Under the pieces are notes generated by a model. That model was not told the origin of the DNA and made no database searches. It saw only the letters and a list, made by a program, of their open reading frames with translations. A stretch of 64,000 bases of DNA from an uncultured Candidatus Rokubacteria bacterium. Lineage in GTDB: Bacteria > Methylomirabilota > Methylomirabilia > Rokubacteriales > CSP1-6. Position numbers and translations under genes: made by a program. The stretch lies in NCBI GenBank assembly GCA_963771355.1, contig CAVYTA010000007.1, positions 352,001 to 416,000 of the forward strand. Direction: 5' to 3'. The number at the start of each line of letters is the position of its first letter. The first letter of the stretch is position 1. Shown here one piece after another: positions 1 to 64,000 of the stretch.

Positions 1-1
1 G

Positions 2-1984
2 GGCTGGGCCGCCTTCTGGGCCTTCGGCTACGCGGGCTACGTCTTCCCGCTGCTGCTCCTCCTCTACGGCGCCGGCGCCTTCGTGCGCGCGCCGCTCGCG
101 CGCGGCTGGCCGGGGCTCGCCGGCCTCGTCCTGCTCCTCATCAGCATTACCGGCATCCTCGCGCGCAACTCGGACACGCTGGCGGAGATCCGCATCCACA
201 AGGGTGGCATGCTCGGCTGGGCGGTCGGTCAGGCGCTCGGCACCACGGTGGGCGGCGTGGGCTCGTGGATCATCCTGCTCGCCATCCTGCCGGTGGCCGC
301 GCTCTTCATCACCCAGGCCTCGCTCGGCGGCGTGTCCCGTCTGCTTCGCGCCCGCCTGGCCGCGTGGAGAGCCGGATCCGCGACGGGGAGCCCGAACCGA
401 CTGGACGATGTTGATGAGAATCAACGGTATCAGAAGCAGGCGGCGATCCCCGAGAAGGCCTTCACCCCGCCGCCCCTGATCGTGAAGGAGCCGCCCAAGG
501 CCAAGTCGGGGCTGGCGGAGAAGGGCCTGGCCTGGCAAGAGACGTTCGACTTCGGCTCCGGCGGTGCGCAGGCCTTCAAGCTGCCCGCGGTCGGGCTGCT
601 CCAGGCGCCTCCCGCGTCCGCGCTGGCTCGCACGCGCGAGGAGCTGGAGGCCAACGCCGCCACGCTCAAGAGGAAGCTGGCCGACTTCGGGGTGGACGGC
701 CACATCGTGCAGGCCAGCCCCGGGCCGGTGATCACCTCCTACGAGTTCGAGCCCGCCGCCGGCGTCAAGGTCAGCCAGGTGGTGAACCTCTCCGACGACC
801 TCGCCCTGGCCATGAAGGCGGCGGCGGTGCGCATCATCGGCCCCATTCCCGGGCGCGGCACGGTGGCGGTGGAGGTGCCGAATCCCGAGTCGGCGACGGT
901 GTATCTCCGCGAGATCCTCGTCTCGCCCGAGTTCGTCGAGGCCAAGGGCCGCTTGCCGCTCGCGCTGGGCAAGGACACCACCGGCAACGCGATGGTCTCG
1001 GACCTGGCGAGCATGCCGCACCTCCTCATCGCGGGCTCCACCGGCAGCGGCAAGAGCGTGGGCCTCAACACCATGATCTGCTCGCTGCTGTACAAGGCCA
1101 CGCCGGCCGACGTCCGGTTCCTGTTGATCGACCCCAAGCGGCTGGAGCTGGGCATCTACGAGGGTATCCCGCATCTCCTCGCCCCGGTCGTGACCGACGC
1201 CAAGGAAGCCGCCATGCGGCTCAAGTGGATCGTGGGGAAGATGGACGACCGCTACAAGCAGCTCCAGGCCAAGGCGGTGCGGAACATCGAGGGCTACAAC
1301 AAGGAAGTGGGCCCCGAGGAACGGCTGCCGTACTGGGTGGTGGTGGTGGACGAGCTGGCCGACCTCATGATGGTCTCCGCGGGCGAGGTGCAGAACTCGC
1401 TGGTGCGCCTGGCCCAGATCGCGCGCGCGGTGGGCATCCACTTGATCGTGGCCACCCAGCGCCCCTCGGTCGACGTGGTGACGGGCCTCATCAAGGCCAA
1501 CTTCCCCACCCGCATCGCCTTCCAGGTGGCGTCCAAGGTGGACTCCCGCACCGTGCTCGACGGCAACGGGGCCGAGCAGCTCCTCGGCAAGGGCGACATG
1601 ATCTTCGTGCCGCCGGGCGCCTCCCGGCAGGTGCGGGTGCACGGCTCCTGGGTGGCCGACAACGAGGTCAAGGCCATCTGCGAGTTTCTCCGCCGGCAGG
1701 GGGCGGCCGTCTACGAGAAGGTGGAGATGCCCACGCTGGACGCCGACGGTGGCGGCGGCGATGGGGAAGACCGCGACGACATCTACTGGGACGCGGTGAA
1801 TCTCGTCATCGCCCAGAAGGCCGCCTCCATCTCCTTCCTCCAGCGTCGCCTGGGCCTGGGCTATCCGAAGGCGGCCCGCTTCATCGACATGATGGAGCAG
1901 GACCGCGTCATCGGGCCCGGGCAGGGGGCCAAGCCGCGCGAGATCCTGGTGGGCCCCGAGTACCTCGCCAAGCACGGGCGCTGA
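2..1984 (+). CDS. ftsK: DNA translocase FtsK (5'-partial; frame open from window start)
   Basis: N-terminal TM segments, Walker A GSTGSGKS, VVDELADLMM, ATQRPS, C-terminal gamma domain (SISFLQRRLGLGYPKAARFID). Confidence 0.97.
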   Translation, partial: GWAAFWAFGYAGYVFPLLLLLYGAGAFVRAPLARGWPGLAGLVLLLISITGILARNSDTLAEIRIHKGGMLGWAVGQALGTTVGGVGSWIILLAILPVAALFITQASLGGVSRLLRARLAAWRAGSATGSPNRLDDVDENQRYQKQAAIPEKAFTPPPLIVKEPPKAKSGLAEKGLAWQETFDFGSGGAQAFKLPAVGLLQAPPASALARTREELEANAATLKRKLADFGVDGHIVQASPGPVITSYEFEPAAGVKVSQVVNLSDDLALAMKAAAVRIIGPIPGRGTVAVEVPNPESATVYLREILVSPEFVEAKGRLPLALGKDTTGNAMVSDLASMPHLLIAGSTGSGKSVGLNTMICSLLYKATPADVRFLLIDPKRLELGIYEGIPHLLAPVVTDAKEAAMRLKWIVGKMDDRYKQLQAKAVRNIEGYNKEVGPEERLPYWVVVVDELADLMMVSAGEVQNSLVRLAQIARAVGIHLIVATQRPSVDVVTGLIKANFPTRIAFQVASKVDSRTVLDGNGAEQLLGKGDMIFVPPGASRQVRVHGSWVADNEVKAICEFLRRQGAAVYEKVEMPTLDADGGGGDGEDRDDIYWDAVNLVIAQKAASISFLQRRLGLGYPKAARFIDMMEQDRVIGPGQGAKPREILVGPEYLAKHGR

Positions 1985-2023
1985 GCCACCCGAGCGTCGA
2001 GCAGGTGGTGTACCCTTTCCTCC

Positions 2024-2702
2024 ATGGGACATCACGGGACGAGGTGGGTAGTCACGACCCTCACGCTGCTCGCGGTGCTGTGGCTGTCCGGCTCCGCGGC
2101 CGCGCAGACGCTGGAGGAGGTCGTCGCCGGGCTCGAGGGGACCTACGGGCGGATCACGGACCTCAAGGCGGACTTTACCCAGGTCTCGAATAACAAGAGC
2201 CTCGGCCAGGACATCAAGGCCGAGGGCACGGTGCTGCTCAAGAAGGGCGGCAAGATGCGGTGGGACTACAAGAGCCCGTCGCCCCAGCAGATCGTCTCCG
2301 ACGGCAGCTCGCTCTGGGTCTACACTCCCGAGCTCAACCAGGTGAACAAGGGCGACGCCCCCAAGGCCCTGGCGGGGCCCGCCGGCTCTTTCCTGGCCGG
2401 CCTGGGCCGCGTGCGCGAGGAGTTCACCGTGCGCTTCCTGAACCCCGCCGCCAAGGTGGACGGAGCGGGGCGGCACGCTGCTCGACCTCACCCCCAAGAA
2501 TCCGACTCCGTTCCTCACGCGCCTGGTCCTCGCGGTCGACCCCAAGGACTTCATCGTCCGCCAGGCCGTGCTCTACGACCAGCTCGGCAATGCCGTGACC
2601 ATGAACTTCACCCGCGTGGTCACGAACACCGGGCTGGCCGACACCCTGTTCGCTTTCACTCCGCCCAAGGGCGCGGCGGTGGTGCCGCTCAACCCGCGGT
2701 AG
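2024..2702 (+). CDS. lolA: Outer-membrane lipoprotein carrier LolA, with a +1 frameshift near 2477
   Basis: Signal peptide, ADFTQ, KMRWDYKSP, IVSDG; the +1 frame from 2478 continues LLDLTPK...YDQLGN...FAFTPPKGA..R* (TAG 2700-2702); follows ftsK. Confidence 0.9.
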
Positions 2703-2729
2703 TCGGGCGCGTTCCACGGAGAGCCGACC

Positions 2730-3230
2730 ATGGCCGCTGCTGAGAACAGCTTCGACATTGCCTGCAAGGTGGACATGCAGGAGGTCGCCAACGCCATCAA
2801 TCAGGCGACGCGGGAAATCGAGACCCGCTATGACCTCAAGGGGTCGAAGAACGAGATCAAGCAAGAGAAGATGGACATCCTGATCGCGTCCGGCGACGAG
2901 ATGAAGCTCAAGGCGGTGGTCGACATCCTGCAATCCAAGCTCCATCGGCGTGGGATCGACCTCAAGGCGCTGACCATCGGCGACCCGGAGCCCGCCGCCG
3001 GCGCCACCCTCAAGCAGAAGATCACGCTGCAGGATGGCGTCCCCATCGAGAAGGCCAAGGAGATCGTGCGGCTCATCAAGGACTCCAAGATCCGGGTACA
3101 GGCCTCCATCCAGGAGAAGCAGGTGCGCGTGGCGGGCAAGAACCGCGACGACCTCCAGGCGGTGATCGCGCTGGTGAAGGGCAAGGACCTGGGCGTCGCG
3201 CTCCAGTTCACGAATTACCGGTCGACCTGA
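2730..3230 (+). CDS. yajQ: YajQ family nucleotide/c-di-GMP-binding protein
   Basis: SFDIACKVDMQEV...RYDLKGS...VQASIQ...RVAGKNRDDLQ...LQFTNYR. Confidence 0.95.
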   Translation: MAAAENSFDIACKVDMQEVANAINQATREIETRYDLKGSKNEIKQEKMDILIASGDEMKLKAVVDILQSKLHRRGIDLKALTIGDPEPAAGATLKQKITLQDGVPIEKAKEIVRLIKDSKIRVQASIQEKQVRVAGKNRDDLQAVIALVKGKDLGVALQFTNYRST

Positions 3231-3430
3231 GTCGCCCCCTCGACGTGTACCCCGCCTGGGGTCCAGCAGCTTCGATCTACCCACGTTCTTGTGGGTGTAA
3301 AGATTTCTGTAAATTTCCCGCCTACGAGGTCGCCGCGTCTAACCTACTGAAATAAAAGGCGTGCTGGTCCTTGATTTGACTTGGGCTGGCGGTCGGCTGC
3401 CCGTATTCGGCCCCTAAAACAGGCTCGGGG

Positions 3431-3447
3431 CGTCGGAAAATCTTACA
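3431..3447. promoter_or_regulatory. Putative enhancer (activator-binding) site of the kind found upstream of PEP-CTERM genes
   Basis: CGTCGGAAAATCTTACA (reverse complement TGTAAGATTTTCCGACG), about 90 bp upstream of a sigma54 motif; a related TGTAAAGATTTCTGTAA lies near 3296. Confidence 0.5.
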
Positions 3448-3534
3448 AACCCATCAACTTATTCACCCCATTGATCGTAGAAGAATCGGTGTAACTCATC
3501 GATCTAACTTATAAGGCGTCGGCGGCTTCTCACG

Positions 3535-3550
3535 TGGCAAACAGCTTGCT
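3535..3550 (+). promoter_or_regulatory. Sigma54 -24/-12 promoter
   Basis: TGGCAAACAGCTTGCT: GG-N10-GC spacing, upstream of a GGGAGG RBS and ATG 3597. Confidence 0.75.
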
Positions 3551-3596
3551 GTCTGACCTTCCAACGATCTTTTGATCCTAGGGAGGGCCTGCAGAC

Positions 3597-4451
3597 ATGA
3601 AGCATCGGATCCCGAAGGCGCTGCTCACGACGGCGGTTCTCCTCGGCACGGCATGCCTTGCCGAAGCCGCCGTGATCACGGTCCCGCAGAGCAACTTGAT
3701 CTCGTCGACGCAGTACTACACCGACATCATCGGCGGCGGCATCGGCGACATCGTCGTCATGACGGGCGGCGGCAATGCCCCGGGCGTCGGTGTTGCTACC
3801 GGGCGCAACGACGATGGCTTCAGCGGCCCCATCAACTTCAACTTCACGACCCCGCTCAATTTCTTCGGGGTCCCCCGGACGTCCTTCTTCGCCAACAACA
3901 ACGGCAATATCAGCTTCGGCGCCGGCATCTCCGCGTTCATTCCGATCGGTCCTACCGGCGCAGCCGCTCCGGTGATCTCCCCATTCTTCGGCGACGTGGA
4001 CACCCGGAATTTGGCGTCCGGTGTCTTGCATCTCCGCACCGATATCCCGAATCAGGTGATCCTTACCTGGGATGCAGTCGGATTTTTCGGCTCGCATGCC
4101 CCCCCGACCGATAGCTTCCAGCTCGTCGTCCGGGGTCCGGACTACGACATCCCGGTGGGCGAGGGAACGATCGGATTCTTCTACAAGGACATGGGCTGGG
4201 AAGATACGGATACCAGCAACGTGGCCGCGGTCGGCTTCGGGGACGGCGTGGGCAACGGCGTGGTGCTCGAGGGATCCGTCGAGCCGGGTCTCATCGGTGC
4301 CCTCACGAATCACCACATCTGGTTCGACGTGAACCTGGAGCCCATTCCCGGGCCCGGGTCTTCGAATGGCGTACCCGCGCCCGCCTCGTTGATTCTGCTG
4401 GGCCTCGGGCTCATCGGATTCGCGGTGCTTCGGCGTCGCCTTTCGGCCTGA
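3597..4451 (+). CDS. Secreted nidogen (NIDO)-like domain protein with PEP-CTERM-like sorting signal
   Basis: Signal peptide; RNDDGFS...NNNGNISF...ISPFFGDVDTR...VILTWDAVG; C-terminal VPAPASLILLGLGLIGFAVLRRR. Confidence 0.85.
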   Translation: MKHRIPKALLTTAVLLGTACLAEAAVITVPQSNLISSTQYYTDIIGGGIGDIVVMTGGGNAPGVGVATGRNDDGFSGPINFNFTTPLNFFGVPRTSFFANNNGNISFGAGISAFIPIGPTGAAAPVISPFFGDVDTRNLASGVLHLRTDIPNQVILTWDAVGFFGSHAPPTDSFQLVVRGPDYDIPVGEGTIGFFYKDMGWEDTDTSNVAAVGFGDGVGNGVVLEGSVEPGLIGALTNHHIWFDVNLEPIPGPGSSNGVPAPASLILLGLGLIGFAVLRRRLSA

Positions 4452-4477
4452 CGTCTAGCCAGTACGTCGCCTCCTAC

Positions 4478-4512
4478 GGGGCGCCGGCACACCGCCGGCG
4501 CCCCTCGTCTTT
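4478..4512 (+). terminator. Intrinsic terminator-like hairpin
   Basis: Perfect 11-bp stem GGGGCGCCGGC/GCCGGCGCCCC followed by TCGTCTTT. Confidence 0.65.
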
Positions 4513-4547
4513 CCACCCTCCGCGGCCGGGTCTGATAGGCTGAGGTC

Positions 4548-6545
4548 GTGAGGTCGCTGGTCGTCATTGCGACGCTGCTGCTCCTGGCTACCGCCGGGCC
4601 CGCCTTCGGCGTCATTCCCGAGAGCTCGGGTATCGGCGTTCCGCCGGTACCCGAGGCGCCCTCCGCGCCTCCCACCCTCGCGGCGGTGATCGAGCTCCTC
4701 AAGAAGGGTGACGCCGCCGGCGCCCTCAAGGGCGCGCGCGTGTTCGTCAAGAGCCAGCCGGGCTCGGCGGTGGGCCATGAGGTGCACGGCGTGGCCGCGC
4801 AGGTGAACCGGCTCAATCGCGAGGCGGAGGCGGCCTACACCGAGTCCCTTCGCCTCGAGCCGGGCCGGGAGATGGTGATGCTCCGCCTCGGCCAGCTTGC
4901 GCTCGAGGCACGCGAGCTGAAGAAGGCGGAAGGCTGGTTCCGCAAGGCGGTCGAGGCCAATCCCGACCTCGGGGCGGCGCGCCGCGGTCTGGCGCTCTCG
5001 CTGTTCGGGCTACGGCAGCTGCCGGCGGCGCTGCAGGAGATCCAGGAGGCGCTCAAGCGCTCCGATGGCCGTGACGTGGAGGCCAAGTACCTCCTGGCGC
5101 ATATCTTGAACCAGACGGGGCGTACCGCGCTCGCGGAGCCGGTGCTGGACCAGGTACTGGCGGCCCGGCCCGACCATGTCCCCTCGCTTCTCCTGCAGGG
5201 GCTGGTGAAGCTCGAGCTGCGGAAGACCGACGAGGCGGAGGCGCTGTTCGCCCGGGTCGTCCAGCGTGATCCCAAGTCTCCGCACGCTCGCCTGGGCCTT
5301 GCCATCGTCGAGCGCTCGCGGGGCCAGCTCGCCCCCGCCGCCACCGCCCTGGAGGGCGTCATCCGGGACCGGCCCGACTGGACGCTGGCCTACTTCGAGC
5401 TCGGACGCACGCGGCTGCAGCTGCGCCAGCTCGATGCCGCGTTGAAGGCGTTCGACCGCGCCGAGCAGACGAGCCCGGATCCCGCGGTGACACGCGTCCG
5501 CGCCGCCCAGAGCCTCGCGGCGGCGGGGGAGAAGGACCGCGCGCTCGCCAAGGCCCAGGCCTCCCTCGCGTCCGTCAACGCGGCGCCGCTCGCCCGGGCG
5601 CTGCTGGTGCGCCTCTACGTCGAGAAGGGCCAGCCCGACCTCGCGGAGCGCGAGCTGCAGGCGGCGATCAGCGCCGCGCCGCAGGACGCCACGCCGCTCC
5701 TCAATCTTGCGCGCTTCTATATGGACCAGCGGCGGGCCGCCGACGCGGTGGCGCCGCTGGAGCGAGCGGCTACCCTCAGCCCCACGCAGGCGGAGCCGCT
5801 GGCGCTCCTGGTCGATGCTCACCTCGTCCTCGGGCAGAAGGACCGCGTGGTCGCCACCGGCGAGCGGCTGCTGCGAGTCCAGGGGGAGACGCCGGCCGCG
5901 TACTTGGTCTTCGCCATCGTCAACGAGAAGGTCGATCGGCCGGCGGAAGCCCTGGAGGCGTATCAGCGCGTGCTCGACAAGGAGCCCGGCCATCTGGTCG
6001 CCGCCCGTGCGCGCGCCCGGCTGCTCGCGCGCCAGCAGCGGATGCCGGAGGCAATCCGCCTGCTCGAGGAGGCCGCCCGGCTCAACCCAAAGGCGCCCGA
6101 GCCCCTCCTCGATCTGGCCCAGGCCGAGGAGCGGGCGGGCAATGTTCCGGGCGCGGTGGCCGCCTATCGCCGCGCCATCGAGCGCGCGCCCGATAACGGC
6201 ATCTTGCTCAACAATCTCGCCTATCTGCTCGCTGGGGATCCCGACGCCCGCGACGAGGCGGTCCGCCTGGCCGAGCGCGCCCACGGCCTGGCGCCACAGA
6301 GCCCGGTGGTGGCGGATACGCTCGGGTGGCTCCTGTATCTCAAGGGGGACCTGCCGCGCGCGGAGGCGCTGCTTGCTGCCGCCGCGAAGGCGGCGCCGGG
6401 CATCGCCGAGGTCCGCTATCACCTCGGGATGGTCTATGCCAAGCAGGGCAAGACCGAGGACGCACGGCGCGAGCTCGAGGCGGCGCTCAAGGCCGGTACC
6501 TTCAAGGACGCGGCCGAGGCGCGCCGGACGCTCGAATCCCTCTAG
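4548..6545 (+). CDS. Exported TPR-repeat protein (resembles PEP-CTERM system PrsT-type proteins)
   Basis: Signal peptide, many TPRs, C-terminal LNNLAYLL...VADTLGWLLY...RYHLGMVY. Confidence 0.85.
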   Translation: MRSLVVIATLLLLATAGPAFGVIPESSGIGVPPVPEAPSAPPTLAAVIELLKKGDAAGALKGARVFVKSQPGSAVGHEVHGVAAQVNRLNREAEAAYTESLRLEPGREMVMLRLGQLALEARELKKAEGWFRKAVEANPDLGAARRGLALSLFGLRQLPAALQEIQEALKRSDGRDVEAKYLLAHILNQTGRTALAEPVLDQVLAARPDHVPSLLLQGLVKLELRKTDEAEALFARVVQRDPKSPHARLGLAIVERSRGQLAPAATALEGVIRDRPDWTLAYFELGRTRLQLRQLDAALKAFDRAEQTSPDPAVTRVRAAQSLAAAGEKDRALAKAQASLASVNAAPLARALLVRLYVEKGQPDLAERELQAAISAAPQDATPLLNLARFYMDQRRAADAVAPLERAATLSPTQAEPLALLVDAHLVLGQKDRVVATGERLLRVQGETPAAYLVFAIVNEKVDRPAEALEAYQRVLDKEPGHLVAARARARLLARQQRMPEAIRLLEEAARLNPKAPEPLLDLAQAEERAGNVPGAVAAYRRAIERAPDNGILLNNLAYLLAGDPDARDEAVRLAERAHGLAPQSPVVADTLGWLLYLKGDLPRAEALLAAAAKAAPGIAEVRYHLGMVYAKQGKTEDARRELEAALKAGTFKDAAEARRTLESL

Positions 6546-6612
6546 GAGCGCCTCCCGCGCACGCCTCCGGTTTGACGCCGTCGGCGGCGGTATGTGATCA
6601 TGAGGCCTCCCC

Positions 6613-7923
6613 ATGAAGGTCCACTTCACCACCCTTGGCTGCCCGAAGAACCAGGTCGATTCCGAGCTGATGCTCGGCATGCTGGCCACGGCCGGCCACC
6701 AGATCGTCGCGCGCGCCGAGGCCGCCGAGTGCCTGGTGGTCAATACGTGCGCCTTCATCGACCGCGCTCGCGAGGAGTCGGTCAACACCATCCTCGACCT
6801 GGCCAAGCTGAAGGAGCGGGGCCGGGCGCGCGCGCTCATCGTGACCGGCTGTCTCACCCAGCGCTACGGGCAGGACATCCTCACCGAGATCCCGGAAGTC
6901 AGCGCCATCCTCGGTACCTCGGAGCTGGACCGCATCGTGGACCTCGTGAACCAGGCCGACGGCCGGCAGAACTGGGTGACCGCGGCGCCGCCGGGCTATC
7001 TCTACGACGCGGCCACCCCGCGCCTTCTCAGCACGCGCGCGCCCTATGCCTACGTGAAGATCGCCGAGGGCTGCGACATGGGGTGTACGTTCTGCGCGAT
7101 CCCGCAGTTCCGGGGCCGTCACCGCAGCCGCCCCATCCAGGACGTGGTCGCCGAGGTGAAGGGGCTCGCCGCACGCGGGATCCAGGAGGCCATCCTCGTG
7201 TCCCAGGACACGCTGGCCTACGGCCGCGATCTCGCCGGCAACGGGGACATCGCCGATCTACTGCTCGCGCTCTCCGACACCGCGATGCCGTGGATCCGAC
7301 CCATGTACCTCCACCCCGCGCACGTCAACGACCGCCTCGTCACCCGCTGGGCGCGCGCGCGGGTGGTGCCGTACCTCGACATGCCGGTGCAGCACGGCGA
7401 CGACGGCGTGCTGCGCGCGATGCGCCGGGCGGTGACGGCGCGCCGGATGAAGGAGATCGTCGCCCAGTTCCGTGAGGCCATCCCGGGTGTCACCGTGCGG
7501 ACCACGGTGCTGGTGGGCTTCCCCGGGGAGACGGAGGCCGCCTTCGACAATCTCCTGGGCTTCATCGAGGACGTGGCCTTCGACCGGCTGGGCGTCTTCA
7601 CCTACTCCACCGAGGAGGGCACCCCCGCCGCGACCATGGCCGATCCGGTCCCCGCGGCGACCATGACCGAGCGGGCGGCGCTGGTGGAGGAGACGCAAGA
7701 TCGGCTGGCGTGGCCGCGCCAGAAGGCGCTCTTCGGGACCAGCCAGACGGTGCTGGTGGACGGGCCCGGCCCCGACCGCGCCTTTCCCTTCGAGGGGCGA
7801 CTGGCCGGCCAGGCCCCCGAGATCGACGGGGTGGTCCTCCTCCGCGACAAGCGCCTCACCCCGGGCCGCTTCGCGGAGGTCCGCATCGTCGAAGTGGACG
7901 GCTACGAGCTCGTCGGAGAGTAA
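6613..7923 (+). CDS. rimO: Ribosomal protein S12 methylthiotransferase RimO
   Basis: LGCPKNQVDSE, NTCAFID, radical-SAM CDMGCTFC, APEIDG, TRAM domain. Confidence 0.95.
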   Translation: MKVHFTTLGCPKNQVDSELMLGMLATAGHQIVARAEAAECLVVNTCAFIDRAREESVNTILDLAKLKERGRARALIVTGCLTQRYGQDILTEIPEVSAILGTSELDRIVDLVNQADGRQNWVTAAPPGYLYDAATPRLLSTRAPYAYVKIAEGCDMGCTFCAIPQFRGRHRSRPIQDVVAEVKGLAARGIQEAILVSQDTLAYGRDLAGNGDIADLLLALSDTAMPWIRPMYLHPAHVNDRLVTRWARARVVPYLDMPVQHGDDGVLRAMRRAVTARRMKEIVAQFREAIPGVTVRTTVLVGFPGETEAAFDNLLGFIEDVAFDRLGVFTYSTEEGTPAATMADPVPAATMTERAALVEETQDRLAWPRQKALFGTSQTVLVDGPGPDRAFPFEGRLAGQAPEIDGVVLLRDKRLTPGRFAEVRIVEVDGYELVGE

Positions 7924-8425
7924 CGCGGACGCGCCGGGCGAGCCGGCGGAGCTACCACGGCCGAGCCGGCTCGACCGCCTCGCATTCGCGCTCGCCACCT
8001 GCGGCGGCGCCGGCTATGCTCCGGTGGCTTCCGGCACCGTCGGCAGCGCCGTTGCCCTCGTCCTGCTGTGGCTCATCCCGTTCACGCCCATGGCGCTCGT
8101 CTGGACCACGCTCGCCGTCACCTTGCTGGGCATCTGGTCGGGTGGACGCGTCGAGCGCGCCGTCGGCCAGAAGGATCCGGGCATCATCGTGATCGACGAG
8201 GTCGCCGGCATGGCGCTGTCCGTCCTCTTCCTCCCCCGGACCATCCCCGTCCTCCTGGTGGCGTTCTTCCTCTTCCGTCTCTTCGACGTGTGGAAGCCCT
8301 TCCCGGCGCGCGAGAGTCAGGCCCTCACCGGCGGGCTGGGCGTCATGGTGGATGACCTCATCGCGGGCGGGTACGCCCTCGTGCTCGTGATGGGCGCGCG
8401 CGCGCTGTTCGGGGTGCCGGCGTGA
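7922..8425 (+). CDS. pgpA: Phosphatidylglycerophosphatase A (start uncertain; first in-frame GTG is 8024)
   Basis: LATCGGAGYAPVASGTVGS, KDPGIIVIDEVAG, FRLFDVWKP, GVMVDDLIAG; the conserved N-terminal part lies upstream of 8024. Confidence 0.9.
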   Translation, partial: NADAPGEPAELPRPSRLDRLAFALATCGGAGYAPVASGTVGSAVALVLLWLIPFTPMALVWTTLAVTLLGIWSGGRVERAVGQKDPGIIVIDEVAGMALSVLFLPRTIPVLLVAFFLFRLFDVWKPFPARESQALTGGLGVMVDDLIAGGYALVLVMGARALFGVPA

Positions 8426-9684
8426 CGGGCGTGCGCATCCTCACCGTGGGCGTGGCGGAGCTCGCCGGGCGCGACGACGCCGCCGGGCTCGCGGTGGCGC
8501 GCGCCCTCCGTGCCGACGGCGTGCCGGTGGCGTCGCGCGCGGTGGTGGACGAGGACGAGGGTGCGCTGGAGGCCGCGCTCGGGCCCGCGCTCGACGGAGG
8601 CGGCGTGGTCGTCGTGCTGGCCCCGCCCGGCGGTTCCGCGGGCGACATCGTGCGGCGGGTCCTGGCCCGGCTCGCCGGTGTCCGCCTGGTGCTCAGCGAT
8701 CGACTGCTCGACCTCCTCGACGCGGACTTCGCCCGCCGAGGCCGTGCCCTTCCCCGTCGGCTCGAGCGCCTGGCCCTCCTGCCGCAAGGCGCCCAGCTCT
8801 GGACGGCGCCTGCGGGCGGCGGGGCCGCCTCCACCGCCGGCGGGCCCCCCGGCTGGGCCCTGGAGGCGCGCGGCGCGCTGGTGGCGGTGCTGCCGCTCGA
8901 CGCGCCCGATCTCGGCGCGCTCGTCGAGCAGCATCTCCGGCCCGCAGCGCGCGACCGTGCCGGGGCGGGTGGCGTCGCCCTCGTGAGCCTGCTGCGCACC
9001 ACTGGGGTCTCCGCGGCGGACGCCGAGGAGCGCCTGGCGTCCTGGCTGGGCAAGGAGGGCCCGGTGACGGTGTCGTGCCTGGTGGTGGACGGCGATGTCT
9101 GGGTCCGTCTCCTCGCGCGCGCGCCCTCTCGCGCGGTGGCGGAGGCCGCGCTGACGGACGCCGGCCCCGCCGTGCGAGAGGCGCTCGGCACCGATTGCTA
9201 TGGCGCGGACGGCGAATCCCTCGAGGTGGTCGTGGGTGCGCTGCTCCGCGAGCGCGGGCTGGGGGTGTCCACCGCCGAGTCCTGCACCGGCGGGCTCGTC
9301 GCCCATCGACTCACCAATATCCCCGGCTCCTCACGGTATGTCGACCGTGGTGTCGTGGTGTATTCGAACGAGGCCAAGACCGACCTCCTCGGCGTCCCCG
9401 CCGAGCTCATCCGCGCGCACGGGGCCGTCAGCGCGCCGGTGGCGGAGGCGATGGCCCGCGGGGTATGCCGCCTCGGCGGCACCGCCTGCGGCGTGGCCAT
9501 CACCGGCATCGCGGGGCCCGACGGCGGCTCGCCGGAGAAGCCCGTGGGCACGGTGTTCATCGGGGTGGCCTCCCCCGCGGGGGTCGAGGTCCGCCGGTTC
9601 CTCTTCCCGGGTGGGCGCGAGGCGGTGAAGTGGCAGTCGGCGCAGGCCGCGCTCGATATGCTCCGGCGCGCGCTCCTGGCCTGA
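8422..9684 (+). CDS. cinA: CinA/PncC nicotinamide-nucleotide amidohydrolase with a divergent N-terminal domain
   Basis: TAESCTGG, PGSSRY, YSNEAK, HGAVS, TGIAGPDGG, KPVGTV. Confidence 0.92.
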   Translation: MTGVRILTVGVAELAGRDDAAGLAVARALRADGVPVASRAVVDEDEGALEAALGPALDGGGVVVVLAPPGGSAGDIVRRVLARLAGVRLVLSDRLLDLLDADFARRGRALPRRLERLALLPQGAQLWTAPAGGGAASTAGGPPGWALEARGALVAVLPLDAPDLGALVEQHLRPAARDRAGAGGVALVSLLRTTGVSAADAEERLASWLGKEGPVTVSCLVVDGDVWVRLLARAPSRAVAEAALTDAGPAVREALGTDCYGADGESLEVVVGALLRERGLGVSTAESCTGGLVAHRLTNIPGSSRYVDRGVVVYSNEAKTDLLGVPAELIRAHGAVSAPVAEAMARGVCRLGGTACGVAITGIAGPDGGSPEKPVGTVFIGVASPAGVEVRRFLFPGGREAVKWQSAQAALDMLRRALLA

Positions 9685-10271
9685 TGCCGCGGGCCTTCAT
9701 CGCCATCCTCCTCAGCTCCGAAGCGCGCGAGGCGGTGACCGACGAGGTGGAGCGCCTCCGCCCGCTGAGCCGGGCGGTGGCCTGGGTTCCGCGAGACAAT
9801 CTCCACCTCACGCTCCGCTTCCTGGGCGAGCAGAGCGAGGAGCGCCTGGCGGACGCCCTGGCGGCGCTGGAGACGGTCGCCGCGGCCGGGGAGTCCTTCA
9901 CGCTGGGCTTGCATGGCCTGGGCGCCTTCCCGGGGCTGGAGCGGCCGCGCATCTTCTGGGTGGGAGTCGCGGAGGGCGCGCTGGCCGCGCGGGGGCTCCA
10001 GGCCCGGCTCGAGGCCGCGCTGGCGGAGCGGGGCTTCCCGCCCGAGGCGCGGCCCTGGCACCCTCATCTGACCGTCGGGAGGGTGTTTGACGATCGGCGC
10101 TGGCGCCGGGAGGTCACGCCCGCGCTCCGACAGGCCCTGGCGCACGCGGGCAGCCGCCCGGTCGCGCGCCTTCCCATCACGGCGATCTCCTTGATGAAAA
10201 GCGATCTGGCCCGAAGCGGCGCCCGGTACACCGCGCTCGCCTCCCGGCCACTGAGCGCCCGCGTTAGTTGA
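9684..10271 (+). CDS. thpR: RNA 2',3'-cyclic phosphodiesterase (2H family)
   Basis: MPRAFIAI start overlapping the cinA stop; two HxT motifs (HLTLRFLG, HPHLTVGR). Confidence 0.92.
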   Translation: MPRAFIAILLSSEAREAVTDEVERLRPLSRAVAWVPRDNLHLTLRFLGEQSEERLADALAALETVAAAGESFTLGLHGLGAFPGLERPRIFWVGVAEGALAARGLQARLEAALAERGFPPEARPWHPHLTVGRVFDDRRWRREVTPALRQALAHAGSRPVARLPITAISLMKSDLARSGARYTALASRPLSARVS

Positions 10272-10296
10272 TCGAAATGCGTGCGGTTGCTATGCT
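10268..10296 (+). promoter_or_regulatory. Sigma70-type promoter for the cyclase operon
   Basis: TTGATC-N17-TATGCT with a TG extension. Confidence 0.5.
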
Positions 10297-11777
10297 GGTC
10301 GGGCGCAGCCAGACCCGTCGGAAGGGACAAGGACCGCGTCATAATCGATCAGCCCGCGTCGACCCCGGAGACCGAAGCCCCGCCGACCCTGCCCCGGCGC
10401 GGTATCCGCCTCTCGCTCAAGGTCAAGCTCAGCCTGCTCATCACCGCCCTGGTCGTGCTCACCGTCACCCTCGTGAGCGCCTTCCTCATCCGGCAGGAGC
10501 AGCAGACCCTCACCGCGGAGATGACCAAGCGGGGGCTCACCATCGCGGAGAACACCTCCGCGGCCGCCAAGTCCTCGCTCATCGCCAACGACGAGCTCAC
10601 GCTCAACGTGCTGGTGAATGACGCCATGAAGGATCCGGACGTGGCCTACGTGGCGATCGTGGACGAGAACCGCACCGTCCTCGCCCATTCCGACGTGGGG
10701 GAGATCGGCAAGCCCATCGCGCGGCCCCCCGGCCTCGAATCCCTCGGCGCGGAGCCCCTGATCCGCACCTACACGACCAAGCCCCGGGGCGAGATCATCG
10801 ACTTCGCCATGCCGCTGGTGTTCAGCGACACGCCGGTGGGCGCGCTCTATCTGGGCTTCTCCAAGCAGGCCATCACCGACGCGCTTGCCCGGGCCTTCAA
10901 CCGCGCTCTCATCATCACCCTCGCCATGGTGGTCGTGGGCGTGGTGGGAGCGGTGGGCCTCTCCAACCTGCTCTCGCGGCCCATCTTCCGGCTGGTGCGC
11001 GGGACGCGGGCCATCGCCCAGGGCGATTTCAACGTGGCGCTGCCGGTGACCTCCGGCGACGAGATCGGCGTCCTCACCGAGTCCTTCAACCAGATGGCGC
11101 GGAGCCTCCGGGAGAAGGAGATGATCAAGCACGCCTTCACGCGCTACGTGGCCCGCGAAGTGGTGGAGGAGATCCTCAAGGATCCCGAGCACCTCGTGCT
11201 CACGGGGGAGCGGCGGGAGGCCACCGTGCTGTTCTGCGACATCCGCGGGTTCACCCCGCTGTCGGAGCGGCTGTCCCCGGAAGAGGTGGTCTCCCTCCTC
11301 AACGAGTTCTACACCCTCATGATCGAGACCACGTTCAAGCACGACGGCACCCTGGACAAGTTCCTCGGCGACGCGGTGATGGCGGTGTTCGGCGCCCCCA
11401 TCGCGCACCCGGATCATGCCACCCGCGCGGTGCGCACCGCCATCGCCATGCAGCAGGGCGTCACCGTGCTGAACGAATCGCGAATGCGTGACGGCAAGGA
11501 GCAGATCCATATCGGCATCGGCGTGGCGGTGGGCGAGGTGGTGGCGGGCACGGTGGGCAGCGGCGAGCGGATGGAATACACCGTGATCGGCGACAGCGTG
11601 AACCTCGCCTCGCGTCTCGAGTCCAATGCCAAGCCGGGCCGGATCCTCATCAGCGGCCGCACGTACGAGATGGTGCGCCATCTCGTCGAGGTGGTGCCGC
11701 TGGGACCGATCAAGGTCAAGGGCAAGGAGGAACAGGTGGAGGTTTTCGAGCTGGTCGGACACCGGGAGGGCGCGTGA
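10281..11777 (+). CDS. Membrane-bound class III adenylate cyclase (TM-periplasmic sensor-TM-HAMP-cyclase); start may be ATA 10341
   Basis: TVLFCDIRGFT, LDKFLGDAVMA, EYTVIGDSVNLASRLE; HAMP segment SGDEIGVLTESFNQM. Confidence 0.93.
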   Translation: MRLLCWSGAARPVGRDKDRVIIDQPASTPETEAPPTLPRRGIRLSLKVKLSLLITALVVLTVTLVSAFLIRQEQQTLTAEMTKRGLTIAENTSAAAKSSLIANDELTLNVLVNDAMKDPDVAYVAIVDENRTVLAHSDVGEIGKPIARPPGLESLGAEPLIRTYTTKPRGEIIDFAMPLVFSDTPVGALYLGFSKQAITDALARAFNRALIITLAMVVVGVVGAVGLSNLLSRPIFRLVRGTRAIAQGDFNVALPVTSGDEIGVLTESFNQMARSLREKEMIKHAFTRYVAREVVEEILKDPEHLVLTGERREATVLFCDIRGFTPLSERLSPEEVVSLLNEFYTLMIETTFKHDGTLDKFLGDAVMAVFGAPIAHPDHATRAVRTAIAMQQGVTVLNESRMRDGKEQIHIGIGVAVGEVVAGTVGSGERMEYTVIGDSVNLASRLESNAKPGRILISGRTYEMVRHLVEVVPLGPIKVKGKEEQVEVFELVGHREGA

Positions 11778-12859
11778 GCGCCGCGCGCGGAGTGATCGGG
11801 AGCACCTGGGCGCGCGCGCTCCCGCTGGTCGCGGTGGCGCTGCTCGCGGGCGCCTGCGCGACGGCGGCCCCCGATCAGCCCTCCGGCGAGGGCCCCGCCG
11901 CGTCCCGCACCGCGCGGACGGCCCCCGCGTCGCCGCCCCGCGTGGAGCCCTTGCCCGAGGCCTTCCGATCCGACGACTTCATCGTCACCTTCGCGCGAGC
12001 CGGCGACACCGCGGAGACGCTCGCGGCGCGGCATCTGGGCGAGGCGGGGAAATCCTGGATGATCGCCAACTACATGGGCAAGGACAGCTTCGCCGCGGGC
12101 GAGGAAGTGATCATCCCCGTGAAGCCCTGGAATCCCGCCGGCGTGGAGCCCGGCGGCTACCAGCTCGTGCCCATCCTCTGCTATCACAACCTCGACCGGC
12201 AGGCCAAAGGCCGGCTGGTGCTGGCGGCGTCCTCCTTCGAGGAGCAGATGCGGTATTTGAAGCGCGAGGGGTATCACGTCGTCAGCCTCAAGGAATTCGT
12301 CGAGTTCATGAGCTTCAAGCGGCAGCTGCCGCGCAAGTCGGTCGTGCTGACGTTCGATGACGGCTACCGTGCCTTCAAGGAATTCGCCTATCCCATCCTC
12401 AAGGAGCTGGGCTACACCGCTACCCTCTTCGTGTACACCGACTACGTGGGCGCGGGGCGTAGCGCGCTGTCGTGGGACGAGCTCAAGGAGCTCAGCGCCG
12501 AGGGCTTCGACGTCCAGGCCCACTCCAAGACCCACGGGGACCTGCGCAAGGCGCCCAACGAGACCGACGCGCAGTTCGCGCGGCGCATGCAGGTCGAGCT
12601 CGAGCAGCCGCTGGGCCAGTTCCAGCAGCGCATCGGGTCGCGGCCGAACTATCTGGCCTATCCCTACGGGCGGCAGGATGACGATGTCGTCAAGAAGGCG
12701 AAGGAGTACGGCTACATCGCCGCCTTCACCGTGCGCCGTCAGGGCAGCCCCGCCTTCGTCTCGCCGCTCCGCGGGCATCGGAGCCAGATCTATTCCGAGA
12801 TGACGCTGGAGGACTTCATCAAGAACCTCAACGTCTTCGCGGCCGAGGAGCTCAAGTGA
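11774..12859 (+). CDS. Lipoprotein with LysM-like domain and CE4/NodB polysaccharide deacetylase domain
   Basis: Lipobox LLAGAC; AGDTAETLAARHLG; PILCYH, LTFDDGY, HSKTH, AYPYG; GTGA overlap with the cyclase. Confidence 0.9.
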   Translation: MSAARGVIGSTWARALPLVAVALLAGACATAAPDQPSGEGPAASRTARTAPASPPRVEPLPEAFRSDDFIVTFARAGDTAETLAARHLGEAGKSWMIANYMGKDSFAAGEEVIIPVKPWNPAGVEPGGYQLVPILCYHNLDRQAKGRLVLAASSFEEQMRYLKREGYHVVSLKEFVEFMSFKRQLPRKSVVLTFDDGYRAFKEFAYPILKELGYTATLFVYTDYVGAGRSALSWDELKELSAEGFDVQAHSKTHGDLRKAPNETDAQFARRMQVELEQPLGQFQQRIGSRPNYLAYPYGRQDDDVVKKAKEYGYIAAFTVRRQGSPAFVSPLRGHRSQIYSEMTLEDFIKNLNVFAAEELK

Positions 12860-14058
12860 GGCGCCCGGCCGCCTGGGTGGTGCTGGGGCTCCTGGCGGGC
12901 GGCTGCGCCACCGCGGCGCCCGAGGGCGCGGGGACCGCCACGCCCGCGGGCCGTCCCGCCGCCACGCCGGCGGCCGCGGCCGCGCCCCGACCGCCCTCCC
13001 CGCGCGAGCAGCTCGCGGCCAAGCACCGCGCGGAGGCGGAGCGACTCGAGCGCGAGGGCGATCTGCGACGGGCGCTGGACCACTGGAAGATCGCCCTCAT
13101 GATCAACAAGGACGACGCGGCGGTCCGGGAGGGCCAGACCAAGCTCGAGGGTCGGATCGAGGGCGCGGTGGCCCAGCGCATCCAGGAGGGCCGCGCCGCG
13201 CTGCAGCGATCCTCCCACGTGGAGGCGCGCCGCCGCTTTCTCGCCGCGCTGGCCTTGGACCCGTTCAACCGCACCGCCTTCGACGCGCTCCAGACCGACG
13301 TGCGCGAGGTGGAGTCGCTCACCCACACGGTGCGCGCGGGAGATACGCTCGCCACGCTGGCCCAGCGCTACTACGGCGACCGGTCGCGCGGCGAGGTCAT
13401 CTGGGAGACCAATCAGCTCCCGCCGAACCCGCGCCTGGTGGCGGGCACCGCGCTGAAAATCCCCGAGATCCCGGGCTTGCCCTTTCTCCGCGCGGAGCCG
13501 CGGCGCGAGCCGCTGCCGCCCCTCGCGGCGCCCACGCCGGCTCCCGGAGCGACGCCGGGGCCCGCGCCGGGCCCGCCGCCGGCCCGGACCGAGCCCGCGC
13601 GCGAGGAGCCGCCGGAGGTCAACCCGCTGCTGGCCGACGCGCGCGAGGCGCTCGAGCGGAAGGAATACCCCGCCGCCCTGGCCGGTCTCGACCGGCTGCT
13701 GGCGAGCACGCCCTCGGACCGGGAGGGCCAGGACCTCCGCAAGGTGGCGCTGTACCAGTACGGCAAGGCGCAGTTCGCCCAGCAGCAGTACGAGGCGTCC
13801 TATAAGACGTTCACGCAGCTGGCGAAGATCCAGCCGAGCTACGAGGATTCGCCGCGCTTGCTCCAGCAGGCGCGGGCCCGCGTCGTCGACAAGCACTACA
13901 GCGAGGGCATCAAGCTCTACCGCGACGAGAAGCTCAAGGAAGCCATTCGCGAATGGCAGGTCGTGCTCGAGTTCGAGCCCACCCACGCCAACGCGAAGAA
14001 GAACATCGAGCAGGCGGAGCGGTTGCTGAAGGGACTCGAGCAGCGCAAGAAGAAGTAG
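12856..14058 (+). CDS. Lipoprotein with LysM and TPR domains
   Basis: Lipobox LLAGGC; HTVRAGDTLATLAQRYYGD...NQL...LKIP; flanking TPR-like helices; GTGA overlap. Confidence 0.85.
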   Translation: MRRPAAWVVLGLLAGGCATAAPEGAGTATPAGRPAATPAAAAAPRPPSPREQLAAKHRAEAERLEREGDLRRALDHWKIALMINKDDAAVREGQTKLEGRIEGAVAQRIQEGRAALQRSSHVEARRRFLAALALDPFNRTAFDALQTDVREVESLTHTVRAGDTLATLAQRYYGDRSRGEVIWETNQLPPNPRLVAGTALKIPEIPGLPFLRAEPRREPLPPLAAPTPAPGATPGPAPGPPPARTEPAREEPPEVNPLLADAREALERKEYPAALAGLDRLLASTPSDREGQDLRKVALYQYGKAQFAQQQYEASYKTFTQLAKIQPSYEDSPRLLQQARARVVDKHYSEGIKLYRDEKLKEAIREWQVVLEFEPTHANAKKNIEQAERLLKGLEQRKKK

Positions 14059-14074
14059 CCTGCCGTCGTGGCCC

Positions 14075-14214
14075 GCGCGGCACGGGGATGTGCGGCGGGT
14101 CCTGTCGCCGGACAGCCCCACGCCCCGAGCCACCCCCGCCCGGTGTGGGGTCCCCCGGCTCGGGGCGTGGGGCTCCCCGTCCGGCACCACCCGCCGCACA
14201 TCCCCGTGCCGCGC
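14075..14214. repeat. 140-bp nested inverted repeat (REPIN/MITE-like palindrome)
   Basis: Perfect 26-bp arms 14075-14100/14189-14214, 7-bp arms 14107-14113/14179-14185, perfect 18-bp arms 14114-14131/14157-14174. Confidence 0.85.
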
Positions 14215-14329
14215 TCCCCGTGAGTCCTCATCCGAGCGCCCCCATCCCCGCGAATCCTGTCTGTATCGCAACTTGGACATTGACCCGACTCGAAATTCGA
14301 ATCAAAGTGGCGTCGGAGCGCGCCGTTCA

Positions 14330-14359
14330 TTGACTTTGGGGGGATCGGCCCTCTACAAT
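14330..14359 (+). promoter_or_regulatory. Sigma70 promoter of recA
   Basis: TTGACT-N18-TACAAT; AGGAG RBS before ATG 14443. Confidence 0.7.
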
Positions 14360-14442
14360 AGTCTGCAAGTGCGCGTGGAATCGAGAGTTTGCGCCTCGCC
14401 CGGACCTGACCTGAGGCCTGCGAGCATTCCCAGGAGATTCCC

Positions 14443-15501
14443 ATGGCAGAAGTGAAGAGCGATCGCCGCCAGGCCCTCGAGCTCGCCCTGGCTTCCATTG
14501 ACCGCCAGTTCGGCAAGGGCGCCATCATGCGCCTGGGGCAGGGCGGCGCCCTCGACGAGATCTCGGTGATCCCGACCGGGGCGCTCACGCTCGACCTGGC
14601 GCTCGGCATCGGCGGCATCCCGCGCGGCCGCGTCACCGAGATCTACGGCCCGGAGTCCTCCGGCAAGACCACGCTGGCGCTGCACGTCATCGCGGAAGCA
14701 CAGCGCGCGGGCGGCACCGCCGCCTTCATCGACGCCGAGCACGCGCTCGATCCGATCTACGCCAAGAAGCTCGGGGTCAATACCGACGAGCTGCTGATCT
14801 CCCAGCCCGATACCGGCGAGCAGGCGCTGGAGATCGCCGAGACCCTCGTGCGCTCCAACGCGGTGGACGTCATCGTCATCGACTCGGTGGCGGCCCTGGT
14901 CCCGCGCGCGGAGCTCGACGGCGACATGGGCGACTCGCTCCCGGGCCTGCAGGCGCGGCTCATGTCGCAGGCGCTCCGCAAGCTCACCGCGGCCATCTCG
15001 CGCTCGGGCGGCAGCGTGATCTTTATCAATCAGATACGCGAAAAGATAGGCGTCATGTTCGGATCGCCCGAGACCACGACGGGCGGCCGCGCGCTCAAGT
15101 TCTACGCCTCCATCCGGCTCGACATCCGCCGGCAGGACGCGATCAAGAACGGCACCGAGTCCATCGGCGTGCACACCAAGGTCAAGGTGGTGAAGAACAA
15201 GCTGTCCCCGCCGTTCCGCGAGGCGGAGTTCGACGTCATCTACGGCGAGGGGATCTCCAAGGAAGGCACCGTGCTCGACGCCGCCGCGGAGAACAGCATC
15301 GTCGAGAAGTCCGGTACCTGGTACACCTACGGGAACGAGCGCATCGGGCAGGGCCGAGAGAACGCCAAGCGCTATCTCAAGGAGAATCCCAAGGTCCTGC
15401 TCGACATGGAAGCCAAGGTCCGGAGCGCGCTCGGGCTCAAGCCGGCCGCCGCACCCTCGATCCCCGACAAGGTCGAGAAGGCCGAGAAGGCCGGGCGCTA
15501 G
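14443..15501 (+). CDS. recA: Recombinase RecA
   Basis: [38 protein letters not shown]. Confidence 0.99.
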
Positions 15502-15510
15502 GAGGGACGG

Positions 15511-16726
15511 ATGGAACTGGACGAGCTCCTCTCCCACGCGGTGAAGCGCCAGGCGTCGGATCTCCACCTTAAAGCCGACGCCCACCCGGTGCTGCGCATT
15601 CACGGCCATCTCGAGGTGCAGGACGACCTCCCCGCCATCACGCGCGAGTTCATGCGGCGCACCGCGATGCGGCTGCTGGGCGAGGATCGATACAACGACC
15701 TGATGGGGGGGACGGAGAAGGATCTCGGCTATCAAGTCGAGGGGATGGGCCGCTTCCGCGTCAACCTCTTCCTCGCTCAGGGCGAGGTGCGCGGCGTGAT
15801 GCGGCACATCCCGGGCCGGGTGCCGCTCTTCGAGGAGCTGCACCTGCCCAAGGTGCTCGAGCGCCTCGCCATGGAGCGGCGCGGGCTGCTCCTCGTCACC
15901 GGCATCACCGGCTCCGGCAAGTCCACCACCCTCGCCGCCATGATCGACTACATGAATCGCGGCCGGAACGACCACATCATCACCATCGAGGACCCGATCG
16001 AGTTCGCCCACAACGATCGTAAGTGCGTGATCAGCCAGCGCGAGATCGGGCACGACTCGACGAACTTCGCCCAGGCCCTCCGCGCCGCCCTCCGCGCAGG
16101 ATCCCGACATCATCCTCGTCGGTGAGATGCGCGACGCCGAGACCATGGAAGTCGCCCTGCATGCGGCCGAGACCGGGCACCTGGTGCTCTCCACCCTGCA
16201 CACGCTCAACGCCTCGGAGACCATCAACCGGATCATCTCGACCTTCCCGCCGCACCAGGAGGACCAGATCCGCGGGCAGCTGTCCGCGATCATCCAGGGC
16301 ATCGTCTCCCAGCGCCTGGTGGTCCGCGCGGACGGCAAGGGCCGCGTCCCCGCCGTCGAGGTCCTGGTGGGCACCGGCCTCATCCGTGAGTGCATCAAGG
16401 AGGCGGACAAGACCTCGCAGATCCCGTCGGTGATCGCGGCCGGCCAGGCGCAGTACGGCATGCAGACCTTCGACCAGTCGCTGCTGGGACTCTACCGCGA
16501 GGAGCTCATCACCTACGAGGTGGCCCGCGACGCGGCGACCAACCCCGACGACTTCGACCTCAAGGTGAAGGGCATCTTCTCCACCGGCGAGATGACGTGG
16601 GAGACGAGCGGGGCGGGGCAACAGTCCCAGCCCGGCACGGGCCCGGCTCCGATGCCCCGGCCGGCGGCGGTGACGCCGGGCCGGCCGTCCACCGGGTCCG
16701 GGGGCCCCTTCTCCAAGAAGCCCTGA
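15511..16726 (+). CDS. pilT: PilT/PilU family pilus retraction ATPase, with a +1 frameshift at ~16096
   Basis: [23 protein letters not shown]; removing G16096 restores [39 protein letters not shown]. Confidence 0.9.
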
Positions 16727-16728
16727 CG

Positions 16729-17268
16729 GTGGCGGCCCGGCGGGCGCGCCGTCCGCCGGGGCCGCCGCCCGCGCTCGACCTTCGCGGCGCGCGTGTGGCC
16801 GCCTTCGATCTCCTCGCGCGCAAGGGCTGGAGCGGGCGCGATCTGCGCGCCCGCCTGGTCCGCCGCGGCGCCTCCCGCGAGATGGCCGCCGAGATCGTGG
16901 CCGAGCTCGAGGGCAAGGGCTATGTGGACGACGACGCCTTCGCCCGCTGGTGGGCGGAAGCCCGGGCCCGCGGCCGGCGGGTCGGAAGCCGTCGCCTCAC
17001 CCAGGAGCTGCGCGCCAAGGGTATCGCCCCCGTGCTCGTGGCCGCCGCCGTCGAGTCGGCCTTCGCCGAGGTCCCGGAGGGCGAGCGTGCCCTCGAGGCG
17101 GCCCGGCGCCGGCTCCCCGCCCTGCGCCGGACGCGGCCGGACCGCGCGGCGGCCCGACTGCGCGACTACCTTCTCCGGCGCGGCTACCCTGCGAGCGCGG
17201 TCCGCGCCGCGGTGACCGCGGTGCTGGGGCCCCTGCCGGAGTCTGAGGACGTGCCCCCCGACGCCTGA
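16729..17268 (+). CDS. recX: Regulatory protein RecX
   Basis: GTG start; GYVDDDAFARWW, GSRRLTQELRAKGI, YLLRRGY; in the recA operon. Confidence 0.9.
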   Translation: MAARRARRPPGPPPALDLRGARVAAFDLLARKGWSGRDLRARLVRRGASREMAAEIVAELEGKGYVDDDAFARWWAEARARGRRVGSRRLTQELRAKGIAPVLVAAAVESAFAEVPEGERALEAARRRLPALRRTRPDRAAARLRDYLLRRGYPASAVRAAVTAVLGPLPESEDVPPDA

Positions 17269-17291
17269 TTCCGCCCGGGTATAATGGCGCC

Positions 17292-19976
17292 ATGAAGACC
17301 GGCGCCCAGATTCGCCAGAGCTTCCTCGACTACTTCGCGCGGAACGGCCACACCGTGGTCCGCTCCTCGCCGCTAGTGCCGGCTCAGGATCCGACCCTTC
17401 TCTTCACCAATGCCGGCATGGTCCAGTTCAAGTCCGTCTTCCTGGGCGAGGAGCGCCGGGACTACGTACGCGCCGCTACCGCCCAGAAGTGCGTGCGCGC
17501 GGGTGGCAAGCACAATGACCTCGAGAATGTCGGCCGCACCGCGAGGCATCACACCTTCTTCGAGATGCTGGGCAATTTCTCCTTCGGCGACTACTTCAAG
17601 CGGGAGGCCATCGCCTACTGCTGGGAGCTCATGACGGGGGAGTACGGCTTGCCGAAGGACCGGCTCAAGGCCACCGTCTTCACCGAGGACGACGATGCCT
17701 TCGCGCTCTGGAAAGAGGTAGCGGGGCTGGCTGACGAGCGCATCCTGCGCTTGGGGGAGAAGGACAACTTCTGGGCCATGGGCGATACCGGCCCCTGCGG
17801 CCCCTGCGCGGAGGTGCACTTTCACCAGGGTGATCATCTCCCTTGCGGGGAGGAGCAGGCGGGGCGTACCTGCCTCGGGCCGGCCTGCGAGTGCGACCGG
17901 TGGCTCGAGATGTGGAACCTCGTCTTCATGCAGTACAACCGCGACGCGAGCGGCCGGCTCACTCCCTTGCCGCGGCCGTCCATCGACACCGGCATGGGGC
18001 TCGAGCGCATCGCGGCCGTGCTCCAGGGGAAGGACTCGAACTACGAGACCGATCTCCTCCGGCCCCTGATCACCCACGTGGAGCGGCTGGCGGGGACGCC
18101 CTACCGCGCCGGAGGCGACCTGGAGCAGGACGTCGCCATGCGGGTCATCGCGGATCACGCCCGGGCCGCCACCTTTCTCATCGCCGACGGCGTGACGCCG
18201 TCCAATGAGTGGCGCGGCTATGTCCTGCGGCGGATCATGCGGCGGGCCATGCGCCACGGCCGCATGCTAGGCCTCCGCGAGCCATTTCTTTGGGACGTGA
18301 CCGGCTCGGTGGTGAAGATCCTGGGGGACGCGTATCCGGAGATCCGCGAGCAGCACCCGCGCGTGGTGGAGGCGGTGCGCCAGGAGGAGGAGCGCTTCGC
18401 CGAGACCCTCGACATGGGCATGGAGAAGATCCGCGACTATATGTCGGCCCATGGAGGCCAGGGCCGGAAGACCGTCGACGGCAAGTTCCTCTTCACGCTC
18501 TACGATACCCACGGCTTCCCCGTCGATCTCGCCCAGGAGGTGTTTCAGGACGCAGGCTGGACGGTGCCCGCCGAGAGCCTGACCGCCTTCGAGGCCGAGA
18601 TGGAGACGCAGCGCGAGCGCGCTCGAGCGGGGGGCGCCTTCCAGGCCGCCGGCGAGGACGGCTCCGCGACCGTGTATCAGCGGCTGTCCGCCGAGCTGCC
18701 GCGCCCGAGCTTCCTCGGCTATACCGACCTCGCCGCGCCCGCGCGCATTCTCGCCATGGTCGACGGCGGGCGCCGGCGGCCGGAGGCGGGGCCGGGTGAG
18801 ACGGTGGAGATCATTCTCGACCGGACGCCGGCGTATGCCGAGTCCGGCGGCCAGATCGGCGATACCGGCACCGTGGTCGGCCGGGACGGACAGGGCGACA
18901 TCCTCGACACCTACTACCGCGGCTCACAGCTCATCGTTCACAAGGTGAAGGTGACCCAGGGTCGCCTCCGCGAGAACGAGGAGGTGGCGGTGACGGTGAA
19001 CCCGCGGCGGCGCCAGGGCCTGCGCCTGCACCACACCGGCACCCATCTGCTCCACGCGGCGCTGCGCCAGGTGCTGGGTGGCCACGTCACCCAGGCCGGC
19101 TCGCTGGTGGCGCCCGACCACCTGCGCTTCGACTTCTCGCACCCGGCCGGCATCAAGGATCCGGACCTCGAGCGGGTCGAGTCCCTCGTGAACGAGCAGG
19201 TGCAGGCGAACATCGTGGTGTCCCCCGCCGAGATGGACCTCCAGGCCGCTCTCCAGAGCGGCGCCATGGCACTGTTCGGGGAGAAGTACGGTGACCGCGT
19301 CCGGGTGATCCGGATCGGCGACTTCTCGACCGAGCTGTGCGGCGGCACCCATCTCGGCGCCACCGGCGAGATCGGGCTCTTCAAGGTGGTGGGCGAGAGC
19401 GCGGTGGCCTCCGGCGTGCGGCGCATCGAGGCGGTGACGGGAGAGGCCGCCCTCCGCCACGTGGGCCAGCAGGAGGCGGCGCTCCGCGAGTCGGCGGGGC
19501 TGCTCAAGATTCCGCCGCTCGAGCTGCCCCGACGGATCCAGAAGCTCCTCGACGAGCAGAAGCAGCTCGAGAAGCAGCTGGCCCAGCTCGAGGCCCGTGC
19601 CGCCCGGAGTCGTGCCGAGGAGCTGGTCGCCTCCGCGAAGCAGGTGGCGGGCGTGCCCGTGCTCGCCGCGCGCCTGGATGGCCTCGACCCCGACGGCCTG
19701 CGCTCCGTGGTGGACATCCTGCGCGAGCGGCTGGGCCCGGGCGTCATCTGCGTGGGCAGCGCGGTGGACGGCAAGGTCAACCTGATCGCTGCCGTCTCCA
19801 AGGATCTCTCCGGACGCTTCCCCGCGGGCAAGCTCGTGCAGGAGGTGGCCAAGGTGGTGGGCGGCGGGGGCGGTGGGCGGCCGGACCTGGCGCAGGCGGG
19901 CGGCAAGGATCCGGAAAAGCTCGATGCCGCGCTTGCGCTGGTGCCGGGCTGGGTGGAGCGGACGGCGCGAAACTGA
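17292..19976 (+). CDS. alaS: Alanine--tRNA ligase
   Basis: LLFTNAGMVQFK, HHTFFEMLGNFSFGDYFK, HTGTHLLH, ELCGGTH, GGGGGRPDLAQAGG. Confidence 0.99.
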   Translation: MKTGAQIRQSFLDYFARNGHTVVRSSPLVPAQDPTLLFTNAGMVQFKSVFLGEERRDYVRAATAQKCVRAGGKHNDLENVGRTARHHTFFEMLGNFSFGDYFKREAIAYCWELMTGEYGLPKDRLKATVFTEDDDAFALWKEVAGLADERILRLGEKDNFWAMGDTGPCGPCAEVHFHQGDHLPCGEEQAGRTCLGPACECDRWLEMWNLVFMQYNRDASGRLTPLPRPSIDTGMGLERIAAVLQGKDSNYETDLLRPLITHVERLAGTPYRAGGDLEQDVAMRVIADHARAATFLIADGVTPSNEWRGYVLRRIMRRAMRHGRMLGLREPFLWDVTGSVVKILGDAYPEIREQHPRVVEAVRQEEERFAETLDMGMEKIRDYMSAHGGQGRKTVDGKFLFTLYDTHGFPVDLAQEVFQDAGWTVPAESLTAFEAEMETQRERARAGGAFQAAGEDGSATVYQRLSAELPRPSFLGYTDLAAPARILAMVDGGRRRPEAGPGETVEIILDRTPAYAESGGQIGDTGTVVGRDGQGDILDTYYRGSQLIVHKVKVTQGRLRENEEVAVTVNPRRRQGLRLHHTGTHLLHAALRQVLGGHVTQAGSLVAPDHLRFDFSHPAGIKDPDLERVESLVNEQVQANIVVSPAEMDLQAALQSGAMALFGEKYGDRVRVIRIGDFSTELCGGTHLGATGEIGLFKVVGESAVASGVRRIEAVTGEAALRHVGQQEAALRESAGLLKIPPLELPRRIQKLLDEQKQLEKQLAQLEARAARSRAEELVASAKQVAGVPVLAARLDGLDPDGLRSVVDILRERLGPGVICVGSAVDGKVNLIAAVSKDLSGRFPAGKLVQEVAKVVGGGGGGRPDLAQAGGKDPEKLDAALALVPGWVERTARN

Positions 19977-19992
19977 GGGGTCCGGAGGGCCC

Positions 19993-20697
19993 ATGGCGGA
20001 CAAGAGCAAGATTCTCGTGGTGGACGACGAGCCCAGCGTGCACGAGATCCTGACGGAGTTCTTCACCTCAAAGGGCTACGAGGTGATCTCTGCCTCCGGC
20101 GGGCTCGAGGGGCTGTCCAAGACGGAGAAGCACCGGCCCGACGTGATCCTGCTCGACGTCCGCATGCCCGACCTGGACGGCATCACCGTGCTCCGCCGCA
20201 TCCGCGAGGTGAATCCCTGGGTGGGTATCCTCATGATGAGCGGGAACACCGACACCGAGGCTGCCAAGGAGACGCTGCAGCTCGGCGCCTTCGACTACAT
20301 CCTCAAGCCCTTCGACTTCGACTATCTCGATCGCGCCGTCCACAAGATGCTCACGGCGGCGGCGCCGGCCGACGCCGTTCGCGGCCTCGAGTCCTCCGTC
20401 ACCGCGCCCGAAGCCTCCCAGCACGGGCTCCTCTATGACCTCGCCCTCGAGGTCTTCAGGGTGGCGCGTACCATGACCAGCGAGTCGCGCGCCAGCCTGG
20501 GCACCGCGCTCGAGTCCGCCGCCCTCGGCGCCGTGCAGAAAGGGGTGTCGGGGGAGAAGCAGGAAGTGATCCGGTCGCTGAACCACCTCCGCATGCTCCT
20601 GCGCTTCGCCCGCGACCTGAACGACATTCCCGATGACGTCCACCGCGATCTGGAGGCGAAGATCGTCAGGGCCCGCCGCTCGATCGGACTCGGCTGA
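19993..20697 (+). CDS. Response regulator receiver fused to a four-helix-bundle (23S-IVP/Avd-like) domain
   Basis: ILVVDDE, LLDVRMPDLDG, YILKPF; C-terminal YDLALEVFR...SLG...LRMLLRFARDL. Confidence 0.8.
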   Translation: MADKSKILVVDDEPSVHEILTEFFTSKGYEVISASGGLEGLSKTEKHRPDVILLDVRMPDLDGITVLRRIREVNPWVGILMMSGNTDTEAAKETLQLGAFDYILKPFDFDYLDRAVHKMLTAAAPADAVRGLESSVTAPEASQHGLLYDLALEVFRVARTMTSESRASLGTALESAALGAVQKGVSGEKQEVIRSLNHLRMLLRFARDLNDIPDDVHRDLEAKIVRARRSIGLG

Positions 20698-20709
20698 GCG
20701 TCCCTCGCC

Positions 20710-21888
20710 TCACACCGCCTGAAGCAGGAGTCCGGTCAGGTAGCGCGTCTCGGGCACGTTCAGCAGCACCGGATGGTCACGAGCCTGGGTGAGGGGGGCG
20801 AGGATGCGGGTGGTGACGCCGGCATCCCCGGCTGCGTCGCGGCAGATGGTCTCGAACAGCTCCGGCGTGACGTGGTGCGAGCACGAGAAGGTCGCCAGCA
20901 CGCCGCCGGGCTCCAGCAGGCGCAGGCCGCGGATATTGATCTCCTTGTAGCCGCGCGTGGCGGCGTCCACCGCCTCTTTCCGTCGCGTGAAGGGGGGCGG
21001 ATCCAGCACGACGACCCCGAAGCGCTCACGTCCGGCCTCCAGCTGACGCAGCTCGTCGAAGGCATTGGCCTCGCGCAGCTCCGCGCGCTCGGCCACGCCG
21101 TTCGCCTCGAGATTGCGCCGGGCGGCGGCCAGGGCCCCGGTCGAGGACTCGATGAGCACGGCCCGGCTGGCGCCCCCCAGCAGCGCGTGGCAGGCGAAGG
21201 CGCCCTGGTAGGCGAAGGCGTCGAGAACGCGGCGGCCGGAGGCGTAGCCCGCCACCAGGGCGTGATTGGCGCGCTGATCGAGGTAGAGCCCAGTCTTGTG
21301 GCCGCCGCCCGGTGTCACCACGAGCCGGCAGGGCCCGTCCGTGATCTCGATCTCCTCGGCGGCGCTGGGCGCCGAGGTCAGCCAGCCCCGCTGGGGCTCG
21401 AAGCCCTCGATGCGGGCGGCCGTGGCGTCGTCGGCCCGATAGATCGAGCCGTCCGGGAACAGCCGTCCGAGGGCGCCCGCGATCCAGCCGCCCATACGCG
21501 ACATCCCCAGGGTCTGGCACTGGACCACGCTGACCGGCCCATAGCGGTCCACCACGAGGCCGGGGAGCCCATCCGCCTCGCTCCAGCAGAGTCGATAGCC
21601 CTCGCCGGCGAGCCCGGCCGTCTGGCGGAACTGGAGCGCTCCCGCGAGCCGGCGGTGGATGAGCTCGGCGTCGACGAGCTCGTCGCGCCGCGTGAGGAGC
21701 CGGCAGGCGATGCCCGTGCGGGGGTTGTAGAGGCCGCGGCCGAGGAGCCGGCCCGTGGAGTCGAGCACGGCCACGGCATCGCCCGGCACCCAGGCCCCGC
21801 GAATGTCGGCGATCTCCCCCCGGTAGATCCAGGGGTGCCCCGCCCGGAGCCGGCGGTCGCCGCCGCGCTTGAGAACCAGCTCGCCCGT
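20710..21888 (-). CDS. RlmI/YccW-like class I SAM-dependent rRNA methyltransferase (start uncertain, ACG 21888?)
   Basis: PUA-like LRAGHPWIY, SEADGLPGLVVDRYG, GHKTGLYLDQR, VLDPPPF, TFSCSHH, PETRYL. Confidence 0.9.
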   Translation of the reverse strand, partial: TGELVLKRGGDRRLRAGHPWIYRGEIADIRGAWVPGDAVAVLDSTGRLLGRGLYNPRTGIACRLLTRRDELVDAELIHRRLAGALQFRQTAGLAGEGYRLCWSEADGLPGLVVDRYGPVSVVQCQTLGMSRMGGWIAGALGRLFPDGSIYRADDATAARIEGFEPQRGWLTSAPSAAEEIEITDGPCRLVVTPGGGHKTGLYLDQRANHALVAGYASGRRVLDAFAYQGAFACHALLGGASRAVLIESSTGALAAARRNLEANGVAERAELREANAFDELRQLEAGRERFGVVVLDPPPFTRRKEAVDAATRGYKEINIRGLRLLEPGGVLATFSCSHHVTPELFETICRDAAGDAGVTTRILAPLTQARDHPVLLNVPETRYLTGLLLQAV

Positions 21889-21892
21889 GACG

Positions 21893-22681
21893 CTACTTCT
21901 TCCGGAGCACCACCACCATGAGGAGCGGGTGGTGGGCGCGACCCAGCTTGAGGCGGGGCTTGAAGCCGTAGAACCACTCGGCCAGCTCAAAACCGCCGGC
22001 CAAGTCCACCAGGGAGCGCAGCTCCTGGGGGAAGACCATTCGTGACGCATGACGTTGACGGTAGATGTGCCGCTGGCCGTTCTCTTCGGCCTCGAGCTCC
22101 ATGTCCTCGTAGAAGACCTGGGTCACGGGATCGAGGTCCTTGAGCGCCTCGAAGGTCGCCCGGACGGTGGCTCCGCCGCGACGACGGGTCCAGGACCATT
22201 TCCGCGCCGGGTCCGTCCAGGAGGAGCACATGTAGCGGTCGAAGACGTAGAGCCCGCCTTTCTTGATCGCCCGCGCGGTGCTGCGAAGGTGGGCCAGGAT
22301 GGCCTCATTGGTGAGGAGGTGGCCCTGGGAATCCTGCATGCAGATGGCGGCATCCACCGGCCGGGGCAGCTGGAACTGCGTCATGTCGCCCACGTGGAGG
22401 CCGACGTCGAAGCCCTTCCCGGCCGCCCGCTGGCGGAGGAACTCGATGTTCTCCGGGGAGAGATCGAGCCCGCTCATCCGGTAGCCGCGCTCGGCGAGCC
22501 GGATCAGGTGAGGGCCGGTCCCGCAGGCGATATCCAGCACGGTGCGGATGGGTCGCCGGGCATAGGTCCGGAAGGCGTGGACCAGGAAGTCCACCTCCTG
22601 CTTCCGGTTCATGTCGAAGGCGATCTCGTAGTAGCGGGGCGCGGAGTACTGGCCCCGCTGCGCCCGCGCGGCGTCGGTCAC
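21893..22681 (-). CDS. Class I SAM-dependent methyltransferase (small-molecule type)
   Basis: YYEIAF, VLDIACGTGPH, GLDLS, VGDMTQF; GTGA overlap with the speE stop. Confidence 0.88.
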   Translation of the reverse strand: MTDAARAQRGQYSAPRYYEIAFDMNRKQEVDFLVHAFRTYARRPIRTVLDIACGTGPHLIRLAERGYRMSGLDLSPENIEFLRQRAAGKGFDVGLHVGDMTQFQLPRPVDAAICMQDSQGHLLTNEAILAHLRSTARAIKKGGLYVFDRYMCSSWTDPARKWSWTRRRGGATVRATFEALKDLDPVTQVFYEDMELEAEENGQRHIYRQRHASRMVFPQELRSLVDLAGGFELAEWFYGFKPRLKLGRAHHPLLMVVVLRKK

Positions 22682-23571
22682 AGGCCGAGATCCTCGCCGT
22701 CTTCCAGCATGAACGAGGGCAGGGCGAAGCACGCGCGATGGAGGGCGGCGTTGTAGTACTTGAACTTGAGGCCGGCCTTCTTCACCCGGTTCTCCTTGAA
22801 ATGGGCCACCGGATCCAGCTTGTCGGAGCAGAGGGAGAAGCTCCAGAACCCGCTGGGGTAGGTGGGGATATTCGCGGTATACAGACGCACCACGGGGAAG
22901 ATCTCCCGGAGGTTGCGCTGGATCCCCTTCACCGTCTTCTGGTGGAAGAAGGGCGACTCGGACTGGGTGACGAAGATCCCGCCGGGATTCAGGCAGCGGG
23001 CCACGTTCTTGTGGAAGGGCTTCTGGAACAGCACCTCCGCCGGGCCCACCGGATCGGAGGCGTCCACCAGGATGACGTCGAACTTCTCCTTGCAGCCGGC
23101 GAGGTAGCGCTCGCCGTCCTCGAAGAGGACCTGGGCGCGGGGGTTCTTGAAGGCGGTGCCGATCGAGGGCAGGTACTTCTGCGAGGTCTGCACCACCATC
23201 TCGTCGATCTCCACCATGGTGGCCCGCACGCCCTTGTGCCGCATGACCTCTCGGAGCGTCCCCCCGTCCCCGCCGCCGATGATGAGAACGCGCTTGGGGT
23301 TGGGATGCGCGAAGAGGGGCACGTGGGCCAGCATCTCGTGGTAGACGAATTCGTCCTTCTCCGTCACCATGATCGACCCGTACAGGACGAGCATGCGCCC
23401 GAACTCGTAGCTGTCGAGCACGTCGATGCGCTGATAGGGGCTCTTGGCGGTGTAGAGGAGCTGCTTGATCTTGATGGTGAGCCCGACCCGGCGCCGGTGC
23501 TGCTCGGTGAACCAGAGGTTCCACAGGTCAGTCATCGAGCTCTCGCTGATGCGCTCGGAGGGGCTGGGCAT
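22678..23571 (-). CDS. speE: Spermidine synthase (canonical GGGDGG type)
   Basis: WFTE, SPYQRI, YHEMLAH, IIGGGDGGTLRE, VEIDE, VDASDPVGP, TYPSGFW. Confidence 0.95.
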   Translation of the reverse strand: MPSPSERISESSMTDLWNLWFTEQHRRRVGLTIKIKQLLYTAKSPYQRIDVLDSYEFGRMLVLYGSIMVTEKDEFVYHEMLAHVPLFAHPNPKRVLIIGGGDGGTLREVMRHKGVRATMVEIDEMVVQTSQKYLPSIGTAFKNPRAQVLFEDGERYLAGCKEKFDVILVDASDPVGPAEVLFQKPFHKNVARCLNPGGIFVTQSESPFFHQKTVKGIQRNLREIFPVVRLYTANIPTYPSGFWSFSLCSDKLDPVAHFKENRVKKAGLKFKYYNAALHRACFALPSFMLEDGEDLGL

Positions 23572-23601
23572 GGGGGATCTCCTTGGTCCGGGCGCGCCGG
23601 C

Positions 23602-24723
23602 CTAGAAGGCGACCAGGCGGGCGAGGGGGAAGCCGTTGAACGTGCTCGCGCTGGCGTTGGTATAGGCGCCCATGCCGGGCACGATCAGGATGTCGCCGAT
23701 CTCGGCGGGCGGCAGCGCCCGGTCCGTGTACAGCACGTCGAAGGAGTCGCAGGTGGGGCCGGCGATGACGCAGAGCTCGCGGTCGCCGTCACGCTCCGAC
23801 TGGAGGGCGTACTCGCACTTGTCGAAGACCTTGCCCGAGAAGCTGCCGTAGAGCCCGTCGTCGATGTAGTACCAGGGCACCCCGCCGCGCTTGGACTTGC
23901 CGATCACCTGGGTGATGAGCCAGACCGCGTTGGCCACCAGGAACCGGCCCGGCTCGGCGATGACCCGGCACTGGTCGAAATACTTCTCGATGGCCTCCGC
24001 GATGGGCTCGCAGAACCGGTCGATCGGCATGACGCTCTCGACATACGAGACCGGGAAGCCTCCGCCGATGTCGAGGGTGTCCAGGATGATCCGCTTGGAG
24101 GCGGCCAGGTTGAAGAGCTGCCGGCAGCTCGCCAGGGCGTCCGCGTAGGCGAAGGGATTGGTGCACTGGGAGCCCACGTGAAAGGACAGCCCGCGCGGCC
24201 GCAGCTTGGCCCGGCGGGCCACCTGGAGGAGGCGGAGGACGTCGTCGGACTGGGCGCCGAACTTGTAGGAAAGGTCGACCACCGCGTCCTTGGTCGACAC
24301 CCGGAGCCGGACGAGCACGTTGACGCCGGGCGCGCAGGCCGCCAGCTTGGTGATCTCGGCTTCGTTGTCCACCACGAACCAGCGGAGCCCGGCTCCGTAG
24401 GCGAACCGGAGCTCGGAGGGCTTGTTGATCGGCTTGGTGTAGAGCATGTCCTCGGCGCCGGCGCCCGCCCGGCGGGCGAGACGGATTTCCTCGTCGGAGG
24501 AGACGTCGAAGCGGCTGCCGGCGGCGCGGAGGAGGCGGAGGACCTCCCGGTGGGGATTGGCCTTGATCGCGTAGTAGATGGCGACGTTGGGGAGGCTCTT
24601 CTGGAGCGCCTCGTAGCTCTCACGAAGGACGGAGCGCGAGAGCGCCAGGAGCGGCGTGCCGTGGCGCTCGGCGAGGCGTTTCGCGTGCTCGAAGGTCAGG
24701 AGATCGGTGCGCACGACCCGCAT
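23602..24723 (-). CDS. Fold-type III PLP ornithine (or lysine/ornithine) decarboxylase
   Basis: YAIKAN (PLP Lys), KFGA, SFHVGSQ, DIGGGF, AEPGRF, GPTCD, MGAYT, FNGF. Confidence 0.92.
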   Translation of the reverse strand: MRVVRTDLLTFEHAKRLAERHGTPLLALSRSVLRESYEALQKSLPNVAIYYAIKANPHREVLRLLRAAGSRFDVSSDEEIRLARRAGAGAEDMLYTKPINKPSELRFAYGAGLRWFVVDNEAEITKLAACAPGVNVLVRLRVSTKDAVVDLSYKFGAQSDDVLRLLQVARRAKLRPRGLSFHVGSQCTNPFAYADALASCRQLFNLAASKRIILDTLDIGGGFPVSYVESVMPIDRFCEPIAEAIEKYFDQCRVIAEPGRFLVANAVWLITQVIGKSKRGGVPWYYIDDGLYGSFSGKVFDKCEYALQSERDGDRELCVIAGPTCDSFDVLYTDRALPPAEIGDILIVPGMGAYTNASASTFNGFPLARLVAF

Positions 24724-24856
24724 GCTACCCGATAACGACGCTCCGGTGCCAGCACTCCGCCGCCTCGCCGGGCTTGCCGCCGCCTGTCAGCCCGCTCCGG
24801 GCGTCGGGCGCTACGCCCGAACGGCGCCCACGGAGGCGAAAAAACTCATTTTTTTC

Positions 24857-24885
24857 TTGCAATGAACTTTTGCTGGCCCTACATT
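24857..24885 (+). promoter_or_regulatory. Sigma70 promoter of speD-speE2-maf
   Basis: TTGCAA-N17-TACATT preceded by an A/T-rich UP-like tract. Confidence 0.7.
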
Positions 24886-24963
24886 GAAAAACCTCTGGCC
24901 GAAATTTTTCGGACAGAGAGAAGTGAACAGAGACGAAAGCCGAGACGCGAGGGGAGGAGATAA

Positions 24964-25359
24964 GTGCAAGCTCTGGGGCGACACCTGCTGCTCGAGTTGT
25001 TCGACTGCGACGCCGAGGCCATCAACAGCCTCGAGACGGTGAAGACGTCGATGGTCGAGGCCGCCAAGCGCGCACAGGCGACCATCGTGGATATTGTCTT
25101 TCACGAGTTCAACCCGTTTGGCATCAGCGGCGTCGTCGTCATCGCCGAGTCGCATCTGGCCATCCACACCTGGCCGGAGTACCGCTACGCCGCCGTGGAC
25201 GTCTTCTCCTGCGGCGATGTGCTCCAGCCCCAGGTGGCCGCCGACTATCTCGTGGAGCAGCTCGGGGCCACGCGGGCGTCCGTGGTGGAGCTCCAGCGCG
25301 GCATCTTCATGACGCAGGGAGGTCCCCTGCCGCACAAGCCGGTCGCCGTCAACGGATGA
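24964..25359 (+). CDS. speD: Pyruvoyl S-adenosylmethionine decarboxylase proenzyme
   Basis: LGRHLLLE, HEFNPFGISGVVVIAESHLAIHTWPE, DVFSCG; GGAGGA RBS. Confidence 0.95.
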   Translation: MQALGRHLLLELFDCDAEAINSLETVKTSMVEAAKRAQATIVDIVFHEFNPFGISGVVVIAESHLAIHTWPEYRYAAVDVFSCGDVLQPQVAADYLVEQLGATRASVVELQRGIFMTQGGPLPHKPVAVNG

Positions 25360-26276
25360 CGTTTTCCCCCCAGTACAAGTGGTTCTTCGAGACCACGACG
25401 GCGGTGGAAGGCCACCTGCACGCCATCGCCCGCACCATATCCACCCGGCAGACGAAGTTCCAGTTCATGGAGATCCTGGAGACCTTGTCCTACGGCAAGG
25501 TGCTCGTCCTCGACGGCCGGATCCAGTCGAGTCAGGCCGACGACTTCATGTACCACGAGCTGCTGGTCCACCCCGGGCTCCTCGCCCATCCCAAGCCGAC
25601 GCGAGCCATGGTCATCGGCGGCGGTGAGGGCGCGACGGTACGGGAGATACTTCGCCACCGCTCGATCACCGACTGCCTGATGGTGGACATCGACGGCGAG
25701 GTGGTGGAGGAGTGCAAGAAGCACCTCCCCGAGATGCACCAGGGATCCCTCGACGACCCCCGCACCCGCGTGCTCAACGAGGACGCCCGCGCGTACTTGG
25801 AGAACACCTCCGAGCGCTTCGACCTCATCGTGGTGGACCTCGTGGAGCCCCTCGAAGAAGGGCCGGCCTGCCAGCTCTTCACCAAGGAGTTCTACTCGCT
25901 GGTGCGCGACCGCCTCACCGACCAAGGCGTCATGACCATGCAGGCCGGCATGACCAAGATCAACGAGCTGTTCTTCTACGGGGCGGTGAACCGGACGCTC
26001 CGGGACGTGTTCCCCGTCGTGGCTCCCTACCAGGGCTTCATCTCCTGCTTCGGAACGCCGTGGGGCTTCATCCTCGCCAGCAAGCGCACCGATCCCCGCC
26101 GGCAGAGCGCCGAAGAGATCAACCGGCTCCTCGCGGCCCGGCTGGATCCCGACGAGCTCGGCTACTGGGACGGGGCGGCCCATCTGCACTCGTTCAATCT
26201 CCCGAAGTTCCTCAGCCAGGCCGTCGAGCGGAACGACCGCGTCATCACCGACGCCAACCCGCTGATCGTCACCTAG
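25356..26276 (+). CDS. speE: Second aminopropyltransferase (GGGEGA type, resembling Thermus SpeE/thermospermine synthases)
   Basis: YHELLVHP, IGGGEGATVRE, VDIDGE, MHQGSLDDPR, DARAYLE, MQAG, WGFILAS. Confidence 0.9.
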   Translation: MTFSPQYKWFFETTTAVEGHLHAIARTISTRQTKFQFMEILETLSYGKVLVLDGRIQSSQADDFMYHELLVHPGLLAHPKPTRAMVIGGGEGATVREILRHRSITDCLMVDIDGEVVEECKKHLPEMHQGSLDDPRTRVLNEDARAYLENTSERFDLIVVDLVEPLEEGPACQLFTKEFYSLVRDRLTDQGVMTMQAGMTKINELFFYGAVNRTLRDVFPVVAPYQGFISCFGTPWGFILASKRTDPRRQSAEEINRLLAARLDPDELGYWDGAAHLHSFNLPKFLSQAVERNDRVITDANPLIVT

Positions 26277-26283
26277 CCGTCGG

Positions 26284-26898
26284 CTGCGTCTGGGCCGTTC
26301 CCCCTCGCTGATCCTGGCTTCCGCTTCACCCCGCCGGCAGGAGCTGCTCGCGGGCCTGGGCATTCCGTTCACCGTCCGCCCCAGCGAGATCCCGGAGCCA
26401 TTGCCCTCCGGCCCGCCGGCCGACGCCGTCATGGAGCTGGCCCGCGCGAAGGCGCGCGCCGTCGCCCAGCGCGTGTCGGCGGACGCCGCCGGGGAGTCCG
26501 CGGGCCGGACGGTGGTCCTCGGCGCGGACACCGAGGTCTTCCTGGACGACGAGGCCCTAGGCAAGCCGACCGACGCCAGCGATGCCGGCCGCATGCTGCG
26601 CGCGCTTCGCGGCCGGGCGCACGAGGTGATCACCGGCCTGGCCCTGGTCGAGGTCGGCGGCGCGTGGGAGGAGGTGGCCTCCGTCACCACCCGCGTCCGG
26701 ATGGCCGAGTACAGCGACGCGACCATCGCGGCCTATGTGGCGACGGGGGAGCCGTTCGACAAGGCGGGCGGCTACGCGGTGCAGGGCGAGGGTGGCCGGC
26801 TCGTGGCCGAGGTGGAGGGCTGCTACACCAACGTGGTCGGTCTGCCCGTGGAGACAACGCGACGGCTACTGACCGCCTGGGGGCTGCTGGGCGCCTAG
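26284..26898 (+). CDS. maf: Maf family nucleoside triphosphate pyrophosphatase (start uncertain)
   Basis: LILASASPRRQELL at 26308, KARAV, GADTEV, LGKP, DKAGGYAVQG, NVVGLP. Confidence 0.92.
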   Translation: MRLGRSPSLILASASPRRQELLAGLGIPFTVRPSEIPEPLPSGPPADAVMELARAKARAVAQRVSADAAGESAGRTVVLGADTEVFLDDEALGKPTDASDAGRMLRALRGRAHEVITGLALVEVGGAWEEVASVTTRVRMAEYSDATIAAYVATGEPFDKAGGYAVQGEGGRLVAEVEGCYTNVVGLPVETTRRLLTAWGLLGA

Positions 26899-26907
26899 CC
26901 GGCGGCG

Positions 26908-27879
26908 TCAGCGGGGCCTGCCCGCGATGGCCTGCCGGAGGGGCTCCAGGAAGAGCAAACGCTCCAGATTCCATGGCAGCTTGACCACCACCGGCAGCTT
27001 CGCCCGGGCGAGGGCCAGCTCGATGCCGGCCTCCAGCGCCGCCTCCGTCACGAGCCCGTCGGGGACCAGCACCCCGCGGACCCCTTCCACGCGGAGCGCG
27101 AGGTCTCCCTCCTCGCCCGCCGCCGCCGGACCCAGTCCCGCCGCCAGCTCGCCCGGTGACGCCGTCTTCACCTGCTGCATCGCCCGGAGCAGCGCCCGGG
27201 CGACGGGGACCAGCTCACGCTCCCCGAGCCGGCCATTGCCGGCCACGAACACCGCGGCGTGGACGCCCGACGCCTTGATCCAGCGCTCGGCCCCCCCCGG
27301 CTGGCGCAGGTCGGCGAGCACGGCGGCCCGGCCTTCCTGCACCAGGCGACTCGCCCAGGGGTCGGCGAGGACGGCGGCGTCCACCTCGCCCGCCGCGAGC
27401 GCACGGGCCAGCGGCCGCTCCCCGAGGCTCACCGTGGTGACACCCGCCGGCGAGAGCCCCGCCGCGGCGAGCATGCCGGTCAGGGCCTCGGCCTCCGGCG
27501 TGCCCGGCGCCGGGATGCCGACGGTCTTGCCCGCCAGCGCGGTCATCCCGACGATCTCCCCGCGCCGGGCCTCCGGCACGAGCAGCGCCACCGGCGGCGC
27601 CGTCGTCAGCCCGAACACGAGCCGGGGCGGGACGCCGTGCACATGCCCCAGCCGCAGGGCGGCGTCGAGGGTGATGGCGGCCAGATCCACGCGGCCGGCG
27701 GCCAGTGCCTCGGCGGCTTCCGCGGGGCTCCGGAACGTCTTCAGGCGCGCCGCGACCTTCTCCGACGCGAAGTGGCCCGCGGACTCGGCCAGGTGCACGG
27801 GCAGATACTCCGCCGAGGTCCCCGGGCCCGTCACGCCGATGGTGAGCGTGGCCTGGAGCAGCAGGGCGACCCCGAGCAT
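26908..27879 (-). CDS. NitT/TauT (NMT1-like) ABC transporter substrate-binding protein
   Basis: YLPVHLAESAGHF, ALAAGRVDLA, LAGKTVGI, GEVDAAVL. Confidence 0.7.
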   Translation of the reverse strand: MLGVALLLQATLTIGVTGPGTSAEYLPVHLAESAGHFASEKVAARLKTFRSPAEAAEALAAGRVDLAAITLDAALRLGHVHGVPPRLVFGLTTAPPVALLVPEARRGEIVGMTALAGKTVGIPAPGTPEAEALTGMLAAAGLSPAGVTTVSLGERPLARALAAGEVDAAVLADPWASRLVQEGRAAVLADLRQPGGAERWIKASGVHAAVFVAGNGRLGERELVPVARALLRAMQQVKTASPGELAAGLGPAAAGEEGDLALRVEGVRGVLVPDGLVTEAALEAGIELALARAKLPVVVKLPWNLERLLFLEPLRQAIAGRPR

Positions 27880-27890
27880 GCGCCTGCGCC

Positions 27891-29000
27891 TCAGGCGCCC
27901 GCCGCCTCGAGGACGAGGCGCGCGATGCGGTCGGCGGCGTCGGGTACCGCCAGGGCGCGGGCCCGCTCACCCATGCGGGCCAGCTCGGCGCGGTCCGCGA
28001 GAAGCCGCGTCACGGCCTCCAGCAGCCGCTCGGGCGTGAGCGAGATCTGCGGCAGGAGCACGGCACCTCCCGCCGCCTCGACGAGGCGTGCGTTCGCCGT
28101 CTGCTCGTCCCCGCTGGTGCCCGGCAGCGGCACGTAGAGCGCGGCGCGCCCGAGCTGACAGCACTCGTTCACCGTGCCCGCCCCGCTTCGGCCGACCACC
28201 AGGTCGGCCGCCGCGAAGATGTCCCGGAGCTCGGCGCCGATATAGGGCCGGAGCGCGTAGCGGCGCCCGAGCGCGGCGGGAAGCCGCGCCGCGGCGGCCT
28301 CGAGCCAGGCGCGGTCCCCCGTCGTCGCGTGATCGCCGCACTGATGGACGAGCTGGGTGCGCTCGAGCAGCGGCGCCAGCACGGCCCCCAGGGTGCGGTT
28401 GAGCTTGTGCGAGCCCTGGGACCCGCCGGTGAAGTAGACGACGGGCTGGGCCGGCTCGAACCCCAGGAGCCGGCAGCCGGCCTCCCGCGAGCCGCCGGCC
28501 AGCTCCGGCCGCAGCGGGTTGCCGGTGATCACCGTGCGCTCGGCGGCGATATCGCCGCCGGTGAGCGGAAAGGTGAGCGCCACGCGGCGGGCGAAGCGGG
28601 CGGCCACGCGGTTGGCGAGCCCGGGCACGGCCGTCTGCTCGTGGACGACCACGGGGATGCGGAGCATGCGCGCGGCCAGCGCCGGCGGGAGGGCGACGAA
28701 GCCCCCGGTGGCGAAGAGGAGGCGGGGCTTGAGCCGTCGCAGGAGGCGCCAGGACTGGGCGAAGCCCGCGGGGACGCGCAGGCTCAGATCGGGCACGTTC
28801 TGCCAGTCCCAGTAGCGGCGGAGCTTGCCCGTCGGGATGGCGTGAAAGGCCAGCCCGGCCTCGGGAGCGCGCCGGGCCTCCACGCCGCGACGGCTGCCGA
28901 TCCAGTGCACCTCCACCCCGCGCCGCACCAGCGCCGCCGCCACCGCGAGGCCCGCGCTCGTGTGCCCACCCGTGCCGCCGCCCGCGATGACGATGCGCAT
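27891..29000 (-). CDS. murG: Undecaprenyl-PP-MurNAc-pentapeptide GlcNAc transferase MurG
   Basis: GGGTGGH, TGKLRRY, TGGFV, HEQT, TGNPLR, GGSQG, GRSGAGTV, EQTANA. Confidence 0.93.
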   Translation of the reverse strand: MRIVIAGGGTGGHTSAGLAVAAALVRRGVEVHWIGSRRGVEARRAPEAGLAFHAIPTGKLRRYWDWQNVPDLSLRVPAGFAQSWRLLRRLKPRLLFATGGFVALPPALAARMLRIPVVVHEQTAVPGLANRVAARFARRVALTFPLTGGDIAAERTVITGNPLRPELAGGSREAGCRLLGFEPAQPVVYFTGGSQGSHKLNRTLGAVLAPLLERTQLVHQCGDHATTGDRAWLEAAAARLPAALGRRYALRPYIGAELRDIFAAADLVVGRSGAGTVNECCQLGRAALYVPLPGTSGDEQTANARLVEAAGGAVLLPQISLTPERLLEAVTRLLADRAELARMGERARALAVPDAADRIARLVLEAAGA

Positions 29001-29077
29001 GCTCCTGGCATCATACGGCGGGGCCGCGCGCATTGCCGCGCTCATGTCGGACGCGCGCGGTCCGTCCGCGCGCGCCG

Positions 29078-30202
29078 TCAGCGCCGCTCGAGAGCCAGCT
29101 CGATCAGGCGCGCGATGAGGGCAGGGTAGGGCAACCCGGTGGCCTCCCAGAGGCGGGGGTAGGCGCTGGTGGCGGTGAAGCCCGGGATGGTGTTGATCTC
29201 GTTGACGAGCACGCGCTCGTCGCCCTCGATGAAGAAGTCCACCCGCGCCATGCCGGCGCAGTCGATGGCCTGGAAGGCGCGGACGGCGAGCTCGCGCACG
29301 CGCGCGGTGGTCTCCGGCGACAGCGGCGCCGGGATCTGAAAGGTGGTCTGCCCCTCGGCGTACTTGGTCTCGTAGTCGTACCACTCGCCCGCGAAGCGCA
29401 CCTCGCCGGGGAGCGAGGCCTCGGGCGCGTCATTGCCCAGCACCGCCACCTCCACCTCCCGCGCCACCACCGCGCGCTCGACGAGCAGCCGGCGATCGTG
29501 GAGCGCGGCCTGATCGAGCGCGGCCGGCAACGCCTCCGGCGCCTTGACCTTGCTGATGCCCACGCTCGAGCCGAGATTGGCGGGCTTCACGAAGCAGGGG
29601 AAGCCGATGCGGCGGGCGACCTCGGCCCGCACCGTCTCCGGACGCTGCTCCCAGTCGTGGCGGGCCACCGCCAGGTAGTCGACCACCGGCAGCCCGTGGG
29701 CCCGGAACATGTCCTTCATGGCCACCTTGTCCATGCCGATGGCGGAGCCGAGCACCCGCGCGCCCACGTAGGGGATGTCCGCCAGCTCGAGCAGGCCCTG
29801 GATGGTGCCATCCTCGCCGCGGGGGCCGTGGAGCATGACGATCACCGCGTCCAGCTCCTGGCGGAGGCGCGGCGGCAGGCTCTCGGAGGTCTCGGCGCGG
29901 GCAAGCGAGGCGCCCCCTGCCGCGCTCGAGGCCCGCGCGGCGAGCCCGCGCTTGACGTCGGACTCCGCCCCGCCTTCAGTGAGCGCGTGCTGGGAGGCCG
30001 CCTCGGTGAGCGCGCGCATGGGATCACCACCTACGAGCCAGCGCCCCTCGCGGGTGATCCCGATCGGGACCACGTCGAACCGGGCACCGTCCATGGCCGC
30101 CATCACCGAGGCCGCGCTGGCCAGCGACACCTCGTGCTCGCCGGAACGCCCGCCGAACACCACGCCCACCCGGAGCTTGGTCCCCGATCGCTCGCGCGCC
30201 AT
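29078..30202 (-). CDS. ddl: D-alanine--D-alanine ligase
   Basis: FGGRSGEHEVS, LHGPRGEDGTIQG, FVKPANLGSSVG, YDYETKY, NEINTIPGFT. Confidence 0.97.
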   Translation of the reverse strand: MARERSGTKLRVGVVFGGRSGEHEVSLASAASVMAAMDGARFDVVPIGITREGRWLVGGDPMRALTEAASQHALTEGGAESDVKRGLAARASSAAGGASLARAETSESLPPRLRQELDAVIVMLHGPRGEDGTIQGLLELADIPYVGARVLGSAIGMDKVAMKDMFRAHGLPVVDYLAVARHDWEQRPETVRAEVARRIGFPCFVKPANLGSSVGISKVKAPEALPAALDQAALHDRRLLVERAVVAREVEVAVLGNDAPEASLPGEVRFAGEWYDYETKYAEGQTTFQIPAPLSPETTARVRELAVRAFQAIDCAGMARVDFFIEGDERVLVNEINTIPGFTATSAYPRLWEATGLPYPALIARLIELALERR

Positions 30203-30269
30203 AGGCTTCCGTTGTATCAGACCGCCACCGGGCGGCGCGACAAGTCAGTTGAGCCGCGGGCGCGCCTCA

Positions 30270-31625
30270 TCACGCCGGCTTGGTCCCGGCACGCGCCCGG
30301 CGCTGCTCACGCCACTGGAGGAGGCGGGCCGCGAGGTCCTTCTCCTGCCCGCGCTCGGTGGGGCGGTAGTACGTCCGGCCCCGCAGCGCCGCCGGCAGAT
30401 GCTCCTGATCTACCTGCGCGTCGGGCGCGTCGTGCGCGTACTGATAGCCCTTGCCATAGCCCAGGCCGGCCATGAGCCCGGTGGGGGCATTGCGCAGGTG
30501 CAGCGGCACCGGCTCGGCGGGCAGCTCGCGGATGTCGTCGCGCACCGCGTTCCACGCCGCGTAGACGGCGTTGGACTTCGGCGCCAGCGCGAGATAGCAG
30601 GCGGCCTGGGCCAGCGCCAGCTCGCCCTCAGGCGTGCCCAGGAAGTGATAGGCCTCCTTGGCGTCGAGGGTGACCCGTAGCGCGCCGGGGTCGGCGTTGC
30701 CCACGTCCTCGGAGGCGAAGCGGACGAGCCGGCGCGCGACGTAGAGCGGATCCTCGCCCGCGTCGAGCATGCGGCCCAGCCAGTAGAGCGCCCCGTCCGG
30801 ATCCGAGTCACGCAGCGACTTGTGCAGGGCGGAGATGAGGTTGTAGTGCTCCTCGCCGGCCTTGTCGTAGAGGAGGGCCTTCTTCTGCACCGCCTCGCGG
30901 ATGGCGCCCGCGGTGAGGCGGCGCTCGGTGCCCGGGCGCGCCGCCTCGAGCTCGACCGCCAGCTCCAGAATATTGAGCGCGTTCCGCGCGTCGCCGCCCG
31001 CCATCACGGTGAGGAGCCGGAGCGCATCCGGCTCCGCCGTCACGTCCGAGCCTCCGAGCCCCCGCTCCCCATCCGCCAGCGCGCGCTCGAGTATGCCGAC
31101 CAGATCGGCCTCGGCCAGGGGCTGGAGCACGTACACGCGGCAGCGTGAGAGCAGCGCGGCATTGACCTCGAAGGACGGGTTCTCGGTGGTCGCCCCCACC
31201 AGCACGATGTCGCCCTTCTCGACATAGGGCAGGAAGGCGTCCTGCTGCGCCTTGTTGAAGCGGTGGATCTCGTCCACGAACAGGATGGTGCGCCGCCCGC
31301 GCCGGGCGCGGTCGGCCTCGGCCTCCGCCATCACCTGCCGGATCTCCTTCACGCCGGCGAGCACGGCCGAGAAGGTCACGAAGCGCGCCCCCACCACCTG
31401 GGCCATGAGCAGCGCCAGCGTGGTCTTGCCGGTGCCCGGCGGGCCCCAGAGGATCATGGAATGGAGCCGGCCCGCCTCGAGCGATTGGCGCAACACCTTG
31501 CCTGGCCCGATGAGATGGCCCTGGCCCACCACCTCGTCCAGCGTGCGGGGCCGCATCCGGTCGGCAAGCGGCCCCGGCGAGGCGTGAGACGCAGACGCGG
31601 GAGCCGGCTGGTCGAAGAGATCCAC
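30270..31625 (-). CDS. rarA: Replication-associated recombination protein A (RarA/MgsA)
   Basis: GTG start [59 protein letters not shown]. Confidence 0.96.
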
Positions 31626-31629
31626 GAGC

Positions 31630-32172
31630 TTACTCGACGGGGTTTCGCTTGGCGGTGGGGAGACCGATCCGGATGAAGGCGTGCTTCTCGGCGGCATGGC
31701 AGGCGGTGCAGGCGGCGCGCATCGCCTCGATGCGCTGCTTGAAGAGCGCGGGGTCCTTCTTCTTGATGGCCTCCACGACCTGGGGCAGCGGGCCCTTGAG
31801 GAAGAGGTTCTCGGCATTGGCCTTCCGGCTGGGACTGCGCTCGAGCCCGAGCCGGAGCGCGCTCTCGAGCGTCATGGCCATGTGCGCCGCGTAGTCCCAG
31901 TTGCCTTCCACGCCGCCGAAGTACATCTCGCCGTAGCGATACGAGACCTCGGCCATCGCGGTCTCGAAGCCGCGGAGCTGGCGCTGGATGGCCGGGATGC
32001 GCGCATCGGCCTTCAGCGCGACGAGCCACCCGGGCCCCTCGCTCGGGCCGTGGCCGTGCACGTGCTGCGCGAGCGCGACGCTCCACCCGGCGCCGAAGCC
32101 CGCCGCGGCGAGCACCGCGCCGGCCAGGACGCCGCCGAGCCCCCATCCTCTCGAGATCCGAAATCCGCGCAT
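31630..32172 (-). CDS. Exported monoheme c-type cytochrome (class II/cytochrome c'-like)
   Basis: Signal peptide; helical body; single CTACH close to the C-terminus. Confidence 0.75.
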
Positions 32173-32275
32173 GGCTCCTCCCCGGAGTTCCTTCGTGGCG
32201 CTGCGGTGCCCAGGCTGGGGACAGTCTCGCCCCTCCCGGACGATCAGGCAACCGGAAGGGACGGGCCGGCGGGGC

Positions 32276-32905
32276 TCAGGCCAGCGCGGCAGGCAGGTCG
32301 AGCAGCGAGGCGATCACCGCGGTGGCGCTCACACCGCGGCGGGCCAGCTCGTCGTGGTCGGGGCGATAGGCGATGAAGGGAACCCCGCCGGCCTGCGCGG
32401 CGGCCCCGTCCACCCAGGAATCGCCGACCACCACCACGTGCTCCGCCTCGGGCCAGCGCGCGCGGATGACGCGGAGCCCGTCCGGATCGGGCTTGAGCGC
32501 GCGCACGTCGTCGCGCGTCACCACGAGGTCGAGGTGCGGGGCCAGCCCGAAGCGGGTGAGGACATAGTCCGCCACCACGCGGTCATTGTTGGTCCACACC
32601 GCGGTGGCGAAGCCGAGGTCCTTCATGGCGCGGACGGCTTCCATGGCGTGGGGGACCAGCTCGGCCAGCTCCATGGCGCGCCGCTCGTGGGCCACCGGGA
32701 TCGCGAGCACCTCGGTCTCGATGTGGGGCGCCTCGCGCCGCACCACCGCCAGCAGCTCGGCACCCGACCATCGCAGCTCGCGCGTGGGCAGCGACACGCC
32801 GCGCGCGCGGATCAGGTGCTCCATCTCGCGCCCCACTGCTCTGAGATCCAGCGGCGAGTTGACGAGGGTGTGGTCGAGGTCGAAGACGCAGACCGGCAGG
32901 CTCAC
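32276..32905 (-). CDS. HAD family hydrolase
   Basis: FDLDHTL, WTNN, KPDPDG, VGDSWVD. Confidence 0.9.
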   Translation of the reverse strand: MSLPVCVFDLDHTLVNSPLDLRAVGREMEHLIRARGVSLPTRELRWSGAELLAVVRREAPHIETEVLAIPVAHERRAMELAELVPHAMEAVRAMKDLGFATAVWTNNDRVVADYVLTRFGLAPHLDLVVTRDDVRALKPDPDGLRVIRARWPEAEHVVVVGDSWVDGAAAQAGGVPFIAYRPDHDELARRGVSATAVIASLLDLPAALA

Positions 32906-32989
32906 CCGCCCAGGTTATCAGATGGTCCGCGGCGACCCTTCGGGAACCGCCCTTGAGCGGCGCGCGTTCCGTGTGGGACAATGCCCGCG

Positions 32990-33523
32990 ATGAACCGTGG
33001 TCGACTGCTTGCCCTGAGCTTTATCGGCGCGCTCCTCGGCGCCGGATTCTTCGCCGGCCCCGCGGCGGCGCACCTCCCCCGGTTCGCCCCGGTCGTGGAC
33101 GTCGTGCCCGAGCCCGCGGCGGCGCCCGATCGCACCCCCGCCCTGCTGGACCTGGCCTGGACGGCCGCGCCCACCCCGGCCGGCGTCCCCTGGTACCTGG
33201 TGGTCGCGCTGTCCGGCCTCGCCGCGGTCGGCGCCCGCCGGCCCCGCCGGAACCTTGCGCTGGCTCTGGTGCTCCTCCTCGCGATCTTCGCCTTCGAGAA
33301 TGGCCTCCATTCCGTCCATCACCTGAACGATCAGGATCGCGGCGAGAGCTGCGCGGTGGCTTCGGCCTCCCAGCACGTCGCCGGGACCGAGGTGGAGGGC
33401 GGGTTCACCGCCGACGCGCCCGCGCCGGCCGAGCCCATCAGGGTCGTCTCCGTCCGCGTCATCCGCTCCGCCCGCTCGCTCGGCCCGCACGAGGGTCGCG
33501 CTCCCCCCATCGCTCCCGCCTAG
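32990..33523 (+). CDS. Membrane protein with His/Cys cluster and C-terminal RAPP motif (DUF2946/CruR-like leader candidate)
   Basis: Signal-like N-terminus, two further hydrophobic helices, HSVHH...C...H, ends GRAPPIAPA*. Confidence 0.7.
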   Translation: MNRGRLLALSFIGALLGAGFFAGPAAAHLPRFAPVVDVVPEPAAAPDRTPALLDLAWTAAPTPAGVPWYLVVALSGLAAVGARRPRRNLALALVLLLAIFAFENGLHSVHHLNDQDRGESCAVASASQHVAGTEVEGGFTADAPAPAEPIRVVSVRVIRSARSLGPHEGRAPPIAPA

Positions 33524-33612
33524 CCGTTTCCGGATCCGCGCCGCTCGCGCTTCGGTAGTTCCGGCGGCGCCCTGTGTTTCCGTTCCGGCACCAGGAGGGA
33601 ATCGTCCGTTTC

Positions 33613-34371
33613 ATGGCCGCTCGTATTCCATTCACGCGACTGGGCCCGTTCGCGGCGTCGTGCGCGCTCCATGTGGTCCTCGTGGGGCTCGCCGCCGCGG
33701 TGGTACCCGGCTGGGTGACGCCGCTGCCGCCCGTGCTCGAGGCCCAGCTCATCGAGCCCGAGCCGGTGCCGGTCACGCCCGCGCCGCCGGCGGCGCGTCC
33801 GGCACGCCCGGCACAGCCCGCGCCGACCACGCCGCCACGGCTTGTCGAGGCTCCGAAGCCGCGGGTCGAGGAGCCGCCGGCCATGGAGCCGCCAAGCCTC
33901 CCGGCGCCCGCACCGTCGGTGGCGCCCCTGTCACCGCCGTCCGCCCCACGCGAGACCCTGCCATTCGCGGTGGCCGCCAGCGAGCCGGCGGCCGCGCCCG
34001 CCGAGCTTCCGGCGGCGGTGGGACGCCCCGCGACGCCCGCGGCCGCGCCCGTTCCGCCGCCCGTGGTGGCGAAGGCGACGCCCGACGAGGGCATCACGCG
34101 TATGGCGACGCCCACCGGCGGCTATCAGGTTCGGCCGTCCTATCCGTCCACGGCGCGCCGGCTCGGCGTCGAGGGCACCACCTTGCTGCGAGTGTATGTC
34201 GCCGCCGACGGGCGGGTCACTGACGTGCAGGTGGACCAGTCCGCGGGCCACCCCGACCTCGATCGCGCGGCCGCCGAGGCGGTGCGCCGCTGGAAATTCG
34301 AGCCCGGGCGTCGCGGCAGCGAACCCGTGGGCATGTGGGTGCGCCTGCCCGTCCAGTTCGTCCTCAAGTGA
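33613..34371 (+). CDS. tonB: Energy transducer TonB
   Basis: TM anchor SCALHVV, Pro-rich linker, PSYPSTARRLGVEG...LDRAAAEAVRRWKFEP. Confidence 0.92.
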   Translation: MAARIPFTRLGPFAASCALHVVLVGLAAAVVPGWVTPLPPVLEAQLIEPEPVPVTPAPPAARPARPAQPAPTTPPRLVEAPKPRVEEPPAMEPPSLPAPAPSVAPLSPPSAPRETLPFAVAASEPAAAPAELPAAVGRPATPAAAPVPPPVVAKATPDEGITRMATPTGGYQVRPSYPSTARRLGVEGTTLLRVYVAADGRVTDVQVDQSAGHPDLDRAAAEAVRRWKFEPGRRGSEPVGMWVRLPVQFVLK

Positions 34372-34397
34372 GCCTCCCGAGTGAAAGAGACTCCCCG

Positions 34398-36521
34398 ATG
34401 ATCCTGGTCGCCCTCCTCGTGGCCCTCATCCTGGCGGCGCCGGCCGGGGCCCAGCCGGCACCGCCCACCACGCCGCCCACGCTGCCGCCGGTGCGCGTGG
34501 AGGACACGCGCGTGCCCGATGAGCGCACCGCCACCCCGGAGCAGGCTCGGGAGGAGATCGAGCGTACGCCGGGCGGGGTCGGCATCGTCACGCAGGAGCA
34601 GATCGAGGAGACCCGGGCGGCGAATCTCAAGGACGCGCTGGAGTGGGTGCCGGGCGTGATGGTCCGGCCGCGCTTCGGCGCCGCCGACGAGAGCCAGCTC
34701 TCCATCCGGGGCTCGGGCCTCCGGAACAACTTCCACCTCCGCGGCGTCAATGTCCTCATCGACGGCTTTCCCTATGGTAATGCCGACGGCTTCAGCGACT
34801 TCGAGTCACTCGAGCTCCTGACCACCAAGCGCATCGAGGTCTTCAAGGGCGCCAACGCGCTGCGCTTCGGCGGCAATACCCTGGGCGGCGCCATCAACCT
34901 GGTGACCAAGACCGGCGCCGACGCGGGCCTCGTCGAGTCGCGGCTGGAAGGCGGCTCCTTCGGGTTCTTCAAGGGCTACCTGGGCACCGGGCAGGTCTAC
35001 GGGCCGTTCGACCTCTACGTCGGCCTCAGCGACACCGAGCTGGAAGGCTATCGCGACCACTCGGAGCAGGTGCGGCGCCGCATCTACTCCACCTTCGGCT
35101 ACCGCTTCTCCGGCGGCACCACCGTGCGCTTCGACTTCGGGTTCGTGCGGAGCGAGGAGAACCTGCCCGGGGCGCTCACCCGTGAGGAGTTCGACGACGA
35201 CCCGAAGCGGGCCGATCCCGCCAACGTGGCCACGCGGGCGGCGCGCGACTACAACTACACGCGCGGCGCCTTCACGGTGCGGACCCCGCTCACGGAGGAT
35301 CAGACGCTGGAATGGGCCACCCAGCTCAACTACCAGGACATGGACCACCCGCTGTCCTTCGCGATCATCGACAACACCACCTATGCCTGGAGCACCGAGC
35401 TCCGCTGGATTCTCGCCGCGCCGCTCTTCAGCCACGGCAACCGGCTCACGGTGGGCCTCCAGTACGCGGGCACCCAGCAGATCGACGTGAACTTCGCCAA
35501 CGTCCTGGGCAACCGGGGCGCGAAGACCAAGAATCAGATCAACGAGGCCACCAATCTCGGCCTCTACGTCGAGGAGCAGCACGACCTCACGCCCGGCTTC
35601 ACCGTGGTGCTCGGCGGACGCGGCCAGTACGCGATCCGCGCCGTGCGCGACCGCTTCACGATGCGGGACGGGGCCGGCGACCGCGACGGCAACGACTCCG
35701 ACGCGGTGGACTTCTTCTCGGTGTCGCCCAAGGTGGGGTTCGTCTGGCGCCCGGCGAAGACCGTGCAGGTGTACGGCAACGCCAGTCACGCCTATGAGCC
35801 GCCGCTGCTCCTGGAGCTGACCGCGCCCGGCCAGGTTCAGGGCAATCTCAGCCAGCTTTCGGCCCAGAAGTCCTGGCAGTTCGAGCTGGGCACCCGCGGC
35901 ACCGCGGGTAAGCGGGTGGGCTGGGACATCTCCGTTTACGACATCGAGCTCTGGGACGAGATCCAGAACGTCAATGTCCAGCCCTTCCCCTTCGCGCCCT
36001 TCACCATCCCACGGTTCCGCAATATCGACCGCTCCCGCCACACCGGGGTGGAGGCGGGGGCCGATCTGCTGCTCGTCGAGGACATCGCCCGTCGCATCGG
36101 GCTGGGCGCTACCGGCGACTCGCTCACCGCGCGGGCGTCCTACACCTGGTCGCGCTTCGTCTTCGTCGACGACCCGAACTTCGGGAACAACGACCTGCCG
36201 GGCGCCCCGCGCCACTTCGTGATCGCGGAGCTGCGCTACCAGCACGCCTCCGGCTTCTGGTTCGCGCCGGGCGTGGAGGTGGTGCCCCACGGCTACTTCG
36301 TCAACAGCGAGAACAATGCCCGCACCGAGGCCTACACCCTCTTCAACGTCCGGATGGGCTACGACTACAAGCCCTGGAACCTCGGCGTCTTCCTCGAGGG
36401 CCGCAACCTGACCAACGCGTCCTATATCTCATCGGTCCAGGTCGATGCCTCGAACCGCCGCTTCTTCGAGCCGGGTGACGGCCGCGCGATCTATGGCGGC
36501 GTCCAGTGGAGGTGGAAGTGA
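34398..36521 (+). CDS. TonB-dependent outer-membrane receptor
   Basis: Signal peptide, plug motifs VPGV, LSIRGSG, RIEVFKG, LGGAINLVT; barrel ending NLTN...PGDGRAIYGGVQWRWK. Confidence 0.95.
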   Translation: MILVALLVALILAAPAGAQPAPPTTPPTLPPVRVEDTRVPDERTATPEQAREEIERTPGGVGIVTQEQIEETRAANLKDALEWVPGVMVRPRFGAADESQLSIRGSGLRNNFHLRGVNVLIDGFPYGNADGFSDFESLELLTTKRIEVFKGANALRFGGNTLGGAINLVTKTGADAGLVESRLEGGSFGFFKGYLGTGQVYGPFDLYVGLSDTELEGYRDHSEQVRRRIYSTFGYRFSGGTTVRFDFGFVRSEENLPGALTREEFDDDPKRADPANVATRAARDYNYTRGAFTVRTPLTEDQTLEWATQLNYQDMDHPLSFAIIDNTTYAWSTELRWILAAPLFSHGNRLTVGLQYAGTQQIDVNFANVLGNRGAKTKNQINEATNLGLYVEEQHDLTPGFTVVLGGRGQYAIRAVRDRFTMRDGAGDRDGNDSDAVDFFSVSPKVGFVWRPAKTVQVYGNASHAYEPPLLLELTAPGQVQGNLSQLSAQKSWQFELGTRGTAGKRVGWDISVYDIELWDEIQNVNVQPFPFAPFTIPRFRNIDRSRHTGVEAGADLLLVEDIARRIGLGATGDSLTARASYTWSRFVFVDDPNFGNNDLPGAPRHFVIAELRYQHASGFWFAPGVEVVPHGYFVNSENNARTEAYTLFNVRMGYDYKPWNLGVFLEGRNLTNASYISSVQVDASNRRFFEPGDGRAIYGGVQWRWK

Positions 36522-37741
36522 TGGGGATCGCACGCGCGCTGCCCGCCGTCCTGCTGCTCCTGCCCGCCCTGGCGGACGCCGCCGAGATCCACTTCGGCCC
36601 CCGCAGCGAGCTGACGCATCCGGGCAAGGGGCACGAGGTGCACGCCTCGGCGCCCGCGCTGGCGGTGACGCGGGACGGGACGCCGCTCGTGACCTGGGCG
36701 ACCGAGGAGGGGCATGACAAGCACGTCTACGTCGCCCGGCCGGGTGAGGCGGCGGCGAAGCCGGTGCGGGTGAATCCAGCCGGGATGGGCGTGGAGTCGC
36801 TGCACCACTCCCCGCTGCTGGCGGTCGGCCCCGGCGGCGAGATCTATCTCTCCTGGTCCTCCGATCGGCCCAAGCCCGACGGCGTGCTCTTCGCCTCGGA
36901 CCTGCGCCTCTCCCGCTCGCTCGACGGCGGGCGAACGTGGGAGGGCCATCTCCGCGTCAACGAGGACCGCCCCATCTCGCACTCGTTCGAGGGTATGGCG
37001 GTGACCGCGGACGGCACCGTGGTCATGGCCTGGATCGACAGCCGCGAGGGCTCCGAGCAGCCCGCCACCTGGGTGGCACGGGTGCTGGATCGGGGCACCC
37101 GCCCGGAGCCCTCGGCCAAGCTCGACGGCGCCACCTGTGTCTGCTGTCGCGTGGACGTCCGCGGCGGTCCCGGGGACATGGTGGCGGTGCTGTGGCGCAA
37201 GGTCTTCTCCGGCGACATCCGTGACATGGTGCTCGGGCTCTCGCGAGACGGCGGCAAGTCCTTCGCGGCGCCCGCGCGCGTGGCCGACGACGGCTGGAAG
37301 ATCACCGCCTGCCCGCATCGCGGGGGCCAGGTGGCGCTCGACGGCCAGGGCAAGGTCTACGCGGCCTGGTACACCGAGGGCAAGCAGGGCGTGCCCACCA
37401 TGCTCCTCGCCACGTCGACGGACGGGCGCCGCTTCGGGGCCCCCATCCGGATCAATCCATCCACCGTGACCATCCCCGATCAGGTCCGGCTCGCCGTGAA
37501 CGCGGCCGGCCAGGCGGTGGTGGTGTGGGAGGATGCCACCGCCGTGCGCCGCCGCATCCTGCTCCGCGCCAGTTTCGACGGCGGTCGGACGCTGGGTCCG
37601 GTGCAGACGCTCTCGAAAGCGGTGAAGGCCTACTCGCCCGACGTGGTGGTGACGCCCGGGGGCGGCTTCGTCGTGGCCTGGCACGAGGAGCAATTCCCGT
37701 CGCTCAAGACCGTGGTCCAGCCCCTGCGGGTGTCCCCTTGA
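36521..37741 (+). CDS. Exported BNR/Asp-box (sialidase-like) beta-propeller protein with CxCC and CPH motifs
   Basis: Asp-boxes SLDGGRTW, SRDGGKSF, STDGRRF, SFDGGRTL; CVCCR and ACPHRG. Confidence 0.85.
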   Translation: MGIARALPAVLLLLPALADAAEIHFGPRSELTHPGKGHEVHASAPALAVTRDGTPLVTWATEEGHDKHVYVARPGEAAAKPVRVNPAGMGVESLHHSPLLAVGPGGEIYLSWSSDRPKPDGVLFASDLRLSRSLDGGRTWEGHLRVNEDRPISHSFEGMAVTADGTVVMAWIDSREGSEQPATWVARVLDRGTRPEPSAKLDGATCVCCRVDVRGGPGDMVAVLWRKVFSGDIRDMVLGLSRDGGKSFAAPARVADDGWKITACPHRGGQVALDGQGKVYAAWYTEGKQGVPTMLLATSTDGRRFGAPIRINPSTVTIPDQVRLAVNAAGQAVVVWEDATAVRRRILLRASFDGGRTLGPVQTLSKAVKAYSPDVVVTPGGGFVVAWHEEQFPSLKTVVQPLRVSP

Positions 37742-37742
37742 T

Positions 37743-38750
37743 CTAGGTCGCCGTCTGCTCGAGCCGGATCAGGAGATCCCGCAGCAGCTCGAGGCCGCCG
37801 TGGTCGAGGGTGCGGTCCGACACGATGAGCTCGACGTCGGGCGGCAGGGTCTTGCGGATCCGGGCGGCCCCTTGCTCGGAGCAGAGGACGACGCGGGTCT
37901 GCTCGAGCATGCGGTCCAGGGACCAGGGATCGTCGGCGGACGCGAGCACGGGCGTGATGTCCGAGAGGCCGGCGGACTGGAGCGAGCGGAGGAGGTTCTG
38001 GCTGCCGGTGGCGGTCGTGCAGACCAGCCCCACCGTGGCCCCCGGGGGCAGCTCGGTGAGCCGTAGCAGGGTCGAGATATTGGCCTTGGACAGGAGCGCG
38101 ACCACGGGCGGGCCCTCGGCGGGGACGGCCGCCTTGACCTCGTGGATGTGAAAGAAGGTCGTGACCACCACGCGATAGCCGCTCAGGAAGCCGGGCTCCT
38201 GGGCCATGCGCGCGGGGAGCTCCTCGACCAGCACGCGGTCCACCGAAACGGGCAGGGCGGTCTCGAGCTCCTCGCGGTAGCGCGTGAGCTCCTCCCAGTT
38301 GCACTCCACGAGCAGGGCGCGGACCCGGGCGGGTCGGGGACGCATGCCGGCATACGGAGCGCGCGCGGCCACCGTCACGAGCAGCTCCTCGTGGGTGAAG
38401 CCGAGCCGCCGCGCGCGCTCGAGCGTCTCCTCCACGAGCACTTCCAGGCTTCGCGCCGCGCGTCCCTCGCGCGTGGGCGGGCGCTCCACCACGAAAGTGC
38501 CGCGCCCCTGCTGGCTCTCGAGATAGCCGTCCCTGAGGAGATCCGCCAGCGCGCGCGCGGCGGTGTTGCGGTTGATCCGCAGGAAGCCCGCGAGCTGCCG
38601 CACCGTGGGCAGCTGCACGCCCGGCTTGAGATGCCCGGCCTCGATCAGATGCCGGATCTGCGTCGTGAGCTGTACGTGCACCGGCACGCTGCTCTGCCGG
38701 TTCACCTGCAGCCCCGACGGCGGGACTATCGTCGATGACTCGCGGGCCAC
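37743..38750 (-). CDS. GntR family regulator with long C-terminal effector domain
   Basis: PVHVQL, LPTVRQLA, INRNTAARA, QGRGTFV; C-terminal VECN and VVTTFFH motifs. Confidence 0.9.
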   Translation of the reverse strand: MARESSTIVPPSGLQVNRQSSVPVHVQLTTQIRHLIEAGHLKPGVQLPTVRQLAGFLRINRNTAARALADLLRDGYLESQQGRGTFVVERPPTREGRAARSLEVLVEETLERARRLGFTHEELLVTVAARAPYAGMRPRPARVRALLVECNWEELTRYREELETALPVSVDRVLVEELPARMAQEPGFLSGYRVVVTTFFHIHEVKAAVPAEGPPVVALLSKANISTLLRLTELPPGATVGLVCTTATGSQNLLRSLQSAGLSDITPVLASADDPWSLDRMLEQTRVVLCSEQGAARIRKTLPPDVELIVSDRTLDHGGLELLRDLLIRLEQTAT

Positions 38751-38762
38751 TGGGCTCGGTGT

Positions 38763-38969
38763 CTAGGCCGTGATGCGCGTGGCCTGACTCGCCGGAGTCG
38801 GAGCGGGTCCCGCGAGCCACCGGCCGGTGCGAATCAGCGCGAGCCCGAGGGTGACGCGGAATCCAGGGCGCCCGGTGTCAACGGCCTGGAGCAGGAGATA
38901 GGTGGCGGCCCGAGCCCGCGCCTCCGCGAGCTTTTCGTGGGCCAGATATTCTTCGATATGCACGTTCAT
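38763..38969 (-). CDS. Small hypothetical protein upstream of the GntR gene
   Basis: 68 aa, GGAGG upstream, lies between a predicted promoter and gntR. Confidence 0.6.
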   Translation of the reverse strand: MNVHIEEYLAHEKLAEARARAATYLLLQAVDTGRPGFRVTLGLALIRTGRWLAGPAPTPASQATRITA

Positions 38970-38991
38970 GATGACGGAGCCTCCATTGGAT

Positions 38992-39034
38992 TAATGTCCT
39001 AGGCCACTATGACATTATTGACCCCTTGCGTCAA
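38992..39034 (-). promoter_or_regulatory. Sigma70 promoter overlapped by a palindromic operator
   Basis: Minus strand TTGACG(39034-39029)-N17-CATAGT(39011-39006); palindrome TAATGTCCTAG-GCCA-CTATGACATTA 38992-39017. Confidence 0.7.
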
Positions 39035-39051
39035 GACACTTTTAAGCCCGT

Positions 39052-39080
39052 GGAACTTTTCGGGGAGGGTATGGTCTAAC
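39052..39080 (+). promoter_or_regulatory. ECF (RpoE-like) promoter motif, copy 1
   Basis: GGAACTTT-N14-GTCTAAC immediately upstream of the ECF sigma gene. Confidence 0.7.
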
Positions 39081-39081
39081 C

Positions 39082-39642
39082 GTGCGTGGTGAGAGTCCTT
39101 CTGAGCCCAGGGAGCTGCTGGACCGGCTACGGGCGGGCCAGACCCGAGCCTTCGAGGAGCTCGTGACAACCTATCAGCATCGAGTGTTCGGGGTCGCGGT
39201 GCGTATGCTCGGCAGCCCGGCCGAGGCCGAGGAAGTGGCCCAGGAAACCTTTCTCCGGGCGCATGGGGCGCTGGCCGAGTTTCGCGGGGACGCCAAGCTC
39301 TCGACCTGGCTCTATGCGATCACCTCGCGCCTCTGCCTCAATCGTCTCGCTTCCGGCGAGGGTCGGATGTCGCGCGCCCGCGCCCAGGGGCTGGACCGAC
39401 TTCCCGCCGCTGAGGGAGGCGAGCCGGGGGCCGATCTCGAGCGGAGCGAGCGCGAGGCAGCGCTTCACCGCGCCATCGCCGAGCTGCCCGAGGAGCGGCG
39501 CATCGTGGTGGTCCTGCGCGACCTCGAGGGTCTCGCCTACGACGAGATCGCCGCGGCCCTGTCGCTGGAGCTGGGCACGGTGCGCTCCAGGCTGCACCGG
39601 GCGCGGCTCGACCTCAAGGAGAAGCTGGAGCGCTTCCTGTGA
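39082..39642 (+). CDS. ECF RNA polymerase sigma factor
   Basis: AFEELV, AEEVAQETF, STWLYAI, LEGLAYDEIA, GTVRSRLHRAR. Confidence 0.95.
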   Translation: MRGESPSEPRELLDRLRAGQTRAFEELVTTYQHRVFGVAVRMLGSPAEAEEVAQETFLRAHGALAEFRGDAKLSTWLYAITSRLCLNRLASGEGRMSRARAQGLDRLPAAEGGEPGADLERSEREAALHRAIAELPEERRIVVVLRDLEGLAYDEIAAALSLELGTVRSRLHRARLDLKEKLERFL

Positions 39643-40800
39643 TGAGCTGCGCGGACAACCGACTGCTCCACTCCGCGCTCCTGGACGGCGAGCTCTCGGC
39701 GGCCGAGCGCGCCCAGGTGGAGGCGCATCTGGCCACGTGCGCCGACTGCACGGCGGAGCTGGCCGCGCTGGCGCGGACGCTCGGGATGCTCCACGCGCTG
39801 CCGGCGGCCCGCGCGCCGCTCGGCTTCGTGGACCGCGTGCTCGAGGCGGCGCGGCCCTTGCCCTGGCATCGTCGCCTGGGGCGACGGCTCTTTCAGCCGC
39901 TGCGCGTGAAGCTCCCGCTGGAGGCGGCCGCGGTGGTGCTGGTGGCGCTCGGGGCCGTGTACGTCTTCCAGAACACCCCGGAGCTCCAGCACGCGGCACG
40001 TCAGGAGCAGCCGGCGTCGGCGCCGGTGCCCGTCGCGCCGCCGGCCACGCCGGCCCCGGCGACTGGACCGGCGGTATCCGGGACACCCGCGCCGTCGGCC
40101 AGCGCCCCCGCGGAGCCTTCCCAGCCGGCCACGAAAGCGGACCAGGTCGAGGCAGGTCGAGAAGAAGGAGCGCGAGAGCGCCTTGTCCGAGGAGGCCCAG
40201 AAGAAGCAGGCGGCAACGCTGGAACGGCGCTCGGATTCTTCCGATGCCTCCCCCGGCGCCAATCTCATGAAGGACGCCGCGCCCGCGCCATCTCCGGTGG
40301 TCGCTCCGCCCCCGTCCGTCAGTCCGCCGCCGATCGCCGCCGCGCCGCCCGCCGCCGCGCCGCCCTCGGAGGGGGCAGCCGCCGTCGCGCCGCCGGCGGC
40401 GCCGGCGCCCGAGGCACGCGACAAGAGGGCGGCCCGGTCCCGCCCCCAGGCCCCCCGAGAAGTCGAAGGCGTCCGGCCCGAGGCAAAGTCGGGAGAGCTG
40501 TCGGCCCGCGCCCCCCAGATGCCGGCCCGTCTCTTCGTGGCGCCGGACGCCTCGGGCCGCTTGACGGTGGGCGACCGCGCCGCGGCGGAACGCGCGCTTG
40601 CCGAGCTCGGCGGGCGGCTGGGTGTCGCCCAGGCCTTTCGCCGGGAAGAGGCGGACGGGGCGCTGATCGAGTGGATGGTGCCGCGCGAGGTCTATCCCGA
40701 GTTCGTCCGCGGCCTCGCCGGCATCGGCCGCTGGACGGCCGATCGTGAGCCGGCCACCCTGCCTCCCCGCGTCCGCCTCCAGATCCGCGTCGGGAGCTGA
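39639..40800 (+). CDS. Zinc-finger (zf-HC2) transmembrane anti-sigma factor, with a +1 frameshift at ~40152
   Basis: C...LDGEL...HLATCADC, TM helix, Pro/Ala linker; C-terminal domain continues in ORF 40183-40800. Confidence 0.85.
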
Positions 40801-40803
40801 CCG

Positions 40804-40832
40804 GGAACTTTCGCCGGCCCGCCCGGTCTAAC
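40804..40832 (+). promoter_or_regulatory. ECF promoter motif, copy 2
   Basis: GGAACTTT-N14-GTCTAAC, identical boxes and spacing to copy 1. Confidence 0.75.
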
Positions 40833-40877
40833 GGGGCAGACACACTCGAGCCCAGTCGAACCGGGAGGACGAAACCC

Positions 40878-42287
40878 ATGAAGCGCAAGCTGGCGGCTCT
40901 CGCCCTGATCTATCTCTTCGCCACCGCGCAGGTCGCGGCGGCGGCCTCGATCCCCATCACGCGCGAGACGCAGAAGGACGTGATGGTGACGATCTACAAC
41001 GGCAATCTCGGCCTCGTGAAGGACCTGCGCGAGATCCGGCTGCCCGCCGGCCTCCACGAGGTGCAGTTCATGGAGGTGGCGGCGCAGATCGATCCCACCA
41101 CCGTGCATCTGCGCTCCCTCACCGATCCCGCCGGTCTCCGCATCCTCGAGCAGAACTACGAGTACGACCTCATCTCGAGCCAGAAGCTCCTCGAGAAGTA
41201 CGTCGGCCGCAAGGTGCGGCTGTACGGCCACGACGGCACGTATCACGAGGCCACCCTGCTGTCGACCAATGGGCCGGTCTACGACATCAACGGCCAGATC
41301 CACCTCGGCCACAACGGCCGCGTGGTGCTGCCGGCCCTTCCCGACAACCTCGTGTCCCAGCCCACGCTGAAGTGGCTGCTGCGCAACCAGCTGGATCGGC
41401 CGCAGCGCGTGGAGGCCTCCTATCTCACCGGCGGCATCACCTGGCGGGCGGACTACGTGATGGTGATCAATGCCGGTGACAACAAGACCGACCTCACCGG
41501 CTGGGTCACGGTGGACAACAAGAGCGGGGCGACCTTCGGCAACGCCGCGCTCAAGCTGGTGGCGGGCGACGTCAACCGCGCCCGCGATGCCCGCCGCGAG
41601 GGCCGGATGATGGACATTGCGGCGAAGGCCGCGTCCCCGGCGTCGGCGACCCAGGAATTCGCGGCGGAGGGCCTCTTCGAATATCACCTCTACACCCTCG
41701 ACGGCCGGACCACCATCAAGGACAACCAGACCAAGCAGCTCACGCTGATGTCCTCCGCGGACGTGCCGGTGAAGAAGGAGCTCATCTATTACGGCGCGCA
41801 GGAGTACTACCGGAACGCCTACGGCATGCCGGTGTCGAACCAGAAGGTCGCCGCCTACCTCGAGATCCAGAACACCAAGGAGAACCGGCTCGGGCGGCCG
41901 CTGCCCAAGGGGAAGGTGCGCGTCTACAAGGCGGACAGCGCCGGCAGCCAGCAGTTCATCGGCGAGGACTGGATCGACCACACCGCCAAGGACGAGAAGG
42001 TGAAGATCAAGCTCGGCAATGCGTTCGACGTGGTGGCCGAGCGCATCCAGAAGGACTGGCGGAAGATCGGGGGGAACCTCTACGAGGTGGAGTGGGAGAT
42101 CTCCCTGCGCAACCACAAGACCGAGGCCCAGACCGTCACCGTGATCGAGCCCGTGCCCGGCGACTGGCAGGTGCTCTCCTCCACGCATGTCTGGGAGAAG
42201 GTCGAGGCCCACACCCTCAAGTACGAGATCGCGGTGCCGAAGGAAGGCGCGGCCAAGCTCACCTACCGCGTCCGGCTGAAGTTCTGA
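40878..42287 (+). CDS. Exported DUF4139 domain protein
   Basis: Signal peptide, VTIYNGNLGLVKD, EQNYEYDL, SYLTGGITWRADY, LKLVAGDVNR, FEYHLYTL, PLPKGKVRVY. Confidence 0.85.
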   Translation: MKRKLAALALIYLFATAQVAAAASIPITRETQKDVMVTIYNGNLGLVKDLREIRLPAGLHEVQFMEVAAQIDPTTVHLRSLTDPAGLRILEQNYEYDLISSQKLLEKYVGRKVRLYGHDGTYHEATLLSTNGPVYDINGQIHLGHNGRVVLPALPDNLVSQPTLKWLLRNQLDRPQRVEASYLTGGITWRADYVMVINAGDNKTDLTGWVTVDNKSGATFGNAALKLVAGDVNRARDARREGRMMDIAAKAASPASATQEFAAEGLFEYHLYTLDGRTTIKDNQTKQLTLMSSADVPVKKELIYYGAQEYYRNAYGMPVSNQKVAAYLEIQNTKENRLGRPLPKGKVRVYKADSAGSQQFIGEDWIDHTAKDEKVKIKLGNAFDVVAERIQKDWRKIGGNLYEVEWEISLRNHKTEAQTVTVIEPVPGDWQVLSSTHVWEKVEAHTLKYEIAVPKEGAAKLTYRVRLKF

Positions 42288-42326
42288 GGATGAAGCCCCC
42301 GGGAGCCCGTGGTACCGTGAAAGAGC

Positions 42327-43754
42327 ATGACGCGATCGCGGTCAGGCCTTCTCGCTCGCCTCCTCGCGTGCGCGGCCTGGGGGACGCTCCTCGCCGGAGC
42401 GCCGGGGCCGGCTGCGGCTCTGGACGAAGCCGGCCGTCTATGGTTGGTCGGTGAGCGGGCCTTCGAGGACAAGCTCCACCCCGTCAGCCGCGTCGCCCTC
42501 GAGCGCCTCATCCAGCGCTACCCCGCCGACAGCAGGATTCCCGAAGCGACCTTGCTGCTCGGCAAGGTCCAGCTGGCCGAAGGCGCGTACGAGCCGGCGC
42601 TGGCCGCCTTCCGTCAGGCCCAGACGCGGACGCCGCCGCCTGGCAAGCCCGAGGAGGCCCGCTTCTGGGAGGCGGAGACGCTCTTCCGCATGGGCCGCTA
42701 TGACGCCGCCCGCGCCGTCTACGAAGCGCTCATCGCCACCAACGCCGCTTCGCCGTTCGCGCCGGACGCGCTGTACGGTCTCGCCTGGAGCCATCTGGAG
42801 CTCAAGCGCCGCGAGCCCGCCATCGCCGCGTTTCGCCAGCTGCTCGGCGCGTTTCCCGAGCACGTCACCGCGCCGTCGGCGACCTATCACCTCGCGCGGG
42901 CCCTCGTGGAGGGGAAGCGCCACGACGAGGCCATCGCGCTGCTGCGGCCCTTCCCCGAGCGCTACCGCGACTCCAAGCTGGTGCCGGACGCGCGCTACCT
43001 CCTCGGGGTGGCGAGCCTGGGCGCGGGGCATGCGAGCGACGGCCTCGCCGAGATGCGCGCCTTCGTCAGCGCCTATCCGGGCCATGAGCTCGCCAACCAG
43101 GCGCGGCGCACCATCGTGGACCGTCTGGTGAAGGAAGGCCGCAAGGACGACCTCGCGCAGGAGTACAAGACGCTGATGGCCCAGTCACCGCGCACCGCCG
43201 AGGGCGTGTACGACGCCGGCTTCATCGCCTCGCGCCTGGGCCGGCCGCGCGACGCCGAGTCCGCGTGGGCCATCCTCCGCAAGGACTTCCCCGACCATCC
43301 GCTCGCCGTGCGAGCCTCCCTCGATCTCGCCCAGAGCGCCTTCGGACGGGGGAATTTCAAGGACGCGGCCGCGCTGGCGCGGGGCGCCGTGAAGAGCGAC
43401 GACGAGGCGGTGCGCGCCCAGGCCCAGCTCCTCCTCGGGGAGAGCGAGCTGAAGCTGAAGCGGCCGGGCCCCGCGCACCAGGCCTTCCTGGCCGCCGCCG
43501 AGGCGGCCGGTACCCTGGATCCCGCCGTGCGCTTCCGCGCCCTGGCCGGCAGCGGGCTCGCGCTGGAAGAGCAAGGGAAGCTCGCGGACTCCGTCCGCTA
43601 CTACGACCAGGTCGCCGCCGATGCGCCCGACAAGGAGCTCCGCGCCTGGGCGAAGGCGCGGCGGACCGCGGTGGCGGCCCAGCTCAAACCCGTGGCCACC
43701 AAGCCCGCGCCCAAGCCGGCCAAGCCCGGCGAGCCCAAGAGCGGCAAGCCGTGA
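42327..43754 (+). CDS. Exported TPR protein (CpoB/BamD-like repeats)
   Basis: Signal peptide; repeats such as YPADSRIPEA, APDALYGLAWS, FPDHPLA. Confidence 0.8.
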   Translation: MTRSRSGLLARLLACAAWGTLLAGAPGPAAALDEAGRLWLVGERAFEDKLHPVSRVALERLIQRYPADSRIPEATLLLGKVQLAEGAYEPALAAFRQAQTRTPPPGKPEEARFWEAETLFRMGRYDAARAVYEALIATNAASPFAPDALYGLAWSHLELKRREPAIAAFRQLLGAFPEHVTAPSATYHLARALVEGKRHDEAIALLRPFPERYRDSKLVPDARYLLGVASLGAGHASDGLAEMRAFVSAYPGHELANQARRTIVDRLVKEGRKDDLAQEYKTLMAQSPRTAEGVYDAGFIASRLGRPRDAESAWAILRKDFPDHPLAVRASLDLAQSAFGRGNFKDAAALARGAVKSDDEAVRAQAQLLLGESELKLKRPGPAHQAFLAAAEAAGTLDPAVRFRALAGSGLALEEQGKLADSVRYYDQVAADAPDKELRAWAKARRTAVAAQLKPVATKPAPKPAKPGEPKSGKP

Positions 43755-46700
43755 GCCGCCCCCGCGCGGGCATCCTGGGACTCGTCGCCGCGCTCGTGCT
43801 AGCCGCGCGCCTCGCGGGAGCCCAGGCGCCGTCGGCCCCGGCCGCGCCCACGGCGCCACCGGCCGTGCCGCCCGCCGTGCAAGGGGACGCCGCCGCGACC
43901 GTCCCGCGCCCCTCGCTGCCGCCGCCCGACCTCGTCGGGACGTTGCGACTGGTGGCTCCGCCGCTCGACAAGCCGGCGGTCCCGCTGCCCACCATCGAGC
44001 TGCCGGCCTCGCCCCAGCCCTTCCCGATGCTGGCGCCGCCGGCGGTGGTGAGCGATCTCGGGCTGCGCCCGTCCGCGCCCATGGCGCCCCCGCGCGCGCT
44101 GGCGTGCAATCCGCTGGGTAGCGTGTTCGGCGTGGCCTCCGAGCAGCTCGAGTGCGGGCGCGCCAGGTACCAGCGCGCCGAGCTCGAGCCGGCGCTGGCG
44201 GAATTCCAGGCGGTGCTGCAGAAGGGGGGCGATCGCGACCTGGTCCGCGAGGCGCGCTACTGGACGGCGGAGAGCCTGCTCCGGCTCGGGCGCCGCGCCG
44301 ACGTGGCGAGCCACTTCGAGATCGTCGCCAAGGAAGATCCCGGGAGCGACATCGGCCTGTACTCGCGACACGCGCTGGCGTGGGTGCTCCTCGAACGCGG
44401 CGAGTCCGCGCGGGCGCTCGAGACCTTCCAGAGCTTTCTCCGCGGCCGCGTGGTCCCGGAGCTGGTGCCCATCGCGCGGCACGGGCGCGCGCTGTCCCTC
44501 CATGCGCTCCAGCGCTATCCGGAGGCGCAGGCCGAGTGGACGGCGCTGCTCAACGGGAGCCTCCCGCGGCCGCTCGCCGCCGAGGCCTCGTTCTGGCTGG
44601 GCGACACGCTGGGTCGTCTGGGCGATCCCGCGGGCGCGGCGCAGCGGCTGCAGGTCTTCACCGCCGCCGGCCCGCAGATCCTCATCGAGAGCGGTCTCAT
44701 GCGGCTCGGGTGGTGGCGCCGCGAGGCGGGTCAGCCGCTGGAGGCGGTGAAGACGTATCGTGGCCTGCTGGCCGCCTATCCCCGCACCGGCGAGGCGCCG
44801 TGGGTGCGGGCGGGCCTGGTGCGCGCTCTCCTCGACCTCGACGACTATGCGGCGGCGCGCGAGGAGGCGCAGCGGCTCCAGGCCTCGGACAAGACGGGCG
44901 CGCTGGCTCTTCCCACCCTCCTGCTCCTGTCGCGCTACGTGGTGGACAAGAATCGCCCCGAAGAGGCGCAGCGTCTGCACACCGAGCTGCTCGGCATGGA
45001 GCTCGGCGCCAGCACGCGCGCCTACGTGCTGGTGCTGAACGGTGAGTCGCTACGGCAGTCGGGTCAGGCGACCGAGGCGCGCGATCGCTTCGACGCTGTC
45101 CGCCAGGCCGGTGCGCCCGCCGTCTTCGGGGGCTATGCCGGCGTGCGTCTCGCCCAGATCGACCTCGAGGCGCGGGAGCTGGCCCAGGCCCGTGTCACCG
45201 CGGAGAACCTGCTCGCCGGGACGCTGCCGCCCGCGCAGCACGCGGCCGCGCTGCTCATCGCGGGGGAGGCCTCCTACGGCCTGCGGGAATACGACCGCGC
45301 GGCGTCCTTCTACACCCGCTACCTCGCCGAGCTGCCGCAGTCCCCGTCGAGCCCGCTGGTGCGGCTGGCGCTGGGCTGGGCGGAGCTGCGCCGCGGGCGG
45401 TTCGCCGCCGCGCGCCAGGAGTGGGAGCGCTTCATCCGCGAGGTTCCGGATGATCCACGCCTGCCCGCCGTGCTGCTCCTCTCCGCCGAGATGGCGGCGC
45501 AGGCAGGGGACGAGCCGGGGGCGCGGGTGCTGCTCGACCGCCTCCTCGCCCGCTATCCCGACAGCGAGCAGGCCCAGGCCGCCACCCTGAACCGTGCCGT
45601 GCTGGCCATGCGGGCGAGCCGGGAGGCGGATGCCCTCCGCGACCTCGACGCGCTCACCCAACGGGCGCCGACCTCGCCGTTCATCGGCCGGATCCGCCTC
45701 ACGCGGGGCGCCGCCCTGCTCCGGGGCGAACGCGTGCCCGACGCGGAGACGGAGTTCCGGAGCGCGCTGCTGGAGGGGGAGGAGGCGGCGCGGTTGGGAC
45801 TCGGCGTGGTGGCCTTCACGCGCGGGCAGTGGGGTGAGGCCACGCGAGAGTGGTTGGCCGTTCGCGATGCCAGGGCCGGTCCCACCGCCACCGCGGCCGA
45901 ATACGGACTGGCCGCGGTCGCCTTCAACCAGGGCCAGCTGGACGAGTTCCGGCGCCTCGCCGCGCCGCTCCTCGCGGGCCCGCCCGATCCCGCCACCACG
46001 CCGGGCCTGCTGCAGGGCATGGCCTATCTGGCCGCGGCGGACAAGAAGTGGACGGAGGCGCGAACGCTCACCCTGCGCATCGCCGACGAGTTCGGCAAGA
46101 GTGGGGCGGCGCCGGCCGCGCTGGCGACGCTCGGCTCCGCGGCGGCGCGGAGCGGGGAATGGCCGGTCGCCCGCGAGGCCTACCAGCTTCTCGCCACGCG
46201 CTATGCCGGGCAGAACATCGGCGCGGAGGCCCGGCTGGACCACGCGGAAGCGCTGCTGCGCACCGGTGCCGCGCCCGAAGCCCGTCAGCGGCTCGAGGCC
46301 TTCGTCAATCGAGAGACGGGCGATCCGCGGCTTCCGCGCGCGCTGCTCCTCCTCGCGCAGAGCTACGAGACCGGCGGCGAGAAGGACAAGGCAATGGACA
46401 TCTACGCGCGCCTGCGGCGGGACTATCCGACCGCCGCGGGTACGGAGCGCGCGGCCTTCAGCCAGGGCCGCCTGCTCCTCACGGAAGGGAAGTGGGAGGA
46501 GGCCCGCCCGCTGCTGCAGCGAGCGCTCGACGACGCCGACCCGACCATGGCCGCCGAGGCCGCGTTCCGGCTGGGCGAGGGCCATCGTGCCGCCGGCCAG
46601 CACGCCGACGCCGCGCAGGCGTACTTGACGGCCGCCTATCTGGCACCGGAGTCAAGCTGGGGCCAGCGCGCGCTGCTGGGCGCGGGGAAATCCTTCGCCG

Positions 46701-46819
46701 CGCTCAAGCAGAGTGACGCCGCGGTCATCGTGTACCGGAAGCTGGCCACCGCGAAGGGTGCGGAGCCCGAGCTGGCGGACGCGGCTCGCAAGGAGCTCAG
46801 GGCGCTCGGCACGAACTGA
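43751..46819 (+). CDS. Large exported TPR protein
   Basis: GTG 43751 overlaps the upstream stop; signal peptide, Pro-rich linker, many TPRs. Confidence 0.8.
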   Translation: MSRPRAGILGLVAALVLAARLAGAQAPSAPAAPTAPPAVPPAVQGDAAATVPRPSLPPPDLVGTLRLVAPPLDKPAVPLPTIELPASPQPFPMLAPPAVVSDLGLRPSAPMAPPRALACNPLGSVFGVASEQLECGRARYQRAELEPALAEFQAVLQKGGDRDLVREARYWTAESLLRLGRRADVASHFEIVAKEDPGSDIGLYSRHALAWVLLERGESARALETFQSFLRGRVVPELVPIARHGRALSLHALQRYPEAQAEWTALLNGSLPRPLAAEASFWLGDTLGRLGDPAGAAQRLQVFTAAGPQILIESGLMRLGWWRREAGQPLEAVKTYRGLLAAYPRTGEAPWVRAGLVRALLDLDDYAAAREEAQRLQASDKTGALALPTLLLLSRYVVDKNRPEEAQRLHTELLGMELGASTRAYVLVLNGESLRQSGQATEARDRFDAVRQAGAPAVFGGYAGVRLAQIDLEARELAQARVTAENLLAGTLPPAQHAAALLIAGEASYGLREYDRAASFYTRYLAELPQSPSSPLVRLALGWAELRRGRFAAARQEWERFIREVPDDPRLPAVLLLSAEMAAQAGDEPGARVLLDRLLARYPDSEQAQAATLNRAVLAMRASREADALRDLDALTQRAPTSPFIGRIRLTRGAALLRGERVPDAETEFRSALLEGEEAARLGLGVVAFTRGQWGEATREWLAVRDARAGPTATAAEYGLAAVAFNQGQLDEFRRLAAPLLAGPPDPATTPGLLQGMAYLAAADKKWTEARTLTLRIADEFGKSGAAPAALATLGSAAARSGEWPVAREAYQLLATRYAGQNIGAEARLDHAEALLRTGAAPEARQRLEAFVNRETGDPRLPRALLLLAQSYETGGEKDKAMDIYARLRRDYPTAAGTERAAFSQGRLLLTEGKWEEARPLLQRALDDADPTMAAEAAFRLGEGHRAAGQHADAAQAYLTAAYLAPESSWGQRALLGAGKSFAALKQSDAAVIVYRKLATAKGAEPELADAARKELRALGTN

Positions 46820-46849
46820 CCCGCCCCGCTCTGGTATCATCGGAGCCCG

Positions 46850-48667
46850 ATGCGAGGCTACGGCGGGCGAATCCTCTTCGTGGACGCGGGCACCGGCGCG
46901 ACGCGGGTCGAGCCGGTGCGGGAAGAGCAGGCGCGGGCGCTTCTCGGCGGCAACGGCTTCGCCGCCCGCCTCCTCGTCGATCACGCCCCGGCCGGGGTCG
47001 ATCCTTACGACGCGGCGAATCCCGTGGTCTTCGCGGTGGGTCCGGTCACCGACACCAGCGTGCCCGGCAACAGCCGGGCCTGCGTCGCCGCGAAATCGCC
47101 GCTCACCGGGCTCTTCTTCGACTCCACCTTCGGGGGCCGATTCCCCGCGACTCTGAAGCGCACAGGCTTCGACGCGGTGGTGATCACCGGCCGCGCGAAG
47201 GAGCCCGTCTATGTCCGCGTGACCGAGGACGGCGCGACGCTCCAGCCCGCGCGTGACCTGTGGGGCCGTACCACGCGCGACACCGTCCACGCCGTGCAGG
47301 ACGTCGAGGGCGCGACCTCGGACGTGATGGCCATCGGCCCCGCGGGGGAGAAGCGCGTCCGCTACGCGGCCCTGGCCACCTACTGGAAGAATCGCGAGGG
47401 CGTGGCGGGCCGCGGGGGCATCGGCGCGGTGCTGGGCGCCAAGAACGTGAAGGCGGTGTCGGTGGCGGGGGCGCGCAAGACCGAGCTGGCCGACGCGGCG
47501 GCGCTCAAGGCCCTCATCGAGGAGCGGCGCGAGCCGATGACCACGGGGACCAAGGCGTTGTCCCTCTACGGCACGTCGTTCCTCGTCAAGCCCATCAATA
47601 CGCTGGGGGCGCTCGGCGCCTACAACCTGCGCCAGGAGACGTTCGCCGACGCGCTTGCCATTTCCGGCGAGGAAATGCACGCGCGGTATCACGACCGGGA
47701 CACCACCTGCCTCAAGTGCCCGGTGGCCTGCGGCAAGCAGTACGAGATCCGCGACGGGGAGCTGGCCGGGCTCAAGGCCAAGATGCCCGAGTACGAGACC
47801 ATCTTCGCGTTCGGCTCCATGCTCGGCAACGCGCATGCGGGCTCGCTCACCCGCGCCAACGACCTCTGCGACCTCCTCGGGCTGGACACCATCACCATGG
47901 GCGTGACGCTGGCCTTTCTCGCCGAAGCGCTGGAGCGCGGCTGGGTGAGCGCGGAGGAGGTCGGCGTGCCGTTCGGCTGGGGCGACTGGCGCGGGATGCT
48001 ACGGCTGATCGAGCAGACGGCCGCGCGCGAGGGCTTCGGCGACCGGCTGGCCGAGGGCTCGTGGCGCCTGGCGGAGTCCCTCCATCCCGAGGCGACCCGG
48101 AGCGTCTACGCGGTCAAGCGGCTCGAGCTGCCCGCCCACTCCGCGCGCGCGCTCAAGGGCCTGTCCATCGGCTACGCCACCGCCACGCGCGGCGGCAGCC
48201 ATCACGACACGCGCCCGACACCGCAATACGCCCCCGGCTTCGACCGGCGCGGCACCGAGGGCAAACCCGAGTTCGCGGTGCGGAGCCAGCACTTCACCGC
48301 CGTGGGCGATTCGCTGGTCATCTGCCGCTTCACCTCGGAGCGGGGCTACGGCCTCTACGTGGAGGAGCCGTATGCGCGGATGGTGCGCGCCATCACCGGG
48401 TGGGACGTCACGGTGGAGGAGCTGGAGCGGGTGGGGGAGCGCGTGATCAATCTCGAGCGATCCTTCAACGTGCGGGAGGGCGTGCGCCGCGCCGCCGACG
48501 TGCTGCCGTGGCGCGTGATGCACGAGCCCATCCCCGAGGGGCCGTCGGCCGGCATGTACTGCCCGCCGGCGGAGCTGTCGGCCATGCTGGACCACTACTA
48601 TTCTCTGCGCGGCTGGGACGCCGACGGCGTGCCGACGCCCGAGCGCCTGATCTCGCTCGGGCTCTGA
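46850..48667 (+). CDS. Aldehyde:ferredoxin oxidoreductase family (tungstopterin) protein
   Basis: KSPLTG, IGPAGE, AGRGGIGAVLGAKNVKA, CLKCPVAC, PEYET, DLLGLDTI, ICRF, YYSLRGWD. Confidence 0.93.
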   Translation: MRGYGGRILFVDAGTGATRVEPVREEQARALLGGNGFAARLLVDHAPAGVDPYDAANPVVFAVGPVTDTSVPGNSRACVAAKSPLTGLFFDSTFGGRFPATLKRTGFDAVVITGRAKEPVYVRVTEDGATLQPARDLWGRTTRDTVHAVQDVEGATSDVMAIGPAGEKRVRYAALATYWKNREGVAGRGGIGAVLGAKNVKAVSVAGARKTELADAAALKALIEERREPMTTGTKALSLYGTSFLVKPINTLGALGAYNLRQETFADALAISGEEMHARYHDRDTTCLKCPVACGKQYEIRDGELAGLKAKMPEYETIFAFGSMLGNAHAGSLTRANDLCDLLGLDTITMGVTLAFLAEALERGWVSAEEVGVPFGWGDWRGMLRLIEQTAAREGFGDRLAEGSWRLAESLHPEATRSVYAVKRLELPAHSARALKGLSIGYATATRGGSHHDTRPTPQYAPGFDRRGTEGKPEFAVRSQHFTAVGDSLVICRFTSERGYGLYVEEPYARMVRAITGWDVTVEELERVGERVINLERSFNVREGVRRAADVLPWRVMHEPIPEGPSAGMYCPPAELSAMLDHYYSLRGWDADGVPTPERLISLGL

Positions 48668-48716
48668 GCCCTGCCCCTTCGGGCGCCCGACCCGAAGCGC
48701 CTCAACGCTCCTCCGC

Positions 48717-48761
48717 TAACTTATTGATTCGGCGGCACTCTTCCCGTGGCATGCCTCATGC
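48717..48761 (+). promoter_or_regulatory. IHF site plus sigma54 promoter
   Basis: TAACTTATTGATT (reverse complement fits WATCAANNNNTTR) 48717-48729; TGGCATGCCTCATGC (GG-N10-GC) 48747-48761. Confidence 0.65.
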
Positions 48762-48789
48762 CTACCGTTGGGGCCGGGGAGGGCAAGTC

Positions 48790-48993
48790 ATGGACTTTCA
48801 GACGGTGCTGACTCACGGGCTCACGTATCTGGCCGCGCTGGCCCTGCCGCTGTGGCTCCTCGGCGAGCAAGTGCTGGCCTGGTGGACGCTCCGCAAGCCC
48901 AAGATCGAGAAGGCCGAGCCGAAGACGCATCTCGAGGTGGTCGAGGACGCGGCGAAAGGGGTACGGGCGAAAGCGGTACGAAGGGCAGCCTAG
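48790..48993 (+). CDS. Small (67 aa) single-pass membrane protein
   Basis: GGGAGG RBS; MDFQTVLTHGLTYLAALALPLWLLGEQVLAWW...RRAA*. Confidence 0.65.
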   Translation: MDFQTVLTHGLTYLAALALPLWLLGEQVLAWWTLRKPKIEKAEPKTHLEVVEDAAKGVRAKAVRRAA

Positions 48994-49060
48994 TTCGGTC
49001 CGCCGACCCGCGGCGGGGGCCACCCTTTCCCGGGCTTGATCTCGTGCCTATACTTCTTGC

Positions 49061-53360
<4,300 letters not shown>

Positions 53361-53377
53361 CCCTCGGCTCTGCCCTC

Positions 53378-53590
53378 ATGCCCCCACTGATCGAGTGCCA
53401 CGCCCACGTGCTGCCCGATACGGCGCTGGCGCGCTTCCCCGACGCGGGCTCGCCGCGCTACGTGACGGCGGAGCGCCGGGTGCTGAGCCGGATGCTGGAG
53501 GCGCAGGACGCCCAGGGCATCACCCACGCGCTGGTGTCGGATTCGTTCTTCGACGCGCAGTATCTTCGATCGGTACGACATCGTGAGTGA
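53378..53590 (+). pseudogene. Truncated amidohydrolase (N-terminal fragment)
   Basis: MPPLIECHAHV (HxH) ... QDAQGITHALVS, then a stop after 70 codons. Confidence 0.6.
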
Positions 53591-53696
53591 CGGCGATCTC
53601 CGCGAGGCGGCCCGAAAGCTCGACGGGCACAAGTCGGGCACAATCCACCCTGGTGTTGTAGAATCCCCCTCCGTAAACGCGTGAAGTTGCTGCGAC

Positions 53697-53772
53697 AGGC
53701 GGGTAGCTCAGTTGGGAGAGCGCGGCCCTTACAAGGCTGAGGTCGGGAGTTCAATCCTCCCCCCGCCTACCA
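53697..53772 (+). tRNA. tRNA-Val(TAC)
   Basis: 76-nt cloverleaf: AGGCGGG/CCCGCCT acceptor stem, GCTC/GAGC D-stem, loop CTTACAA, GGGAG-TTCAATC-CTCCC, encoded CCA. Confidence 0.97.
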
Positions 53773-53819
53773 AACAAGATAGGGGTTTAGTGAGCACTCC
53801 CAGCTCCGCTCCTGGGGTG

Positions 53820-53840
53820 GGTGCCGAAATAGTGCCACTT
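53820..53840 (+). repeat. Putative integrase arm-type site, left copy
   Basis: GGTGCCGAAATAGTGCCACTT; 20/21 identical to 57507-57527. Confidence 0.65.
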
Positions 53841-54084
53841 GAGAACGTCCTCCCATCGTCGGGACAGAGTTCGAACGCGAGGAATTCATGGGCTGATGGC
53901 GTCAGCGCTTCAGGGCGGCCACGCCGTAGGGAGACATGAACATGGAAACTTAACCCTTAGTTCCCTAGGCCTGTCTGCCACTTGACGGTACTGCTTTGCC
54001 CAGCTAGCATTACGACTCTCCTCGAGTATCGCTTTGACGTCGGCCCTGGGGAGCGCCGCCTATGCTCTCGGTCCCAACGCGAAC

Positions 54085-55278
54085 ATGAAGCGACGGCCGT
54101 TCTTCTGGGGGCTGATCCTGGGCACCCTCGGCACGCGGCTCGCCATCGGCCGCCGCCTCGAGCTGGCAGAGGTTTCCGACATGACGCCCTTCACCGTCGA
54201 CGCCCTCGTCGCCGCTGTGGCTCTCGGGGCAGCGGTCCTATTCGTGGTCGCATGGCTACTCGCGTTCCGAAGAACCCCGCGCCGCTCGACCGAGTCCCCG
54301 CCTAGTCCGGGTCCCTCCCTGGATCCTTCGCTGAAGGCCGACCTCGACGAGGCGCGTCGCCAGCTGGCGGCGCGCAGCGCGCAGCTGACCTTCACGAAGG
54401 AGCTCCTGCTGAAGCGCACTGAGGACATGGACCGCCTCGCGGCCGAGCAAACCGCCATGGCCTCCCGCCTCGACGAAGCCCAGGCCGCCGCGGACCGCTG
54501 GCGCGGTGAGTATGAGCAGGTCGCCACCGAGCTCCGGGCCGAGCGCGCCCGGTTCGCGGCCGAGCAGACGCGATTGTCCGGCGAGCTGATGCGCGGCACG
54601 CTGGACGCAAGCCAGCGCGCGCACGAAATGCTCGACTCGATGCGCGAGCTGCTGCGGCGCACCGAGGAGACCAACGCGCTCCGTGTCGAGTTGGTGGGAC
54701 TCCGCGCAGAGCTGGAGCGTGCCCGCTCGGCCGCGCCTGCCCTGCCCGCACCTCCAGAGCTGATCGACCTCTCGCGCGCCGAGGCGAAGGCGCTCGTGCT
54801 GGAGCCGGAGGCGGTAGACGTGGAAAGCGCCCTTCGCCAGGCGGCCCTGGACGCGACCGAGCGTCTGCAGCGCAAGCTCAGCGATTTCCTGGTCGCGGCC
54901 GAGCCGGGCCTTCCCCTCGTGCGCGCCGACCGGACCCGCCTCGCGCAGATTCTGGCCGCCCTTGTCCAATGCGGGGGCCCCGCCAAGACGGTGCTGTCAG
55001 CCCGCCGGGCCGGCGAGTTCGTCGCGCTCGGCGTCGCCCACCCCGACCTCACCGTCGCGGACGGCGCGCGCCTCTTCGATCCGCTCGCTGCCAACGGCGA
55101 GGACGGCGCCACAGGCGTCCGGCTCGCCCTCGCGCGAGCGCTGGCGACGCTGAGCGGCGGCGAGCTGACGGTGACGGCGGGCGAGGTGACCGGCACCGTC
55201 TTCACGCTAACGCTGCCCGCGGCCACGCGAGGCGATTGGCTGGCCCGGCCGCGAGTGCGTCCGCTTACCGACGCCTGA
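54085..55278 (+). CDS. Membrane-anchored coiled-coil protein with degenerate HATPase_c-like C-terminus
   Basis: TM helices, long heptad region, VRADRTRLAQIL...LFDP...GVRLALARALATLSGGELTV...GTVFTLTLP. Confidence 0.7.
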   Translation: MKRRPFFWGLILGTLGTRLAIGRRLELAEVSDMTPFTVDALVAAVALGAAVLFVVAWLLAFRRTPRRSTESPPSPGPSLDPSLKADLDEARRQLAARSAQLTFTKELLLKRTEDMDRLAAEQTAMASRLDEAQAAADRWRGEYEQVATELRAERARFAAEQTRLSGELMRGTLDASQRAHEMLDSMRELLRRTEETNALRVELVGLRAELERARSAAPALPAPPELIDLSRAEAKALVLEPEAVDVESALRQAALDATERLQRKLSDFLVAAEPGLPLVRADRTRLAQILAALVQCGGPAKTVLSARRAGEFVALGVAHPDLTVADGARLFDPLAANGEDGATGVRLALARALATLSGGELTVTAGEVTGTVFTLTLPAATRGDWLARPRVRPLTDA

Positions 55279-55289
55279 CGGGGAGACGC

Positions 55290-56984
55290 GTGGATTGGGT
55301 CGCCCAGACGCTCCGACAGTATCCGGAGATCGCCATCCTCGCCGCGCTCGGGATCGGGTTGGGCGTGGGGCCGCTGAAGTTGGGGAAGTTCAGTCTCGGG
55401 AATGTGACCGCGGTGCTGCTGGCGGGAGTACTCATCGGGCAGCTCGACATCGCGATCTCGCCGAGCGTGAAATCGGTGTTCTTCCTGATGTTCCTCTTCG
55501 CGACGGGCTACGACGTGGGACCGCAGTTTGTTCGCGGACTGAAGCGCGACGGCCTGCCCCAGGTGCTCTTCGCCTGCGTCCTGTGCGTCGCCGTGCTCCT
55601 GTCCACCTACGTCGCCGCCAGCCTGGCCGGGTACCATGCGGGCCTCGCGGCCGGACTTCTCTCCGGTGCCGCCACCAGCTCGGGGGTGCTCGGGGTGGCG
55701 ACCGACACCATCAACGGGCTCGGTCTCCCGTCGGACCGCGCGAAAGCGTGGACCGACGCCATGCCCGTCGCCTACGCAGTCACCTACCTCTTCGGGACGG
55801 CCGGTTCGGCGTGGTTCCTGGCGTTCATCGGGCCCAGGCTCCTCGGCGTCGATCTCGTCCAGGAGTGCAAGGACTACGAGCGAGGGCTGGGCGGACCGAA
55901 GGCCCAGGCGGGTGGGCTCGGCACCGACGCCAAGGTGGCGTTCCGCGCGTGCACGATCGCGTCGGATTCGAAGTTCGTGGGCCAGCGCTTCGCGGACCTC
56001 GAGGAGAGCCTCGCGGAGCCCGGGATCCCCGCCTTCGTCGACGCCGTCCGGCGGGACGGCCATATCGTGACCCCCGATCCCGACGGGCCGATACAGGGCG
56101 GCGACGTGCTGGCGATCGTGGCCGCGCGCGAGGCGTTCCTCAGGAGGGAGGCAGACCTCGGCGCCGAGGTGGACGACCGCGAGCTGCTCGCCTCCCCGCT
56201 CGAGATCGTGGATATCGTCATCACGAACAAGACCGTGGCCGGGAAGACCCTTCAGCAGATCGATGCGACGCATGACCACCAGGGTCCCGGCGTGGTTCTC
56301 CGCAAGCTGATACGTCAGGGGCATGAGATGCCCTTCACGCTCGGGACCACGGTGGACCGCGGCGACGTGCTGCAGGTCATCGGCGCCGCGCGTGACGTCG
56401 AGCGGGCGATCGAGGTGCTGGGCTATGCCGATCGGTTCGGCGGGAGGACCGGCGCGGTATTCATGGGGCTGGGCATCCTGGCAGGCATCGTGGTCGGGGC
56501 GTTCAGCATTCTGATCAGCGGCGTGCCCCTTAGCCTCACGACCAGCGCCGCGGCCTTCGTCGCCGGTCTGCTGGGCGGCTATCTCCGAGCCGTCAATCGC
56601 ACCTTGGGCCGAATCCCCGAGTCCACCCTGTGGGCGTTCAACAACATGGGGCTCACGATCTTCATCGCGGTGGTGGGGATCAGCACGGGCCCCGGATTCC
56701 TCAACGGCCTGAAAGAGGCCGGCATGAGCCTGTTCTTGTGGGGCATGTTCGTGACGGTGATGCCCTTGATCGTGGCGATCCTCGCGGGGAAGTACGTGTT
56801 CAAGTTCCATCCCGGCGTACTGCTCGGCGCCTGCGCGGGCGCGCGCACCAACACCGCGGCGCTGGGGGCCGTCCAGGACGTGGCGCAGAGCAACGTCCCC
56901 GCGCTCGGCTACACGATCACCTACGCGGTCGGCAACATACTCCTGATCTTCTGGGGTGTGGTGATCGTGCTCATGCTGAGGTGA
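55290..56984 (+). CDS. AspT/YidE/YbjL family antiporter with TrkA-C domains
   Basis: GTG start; FLFATGYDVGPQF, AAGLLSGAATSS, YAVTYLFGT, GACAGARTNTAALG, LGYTITYAVGNI. Confidence 0.9.
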   Translation: MDWVAQTLRQYPEIAILAALGIGLGVGPLKLGKFSLGNVTAVLLAGVLIGQLDIAISPSVKSVFFLMFLFATGYDVGPQFVRGLKRDGLPQVLFACVLCVAVLLSTYVAASLAGYHAGLAAGLLSGAATSSGVLGVATDTINGLGLPSDRAKAWTDAMPVAYAVTYLFGTAGSAWFLAFIGPRLLGVDLVQECKDYERGLGGPKAQAGGLGTDAKVAFRACTIASDSKFVGQRFADLEESLAEPGIPAFVDAVRRDGHIVTPDPDGPIQGGDVLAIVAAREAFLRREADLGAEVDDRELLASPLEIVDIVITNKTVAGKTLQQIDATHDHQGPGVVLRKLIRQGHEMPFTLGTTVDRGDVLQVIGAARDVERAIEVLGYADRFGGRTGAVFMGLGILAGIVVGAFSILISGVPLSLTTSAAAFVAGLLGGYLRAVNRTLGRIPESTLWAFNNMGLTIFIAVVGISTGPGFLNGLKEAGMSLFLWGMFVTVMPLIVAILAGKYVFKFHPGVLLGACAGARTNTAALGAVQDVAQSNVPALGYTITYAVGNILLIFWGVVIVLMLR

Positions 56985-57188
56985 GCGTGTGGAATCGGCG
57001 ATGTTCGCCGACGCCTTCGAGACCGGCGAAATCACGAAACCTTCGACTACCCGACCGACCTGAAGAAGTAGCGGGGTCACTTCTCCTCTCCCTCCGCAAT
57101 TCTGTTTTTGCTGAAGCTGCGAATTTTCTTGAATGACTCTGGCGCTCGCCGAAAAGCGTGAGTATGGTCATCAGTAGGAGTGACGCTG

Positions 57189-57269
57189 ATGATCCGACGT
57201 GGACTCACGATGATCCGCTGGCTCGCAGTTGGCACCATGGCTGCCACCGCCTACTTCCTCGCCGGCTGA
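57189..57269 (+). CDS. Candidate 26-aa hydrophobic peptide
   Basis: AGGAG 8 nt before ATG; MIRRGLTMIRWLAVGTMAATAYFLAG*. Confidence 0.45.
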   Translation: MIRRGLTMIRWLAVGTMAATAYFLAG

Positions 57270-57506
57270 AACATTCGCGGTTCTCCTCGGCAGGCGATCA
57301 TCGCGCCTGCGCCTCGAGGAATGCCGCCAACATGACGGCCCGCCCCAACCCCCACGGGAGTGAGAAGTAAAGCGCGGCGGAAGGGTGGGGCGAGCACCCG
57401 CTACAGGCGGGGTGAGGCAGGGGCTAGTCCGAACAGGTTGGGGAAGGACGGTTCGAAGTACCCCGTAGCGGCGAGAGCGACATGGGGGCCTCAGACTGAG
57501 ATAGCC

Positions 57507-57527
57507 GGTGCCGAAATAGCGCCACTT
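57507..57527 (+). repeat. Putative integrase arm-type site, right copy
   Basis: GGTGCCGAAATAGCGCCACTT. Confidence 0.65.
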
Positions 57528-57658
57528 CGCGATGTCGCTCACGCTCACAGGCAATCACACCGCCACATAGCCAACTGAGTGGTAAGGGGCGGTAGGCGCT
57601 CGCTGTTTGTCCCTTCCACTCACTCCATGCGACTCGATGTAAGATGCCCTTGGACGGT

Positions 57659-57703
57659 CTTACAAGGCTGAGGTCGGGAGTTCAATCCTCCCCCCGCCTA
57701 CCA
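57659..57703 (+). repeat. Displaced 3' fragment of tRNA-Val (att duplication)
   Basis: CTTACAAGGCTGAGGTCGGGAGTTCAATCCTCCCCCCGCCTACCA, identical to 53728-53772; no tRNA 5' half upstream. Confidence 0.92.
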
Positions 57704-57712
57704 TCAATCACT

Positions 57713-57772
57713 CAGGGGTTTCCGGGCGATCTCGTAGTTCCACCTCGTGGAGCGGGACCCGGAAAACCCCTG
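57713..57772. other. Long hairpin just downstream of the att copy
   Basis: CAGGGGTTTCCGGG / CCCGGAAAACCCCTG arms with one bulge, inner TCCAC/GTGGA stem. Confidence 0.6.
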
Positions 57773-57829
57773 GACCCGATAATTGGAGATGGAATTGTCG
57801 CTGCGGGCACGGGCGGATCAGGTGATCGA

Positions 57830-58441
57830 GTGACTGAGGAACGTCCGGGCGCAGATCAACCGCCTGCTAGCGATGCTCAATGGGCCGCCGAGATGTTCGC
57901 CGCGCTCGGCTACCACGCCCTCCCACCCATCTCGGCCGACAGGGCGCCCGCCTTCCAGGCGCTCCACCAGTGGCTCGACTCCTGGCGGGGGATCGGCGAT
58001 CTCGAGCGCGGGATGCACCGGCAGGGATTCGATCTTCACCTCGCCCGGGAAGCCGACGAGGGCTGGCGGGCAACCTTCTTCGGGAGCGGGAAAGTGCACT
58101 CCCTCCCCGCGCCCACCGGGACGGCCTGGGAGAGGACGCCCTGGCTCGCTGTCCAGCGGGCCGCGGCACGGACGCTCGACAAGATGGAGCGGGCCGACGA
58201 CAAGATGCAGCGCGGCGACGACACGATGGACCGCGACAGAGGGTCGATTGGGGAGCGCCCGACGGCGCCAGCCACGGCGTCACGAGATAGCACCCACACG
58301 GAGGACCGGCTCATGAGCGTCGGACGGGCGACCAAGATCGCGGCGGGCATCCTGTTCATCCTGGCCGTGGTCGGCGTCAATTCACCGGTGTCGCTGGTCC
58401 CGCTCGGCCTGGCGGTGTGGGTACTCGGCGAGGCCGCGTGA
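57830..58441 (+). CDS. Hypothetical protein; possible separate 42-aa membrane peptide from ATG 58313
   Basis: WLDSWRGIGDLERGMHRQGFDL...GWRATF...TPWLAVQRAA; internal GGAGG at 58300 precedes ATG 58313. Confidence 0.6.
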   Translation: MTEERPGADQPPASDAQWAAEMFAALGYHALPPISADRAPAFQALHQWLDSWRGIGDLERGMHRQGFDLHLAREADEGWRATFFGSGKVHSLPAPTGTAWERTPWLAVQRAAARTLDKMERADDKMQRGDDTMDRDRGSIGERPTAPATASRDSTHTEDRLMSVGRATKIAAGILFILAVVGVNSPVSLVPLGLAVWVLGEAA

Positions 58442-58458
58442 TCGAGGTTTCGGTAGCG

Positions 58459-58815
58459 TTAGGCATTCCTATGCGCGGCCATGCGGGCGAGTTGACGAAT
58501 GAGCCCGATGGCGAGTTCTGGATTTGCGCGGACCATGCTCTCGAGACGCTGAGCCGGGATCACGAGGAGGGTTACCTGCTCCACGGCGATCGCGGTGACC
58601 GAGTGGGGCGCATCGCGGAACAAGGCCACCTCACCCAGCAAGTCGCCCTTGACGAGAGTGTTGAGGACCCGCTCCTCTCCGTCAACCCGGCGCCGCGCTT
58701 CGACCGTACCCTCATGGACCAAGTAGGCTTCGCTCTGCGACTCATCGCCTTCCCGGAAGATCACAGCCCCGGGCTCGAATGTCCTAGTCGGCAAGTCTTC
58801 GATCGGCTCAGGCAC
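58459..58815 (-). CDS. Stand-alone cyclic-nucleotide-binding domain protein
   Basis: VIFREGD, YLVHEGTV, GDLLGEVALF, SVTAIA. Confidence 0.85.
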   Translation of the reverse strand: MPEPIEDLPTRTFEPGAVIFREGDESQSEAYLVHEGTVEARRRVDGEERVLNTLVKGDLLGEVALFRDAPHSVTAIAVEQVTLLVIPAQRLESMVRANPELAIGLIRQLARMAAHRNA

Positions 58816-58956
58816 GGGCCACCTCCGCGATATCGCTCGCGAAGACTAGGGTTGCCGGAGCCGGGATGTCAAGAGCTATGATCCCCGGAAGGGCTTTGTC
58901 TACGGTCCGTTGAGCCAGCGCTCGGAACTGAACGCACAAAACGAAGGAGGCCCCGC

Positions 58957-60399
58957 ATGCATGGCTTCGTCGCCGGATTGCTCGTGGCGCTCGTGCTCGT
59001 CGCTCCCTCTGCTGCCGGCGCCCAGGACACCCGGACCGCGCTCGAGACTGCCGCCCGGGCGTCGGGGGCGGCCGGGCTCAAGTCCATCCAGATCACCGGC
59101 ACCGGCACGAGCTACGCCGCGGGCCAGGCGCCCGCCCCCGGCCTGCCCTGGCCGAAGTTCAATGTGAAGAGCCTCACCCGCGACGTCGACTACGACACCG
59201 CCTCGCTGCGGGATGACTACGTCCGCACCCAGGCCGAGAATCCGCCGCGGGGCGGCGGGGTGCAGCCGGTGCGGGGCGAGGCGCGGCAGATCCTGGTGGT
59301 GAGCGGAGATCTCGCCTGGAACGTGGTGGCGGACGCCCCCGTCCCCGCGCCCATCGGGCTGGCCGAGCGCCAGTTCCAGCTCTGGTCCACCCCGCATGGC
59401 GTGATCAAGGGCGCCATGGCGAACAATGCCACCGTGCAGGGGCGGACCATCGCTTTCGGGGTGCCCGGGCGCTTCAGCCTGCGCGCCACCCTCAATGACC
59501 AGAATCTCGTGGAGCGGGTAGAGGGGCTGCTGCCGAATCCCGTGGTGGGCGACCTTCCCGTCGAGATCGCCTACTCGGAGTACAAGGACTTCGGCGGCGT
59601 GAAGTACCCGACGCGCATCCGGCAGTCCGCTGCCGGCTTCCCGACGCTCGACATCACCGTCACCGACGTGCGGCCGAACGCGGCGGTGGACATCCGGGTA
59701 CCGGAGCCGGCGCGGCAAGCCACCGGATTCTACGCAAAGATCGCCAGCCAGAAGGTGGCCGACGGCGTCTGGTACGTGACGGGCGGGAGCCATCACAGCG
59801 TGGTCATCGAGATGCGGGACCACGTGATCGTCGCGGAAGGGCCGCAAAATGACGAGCGCGCGCTGGCGGTGATCGGGGAGACGCGCCGGCTGGTGGCGGG
59901 CAAGCCGATCCGGTACGTCATCGCCAGCCACAACCACTTCGACCACACGGGCGGCCTGCGCGCGTTCGCCGCCGAGGGCATTACCGTCATCACCCACGAG
60001 GTGCACCGGGCCTTCTTCGAGCGGGCGCTGGCCGCGCCGGCCACCATCGCTCCCGATCACCTGGCGAAGTCGGGCAAGAAGGGAATGGTGGAAGGCGTGC
60101 GGGACCGCAGGGTGCTCACCGACGGGACGCGGACGGTGGAGCTGCGCCACATCGTCGGCAATGGCCATGACGACGGGCTGCTCATGGTCTACCTGCCCGC
60201 CGAGAAGCTCGTGATCGAGGCCGACGTGTTCACGCCGCTGGCGCCGAACGCGCCCCCGCCGACGCCGGTGAGCCCGTTCAGCGTCAATTTCGCGGACAAT
60301 CTCACGCAGCAGGGGCTGGTGGTCGACCAGATCCTTCCGCTCCACGGCCGCGTGGTCCCGCTGGCCGAGCTCTACCGGACGATCGGCCGGACCCCCTAG
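58957..60399 (+). CDS. Exported metallo-beta-lactamase-fold hydrolase
   Basis: Signal peptide; SHNHFDHTGG, GHDDGLL, EADVF, PLHG. Confidence 0.88.
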   Translation: MHGFVAGLLVALVLVAPSAAGAQDTRTALETAARASGAAGLKSIQITGTGTSYAAGQAPAPGLPWPKFNVKSLTRDVDYDTASLRDDYVRTQAENPPRGGGVQPVRGEARQILVVSGDLAWNVVADAPVPAPIGLAERQFQLWSTPHGVIKGAMANNATVQGRTIAFGVPGRFSLRATLNDQNLVERVEGLLPNPVVGDLPVEIAYSEYKDFGGVKYPTRIRQSAAGFPTLDITVTDVRPNAAVDIRVPEPARQATGFYAKIASQKVADGVWYVTGGSHHSVVIEMRDHVIVAEGPQNDERALAVIGETRRLVAGKPIRYVIASHNHFDHTGGLRAFAAEGITVITHEVHRAFFERALAAPATIAPDHLAKSGKKGMVEGVRDRRVLTDGTRTVELRHIVGNGHDDGLLMVYLPAEKLVIEADVFTPLAPNAPPPTPVSPFSVNFADNLTQQGLVVDQILPLHGRVVPLAELYRTIGRTP

Positions 60400-61676
60400 C
60401 CGGCGGCCGCGCGGAGACGCCGGGCCAGCGAGGCACGCAGCCGGCCCGGCGTCACGCGCCCAAGCGTGATCCGCTCCGCGCCCACGAAGGTGCCCAGCGA
60501 CACGAGCGCCTGGGCGAGGCCGTCGAGCGCGGCGTCCGGATCGAGGACCTCGCCGGCGAGAGGCGACGCCTCTCCCTTCGCCAGCCAGGGCTCGAAGTGT
60601 ACGTGCAGCACCTCCAGCTGTTTCTCGGCGCGATGCGTTTTCGCGTCCAGGCGACCGATGAGATGGCCGTCGTGGAGGATGGGCAGGGTGTAGTAGCCGT
60701 GCACGCGCTTTGGCCCCGGCGTGTAGACCTCGATCCGGTACTCGAAATCGAAGAGCCGCACCACACGGTCGCGGTGCCAGAGCAACGAATCGAAGGGCGA
60801 CAGCAGGGTCGTGCCCGTGGAGAGCGCCGGGCGCCCGCTCGCCCGGCGCAGCGCGGGCAGGTCACGCGCGAGCGCCCACCACGACGCGCGCGAGCCTTCC
60901 ACCTCGACGGGCACCACCTCGCCCCGCTCGCGCATGGCCGCGAAGACCGTCCGTCGGCCCATGGCGGCGGCGCGGGGGAAGGTGAGGTAACCGCCGAGAT
61001 CCTTCTCGGTGACCGCGCCCATCGCGTGGAGAGAGCGCTCGAGATGCCAGCGCCGGAACTCCTCGGCGGTCACCGGGCGGGCGGCGAGCGCCTCGTCCAG
61101 GACCCGCTCGGTGAGGTCGAAGCGCTTCTGGAAGTGCCGGCGCGAGTGGATGGCGAGATCGCCCGTCATCCAGAGGTGATGGAGCGCGTGGTGCACGGGG
61201 CGCCAGGCCCACCATCCGCCGCCCGCGCCCCGGCGGCGCCGGCGCTCGAGGTCGGCGGCCACCATGGGCCCGCCCTCGCGGATGGCGGCGCGCACCTCGC
61301 GCAGCACGCCCGCATTGCGCTGGAGCCCGGACCACCCGGTGTGGCGGATCTCATAGTCGAGCATGGCCCGCCGCCACCAGGGGAGCGAGGACGCGGGCAC
61401 GAGGCAGGCCGCGTGCGCCCAGTACTCGAAGAACAGGCGGCGGCGATAGACGAGCCCGTCGAGGCGCGCGCGGTCGTAGGGCCCGAAGCGGCTCCACACC
61501 GTGAGGTAGTGGGCCCGGTCGAGGACGTTGATGGAGTCGAGCTGAAGGCCACCCGCGTCCTCCACGAAGCGGCCCAGCCGGCGGGGGGTGAGCGCCTGCG
61601 TGCGTGGGCTCGCGAGATGCTGCCGCTCGAGAAAGAGCCCGCGCACCGCGCGCACGGGGAAGACGGGGCGAGTCAC
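60396..61676 (-). CDS. YcaQ/AlkZ (HTH_42) crosslink-repair DNA glycosylase
   Basis: GTG 61676; LQLDSINVLDRAHYL (QxD), FEYWAHAAC, LLSPFDSLLWHR, YRIEVYTP, GYYTLPIL. Confidence 0.9.
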   Translation of the reverse strand: MTRPVFPVRAVRGLFLERQHLASPRTQALTPRRLGRFVEDAGGLQLDSINVLDRAHYLTVWSRFGPYDRARLDGLVYRRRLFFEYWAHAACLVPASSLPWWRRAMLDYEIRHTGWSGLQRNAGVLREVRAAIREGGPMVAADLERRRRRGAGGGWWAWRPVHHALHHLWMTGDLAIHSRRHFQKRFDLTERVLDEALAARPVTAEEFRRWHLERSLHAMGAVTEKDLGGYLTFPRAAAMGRRTVFAAMRERGEVVPVEVEGSRASWWALARDLPALRRASGRPALSTGTTLLSPFDSLLWHRDRVVRLFDFEYRIEVYTPGPKRVHGYYTLPILHDGHLIGRLDAKTHRAEKQLEVLHVHFEPWLAKGEASPLAGEVLDPDAALDGLAQALVSLGTFVGAERITLGRVTPGRLRASLARRLRAAAG

Positions 61677-61745
61677 CGGCGAATGCTCCCACGCGGGGCC
61701 GGGCGCGTCAATGTGCCGGGGTTCCGTGTAGAATCGACCCGAGCC

Positions 61746-62366
61746 GTGACCACCCTCAGCAGCGCGCCCCCCCTCACGCAGGACGAGCCCGGACTGGGAC
61801 GGCTCCACGTCTGGCCGCTCGATCCGTCGGCGGCCTTGCTGGAGCGGCTCCTGCGGGATCTCTTCGAGAACCACTGGCGGGTCATCACCTTCGGCCCGCT
61901 CATCCAGGGATCGGCGTGGGAGATCCAGGCGGCGGCCCCGCCCCGCCGCGTCAGCCTGCTCGACGGCTATCTCACGGTGGACCTCGGGCAGTGGCACTTT
62001 CACCTCTGCATCGGCGAGCACCGGGGCAGCGCGTCGAACCCTACGCCGCCCGCGCTCGCGCGCCACCGCCGCACCAAGCGCGCGGAGCTCTACCGCCGCG
62101 TCAATGCCGACGGCGCGCCCGACTCCTGGGGGCTCCGCCTGCTCAACGGCCACGACGAGCAGCAGCTCACCGTGCTCCTGCCGAACCCCTTCCTGGGCGA
62201 CCACCACGAGTACCTGGCCGCGCCCGACTGGTCCCGCCTCGCCCTCTGGGATCACCTGCGAAACACGTACCTCGGGCTCCCGCCGGACGCGTTCGACCGG
62301 ACGGGCACGCGCTTCATCCACTCTGACCATGCTGGGCTGGTCTTGACCCTGCTGGGCTGGGCATGA
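61746..62366 (+). CDS. Hypothetical protein with HFHLCIGEH motif
   Basis: GTG 61746; FGPLIQG, DGYLTVDLGQWHFHLCIGEH, SWGLRL, LPNPFL; ATGA overlap with the next gene. Confidence 0.7.
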   Translation: MTTLSSAPPLTQDEPGLGRLHVWPLDPSAALLERLLRDLFENHWRVITFGPLIQGSAWEIQAAAPPRRVSLLDGYLTVDLGQWHFHLCIGEHRGSASNPTPPALARHRRTKRAELYRRVNADGAPDSWGLRLLNGHDEQQLTVLLPNPFLGDHHEYLAAPDWSRLALWDHLRNTYLGLPPDAFDRTGTRFIHSDHAGLVLTLLGWA

Positions 62367-62812
62367 TCGCCGCCCTCGTCTCCGCGCTGCACGTGCTGGC
62401 CCTGGCGCTCGGGCTGCCGTCGGCGTATTTCCGCGGGCGCGCCCTCCGCGGGCGACTGGACGCGGACGGGCTGCGGCAGCTCTTCCTCGCCGACAACATC
62501 TGGGGGCTCGCCGCGGCGCTCTGGCTGGTGACGGGGCTGCTGCGGGCATTCGGCGGGCTCGAGAAGGGAACGGCGTTCTACCTCGCCTCGACGCTGTTCT
62601 GGACCAAGATGGGCCTCTTCGCTCTCATCTTGCTCCTCGAGATCTGGCCCATGACGACCTTCCTGCGCTGGCGCATCGCGCGGCGGCGGGGCGCGGCGCC
62701 CGACACCTCATCCGCGCGCGGCCTCTACCTCATCAACCACGTGGAGATGGCCCTCGTGGTGCTCATGGTGTTCGTCGCCGCCTTCATGGCGCGCGGCTTC
62801 GGCGTCCGGTAG
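62363..62812 (+). CDS. DUF2214 family membrane protein
   Basis: ALHVLA, ADNIWG, TGLLR, EKGTAFY, FWTKMGLF, MARGFG. Confidence 0.8.
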   Translation: MIAALVSALHVLALALGLPSAYFRGRALRGRLDADGLRQLFLADNIWGLAAALWLVTGLLRAFGGLEKGTAFYLASTLFWTKMGLFALILLLEIWPMTTFLRWRIARRRGAAPDTSSARGLYLINHVEMALVVLMVFVAAFMARGFGVR

Positions 62813-62838
62813 CCCGCCCCGCTCCGCGTCGCGGCCCG

Positions 62839-63147
62839 CTACTCGTCCTTGAGGCAGTGGGAGCCGTGCGCGATGGCGGCCCCTGCGCGCAGGGCCGCCG
62901 CCACCAGGATGGTCTCCCCGATCTCGGCGTCGGCGGCGCCCGCCTTGCGGGCCTTGCCCACGTGGACCTCGATGCAGTAGGGGCACTGGGTGGTCAGCGC
63001 CACCGCCACCGCCATCAGCTCCTTGTACTTGACGGGCACCGCGCCGTCGGCGAGGGCGGCCTTGTCGAAGGCCTGAAAGGCCGGCCACGCGGTCGGAGCA
63101 AGGGTCGCCATCTTCCGAAGGTTTTTCAGCAGCGCCATGTCGTACAT
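62839..63147 (-). CDS. Carboxymuconolactone decarboxylase/AhpD-like protein
   Basis: AGGAG RBS; KYKELMAVAVALTTQCPYCIEVH. Confidence 0.88.
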   Translation of the reverse strand: MYDMALLKNLRKMATLAPTAWPAFQAFDKAALADGAVPVKYKELMAVAVALTTQCPYCIEVHVGKARKAGAADAEIGETILVAAALRAGAAIAHGSHCLKDE

Positions 63148-63197
63148 GAGGGTCTCCTTGTGTCGGCTGACGCTGCCGGGGTGGCCGGTCCTCCCGG

Positions 63198-63548
63198 CTA
63201 GAGGGTCTCGCCGCGCAGGCGCGCGAGCGCCTCGTTCATCGAACGCGTGAGCGAGGCGGCGATGTCCTCGCGCTCCTTGACGTGGCGCTCGGCCTCCCCA
63301 CGGTACGAGCCGACCTCGTGGCGGAGCTTGTCGCAATCGGCCTCGCTGGACTGGAGCTGGTTCCGCAGCCGCTCCACCTCATACTGCAGGCCGCGGAGCT
63401 GCTCGAGCTCCTGATCGTTGGTCTCGACGACACGCTGGAGCCGGTGATAGTCATTGAGGATGCCGAGGAGCGCGCTGAACTGTCCCTGACCCTCCTCCAG
63501 CCACCGAACCACTCGCTCGTGTGCCACCGGCGTCGCCGCACTGCTCAT
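63198..63548 (-). CDS. Hypothetical coiled-coil protein
   Basis: AGGAGG RBS; heptad pattern. Confidence 0.6.
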   Translation of the reverse strand: MSSAATPVAHERVVRWLEEGQGQFSALLGILNDYHRLQRVVETNDQELEQLRGLQYEVERLRNQLQSSEADCDKLRHEVGSYRGEAERHVKEREDIAASLTRSMNEALARLRGETL

Positions 63549-64000
63549 CCGCGCTCCTCCTGTTGAGAATGACGTTTGTTGAGAGCTGCCGTCGATCGAG
63601 ATTGCCGTCTTGAAATCGCGTTTCGATCGAATGGCTGGCTCACACTATCCCGAGGTCCCGAGGCGGTCAAGAGACGAGTTGACATTCCCGATCTGCGCGC
63701 AATGTCGGGAGAAGGGCGCCATGACGAGACTGGTTGCCCGGCCGCGCGTGCACGACCCCAGCCGGAGTGTGCTGGATGCATGCAAGCGCGGCCCCAGGCA
63801 CACCCTGCCAGTGTTTCGCCTCGGCGGGCTGGGTGGCGGGCGTCGTCCGCGAGTGGGTCTGGGACACGCCGCCGTCCCGATAGGCAAGGTCGGCGCGCTT
63901 GTACCCGTCGGGGCGAATGGAGTAGCATCTCGACTGCAGCCCATACTGCGCCCGTCGTCATCCAAAGGGGGACTCGATGGATAGCCGCCTTCGCTCACTC

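Follow-up and report, generated by a model that had tools for sequence, protein, structure and literature searches.

What is a 177-codon ORF with export segments, a His/Cys cluster and a terminal RAPP motif doing as the first gene of an outer-membrane import operon in the genome of a soil Rokubacteria bacterium? It lies in a 64,000-nucleotide stretch of contig CAVYTA010000007.1 (assembly GCA_963771355.1), hereafter the window. A sequence-only reading of this DNA had proposed a variant of the copper-responsive arrest leaders CruR and CutF, with histidines in place of CxxC, extra membrane segments and tonB as first target, perhaps sensing a different metal (Ni, Co, Zn or Cu). All of its coordinates proved correct when rechecked on the sequence; they are collected with further features in Table 1.

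Table 1. Features of the leader locus, in window coordinates
Feature	Position	Strand	Remark
Small c-type cytochrome	31630-32172	-	
HAD hydrolase	32276-32905	-	divergent
ECF (SigH/SigE-type) promoter-like site	32943..32968	+	GGAAC-N18-GTT
Sigma70-like promoter	32953..32982	+	TTGAGC-N18-(TG)-GACAAT; overlaps ECF-type site
Leader ORF	32990..33523	+	177 aa; stop TAG at 33521-33523
Predicted Sec signal peptide and His28	32990..33073	+	aa 1-27, A-x-A at -3/-1; His28 at +1 of the mature chain; hydropathy, motif
Predicted membrane hairpin	33188..33295	+	TM1 aa 67-82, RRPRR cytoplasmic loop, TM2 aa 88-102
Candidate metal site	33296..33376	+	E103-x3-H107-S-V-H110-H111-x9-C121-x-x-A-x4-H129
Arrest motif R170-A-P-P173	33497..33508	+	49 residues past Cys121
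Anti-Shine-Dalgarno	33514..33521	+	last two codons and start of stop; predicted pairing with 33593-33600
Inner GC hairpin	33538..33570	+	predicted folding
tonB Shine-Dalgarno AGGAGGGA	33593..33600	+	AGGAGG to ATG 14 nt
tonB	33613..34371	+	252 aa; TonB_C, E 1e-22
TonB-dependent receptor	34398..36521	+	707 aa; YncD/PqqU-like, without PQQ-binding arginines
BNR-repeat exported protein	36521..37741	+	406 aa

A leader family with a fixed Cys-to-RAPP distance

The leader belongs to a large, unannotated family of Methylomirabilota, present in 122 of 251 genomes; its homologue profile leaves out four frameshifted or truncated rows (P0016, P0065, P0070 and P0075). No paralogue was found in its own genome, and Pfam and NCBIfam gave no family for it. 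Matches to DUF4131 mirror a hydrophobic segment only and were discarded. In the ESM Atlas, the clusters closest to the leader consist of unnamed Methylomirabilota proteins; the closest with a name is DUF2946 at 0.81, a lead only.

The His/Cys cluster described by the sequence-only reading is present in the translation, and hydropathy predicts the export segments to be a signal peptide and a membrane hairpin. H107, H110, H111 and C121 are invariant in all 245 full-length members, and H129 is kept in 181. The family pattern at the place of CxxC is CxxA (CAVA in this leader): no Cys occurs at +3 after the conserved Cys in any of 319 scored proteins, and Ala does in 274. Cleavage of the signal peptide probably follows residue 27, with Ala at -1 in 236 and at -3 in 199 of the 245 full-length members and His at +1 after the predicted cut in 238. 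By the positive-inside rule the hairpin would hold its RRPRR loop in the cytoplasm; TM1 is only moderately hydrophobic. An AlphaFold model (pLDDT 57, pTM 0.26) was too poor for ligand placement and was set aside.

RAPP is followed by four codons (IAPA) and the stop, as had been reported. At 71% G+C a lone terminal RAPP carries little weight, because 409 of the 65,574 stop-to-stop frames of this genome finish with R[AG]PP within eight residues by chance. We count this one as real because the motif is conserved: when leaders are gathered by the His motif, without use of RAPP, 129 of the 134 obtained end in RAPP or RGPP. In 129 of 129 leaders the distance from the single Cys to the Arg is 48-50 residues, exactly 49 in 108 of them, and it is 48-50 also in all 319 scored proteins. 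Three leaders (L004, L006 and L012) keep 49 despite six residues inserted upstream of the Cys, and most columns of the Cys-to-Arg linker are less than 50% conserved. Of 52 leaders, 32 use the rare codon CCT for the first Pro, vs. 7 of 140 A-P-P sites in other genes. Judged by these features, the ORF is very probably an arrest leader.

Promoter region and leader-tonB spacer

GAAC-N18-GTT, which fits the published ECF consensus (PMC10012870), occurs in 38 of 106 relatives; spacings of 14 to 22 other than 18 are each seen in one relative at most. Since the site is also a 5-bp inverted repeat here, 32943..32970 may be an operator. The -10 element of the sigma70-like promoter lies only 7 nt before the ATG, so that the leader mRNA is predicted to be leaderless; xAxxxT-N7-ATG recurs in 82 of the 106 relatives and in at most 8 at other spacings. 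A generic promoter and terminator scan found nothing, the sigma70-like site falling below its threshold.

The spacer, put at about 90 nt before, measures 89 nt (33524-33612), close to the median of 91 nt among 80 family loci with a located downstream start. Its 7-bp GC stem is also as described (GCGCCGC at 33538-33544 with GCGGCGC at 33564-33570, predicted pair probability 0.92-0.96), but we do not take it for the regulatory helix. It leaves out the Shine-Dalgarno (SD) sequence and forms an inner hairpin within a larger fold. The predicted regulatory helix is instead formed by the last leader codons and the tonB SD, with pair probabilities of 0.77-0.86 at this locus. AGGAGG (33593-33598) does stand unusually far from the tonB ATG at 33613: spacings of 13-18 nt are found at 19 of 391 AGGAGG-ATG starts in this genome, and are kept in 48 of the 80 family loci when the SD is defined by a slightly wider motif set. 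We discarded an alternative GTG start at 33574, which would precede the SD, whereas the start used in relatives corresponds to 33613. The sequence-only reading had missed both promoter-like sites, the anti-SD, the conserved SD spacing and the +1 His.

RNA tests were run on 80 unique loci of the 129, those lacking a located downstream start having been dropped; these loci are related to one another, with several sharing a genome. Predicted SD partners lie mostly between -2 and +22 from the P-site codon. Masking the footprint of a stalled ribosome lowers the SD opening energy by at least 2 kcal/mol in 45 of 80 loci, and a control mask 15 codons earlier does so in only 4. In 24 of 33 representatives (<70% identity) the leader end pairs better with the SD of its own locus than with those of other loci, a preference matched in 23 of 10,000 permutations, with a null linker control. 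The first duplex test, which ended before the stop codon, gave a weaker signal, with 48 of 80 loci favouring the cognate pair, and native sequences beat synonymous recodings in 62 of 80 loci, but not at this one. Some leader-SD pairing is automatic, given the C-richness of Pro codons and the G-richness of SDs. For this genome the gain in SD opening from the stall mask is only ~2.4 kcal/mol, and the freed SD finds new partners nearby. Shuffled versions of region 33460-33640 are predicted to be no less stable than the native one (z = +1.18). RNAalifold over 14 close relatives did not recover the SD helix, column covariation does not exceed shuffles, and pair counts likewise give no support for a fixed register. 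Rfam gave no match at E up to 0.1. Four metatranscriptome runs from one study yielded low-depth contigs, one of which spans 33221-33809 and shows neither a single transcript nor attenuation.

The operon, its neighbours and the metal

Pfam confirms the order tonB, receptor, BNR protein, finding TonB_C, Plug with a TonB-dependent barrel, and BNR_2, the last at 31 bits vs. a cut-off of 31.4. The BNR protein contains His, C-x-C-C, Met and C-x-H invariant in 22 orthologues, and no solved relative of it was found. The receptor has conserved His113 and His317, and its closest solved structure, over the whole length, is YncD/PqqU of Escherichia coli (E 6e-39). Compared with the reported PqqU signature of Y/F/W99, R304 and R365 (PMC12124388), Tyr99 is replaced by Phe, which a conserved His follows, and Arg304 and Arg365 have no Arg counterpart: Asp stands at 365, and in the poorly aligned stretch around 304 either Asp (printed alignment) or Gln (by-eye register shift). 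With two of three signature residues missing, the receptor was rejected as a PQQ importer. It matches CrtA of Bordetella pertussis (PDB 9RVQ) at E 4.8e-8 over residues 7-245 only, and is thus not CrtA-like; OprC is not among its best 25 NCBIfam families.

The choice of tonB as first target holds across the family, tonB being the first downstream gene in 32 of 51 related loci. The others begin with F9, an unannotated gene followed by copC (11), with copC (3), with the receptor, SCO or a cytochrome (1 each), or with none or another gene (2). Genes for CopC, CopD, SCO, PCuAC or CusF lie downstream on the same strand in 28 of the 51 loci and somewhere in 33, and in relatives the HAD hydrolase and c-type cytochrome genes sit in the same copC/copD clusters. 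The operon in the window lacks a dedicated copper gene of its own, as does the downstream same-strand sequence of 14 of the 26 tonB-first relatives in which it extends for at least 4.5 kb; among short distant members, some stand before BBP2-type porins instead of copper genes. The genome itself encodes a heme-copper oxidase, Rho and EF-P. A scan of 46 selected neighbour proteins gave no hit to a Ni, Co or Zn transporter family. The suggestion of a different metal is thus not supported; the neighbours point to copper, which is probably the signal.

Relation to known leaders and the proposed switch

CruR (Bp2923, DUF2946/PF11162) is reported to head cruR-crtA(bfrG)-bp2921 in B. pertussis, with CxxC at 90-93, RAPP at 139-142 and a spacing that matters for regulation (PMC9426467); its arrest has been shown in vitro (PMC12992588). 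Like CruR, our leader stands first in a TonB-dependent import operon, has a terminal RAPP, a long spacer (162 nt in CruR) and, by prediction (hydropathy, A-x-A, RRPRR), an export signal or membrane segment before the metal motif, and keeps its Cys 49 residues before the Arg, as from C90 to R139. Copper-homeostasis neighbours are shared at the level of the family, whose members head copper operons in 28 of 51 loci. Unlike the 145-residue CruR, it has 177 residues with a signal peptide and membrane hairpin, CxxA preceded by HSVHH where CruR has CxxC, a His at +1, tonB first, a YncD/PqqU-like receptor rather than CrtA, and predicted SD masking. An HMM check of membership in DUF2946 was negative: the leader misses the PF11162 gathering cut-off (23.7 bits), and the whole leader, its core and its genome position gave no match at E up to 1. 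Eight of 75 homologues match weakly (best E 0.025), and hhalign of the leader core profile with L135, a DUF2946-like protein near the cut-off, found nothing (probability 1%). One short relative, L134, passes DUF2946 (26.2 vs. 23.7 bits) and also matches the leader family profile.

CutF of Rhodobacter capsulatus is described as a nascent chain that is exported and bears its metal site ~45-49 residues away from a Pro-rich terminus (PMC9973294), whose stall opens an SD-shielding stem (PMC9973294; bioRxiv 10.1101/2025.02.05.636593), as predicted here; it differs in its CxxxC, in being switched on by copper and in its target, a detoxifying oxidase. The survey of CutF-like proteins (PMC9973294), a set that includes His-only clusters, dropped proteins above 150 residues and would thus have passed over this leader, which agrees with its other three rules; short family members of ~95-120 residues fit the length rule. 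Multi-TM His/Cys RAPP leaders have been published (PMC12992588), among them Streptomyces lividans SLIV_18480 and SLIV_16130, multi-TM or signal-bearing with conserved His/Cys, metal genes downstream and arrest shown in vitro and in vivo; they come from another phylum and lack an outer-membrane receptor, and the likeness noted is one of layout. RAPP uORFs ahead of TonB-dependent receptors are likewise in print. The uORF list of PMC12992588 includes WP_108647837.1 (137 aa, HSVHH...Cys...RAPP, Cys-Arg 48 by count) before a TonB-dependent receptor, so the motif layout is not confined to Methylomirabilota. The RAPP arrest peptides ApdA, ApdP, ApcA and SecM, as described in PMC10951233, precede protein-localisation genes and have no metal motif, unlike the leader. 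A literature search found no published description of the Methylomirabilota family; the searched supplement text of PMC9426467 and PMC9973294 holds no Rokubacteria, Methylomirabilota or NC10 entries, and the searched parts of the PMC12992588 supplement, whose uORF list gives genomes by accession, no Rokubacteria or Methylomirabilota entries. The placement as a CruR/CutF-type variant, with a RAPP leader, His for CxxC, an extra membrane segment and tonB first, stands; the novelty of its His ligands, multi-TM layout and TonB-related target had been overstated. The leader is likely a CruR-like copper-sensing translational switch in which histidines and one Cys replace the Cys pair.

We favour, with a probability of about 0.6, a cis-acting arrest leader that keeps tonB, the receptor and the BNR protein translated when copper is scarce, copper binding likely shutting the operon off. 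The RAPP end, Cys-Arg distance, His/Cys set, promoter layout and copper neighbourhood are read from the sequence; from these we infer stalling, the metal and the direction of the switch. The mRNA would begin at or just ahead of the leader AUG, and the chain would insert as a signal peptide and membrane hairpin, leaving His28, HSVHH and Cys121 periplasmic. The ribosome would stall with Pro172 and Pro173 in its P and A sites, respectively, the arrangement shown for CruR, ApdA and ApdP, the 49 residues putting Cys121 just past tunnel and translocon. Covering 33514-33521, it would loosen the helix in which the tonB SD is masked, and may in addition protect the mRNA from Rho. Copper at the His/Cys site would fold or pull the chain, releasing the arrest so that the helix forms and the operon turns off. 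That the operon is on when the ribosome stalls in low copper seems reasonably probable, and SD masking is narrowly favoured as the main route. A bolder version, which we consider speculative and unlikely, makes the leader a Cu(II) sensor in two parts across the membrane: signal peptidase would cut the stalled chain, His28, freed as an N-terminal His, would close on HSVHH/Cys121 across the hairpin, and closure would pull the chain out of arrest. Such a sensor, under leaderless housekeeping and ECF stress promoters, would govern a family of receptors whose role might be copper import. CopC uses an N-terminal histidine of the kind proposed for His28.

The same leader and metal could also act mainly on transcription, the stalled ribosome keeping Rho off the C-rich leader end with the SD helix secondary. 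Such a Rho mechanism has been shown for CruR (PMC9426467), and the encoded Rho, the lack of an intrinsic terminator in the generic scan, the small SD effect in this genome and the moderate C-over-G excess of 33467-33526 (32 C vs. 16 G) would suit it; that excess is largely due to Pro codons, however, the median spacer is shorter than that of CruR, and the leader-SD complementarity is locus-specific across the family, and we think this account unlikely. Less probable still is arrest in response to another metal (Zn, Ni or Co) or to more than one. A His-rich site with a single Cys suits such ions, the family lacks CxxC, His-only CutF-like clusters are reported before the Ni/Co-linked hupE/ureJ genes (PMC9973294), the receptor resembles neither CrtA nor, among its best NCBIfam matches, OprC, and some short members precede BBP2 porins; the copper genes in 33 of 51 loci and the want of Ni, Co or Zn transporter families among the 46 neighbours speak against it.

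An opposite sign, in which copper prolongs the stall and turns the operon on as in CutF, with CopC and CopD handling excess copper, strikes us as quite improbable. Although the Sec signal, periplasmic site and SD-shielding stem of CutF match the anatomy of our leader (PMC9973294; bioRxiv 10.1101/2025.02.05.636593) and Pfam labels CopC/CopD as resistance proteins, the target here is an energised outer-membrane importer, one relative has SCO/PCuAC delivery chaperones, the 46 neighbours scanned include no copper oxidase or P-type ATPase family, and the full RAPP arrests by itself in CruR and seven Streptomyces leaders (PMC12992588). We give very little credence to a stable small membrane metal chaperone or secretion monitor whose RAPP only couples synthesis without metal sensing, or to a receptor that imports PQQ. 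The membrane hairpin and His28 hint at a mature product, and YncD/PqqU is the closest solved receptor; against this, the linker is fixed in length and variable in sequence, the leader comes first after a conserved promoter, sec and yidC are absent as first downstream genes at the 51 loci, and the PqqU signature is incomplete.

The concept of such leaders is already published and is unchanged by this family, which offers a natural experiment on how copper binding changes arrest in CruR/CutF-type leaders: the 49-residue ruler is kept while CxxC is swapped for HSVHH and one Cys. Some members have the signal peptide, the +1 His and the additional helix and others do not, which allows ligand set, topology and pulling force to be told apart. 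The family also brings up candidate copper-uptake parts in Rokubacteria, namely the YncD-like receptor, the His/Cys-rich BNR protein and the unannotated F9. If the two-part sensor were true, it would be a metal switch requiring cleavage of its own nascent chain, and its receptor family might prove to be a copper importer not described before, in a soil phylum that is abundant but uncultured.

The leader ORF and its arrest-type end

Re-reading of the sequence found all coordinates assigned to the leader region by the sequence-only reading to be correct; downstream of the leader lie genes for TonB, a TonB-dependent receptor and a BNR-repeat protein, in that order.

Features of the leader region
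Feature	Position	Strand	Remarks
-35-like element	32953-32958	+	TTGAGC
-10-like element	32977-32982	+	GACAAT
Leader ORF	32990-33523	+	177 aa
HSVHH-x9-C-x7-H cluster			re-read in the 177-aa ORF
RAPP motif	33497-33508	+	four codons ahead of the leader stop
Anti-Shine-Dalgarno segment	33514-33521	+	predicted pairing with SD 33593-33600, probability 0.77-0.86
Spacer, leader stop to tonB			89 nt
tonB ATG	33613	+	AGGAGG 14 nt upstream

Since the genome is GC-rich, chance alone often puts RAPP close to a stop codon (409 of 65,574 frames), and the case for the leader therefore rests on conservation. Among 134 leader loci gathered by their His motif and not by RAPP, RAPP or RGPP terminates 129; the other five comprise two apparently frameshifted leaders, two running off the contig and one with GRPP. 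Conservation of the His/Cys cluster was likewise borne out among homologues, with H107, H110, H111 and C121 invariant in 245 full-length family members and H129 kept in 181 of these. The Cys-to-Arg distance is 48-50 throughout, and is still 49 where the Cys is preceded by a six-residue insertion; the linker sequence is variable. CruR, the copper leader of Bordetella pertussis, has its first Cys at residue 90 and its Arg at residue 139, a spacing that regulation requires (PMC9426467). The fixed distance is the strongest sign that the leader would be the same kind of device as CruR, and the leader is real and conserved, and predicted from its sequence to be of the arrest type.

Family, relation to DUF2946 and protein anatomy

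A single-sequence search with the leader returned 74 homologues, while its family (core) profile matched 653 of 7,989 candidates scored and gave 850 clusters at 50% identity. The related genome loci are mostly labelled Rokubacteria or Methylomirabilota, and of 251 genomes from this phylum, 122 encode a family member. The leader had been proposed as a variant of DUF2946 (PF11162), the family of CruR. The CruR-like layout, lacking CxxC, stands, but membership does not: a Pfam-type HMM search gave no PF11162 match to the leader protein, whose score lies below the cut-off, and a Cys at +3 from the leader Cys occurs in none of 319 proteins scored. Because the CxxC and score tests both fail, we do not file the leader as a DUF2946 member. 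Weak DUF2946 matches were obtained for 8 of 75 leader homologues, and the nearest named cluster in the ESM Atlas is DUF2946, at 0.81. One 122-aa relative exceeds the PF11162 cut-off and also fits the leader-family profile; it accounts for the only genome of the 251 with a canonical DUF2946 over the cut-off, the domain being nearly absent from the phylum. We read the leader as a distant relative or analogue of DUF2946 that would work like CruR.

Hydropathy and a weak fold model place helices at residues 3-20, 68-80 and 85-112, followed by a largely disordered tail. The first helix closes with a conserved A-x-A and then His (238 of 245 members have the His); this pattern predicts a signal-peptide cut leaving His28 as the N-terminus. 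With TM1 (marginal), an RRPRR loop and TM2 following, His28 and HSVHH/Cys would both face the periplasm. Single-helix members of ~95-120 aa also exist, so that the N-terminal extension is an addition confined to some members; they head exbB-exbD-receptor, porin or F9-copC-copD genes (F9, an unannotated family beside leaders). The boldest reading, a cleavage-dependent sensor binding copper through an N-terminal His, we consider unlikely.

Published accounts already describe CruR, CutF (the copper leader of Rhodobacter capsulatus), His-only CutF-like clusters, multi-TM His/Cys RAPP leaders and RAPP uORFs ahead of TonB-related genes; no publication describing the present family was found in the literature searched, supplements being covered in part. 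A second, unrelated RAPP-ending membrane leader of 95 aa (G000:C5:420110-420397, +) precedes a small exported protein, carries an acidic W-I-P-G-M-Y-D-x-x-D-x-D-D motif with no His or Cys, and has final codons that appear complementary to the next SD. A third (G000:C6:1464298-1464564, +), with a His-x-His-Glu ... Asn-Glu-Gln-His motif, precedes a 473-aa protein similar to porins at related leader loci L142 and L147 and also genes that, judged by eye, are ZnuA-type binding protein look-alikes; it is a candidate zinc or other metal switch.

Promoter and proposed coupling to tonB

Of 106 relatives, 82 have a -10-like hexamer exactly 7 nt upstream of the leader ATG, no other distance being shared by more than 8, and this fixed distance predicts a leaderless transcript. 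GAAC-N18-GTT overlaps this predicted promoter in 38 of 106 relatives, with any other spacing seen in 1 at most, and agrees with the actinobacterial SigH/SigE consensus (PMC10012870). It is possibly a stress promoter, or else an operator, since it is palindromic in the window; genome-wide, the word showed no enrichment at N18 spacing. A generic promoter scan detected no promoter-like signal ahead of tonB. Elsewhere in the window, GGAACTT-N16-GTCTAA (39050-39080, +), by its consensus a putative sigmaE-type autoregulatory promoter, precedes an ECF sigma gene (39082-39642), and the gene after that begins with an HxxxCxxC anti-sigma motif.

The 7-bp stem described earlier in the spacer is present at its position, but is only the inner hairpin of a larger enclosing pairing. 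Given the length of a ribosome footprint, the anti-SD segment falls inside that predicted for a ribosome stalled at Pro172/Pro173. This stall placement follows PMC12992588 and PMC10951233. Positions -2 to +22 relative to the P-site codon hold most predicted SD partners across 80 loci; 45 of these loci show a drop of at least 2 kcal/mol in SD opening energy under the stall mask, vs. 4 with an earlier mask. In 24 of 33 representatives the leader end matches the SD of its own locus better than those of other loci (23 of 10,000 permutations); the linker control in this test was null. Rare CCT encodes the first Pro in 32 of 52 leaders, and GCC is the last leader codon in 64 of 80 loci. Against SD masking, the gain amounts to only ~2.4 kcal/mol in the window's genome, where the SD forms local pairs again. 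Consensus folding and covariation gave no support for an SD helix among relatives, which fits a helix shifting register between lineages and, equally, weak constraint. Rho is present in the genome, so termination of the CruR type is a possible route. A long SD spacer of 13-18 nt occurs in 48 of 80 family loci vs. 19 of 391 genome-wide, and our guess is that it may be kept for low tonB output.

Gene neighbourhood and the metal

Of 51 related genome loci (some share one genome), 32 have tonB as the first gene 3′ of the leader, 11 have F9 and 3 have copC; all 11 F9-first loci continue with copC. A copC, copD, SCO, PCuAC or cusF gene lies downstream on the same strand in 28 of the 51 and anywhere in 33. 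A recurring order is leader-tonB-receptor-BNR-copC-copC-cytochrome, and two genomes of the same genus have a second, divergent leader into F9-copC-copD-HAD. F9 encodes an exported protein of 290-330 aa with His at +1 (L009:10490-11473, -; L046:6319-7302, +) and no match in Pfam or NCBIfam, a candidate copper-uptake component. At loci L019:5437-7980 and L024:5764-7978, two leaders of the family in one operon (leader-tonB-leader-small gene-receptor-BNR) would gate tonB and the receptor separately.

The operon receptor, one of two in the genome, is closest to YncD/PqqU, the E. coli PQQ receptor, but lacks two of its three PQQ signature residues; nor is it like CrtA, the B. pertussis receptor of the CruR operon. 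Its His113 and His317 are retained in 16 of 17 orthologues, and in the BNR protein a set of His, Cys and Met positions is invariant. The window retains a HAD hydrolase and a cytochrome on the divergent side, without copper genes; copC and copD are elsewhere in the genome. That small c-type cytochrome (31630-32172, -; CxxCH, His-rich N-terminus), the last gene of copC-copC operons in many relatives, matched no family above cut-off. A GntR-family regulator (37743-38750, -), which converges on the BNR gene and is separated from it by 1 nt, is retained in only two related loci.

Counting against copper, the window's own operon has no dedicated copper gene, a same-strand copper gene is absent in 14 of 26 comparable tonB-first relatives, and BBP2 porins lie downstream of some short members. 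Copper nevertheless is our best guess for the signal (probability about 0.75), and the leader is most likely copper-linked.
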